Shown here: in pieces, positions 1 through 9,206 of the stretch | Position numbering within the stretch: position 1 is the stretch's first letter | Layout: every line of letters starts with the position of its first letter | Virus record (IMG/VR): IMGVR_UViG_2534681940_000023 | Span: 1 to 9,206 of that record | Length of the DNA stretch: 9,206 nucleotides | Source: a virus | Lineage: Duplodnaviria; Heunggongvirae; Uroviricota; Caudoviricetes | Direction: 5' to 3' (one strand) | The notes under the pieces: model-generated | Databases searched by the model: none | Told to the model about the DNA's origin: nothing | Seen by the model: the letters and a program-made list of their open reading frames with translations, nothing else | Made by a program: the position numbers and the translations under genes

Positions 1-6360: not shown

Positions 6361-6987
6361 ATGGAAACGGTTGGTCAGCGTATAAAAGCTCTGAGAAGAG
6401 TTACCAGAACGTCCCAGAAAGAATTGGGTAAATTTTGTGGAGTAAGTGACGTTGCTGTGGGGTACTGGGAGAAAGACATCAATGTCCCTGGTGGGGAAGC
6501 ACTTTCAAAATTAGCGAAGTTCTTCAATACGTCAATAGATTACATTCTTTATGGTGCGGAGTTTGAAGGCAAACTCGTCACAAACATGCGCAGAGTTCCT
6601 GTAATCTCGTGGGTTCAGGCTGGGCAGTTTACTGAGTGCAGGACAGCAGAAGTGTTTAGTGAAGTAGACAAGTGGGTAGATACATCATTAAAGATTGGTG
6701 ATAACTCATTTGCATTGGAGGTTAAAGGCGACTCCATGACTAACCCTAACGGCCTCCCAACAATACCAGAAGGCGCAACAGTGATTGTAGATCCTGATGC
6801 AGAACCCCGGCATGGAAAAATAGTCATCGCTAGACTTGATGGAACAAACGAAGCCACAGTAAAAAAATTAGTTATCGATGGCCCTCAAAAGTTTTTAGTG
6901 CCATTAAATCCCCGGTACCCCAACATTCCGATCAATGGTAATTGCCTCATCATTGGTGTAGTCAAAGGAGTTCAATACGAACTCTAG
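6361..6987 (+). CDS. cI: CI-like prophage repressor (XRE helix-turn-helix plus S24 LexA-type peptidase, autocleavable)
   Basis: N-terminal helix-turn-helix 'QRIKALRRVTRTSQKELGKFCGVSDVAVGYWEKD'. Ala-Gly cleavage site 'VQAGQF'. Catalytic Ser in 'GDSMTNPNG' and Lys in 'TVKKLV'. Confidence 0.85.
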   Translation: METVGQRIKALRRVTRTSQKELGKFCGVSDVAVGYWEKDINVPGGEALSKLAKFFNTSIDYILYGAEFEGKLVTNMRRVPVISWVQAGQFTECRTAEVFSEVDKWVDTSLKIGDNSFALEVKGDSMTNPNGLPTIPEGATVIVDPDAEPRHGKIVIARLDGTNEATVKKLVIDGPQKFLVPLNPRYPNIPINGNCLIIGVVKGVQYEL

Positions 6988-7005
6988 CCCCCCTTTTCTC
7001 TAACC

Positions 7006-7042
7006 AAAACACCGAACTAAGAAAAGTTTGGTGTTTTCTCTT
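7006..7042 (+). terminator. Intrinsic terminator after the cI-like gene
   Basis: AAAACACCGAAC / GTTTGGTGTTTT forms a 12-bp stem (one G-U pair) with an 8-nt loop, running into TTTTCTCTT. Confidence 0.6.
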
Positions 7043-7075
7043 GCCATCAAAACTAAGTTAAGTTAGATTTTATAT
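7041..7075 (+). promoter_or_regulatory. pL-like promoter with OL-like operator
   Basis: TTGCCA (7041-7046) -17 nt- TAGATT (7064-7069). The overlapping ACTAAGTTAAGTTAGAT (7052-7068) matches the 6278-6294 site at 15 of 17 positions, with its -10-overlapping end at the equivalent place. Confidence 0.5.
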
Positions 7076-7158
7076 CAAAGATAACGAACAGGCAGGACGC
7101 CCACGAAGTAGCCGACGGTGGCGTATGAATGACCGGATGATTCGCGCATGGCAGGAGA

Positions 7159-7533
7159 GTGAATATGGATGGCAGTATCGACAACCAACGAGATGCCTGG
7201 CTTGTGGTGATTGAAGCAGCAAAAACTGCATTAAGCCAAGTTGAAAGCAGTAACTACAGAACAGTTAAACAAATGGCTTTGGGCTCTATTATCTATGCCT
7301 TTGAAAGGCTGGACTTTGATTTTGAAGCAACGAGTATTCTGTCAGAACAACATGAAAAAATGAATAGAGAAGACGCCGCAGCCTATATCGGCGTAGAAGC
7401 GCAAACCTTAGCTAATTGGGCTAGCACAGGAAAAGTTCGAATACCTTTTTTAAAAATCGGTAGAAAGGTTATTTACCTAAAAAGTGATCTTGATGCCTAT
7501 CTTGCCTCATCGAAGGCAAATACCACCAAGTAG
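7159..7533 (+). CDS. Hypothetical protein with a C-terminal excisionase/AlpA-type helix-turn-helix (first gene after pL, N/rexAB position)
   Basis: RBS AGGAGAG. The C-terminus 'AAAYIGVEAQTLANWASTGKVRIPFLKIGRKVIYLKSDLDAYL' is an HTH_17/excisionase-like fold. There is no arginine-rich N-like motif. Confidence 0.6.
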   Translation: MNMDGSIDNQRDAWLVVIEAAKTALSQVESSNYRTVKQMALGSIIYAFERLDFDFEATSILSEQHEKMNREDAAAYIGVEAQTLANWASTGKVRIPFLKIGRKVIYLKSDLDAYLASSKANTTK

Positions 7534-7753
7534 CTCACGTACCTACCACCTCGCCTGATGTGGCTAAAAGCAGGCACATAACAGCTAAGTATTTTCAACC
7601 AGAGAGAATCCTTAGCGTTGTGGTGAATGCGGCTCAGCGCACGCGGGTTAAGGTTGAGACTGACAGTCGACCTTCTGTGGATACCCACCCGCCTGGTGTG
7701 CAACCTTCGCCAGGCACCGGGAGGCACCCGGCACCACAACAGCCACTGCTTTG

Positions 7754-7800
7754 GCGGTACCAGTTTGTACACTTGCTTCCGGCTGGTACCGCTCTTTTTA
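7754..7800 (+). terminator. Intrinsic terminator-like hairpin inside the GC-rich non-coding stretch
   Basis: Perfect 10-bp stem GCGGTACCAG / CTGGTACCGC (7754-7763 and 7783-7792) with a 19-nt loop, followed by TCTTTTTAC. Confidence 0.5.
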
Positions 7801-7888
7801 CAAAACAGAGAAGAGCATCACCGGACGACGGGCTCATAACCCAATCCACCCGGGCGGCTGCCACCGCAGGTGCTCTTCTCTGTTTTGT
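7800..7888. repeat. Perfect 18-bp inverted repeat (ACAAAACAGAGAAGAGCA / TGCTCTTCTCTGTTTTGT) around a 53-nt GC-rich spacer
   Basis: Arms at 7800-7817 and 7871-7888. It can extend by several further pairs with mismatches, and it lies immediately after the terminator U-tract. Confidence 0.6.
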
Positions 7889-7936
7889 GGAGAAACCAAC
7901 CGACCTTGCAGGGTCGATATGATGAGGAGCAGCAAA

Positions 7937-8299
7937 ATGGCTAGCGAACGCAGTACTGATGTGCAGGCATTTATCGGGGAGCTGGACGGCGGCGTATTTG
8001 AAACCAAAATCGGCGCTGTTCTCAGTGAAGTCGCTTCAGGTGTGATGAACACGAAAACCAAAGGGAAGGTCTCGCTCAACCTGGAAATCGAACCGTTTGA
8101 TGAGAACCGTGTGAAAATAAAACACAAACTCTCATATGTTCGTCCGACTAACCGCGGGAAAATTTCCGAAGAAGACACCACCGAAACGCCGATGTATGTC
8201 AATCGCGGTGGTCGCCTGACTATTCTGCAGGAAGACCAGGGACAATTACTGACTCTTGCCGGTGAACCTGACGGAAAACTCCGCGCAGCAGGTCATTAA
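7937..8299 (+). CDS. YfdP-like hypothetical phage protein (120 aa)
   Basis: GAGGAG lies 8 nt before ATG 7937; in-frame ATGs at 7919 and 7922 are alternatives. It precedes the yfdQ-like gene, as in CPS-53. The longer track ORF (7751..8299) runs through the non-coding structured region and is not credible. Confidence 0.55.
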   Translation: MASERSTDVQAFIGELDGGVFETKIGAVLSEVASGVMNTKTKGKVSLNLEIEPFDENRVKIKHKLSYVRPTNRGKISEEDTTETPMYVNRGGRLTILQEDQGQLLTLAGEPDGKLRAAGH

Positions 8300-8364
8300 T
8301 ATCGTTCTTAATTAACTGATTATTTATCTCATCACTGAATATCCTTATATAGTGAGGACTTATT

Positions 8365-9189
8365 ATGTCTCAGAACTTAGACGCAACCGCAATTAATCAA
8401 ATCCATGCCCTTATTTCTGCTCAGGGTGTTAATGAAATTATTAGTAAGATTGGTGCCGATGCTGTGGCATTGCCTGAGAATTTCCGCATTCATGATCTGG
8501 AAAAATTTAATTTAAATCGCTTCCGTTTCCGTGGTGCGCTTTCCACTGCCAGCATCGATGACTTTACCCGTTATTCTAAAGATCTTGCAGATGAAGGCAC
8601 CCGCTGCTTTATCGATGCCGATAATATGCGTGCCGTCAGTGTGCTTAACCTGGGTACTATTGATGAACCAGGTCACGCAGATAACACCGCCACTCTCAAA
8701 CTGAAAAAGACAGCACCGTTCTCTGCTCTGTTGTCTGTTAATGGCGAGCGTAACTCCCAAAAGTCACTGGCAGAATGGATTGAAGACTGGGCCGACTACC
8801 TTGTGGGCTTTGATGCTAATGGTGACGCCATTCAGGCAACCAAAGCGGCTGCGGCGATCCGTAAAATCACAATTGAAGCGAACCAGACCGCTGATTTTGA
8901 AGACAATGACTTCAGCGGCAAACGCTCCCTGATGGAGTCTGTCGAAGCGAAGACCAAAGACATTATGCCAGTGGCATTTGAATTTAAATGCGTTCCGTTT
9001 GAAGGCCTGAAAGAACGTCCGTTTAAATTACGCCTCAGCATTATCACTGGCGATCGTCCTGTACTGGTTCTGCGCATTATTCAGCTGGAAGCGGTGCAGG
9101 AAGAAATGGCTAACGAATTTCGTGATCTGCTTGTTGAGAAATTTAAAGACAGCAAAGTAGAAACCTTTATTGGTACTTTCACCGCCTGA
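8365..9189 (+). CDS. yfdQ: YfdQ-family protein (DUF2303)
   Basis: 274 aa, the same length and character as E. coli CPS-53 YfdQ. RBS TGAGGA. Confidence 0.8.
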
Positions 9190-9206
9190 TTTCATTACTG
9201 CAAATG

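Follow-up and report, generated by a model that had tools for sequence, protein, structure and literature searches.

An accessory winged helix-turn-helix gene of a lambdoid early-left operon shares its DNA-binding domain with presumed regulators of satellite-like islands

Introduction

The AlpA protein of PICIs is a self-activating master regulator that is required for excision and transfer (PMC6092414, PMC11773190). AlpA/Xis-like proteins of different mobile elements are known to cross-talk, with an effect on excision of the helper phage Kapi1 that is inhibitory for some and stimulatory for others (PMC11773190), and the phage inducer of Gram-negative satellites has been described as under study (PMC6092414). 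The gene considered here encodes a protein that shares the small MerR-like winged-helix domain of such AlpA/Vis-type regulators (PICI AlpA, P4 Vis, CP4-57 AlpA), and its stand-alone relatives share their position as well, lying after int at the head of an operon that runs toward a primase gene. Unlike the AlpA/Vis-type regulators, the protein and its relatives match Pfam HTH_17 rather than Phage_AlpA (PF05930), for which the protein gave no Pfam match at E values up to 0.1; it also carries an additional N-terminal domain of 65 aa and is encoded in a lambdoid pL operon, far from any integrase gene.

The gene lies in a 9,206-nt stretch of DNA from a member of the Caudoviricetes (IMG/VR record IMGVR_UViG_2534681940_000023, positions 1 to 9,206), which is referred to as the window, and its neighbors there include cI, yfdP and yfdQ. 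The nearest phage is mEp460_4F5, which is 99.5% identical.

Results

The gene and its start codon

The ORF at 7165-7533 is a real gene and not a chance frame. Identical or nearly identical 122-aa proteins are called on hundreds of contigs, and full-length relatives are found in Citrobacter (87-89% identity) and, at 52-56% identity, in the protein P0053 and an Ewingella prophage; in all of these the frame is intact and the same slot is occupied. The codons of the Citrobacter copy differ from those of the ORF by 16 synonymous and 14 non-synonymous changes, with no indels. The listed open frame runs on the plus strand from GTG 7159 to TAG 7531-7533; the true start is almost certainly ATG 7165 instead, because the AGGAG motif (Table 1) sits 7 nt ahead of this ATG but is separated from the GTG by a single nucleotide. 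From this start the protein has 122 aa and a predicted mass of 13.6 kDa; the length is also that given by gene callers and by the mEp460_4F5 record, and not 124 aa as had been stated in a preliminary description of the window. A GGAG motif precedes the Citrobacter copy with its spacing to the start unchanged.

The RefSeq/PGAP model consists of the C-terminal 57 aa only, beginning at Met66 (a 174-nt CDS in three genomes), and stand-alone relatives of similar size would be consistent with a product made solely of this helix-turn-helix segment, with the preceding 65 codons acting as an untranslated leader. It is hardly credible, however, that translation is confined to this segment: the strong ribosome-binding site is at ATG 7165, while none lies ahead of Met66, which neither the Ewingella protein nor P0053 possesses. 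In Citrobacter, the 65 codons before Met66 form an uninterrupted frame without insertions or deletions, in which changes favor third positions; this segment is 56% identical in P0053 and the protein from Ewingella. As annotated in RefSeq, the 122-aa protein is cut down to 57 aa.

Table 1. Features of the gene and its surroundings (positions in the window)
Feature	Position	Strand	Basis or remark
Hairpin after cI with T-rich tail; probable cI/pRM terminator	7006..7037	+	Inverted repeat I7, 13-nt arms, 92% complementary
pL-like sigma-70 promoter, TTGCCA-17-TAGATT	7041..7069	+	Promoter scan
Operator copy overlapping pL	7042-7072		Repeat family D1; 81% identical to 6265-6295 (pR/pRM region)
Conserved 5' leader of the pL transcript; left edge of the variable slot	7083..7144	+	Sequence comparison
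Exchangeable cassette: ribosome-binding site and ORF, nothing else	7145..7545	+	Similarity breakpoints
Shine-Dalgarno sequence AGGAG	7153..7157	+	Read from the sequence; 7 nt before ATG 7165
Coding sequence of the 122-aa protein, stop included	7165..7533	+	Frame kept in Citrobacter and Ewingella
N-terminal domain, aa 1-65, acidic (pI 4.5)	7165..7359	+	AF2; helices 4-27 and 32-48, then low-confidence linker
C-terminal winged helix-turn-helix (HTH_17), aa 66-122, basic (pI 9.7)	7360..7530	+	Pfam and alignment
STnc100/PasD-like structured RNA with intrinsic terminator at its end (stem 7754-7792 and T tract)	7599..7801	+	Downstream neighbor, outside the gene
Second long hairpin	7800-7888		After the RNA terminator; repeats I17 and I1 cover the hairpins

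Protein architecture

An HMM search placed Pfam HTH_17 (PF12728) at residues 71-117 with a score of 37.1 bits against a cut-off of 27 (E 3.8e-9), as expected from the excisionase/AlpA-type domain that the preliminary description had recognized. A MerR/excisionase-like fold, in which a helix-turn-helix is followed by a beta wing, was confirmed by AF2 and Foldseek. The AF2 model of this part of the protein (pLDDT 77-90) has strands at residues 65-67, 95-98 and 101-105 and helices at 68-75, 79-88 and 106-120. The second of these helices, residues 79-88 (AQTLANWAST), is presumed to be the recognition helix; T81, A83 and W85 are invariant in alignment A1, and L82, N84, A86 and G89 are conserved at 90% or more. 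The best Foldseek matches of the winged helix were the excisionase RdfS, RacA, BldC and Pukovnik Xis. The DNA-binding fold common to the protein and the BldC/MerR N-terminal family superimposes with an rmsd of 1.7-1.9 Å over 51-53 residues, but there is no significant sequence match to that family (NF033787, 13.2 bits against a cut-off of 77), and its organisms and genomic context are unrelated to those of the ORF. BldC is an example of how such small domains are able to bind direct repeats cooperatively.

The N-terminal domain is modeled with moderate confidence (pLDDT about 70, pTM 0.48). Its helices are conserved in P0053, which is 52% identical, and the linker is not. Among 1.84 billion representative proteins, its relatives were limited to its own small family from Escherichia, Citrobacter and Ewingella; the other N-terminal matches in that scan were discarded as a tandem-repeat assembly artefact and a leucine-rich-repeat false positive. 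A tblastn search against all fetched satellite loci found no copy of the domain, Foldseek against PDB and BFVD aligned the winged helix only, and searches of PDB sequences with a single sequence or a profile gave no significant match (best profile E 0.0097, to a 'phage protein'). The N-terminus, previously put at about 75 aa and called novel, is thus an orphan domain, although one of about 65 aa. The domain, modeled as a helical hairpin, is presumed to drive oligomerization. The reported lack of an arginine-rich motif was reproduced, no 15-residue window of the 122-aa protein containing more than two Arg residues.

The pL transcript and its conserved RNA elements

The promoter-like site upstream of the gene overlaps a copy of the pR/pRM operator repeat (Table 1), in agreement with the earlier assignment of the ORF as the first pL gene, and inverted repeat I2 pairs this operator copy with the ACTAAG..CTTAGT operator at 6318-6339. 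The hairpin that follows cI corresponds in position to a putative rho-independent terminator annotated in the SfV record and probably shields the ORF from lysogenic transcription. Upstream of the ORF, which lies behind both this hairpin and the operator-overlapped pL, no other promoter-like site was found that might provide a route for its transcription in the lysogen.

The pL transcript is predicted to start near 7076. Its leader is 82-91% identical across SfV, PhiR49_1, Kati and Citrobacter prophages, whose immunity or cassette is not the same. The fold of 7074-7164 is no more stable than that of shuffled sequence (z +0.6), and a put-like RNA in the leader, which had been considered, was rejected on this ground. 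Beyond the gene, the STnc100-like RNA scored 36.3 bits with Rfam RF02076, under the gathering score of 47 (E 4e-5), and the fold of 7534-7900 has a z score of -6.8. Another frame, at 7560-7922 over this RNA, was considered as a hidden N-like protein and dismissed; it is not kept in PhiR49_1 or SfV and is a frameshifted pseudogene in PGAP. A boxA-like element was not found on the plus strand with up to 3 mismatches, in a search that covered boxA only and gave boxB hairpins no systematic treatment.

An exchangeable cassette

Similarity to Kati, SfV and PhiR49_1 ends at 7143-7144 and restarts at 7544-7546. By these breakpoints, the ribosome-binding site and the gene together form a self-contained cassette, with the conserved leader on one side and, on the other, an RNA/terminator block that is likewise conserved. 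SfV, PhiR49_1 and Kati lack the gene and retain the leader and, at 93-95% identity, the RNA/terminator block, STnc100/PasD-like RNA included, whereas Citrobacter prophages have the gene and lack the STnc100-like RNA and the first terminator.

The slot holds differing genes in SfV, PhiR49_1, mEp460, Kati, and the Citrobacter and Ewingella prophages, which agrees with the preliminary view of the site as a hotspot. Those of PhiR49_1 and mEp460 are on the reverse strand only, and in some related phages no plausible plus-strand gene is present. Ewingella encodes a relative of the 122-aa protein in the same slot, and other occupants are an Ewingella membrane zinc-ribbon protein and a Citrobacter BRCT-domain protein with a weak PADLOC PDC-S48 match. 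The cassette is found with either a 208-aa cI or a ymfK-type repressor, and the genes downstream of it are yfdP/yfdQ in some cases and rdgC in others; the Citrobacter copy lies beside a gene for a 228-aa repressor and a reverse-strand gene for a 293-aa protein. Among 5,426 complete E. coli genomes, 8 have the cassette at 99% identity or more, and a tblastn search of 50,697 phage records found the gene in one, mEp460_4F5.

Relatives of the DNA-binding domain

The DNA-binding domain is 55-74% identical to stand-alone proteins of 65-73 aa, which form at least 554 clusters. Fifteen of their loci, drawn from four protein clusters and one annotated E. coli island, were inspected, and all share one order: int, an ORF of about 200 aa, the HTH_17 gene, small ORFs, and a primase or AAA_25 gene, with or without capsid genes. 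The primase of these islands is of the D5 type. Thus, the position just after a satellite integrase, which the ORF does not occupy, is that of the stand-alone relatives at 15 of 15 loci; a separate PF05930 protein is encoded beside the HTH_17 protein at some of them. Islands of this int-HTH_17-primase class are present in 84 of the 5,426 E. coli genomes; an example is that of E. coli E2855, at about 3.942-3.952 Mb of NZ_AP018796.1. Not one of the 60 carriers listed among these 84 also has the ORF, a result that is uninformative given an expectation of about 0.1. Relatives of the domain were absent by tblastn from the 50,697 phage records apart from mEp460_4F5. The same domain, at 74% identity, is joined to an unrelated 100-aa N-terminus in P0018; this protein comes from a Rac-like prophage with an Exc and Int of its own, where it is encoded in the early-left operon.

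Repeats lie upstream of the satellite genes, e.g. three copies of CATAGCGCGTTATGA at 21-bp spacing, and the HTH_17 protein is presumed to bind there. Matches to the satellite repeat, taken as CATAGCGCGTTATG and in looser forms, were at chance level and unclustered in the window, in 17 kb of the early region and in the whole mEp460_4F5 genome. The resemblance of the presumed recognition helix to that of the satellite proteins does not prove shared specificity.

Discussion

The map position of the ORF, as the first cistron after pL and ahead of terminators, is like that of lambda N and HK022 Nun. With tandem terminator-like hairpins downstream and neither an N-like protein nor boxA evident, the protein might replace N as a processive antiterminator that is loaded from DNA, in the manner of P. 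aeruginosa AlpA or lambda Q, and that passes the hairpins at 7754-7888. In Pseudomonas, a helix-turn-helix protein bearing the AlpA name does act as an antiterminator. We nevertheless regard this role as very improbable. The ORF has no Pfam Phage_AlpA match; in contrast to N, it has a winged helix-turn-helix fold with no arginine-rich motif, no boxA-like match was seen on the plus strand with up to 3 mismatches, and the gene is dispensable in relatives with the same terminators, namely SfV, PhiR49_1 and Kati. Genes found in the slot in related phages are unrelated and in some cases on the reverse strand, and therefore the ORF cannot be the antiterminator for the shared terminators; because the slots of PhiR49_1 and mEp460 hold reverse-strand genes only, read-through in these phages must be independent of the 122-aa protein. 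The Citrobacter prophages, which have the gene in the absence of the STnc100-like RNA and first terminator, argue in the same direction. To judge from these genome comparisons, the 122-aa protein is not the N-type antiterminator of the phage, and control of the downstream RNA or terminator, as suggested in the preliminary description, is likewise unlikely. An excisionase role has the fold in its favor: the nearest solved relatives are the directionality factors RdfS, Pukovnik Xis and Tn916 Xis, and RdfS of ICEMlSym is the best Foldseek match (TM 0.74 on target, 64 columns, 26% identity). Furthermore, PHROG matches include phrog_66 ('excisionase and transcriptional regulator'), the stand-alone relatives adjoin integrases, and there is a weak profile match to the HTH_17/TIGR01764 excisionases (Pukovnik Xis gp37, Tn916 Xis). 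It is nonetheless improbable that the protein works with the integrase of the phage itself, be it as its excisionase or as an auxiliary recombination directionality factor. The TIGR01764 ('excise') score, 22.1 bits, is under the cut-off of 28.8, and the protein has two domains and no integrase adjacent to it. Within the pL operon the gene is the one nearest the promoter, and in mEp460_4F5 (ORF at 8266-8634) int lies about 6.7 kb downstream, at 15900-16997, with a dedicated excisionase gene near it (14329-14610; phrog_1300, E 1e-39; Pfam PyocinActivator). Close relatives with the same backbone do without the cassette, and the P0018 relative exists alongside a separate Exc-Int pair. Whereas the preliminary description had allowed for a known excisionase with an integrase just outside the window, gene order in mEp460_4F5 indicates that the 122-aa protein is not the excisionase of the phage.

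A part in superinfection exclusion or anti-phage defense, through binding and silencing of incoming phage DNA, is suggested by the diversity of genes at this hotspot, including the Ewingella zinc-ribbon and Citrobacter BRCT proteins, and by weak matches to the MADS defense helix-turn-helix protein MAD1. HK022 Nun provides a precedent for an exclusion factor at the N position. As with rexAB and sieB, the ORF occupies a variable slot beside the repressor gene, where related phages have unrelated accessory genes. The preliminary placement of the gene between cI and pL, the site of rexAB, does not hold, however, as pL precedes the gene, which is at the position of N. Exclusion matters in the lysogen, and there the gene should therefore be repressed; unlike rexAB/sieB, it is predicted not to be cotranscribed with cI or expressed from a lysogenic promoter of its own, and it lies behind the probable cI terminator as well as repressed pL. 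Neither a membrane nor an effector domain was found with Pfam or AF2, and no defense family gave a meaningful score: defense-system libraries returned for the ORF only sub-threshold MAD1 matches (24.8 against a cut-off of 80; 21.3 bits by PADLOC), no MADS partner genes are nearby, and most other slot occupants received no assignment. We consider an exclusion role decidedly unlikely. The sequence-specific DNA-binding fold and the predicted early expression would also suit a broader early role in regulating phage or host transcription, one that has no link to satellites and that might, for example, tune host genes during lytic growth. Since a repeat cluster of the satellite type is absent from the window and the mEp460_4F5 genome, the phage should contain no target of that type, and a host target is possible. 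However, a regulator of phage genes should travel with its target, and the cassette is inherited independently of the immunity region and of the modules downstream; moreover, the closest relatives of the domain occur in satellite-like islands alone, with none in the 50,696 other phage records. A general role of this kind is unlikely.

We tentatively favor a reading to which we give somewhat less than an even chance: the ORF is an accessory gene that can be exchanged horizontally and is expressed early in lytic growth, and its DNA-binding product acts in trans, possibly on satellites. In the lysogen the gene would be silent, since the pL operator would be bound by cI and transcription of cI itself would end at the terminator behind it, and the protein would be made at once upon induction or infection. 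The N-terminal hairpin may oligomerize the protein, allowing two or more winged helices to bind repeated sites. Because the cassette has no cis site of its own and moves among phages that differ in immunity and downstream genes, its target should lie in trans. The likeliest targets would be the repeat arrays presumably recognized by the related satellite proteins, and binding to them may hinder a resident satellite from being induced or excised or, less likely, may set these processes off.

A narrower form of this proposal, which taken by itself is rather unlikely, is that the cassette serves in anti-satellite activity or satellite sensing, its product being a mimic of the int-proximal master regulator of a satellite or else a helper-specific inducer. 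A mimic would combine a satellite-type DNA-binding domain with a private oligomerization domain and would be made in the first minutes of lytic growth. By occupying autoregulatory or att-proximal repeats of the satellite, it could prevent resident islands of the capsid-forming or PICI-like kind from being induced or excised. The protein might instead be the long-sought helper-specific inducer of such islands.

Our analysis shows that the early-left operons of SfV, mEp460 and the yfdPQ type pass their conserved terminators without reliance on a slot-encoded protein, and because no such protein is needed, attention moves to the conserved leader and the STnc100/PasD-like RNA. In annotation, the slot inside the pL transcript is best treated as an exchangeable cassette site. 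The gene itself is a rare accessory gene of a well-known fold, and its interest derives from the fact that the only close relatives of its domain are integrase-adjacent, presumed regulators of satellite-like islands. A phage protein that shares the presumed recognition helix of a satellite regulator is a concrete candidate for phage-satellite cross-talk.

Results

The gene and its product

The preliminary description took 7159–7533 for a gene encoding a 124-aa HTH_17 protein, essentially correctly as regards the gene and protein: the frame is open in the window, and residues 71–117 of the product exceed the gathering score of Pfam HTH_17. The length needed correction. AGGAG at 7153–7157 lies 7 nt upstream of the ATG at 7165 and just 1 nt upstream of the GTG at 7159, and because this spacing suits the ATG, the product is a 122-aa protein, a length shared by the mEp460_4F5 record and the gene calls for a large protein collection. 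The RefSeq/PGAP model, which consists of the last 57 codons only, from Met66, was rejected because Met66 has no ribosome-binding site upstream, because the 65 preceding codons are intact in every copy, and because the Citrobacter changes in these codons favor third positions (14 of 65 codons changed relative to the window, 7 synonymous and 7 non-synonymous, with no indels). P0053, a full-length two-domain relative that is 52–56% identical to the ORF protein, retains both N-terminal helices and lacks Met66; a close copy of it is encoded by an Ewingella prophage. The RefSeq truncation is systematic: in NZ_AP018802.1, NZ_CP028755.1 and NZ_CP027550.1 (loci L014, L015 and L016, 4214–4387) PGAP gives the C-terminal 57 aa only, and the upstream 65 codons and ribosome-binding site are intact.

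The AF2 model (mean pLDDT 72.7) has three parts. Its best solved structural neighbors, namely RdfS excisionase, RacA, BldC, the DNA-binding domains of terminase small subunits, Pukovnik Xis and Tn916 Xis, align to the C-terminal domain only, and a viral structure library agreed with this. Residues 1–65 have an acidic pI of 4.5, the C-terminal domain a basic one of 9.7; an arginine-rich stretch is absent from the protein, as had been noted before. MAD1 and "excise" domain matches in NCBIfam were both sub-threshold, and when the N-terminal part was the query of an exhaustive HMMER scan across 1.84 billion representative proteins, its own family alone was recovered. Neither the fold nor the family (HTH_17, excisionase/MerR-like) is new.

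Features of the region, of the slot in related phages and of the ORF protein
Feature	Position	Strand	Remark
CII-like gene	5441–6139	−	
P22_Cro-type gene	6063–6263	−	
S24/HTH_3 repressor gene	6361–6987	+	directly before ORF
Hairpin, T-rich tail	7006–7037		after repressor gene
Promoter-like site	7041–7069		TTGCCA-17-TAGATT; promoter scan
Left flank of slot	7083–7144	+	first ~60 nt of pL transcript
ORF	7165–7533	+	122 aa
STnc100/PasD-related structured RNA	7599–7801	+	right flank of slot
Intrinsic terminator	7754–7800 (stem 7754–7792)	+	ends STnc100-like RNA
Second long hairpin	7800–7888	+	after terminator
yfdP-like gene	7919 or 7937–8299	+	downstream of ORF
DUF2303 yfdQ-like gene	8365–9189	+	after yfdP-like gene
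Slot in SfV		+	98-aa ORF
Slot in PhiR49_1		−	242-aa gene
Slot in mEp460		−	122-aa gene
Slot in Kati			two small genes
N-terminal helices	residues 4–27, 32–48		AF2
Linker	after the two helices		AF2; low confidence, pLDDT <50 over residues 54–61
Winged helix	residues 65–120		AF2; pLDDT ~77–90

A swappable cassette in the early-left transcript

The window comes from a lambdoid prophage, of which it covers the immunity and early region, and 6900–8000 is 99.5% identical to Escherichia virus mEp460_4F5. Because the hairpin behind the repressor gene (its SfV equivalent carries a terminator annotation), the promoter-like site, and the operator copy that overlaps it (7042–7072, a copy of the repeat in the pR/pRM region, where the ACTAAG..CTTAGT operator lies) all precede the ORF, the latter appears from sequence to head the repressor-controlled early-left (pL) transcript, in agreement with its previous placement. 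Farther upstream, on the minus strand, C4 antisense RNA (80 bits; 4401–4488) and isrK RNA (54 bits; 4513–4589), both above Rfam thresholds, lie inside a mechanical 553-aa ORF (3783–5444) with Ash and Rha antirepressor domains in its C-terminal part, and a 130-aa ProQ/FinO-family ORF (4639–5031) lies just upstream in another frame. The arrangement resembles a P1-type c4/ant or isrK-anrP-type immunity module that has an RNA-chaperone-like protein of its own.

Similarity to Kati, SfV and PhiR49_1 ends at 7143–7144 and restarts at 7544–7546, so that the variable segment is exactly the ribosome-binding site and the ORF. The leader before it is 82–91% conserved across phages with other repressors and cassettes, Citrobacter prophages included, yet shuffled versions of it fold just as well (z +0.6). 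The slot in PhiR49_1, when inspected, held no credible plus-strand gene. The cassette is rare, as it was found in 8 of 5,426 complete E. coli genomes and, by tblastn, in 1 record among 50,697 phage genomes. In E. coli it is paired with two different repressor types, and either yfdP/yfdQ or rdgC follows it; in Citrobacter it accompanies another repressor and a reverse-strand BRCT-domain gene, and a diverged form of the ORF occupies the equivalent slot of an Ewingella prophage.

The 293-aa Citrobacter BRCT-domain protein (L017–L020, 3921–4802, minus strand) is encoded opposite to the operon, between the repressor gene and pL, and weakly matches the PADLOC candidate defence family PDC-S48 (E 1.6e-6). 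In the Ewingella prophage (L028), the gene directly downstream of the repressor gene (5360–5728, plus strand) encodes a 122-aa protein that is hydrophobic at both ends and has a zinc-ribbon motif in its centre; lying ahead of the putative pL, this gene is in the classical rexAB/sieB position. A 17-nt direct repeat, 82% identical (CCACGAAGTAGCCGACG, 7101–7117; CCACCAAGTAGCTCACG, 7523–7539), brackets the ORF in the window and is less similar in Citrobacter; it may be due to chance or be left over from the recombination event that brought the cassette in.

Satellite relatives of the DNA-binding domain

Apart from the members of the two-domain family, the proteins nearest to the ORF product stand alone, are 65–73 aa long and are 55–74% identical over the DNA-binding domain. 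They come from Klebsiella, Pantoea, Xenorhabdus, Yersinia, Serratia, Salmonella, Citrobacter and E. coli and, according to a profile search, form at least 554 clusters. The second HTH helix, AQTLANWAST, presumably the recognition helix, is nearly unchanged among relatives, with T81, A83 and W85 invariant and L82, N84, A86 and G89 of the HTH conserved at ≥90%. Gene order was alike in all 15 loci sampled (four protein clusters and one annotated E. coli example): an integrase of 450–480 aa, an ORF of ~200 aa, the HTH_17 gene, several small ORFs, and a gene for a D5-type primase or AAA_25 protein. A capsid gene or prohead-protease/capsid fusion is often present, and a separate Phage_AlpA protein sometimes. 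These loci are satellite-like islands, similar to PICIs, capsid-forming PICIs or P4.

Just upstream of the stand-alone HTH_17 gene, such islands carry CATAGCGCGTTATGA-like repeats, with three copies at 21-bp spacing in Pantoea islands; two to three direct copies at 21-bp or 40-bp spacing were located at L006 5877–5943, L002 5859–5911 and L032/L033 ~4880–4960. They are probably binding sites of the regulator or integrase arm sites. A different fusion protein, P0018 (160 aa; L021 6001–6483, L022 2348–2830), joins a domain 74% identical to that of the ORF to an N-terminus of 100 aa that is unrelated. Its gene belongs to the early-left operon of a Rac-like prophage (YdaS/YdaT, RecE-like exonuclease) that encodes a separate Exc and Int. 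Lambdoid prophages thus show this domain fused, on at least two occasions, to different N-termini.

Discussion

That the ORF is a swappable early-left gene for a two-domain DNA-binding protein is solidly established. Two of the functions suggested for it in the preliminary description, regulation of the downstream RNA or terminator and rexAB/sieB-type exclusion, were not supported, and its interpretation held only in part. The fold of 7534–7900 (z −6.8) and an Rfam STnc100 match below the gathering score (36 bits vs 47, E 4e-5), with similar matches in Kati, PhiR49_1 and SfV, mark a downstream RNA that could be a 3′UTR-derived sRNA of the pL transcript, part of an antitermination device of this phage group, or both; STnc100 has been related to the prophage sRNA PasD (2026 preprint, 10.64898/2026.05.13.724894). 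A dedicated antiterminator for this block was rejected because the block is 93–95% identical in SfV, PhiR49_1 and Kati, which lack the ORF, whatever gene occupies the slot, and because Citrobacter prophages have the ORF and lack both the STnc100-like RNA and the first terminator. The protein also has no arginine-rich motif, and no boxA-like match was found on the plus strand with up to 3 mismatches.

The phage's excisionase is likewise better sought elsewhere, since in mEp460_4F5 the integrase lies ~6.7 kb further along the operon, and near it a 93-aa PrtN/PyocinActivator-family protein matches the PHROG "excisionase" phrog_1300 (E 1e-39). A lysogen-expressed exclusion gene of rexAB or sieB type is an unlikely reading, because the ORF lies behind the putative cI terminator and a pL that is predicted from sequence to be repressed; the promoter scan found no other promoter-like site upstream of it. 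Membership tests placed the protein outside TIGR01764 excisionases, Phage_AlpA, N-type antiterminators, lysogen-expressed exclusion genes and MAD1.

We propose that the protein is made only upon induction or infection, would oligomerise via its N-terminal helical hairpin and would bind repeated sites. Its target would be in trans, because the cassette lacks a cis site and reassorts freely with respect to all other phage modules, and the ancestry of the DNA-binding domain makes the repeat arrays upstream of satellite HTH_17 genes the best candidates. No cluster of the satellite-type repeat was found in the window or the whole mEp460_4F5 genome, which fits a target outside the phage without proving one. 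Where PICIs of Gram-negative bacteria have been characterised, the island position of the stand-alone HTH_17 relatives is taken by an AlpA-family gene, a positive autoregulator that is turned on by the helper phage, through a phage factor that was not identified, and is required for excision and transfer (PMC6092414, PMC11773190, 10.1101/2022.09.08.507074). When several elements share a cell, their AlpA/Xis-like proteins can either promote or inhibit the excision of Kapi1, the helper phage (PMC11773190). The effect on a satellite could be either to block or to trigger it. We consider the proposal as a whole, from swappable early gene to satellite repeats as best candidate targets, plausible but tentative, and a specific anti-satellite or satellite-inducer function unlikely.

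Modestly new are the joining of an orphan N-terminal domain to a satellite-type DNA-binding domain, the placement of the ORF as a cassette inside the pL transcript, and a domain clade nearly absent from sequenced phages. The ORF would be of high interest only if the satellite connection were confirmed experimentally.

Follow-up and report, generated by a model that had tools for sequence, protein, structure and literature searches.

The window, meaning the whole stretch of DNA analysed here, comprises 9,206 nt of a Caudoviricetes virus (positions 1 to 9,206 of IMG/VR record IMGVR_UViG_2534681940_000023), and the element described below lies at 7534-7936, in a prophage of the mEp460/SfV/ST64B/e14-type lambdoid group. 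A promoter scan found a single plus-strand promoter-like site within 6000-8400, located 3′ of a cI-like repressor gene (Table 1), and no such site in 7070-7616. From its sequence, this promoter is likely to be the pL that transcribes the element at 7544-7918. The original prediction had placed a GC-rich island between the pL-proximal gene and yfdP, and both parts of that description hold: the first gene after the repressor is followed by the stretch and then by yfdP, with yfdQ (DUF2303) directly after it, and in 200-nt windows GC content is 0.525-0.58 over 7501-7900 as against 0.385-0.415 upstream at 7201-7600 (about 0.58 versus about 0.40) and 0.37-0.49 downstream at 8001-8500. At Rfam gathering thresholds the stretch itself was empty, with C4 and isrK the only matches, elsewhere in the window, and ARAGORN found no tRNA or tmRNA genes in the window or at the same place in related loci.

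Table 1. Features of the early-left region in the window.
Feature	Position	Strand	Details
cI-like repressor gene	6361-6987		Peptidase_S24 + HTH_3; domain search
Likely pL	7041-7069	+	Predicted sigma-70 promoter TTGCCA-17-TAGATT; promoter scan
HTH_17 ORF	ends 7533		First pL gene; 5′ flank of stretch; domain search
Conserved leader, 5′ part	7544-7616	+	Small hairpin CCAC/GUGG 7546-7549/7560-7563; P0 5′ strand 7567-7575; hairpin 7584-7596/7604-7616
120-aa ORF	7560-7922	+	Frame of E. coli K-12 e14 ymfH
STnc100-like core	7617-7740	+	Closed by P1, GUUGUGGUG 7617-7625 / CACCACAAC 7732-7740
P2 hairpin	7628-7645	+	7628-7633 / 7639-7645; loop UCAGC; A7641 bulged; by alignment to R1
Pseudoknot strand a	7650-7656	+	AAGGUUG; pairs with 7701-7707
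P4 hairpin	7691-7715	+	GCCUGGUG 7691-7698 / CGCCAGGC 7708-7715; loop 7699-7707
Pseudoknot strand b	7701-7707	+	CAACCUU; in P4 loop
P5 hairpin	7717-7731	+	CCGGG-AGGCA-CCCGG; upper-case in Rfam consensus; stacks on P1 3′ strand
Outer helix P0, 3′ strand	7742-7752	+	GCCACUGCUUU; MFE fold; linker to terminator
Intrinsic-terminator-like hairpin	7754-7799	+	GCGGUACCAG / CUGGUACCGC; 19-nt loop, then UCUUUUU; −21.2 kcal/mol (RNAfold)
Long hairpin domain	7796-7892	+	97 nt; 18 perfect bp; U·G-rich outer pairs using U-tract; −50.1 kcal/mol
Small GC hairpin	7901-7916	+	CGACCU/GGGUCG; ends 7 nt before yfdP Shine-Dalgarno
yfdP	starts 7937		ATG 7937; Shine-Dalgarno GAGGAG 7924-7929; 3′ flank of stretch

We found that the 403-nt stretch folds at −171.9 kcal/mol, whereas 100 dinucleotide shuffles averaged −130.9 ± 5.8 kcal/mol (z = −7.1) and never folded as well; the minus strand gave z = −5.4. 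Among the helix cells of the homologue alignment that are not Watson-Crick, 204 are G·U and 2 are A·C, demonstrating that it is the plus-strand RNA, rather than the DNA or the minus strand, that is structured. All of the hairpins named in the original prediction are present, but those at 7691-7731, which it had noted singly, are parts of one closed, pseudoknotted domain (7617-7740) with a 9-bp perfect long-range pair (7617-7625/7732-7740) that it did not mention.

Homology to relatives begins at 7544-7546 (query position 11-13), and the first domain of the leader (~7567-7752) is predicted to be a closed, pseudoknotted RNA. In the MFE fold its outer helix, P0, pairs 7567-7575 with 7742-7752, and the MFE fold forms P0, P1 and the terminator-like hairpin together. 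Most type A relatives have another linker in place of 7742-7752, and Lelliottia shows the same AAGCAGG/CCUGCUU pairing. Across the family, covariation is seen in P1 and in its extension. The core aligns without non-standard pairs to R1, a model that was built, with its alignment, in this analysis and that includes this sequence. The G-C pairs of P2 are flipped relative to the canonical CCCCC/GGGGG, and three P2 pairs have changed from CG to GC in 10 sequences of alignment A3. P4 is the GCCTGG..CCAGGC hairpin of the original prediction, confirmed as GCCTGGTG/CGCCAGGC (7691-7698/7708-7715); all 8 of its pairs carry compensatory changes among 54 sequences, and within the subtype C-G pairs become U-A with a U·G intermediate. 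P5 is the most conserved motif of the family and is near-invariant also in array copies outside the search-pattern selection, although P5 and UGGUGAAU were in the search pattern and their invariance is therefore partly by construction.

The helices and the pseudoknot covary across relatives, which was the comparative check for compensatory changes that the original prediction had proposed. Over the 54 family sequences, 97.3% of cells pair, as against 80.5% in shuffles and about 45% with slid partners, and 235 cells are doubly changed, compared with 69 in shuffles. The pseudoknot was found in the present analysis and is not part of the Rfam STnc100 model. In 29 of 34 family members, the segment most complementary to the P4 loop is found at the same position, 18-23 nt beyond AAU, with more than 12 different sequence pairs represented, and the pseudoknot is also present in Lelliottia, Pseudescherichia and Pantoea. 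Strand a has an alternative local partner at 7667-7674 (UCGACCUU).

A covariance-model search of Rfam, likewise proposed at the outset, gave a divided answer. It returned an end-to-end match to STnc100 (RF02076, model positions 1-206 of 206) at 7599-7801 with an E-value of 4.9e-6, which refers to 1.1 kb searched against 4227 families, but the score of 36.3 bits is under the STnc100 gathering threshold of 47 bits. The Salmonella homologue scores 37.5 bits against STnc100, and canonical copies score 55.7 and 159.7 bits. Like STnc100, the element has a closing helix UGGUG/CACCA followed by AAU, P2, P4 and the hairpin CCGGGAGGCACCCGG as P5, a pseudoknot between the post-P2 segment and the P4 loop, a hairpin and U-tract thereafter, and a prophage-borne location. 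It differs from STnc100 in pairing P2 as G-C rather than C-G, in its interior and in its score (36.3 bits versus 56-160 for canonical copies). Canonical copies also have their own promoter (TTGACx-17-TAAxTT) about 7 nt upstream and lie between Q (or stx2) and the lysis or nanS genes, whereas the element is without its own promoter and sits in the early-left operon before yfdP. PasD, set beside the element by its published description, differs from the element in being in the late region, adjoining Q and lpxR. An R1 search of the near-identical phage genome mEp460_4F5 found no canonical STnc100 copy and no second copy of the element. A resemblance between the canonical P2 and the canonical terminator was considered and dropped, as other subtypes are without it.

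Published work provides a context for this match. EDL933 has 11 transcribed STnc100 copies, one of them confirmed by northern blot (PMC5331693), and PasD1 and PasD2 of EPEC are Hfq-dependent, terminator-ended and Hfq-stabilised, with many RIL-seq partners (PMC8550237). A common ancestor and consensus fold for PasD and STnc100 were proposed in a 2026 preprint (bioRxiv 10.64898/2026.05.13.724894), and the function of STnc100 is listed as unknown (PMC9029176). As judged by sequence and predicted fold, the core belongs to a divergent, distantly related clade of the STnc100/PasD superfamily of prophage small RNAs.

Three further modules lie downstream, and all three recur in Salmonella with different or compensated sequence. 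The terminator-like hairpin, which the original prediction had recognised as a 10-bp GC stem with a U-tract, is conserved. It is formed by a perfect inverted repeat (7754-7763/7783-7792) followed by TCTTTTT, and its 19-nt loop is above the limit of 8 of the consensus terminator scan, which omits it. In Salmonella the U-tract is unchanged but the stem differs (GUCGGCGUC/GACGCCGAC), and 3 pairs are fully compensated; we infer a termination function for 7754-7799. The repeat arms of the long hairpin (7800-7824/7864-7888) are 25 nt long and 88% complementary; their first 18 nt (7800-7817/7871-7888) match perfectly and enclose 53 nt, in a branched interior that is conserved between E. coli and Salmonella. 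One pair of this hairpin (columns 322/406) is G-C, G·U and A-U in 5, 20 and 3 of 28 sequences, respectively, and another changes from G-C to A-U in Salmonella. With a stem of 18-25 bp, 7796-7892 is a candidate RNase III site. The place of the small hairpin holds other hairpins in relatives (CGCCCC/GGGGGC, and GGCGGU/ACCGCC in Salmonella), including where the downstream gene differs. Two motif readings were dropped: a boxA-like CGCUCUUUUUACAA at the terminator end, where e14 and most relatives have CGCC/CGUC, and a sigma-dependent pause at TGGTGAAT, a poor −10 match that in the window is some 550 nt away from the promoter.

Homologous DNA is present in 2809 of 5426 complete E. coli genomes, at a median of one place per genome; the range of 1-5 places indicates that it tracks prophage number and is not a dispersed repeat. 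The element occupies a conserved slot: 101 of 102 distinct contexts matching the 18-nt 5′-arm pattern lie in the same position, downstream of the same terminator, and the lone exception (L142), read by eye, lacks the repeat and matches by chance. In other phages the slot is occupied by different cassettes, and two loci (L171 and L213) have no core and keep the terminator and long hairpin. In a type B copy (L156), a pL-type promoter with operator-like repeats on either side lies about 8 nt upstream. The interior, comprising P3 and the pseudoknot sequence, is hypervariable, and tandem arrays hold 4 family copies with different interiors. In Lelliottia and Pseudescherichia a ribosome-binding site and ORF follow directly 3′ of the element, the terminator is absent and the closing helices reach about 20 bp, making them possible RNase III substrates. 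Pantoea relatives are without the terminator and repeat and keep the GUGGAGAAA motif that comes after the repeat.

We read 7544-7918 as the leader of the early-left (pL) operon, a plus-strand RNA that does not code for protein, and the explanation that we favor, at a probability of about one half, is that it yields a terminator-ended small RNA and also attenuates transcription into yfdP. Transcription from pL would pass through the small HTH gene, and most polymerases would presumably stop at the hairpin and U-tract of 7754-7799. This would free a stable, structured RNA of ~190-260 nt ending in the terminator hairpin, which would be expected to accumulate and, by analogy with PasD and STnc100, to bind Hfq and act on other RNAs; we expect such a trans-acting role because PasD1 and PasD2 are stabilised by Hfq and have RIL-seq partners. 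Termination would also throttle transcription into yfdP-yfdQ-yfdR and the genes beyond. Transcripts that read through would contain the 97-nt hairpin at 7796-7892, and its likely cutting by RNase III would part the leader from the yfdP message. As the element is without its own promoter, production of the RNA would depend on pL firing, and processing would be required to form its 5′ end.

Of the four options listed in the original prediction, the strongest support is for a small RNA or terminator-derived RNA, through the full-length STnc100 match and the covarying architecture. Several findings count against a small RNA: the terminator has a 19-nt loop and a U-run of only 5, conservation falls on junctions and the pseudoknot and not on an obvious single-stranded seed, and the STnc100 score is under the gathering threshold. 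The Lelliottia and Pseudescherichia copies, which precede an ORF with no terminator between, are easier to reconcile with a role as leader or in processing than with a small RNA ending in a terminator.

Two alternatives would do without a functional RNA. The original prediction had found no credible ORF and dismissed the 120-aa ORF as junk; it was right that the stretch is non-coding, but it overlooked that this ORF corresponds to an annotated K-12 gene. At both ends the window ORF is in the frame of e14 ymfH (103 aa), and RefSeq names the gene, as would be expected if the protein YmfH were encoded as annotated in e14. We reject this as highly improbable, since the window and e14 read different frames in the middle part of the ORF, a ~100-codon ymfH frame is found only in these two, and 26 of 28 distinct homologues have an interrupted frame. 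Of the 28, 23 have the stop at codon 75, one at codon 47 and two, both from Salmonella, at codon 19, so that no conserved coding frame was seen in relatives. Indels among homologues (1, 7, 9 and 25 nt) are not multiples of three, substitutions track base pairing, with G·U intermediates and compensatory pairs, rather than codons, and the ORFs scanned in the stretch on both strands gave zero Pfam or NCBIfam matches. In many RefSeq genomes ymfH is a ‘frameshifted’ pseudogene, and our search of the literature on ymfH and yfdP turned up no study of an RNA at this locus. A DNA-level feature could be a cruciform, a palindrome bound by a protein or a MITE-like insertion of 89 bp with the 18-bp repeat at its ends; this reading draws on the perfection of that repeat in the window and on the Pantoea relatives, which show that the block can be present or absent. 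We reject it as hardly tenable, given the excess of G·U over A·C and the single genomic slot: the stem is G·U in most relatives (20 of 28 at columns 322/406), which would be A·C in DNA or minus-strand RNA, homologous DNA occurs at 1-5 places per genome, and the interior is conserved from E. coli to Salmonella. For a MITE in particular, there are no dispersed copies in unrelated contexts among the 102 contexts and the complete E. coli genomes.

The other alternatives accept the RNA and differ on what it does. The folded 7567-7752 could control transcription in cis, deciding read-through at 7799 and at later terminators either by acting on its own polymerase or by binding a phage or host factor or a ligand, in the manner of put, nut or a riboswitch. 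Several observations are consistent with this: family members stand at the head of long phage operons just before terminators (L156, and canonical copies near Q), the terminator-less copies lie directly before an ORF, the junctions, the pseudoknot and P5 are the most conserved parts, a pattern seen in RNAs with a binding partner, and the window has no N-like arginine-rich protein, the first pL gene encoding an HTH_17 protein. HK022, a phage without N, has its put RNAs early in the pL operon and upstream of terminators (PMC9378689). However, put RNAs are ~70 nt, form two stem-loops with no closing helix, and act in cis on polymerase, binding the zinc-binding domain of its beta′ subunit, so that later terminators are read through; putL and putR, read from NC_002166, have no motif in common with the element, and R1 finds no match in HK022 or in the lambda late leader. 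The put-like option of the original prediction thus fails on both sequence and architecture. Its riboswitch-like option is unsupported, with no conserved antiterminator pairing found: the best duplex between the terminator 5′ arm and upstream sequence was no better than that of shuffled arms in the window and in Salmonella (type A, −10.5 versus −11.8 ± 1.9 kcal/mol), and a hypervariable interior is unusual for a ligand pocket. Moreover, constitutive antitermination would not allow the accumulation of discrete terminated RNAs that is seen in relatives (PMC5331693, PMC8550237), and L171 and L213 keep the terminator and long hairpin without any core. On balance we regard cis control as unlikely. 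Less probable still is a structured RNA that acts by binding protein, for example as a decoy or trigger in phage-host defence, or as an excised stability or processing module. An e14 ‘ymfH’ plasmid clone was reported to trigger the retron-Sen2 toxin RcaT (bioRxiv 10.1101/2020.06.22.160242), and this clone is the present element from P1 to the small hairpin. The tandem arrays with differing interiors, the swapping of cassettes in one slot and the ~20-bp closing helices of Lelliottia and Pseudescherichia would also suit such a role. Against this, the retron result came from over-expression, was read as a protein effect and had no ymfH follow-up, and the RNA has no known binding partner and a sequence that points to no target.

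The favored reading, a terminator-ended small RNA that also attenuates the operon, has parallels in known phage systems. StxS is reported to be produced by early termination after a phage promoter, which blocks downstream genes and yields a functional small RNA (PMC7547250). The element would follow the same logic, with a terminator early in a phage operon; it differs in that StxS depends on the late promoter PR′ and Q-dependent read-through and has no sequence relation to it, and R1 found nothing in the lambda Q-S interval. Lambda 6S RNA is a further short RNA made by early termination after a phage promoter. DicF, from prophage Qin, is a small RNA that lies between genes in an immunity-region operon and is freed by processing and termination. 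The stretch has no Rfam match to DicF and no sequence similarity to it. In the lambda pL leader (N leader), RNase III cuts a long hairpin immediately upstream of the first gene.

These results bear on the annotation of E. coli and on a widespread RNA family. The ymfH locus is a protein gene in the K-12 reference and a pseudogene in many RefSeq annotations, but an RNA is the better reading, and about half of complete E. coli genomes contain matching DNA. STnc100, among the most abundant but functionally blank small RNA families in Rfam, is extended to a clade missed by the Rfam threshold and to a leader of the early-left operon, and a covarying pseudoknot is added to the family structure. More speculatively, and with rather low probability, the STnc100 superfamily as a whole, with the present clade, may not act chiefly through base pairing as a small RNA and may instead be a pseudoknotted cis-acting leader that gates the first terminator of early-left and late operons. 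This would amount to a third RNA-based control of elongation beside nut and put, by action on polymerase or by recruitment of a factor, in which swappable interiors (types A, B and C, and the tandem arrays) would set specificity. The RNA would rank among the first products of prophage induction, the element is placed to set the transcription that reaches the recombination and excision genes, and the natural cassette swaps and deletions in its slot provide a ready-made mutant series.

The 403-nt GC-rich element at 7534–7936 lies in a lambdoid immunity region. The order of its neighbours, running from the repressor through a predicted promoter, an HTH_17 ORF and the gap to yfdP and yfdQ, places it within the early-left operon, in agreement with the original prediction. 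GC content over 7501–7900 is 0.525–0.58 versus 0.385–0.415 immediately upstream, bearing out the proposed GC-rich island. Over the element itself, the window and phage mEp460_4F5 are 99.5% identical; 2809 of 5426 complete E. coli genomes carry homologous DNA, and homologues also occur in SfV, SfII, SfIV, ST64B and further phages. Elsewhere in the window, C4 antisense RNA (80.1 bits) and isrK (54.1 bits) both exceed their Rfam thresholds; both lie within a 553-aa ORF whose Pfam Phage_ASH match (aa 281–375, approximately nt 4601–4317) overlaps them and is followed by Phage_pRha.

Features of the window and of the GC-rich element (window coordinates)
Feature	Position	Strand	Remark
553-aa ORF	3783–5444	−	
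C4 antisense RNA	4401–4488	−	
isrK	4513–4589	−	
Cro-like gene	6063–6263	−	lambdoid immunity region
cI-like S24/HTH repressor	6361–6987	+	lambdoid immunity region
Promoter, predicted	7041–7069	+	
HTH_17 ORF	ends at 7533		followed by the 403-nt gap
Outer helix P0	7567–7575/7742–7752		present in minimum-energy fold
Closing helix P1	7617–7625/7732–7740		9 bp, perfect
Pseudoknot, predicted	7650–7656/7701–7707		AAGGUUG with CAACCUU
10-bp stem	7754–7763/7783–7792		perfect, then TCTTTTT
Hairpin with U-tract	7754–7799		−21.2 kcal/mol
97-nt hairpin	7796–7892		−50.1 kcal/mol
Inverted-repeat arms	7800–7824/7864–7888		25 nt each, first 18 nt perfect
Small hairpin	7901–7916		
yfdP	7937–8299		after the gap; then yfdQ (DUF2303)

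The plus strand of the element folds at −171.9 kcal/mol versus −130.9 ± 5.8 in shuffles (z = −7.1), and the minus strand gives z = −5.4. An inverted-repeat search recovered both repeats described earlier, the 10-bp stem with its U-tract and the 18-bp perfect repeat, and the additional long-range pair P1, which closes a domain holding helices P4 and P5. The hairpins predicted at 7691–7716 and 7717–7731 are present, but they are P4 and P5 of this one closed domain rather than separate units. Downstream, Salmonella replaces the stem of the hairpin ending at 7799 with another and keeps the U-tract, the stem of the 97-nt hairpin is kept through compensatory and wobble changes, with its interior conserved between E. 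coli and Salmonella, and other hairpins substitute for the small hairpin at the same place even when the next gene is different.

Comparative alignment of related prophages revealed the compensatory changes that had been proposed as a check. Helix cells in a 28-sequence alignment comprised 1377 Watson-Crick pairs, 204 plus-strand G·U pairs and 2 A·C pairs; the 204 G·U cells would be A·C mismatches in a minus-strand RNA or a DNA cruciform. Additionally, one pair of the long hairpin is G-C in 5 sequences (the window included), G·U in 20 and A-U in 3. Selection has therefore acted on the fold of the plus-strand transcript, and a DNA-level feature such as a cruciform or MITE is very improbable; the MITE reading was rejected because the repeat is seen in this one slot only.

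Just as hard to credit is that the stretch encodes a protein, despite annotation of the copy in the K-12 prophage e14 as the protein gene ymfH and of the homologue in many RefSeq genomes as a ‘frameshifted’ hypothetical protein (other genomes carry no annotation). The 120-aa ORF, originally dismissed as junk, is indeed non-coding, but that description missed its identity with the ymfH frame. Among 28 distinct homologues this frame is open for ~100 codons in the window and e14 only, and these two read its middle part in different frames; in the other 26 it is broken, stopping at codon 75 in 23, codon 47 in one and codon 19 in two from Salmonella. Indels among homologues measure 1, 7, 9 and 25 nt. 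None of four scanned ORFs in the stretch (120-aa, 91-aa and 76-aa among them) matched Pfam, and the 120-aa ORF matched nothing in NCBIfam. The stretch is non-coding, and the conserved frame in relatives that was to count against an RNA was not found in the 28 homologues. The e14 copy (L003, 2578–2889) may be decaying, since its P5 loop has lost one base and one of its P5 pairs is disrupted (CCGGG-GGCA-CCCGA).

Rfam at gathering thresholds gave no match in the stretch. With E-value reporting, STnc100 (RF02076) matched 7599–7801 over its complete model (1–206) at 36.3 bits (E = 4.9e-6), below the gathering score of 47 bits; a Salmonella homologue scored 37.5 bits and canonical copies score 56–160 bits. 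A viral-contig scan for TGGTGAAT...CCGGGAGGCACCCGGCACCA found at least 120 loci, with 69 distinct cores of 99–124 nt among the matches listed. We built a covariance model, R1, from 34 representatives and aligned 54 copies with it. In this alignment, which is fitted to the model, 97.3% of cells are paired versus 80.5% when shuffled and 43–49% with slid partners, doubly changed cells number 235 versus 69 in shuffles, and P4 shows compensatory changes at 8/8 pairs. In the window’s clade, P2 is flipped from C-G to G-C. The search patterns fixed UGGUGAAU and P5, making their invariance partly a matter of construction; in array copies recovered by the model alone, P1 covaries (UGAUG/CAUCA, UGGCG/CGCCA) and P5 is still near-constant. 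Because the R1 training set includes the window sequence, the independent test of relatedness is the Rfam match. The element is a relative of STnc100/PasD. The P4 loop complements a segment 18–23 nt past AAU in 29 of the 34 members, through more than a dozen different sequence pairs, and the predicted pseudoknot formed by the two is seen again, with other sequences, in Lelliottia, Pseudescherichia and Pantoea.

Besides its score below the Rfam threshold, the window copy differs from STnc100/PasD in lacking its own promoter and in its operon. Canonical STnc100 copies are preceded by a sigma-70 promoter at a distance of ~7 nt and followed by one or two terminators; at the representative loci examined they have Q (or stx2B) on one side and lysis or nanS genes on the other, and in some cases they form tandem arrays of four. 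In contrast, the window copy lies ~550 nt into the pL transcript, and a promoter scan found nothing promoter-like in 7070–7616. An R1 search of the mEp460_4F5 genome found this element as the sole copy. Identity with HK022 put RNA was rejected for the stretch. Two arrays (L061, 4375–5464; L014, 2321–3355) hold four STnc100-like copies ~250 nt apart with different interiors, and L061 has a fifth copy (8375–8520) 3 kb from its array.

The slot itself is conserved in position and modular, with the same closing helix (GUUGUGG...CCACAAC), the same terminator and different interiors among phages. The window copy is type A; type B (mEp460, Stx2a_1447) is recognized weakly by R1 (E ~1e-3), type C (cdtI) is not recognized, and the core is absent altogether in loci L171 and L213. 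Across 102 distinct contexts we counted 43 of type A, 34 of C, 21 of B and 4 others; yfdP lies downstream in 74, and other genes, for example xisE in e14, in the rest. The mEp460 (L129, 2383–2516) and cdtI (L131, 2395–2508) cassettes look unrelated and share slot and closing helix. The first-hairpin loop of type B, GCUGAU, is complementary to its last-hairpin loop, AUCAGC, pointing to a contact between the two loops.

Relatives vary around the element as well. In Lelliottia (L236, 2313–2446) and Pseudescherichia (L237, 4082–4217) the closing helix is ~20 bp and covaries between the genera, and a ribosome-binding site and ORF come directly after the element, with no terminator. Leaders upstream of the core in L130 (~2270–2380) and L006 (~1400–1490) carry T-arm-like motifs (GGTTCAATTCC and GTCCGTTCGATTCGGAC in L130, GGTTCGATTCC and GTCCGTTCAATTCGGAC in L006); ARAGORN called no tRNA in either leader. 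Just upstream of the element, four loci (L138, L019, L235, L241) carry a pair of direct repeats, GTTGTTGGGGA(A)TAACCAG, spaced ~30 nt from each other; the pair separates the element from the start of a divergent gene and resembles operator sites. In L156 (~7960–8060) a type B element begins ~8 nt past a TTGACA promoter flanked by the inverted repeat TATGTAGGATAACCAACATA/TATGTTGGATATCCTACAT, an arrangement that looks like pL with operators firing straight into the element.

We favor, at a probability of roughly 0.5, a reading in which the element works like its relatives STnc100 and PasD. Transcription from pL would mostly stop at 7799, yielding a structured RNA with a terminator hairpin at its end and limiting transcription into yfdP and beyond. 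The released RNA would accumulate and, by analogy with PasD and STnc100, might act in trans with Hfq, while read-through transcripts could be cut by RNase III within the long hairpin. The main rival, cis-acting control of read-through, would fit the element’s location at the heads of operons, the lack of any N-like protein, and those copies that sit immediately ahead of an ORF with no terminator. However, no conserved antiterminator pairing was found, relatives accumulate as discrete RNAs (PMC5331693, PMC8550237) and core-less variants occur naturally, and we consider such control unlikely. More doubtful still is a protein-binding or defence-related role, to which the sole pointer is a clone of e14 ymfH reported to trigger the retron-Sen2 toxin (bioRxiv 10.1101/2020.06.22.160242).

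No new principle is demonstrated. These data extend the STnc100 family, still listed as having no known function (PMC9029176), by a pseudoknot and a slot in which cassettes are swapped, and identify a widespread, real RNA that in K-12 is mis-annotated as a protein.
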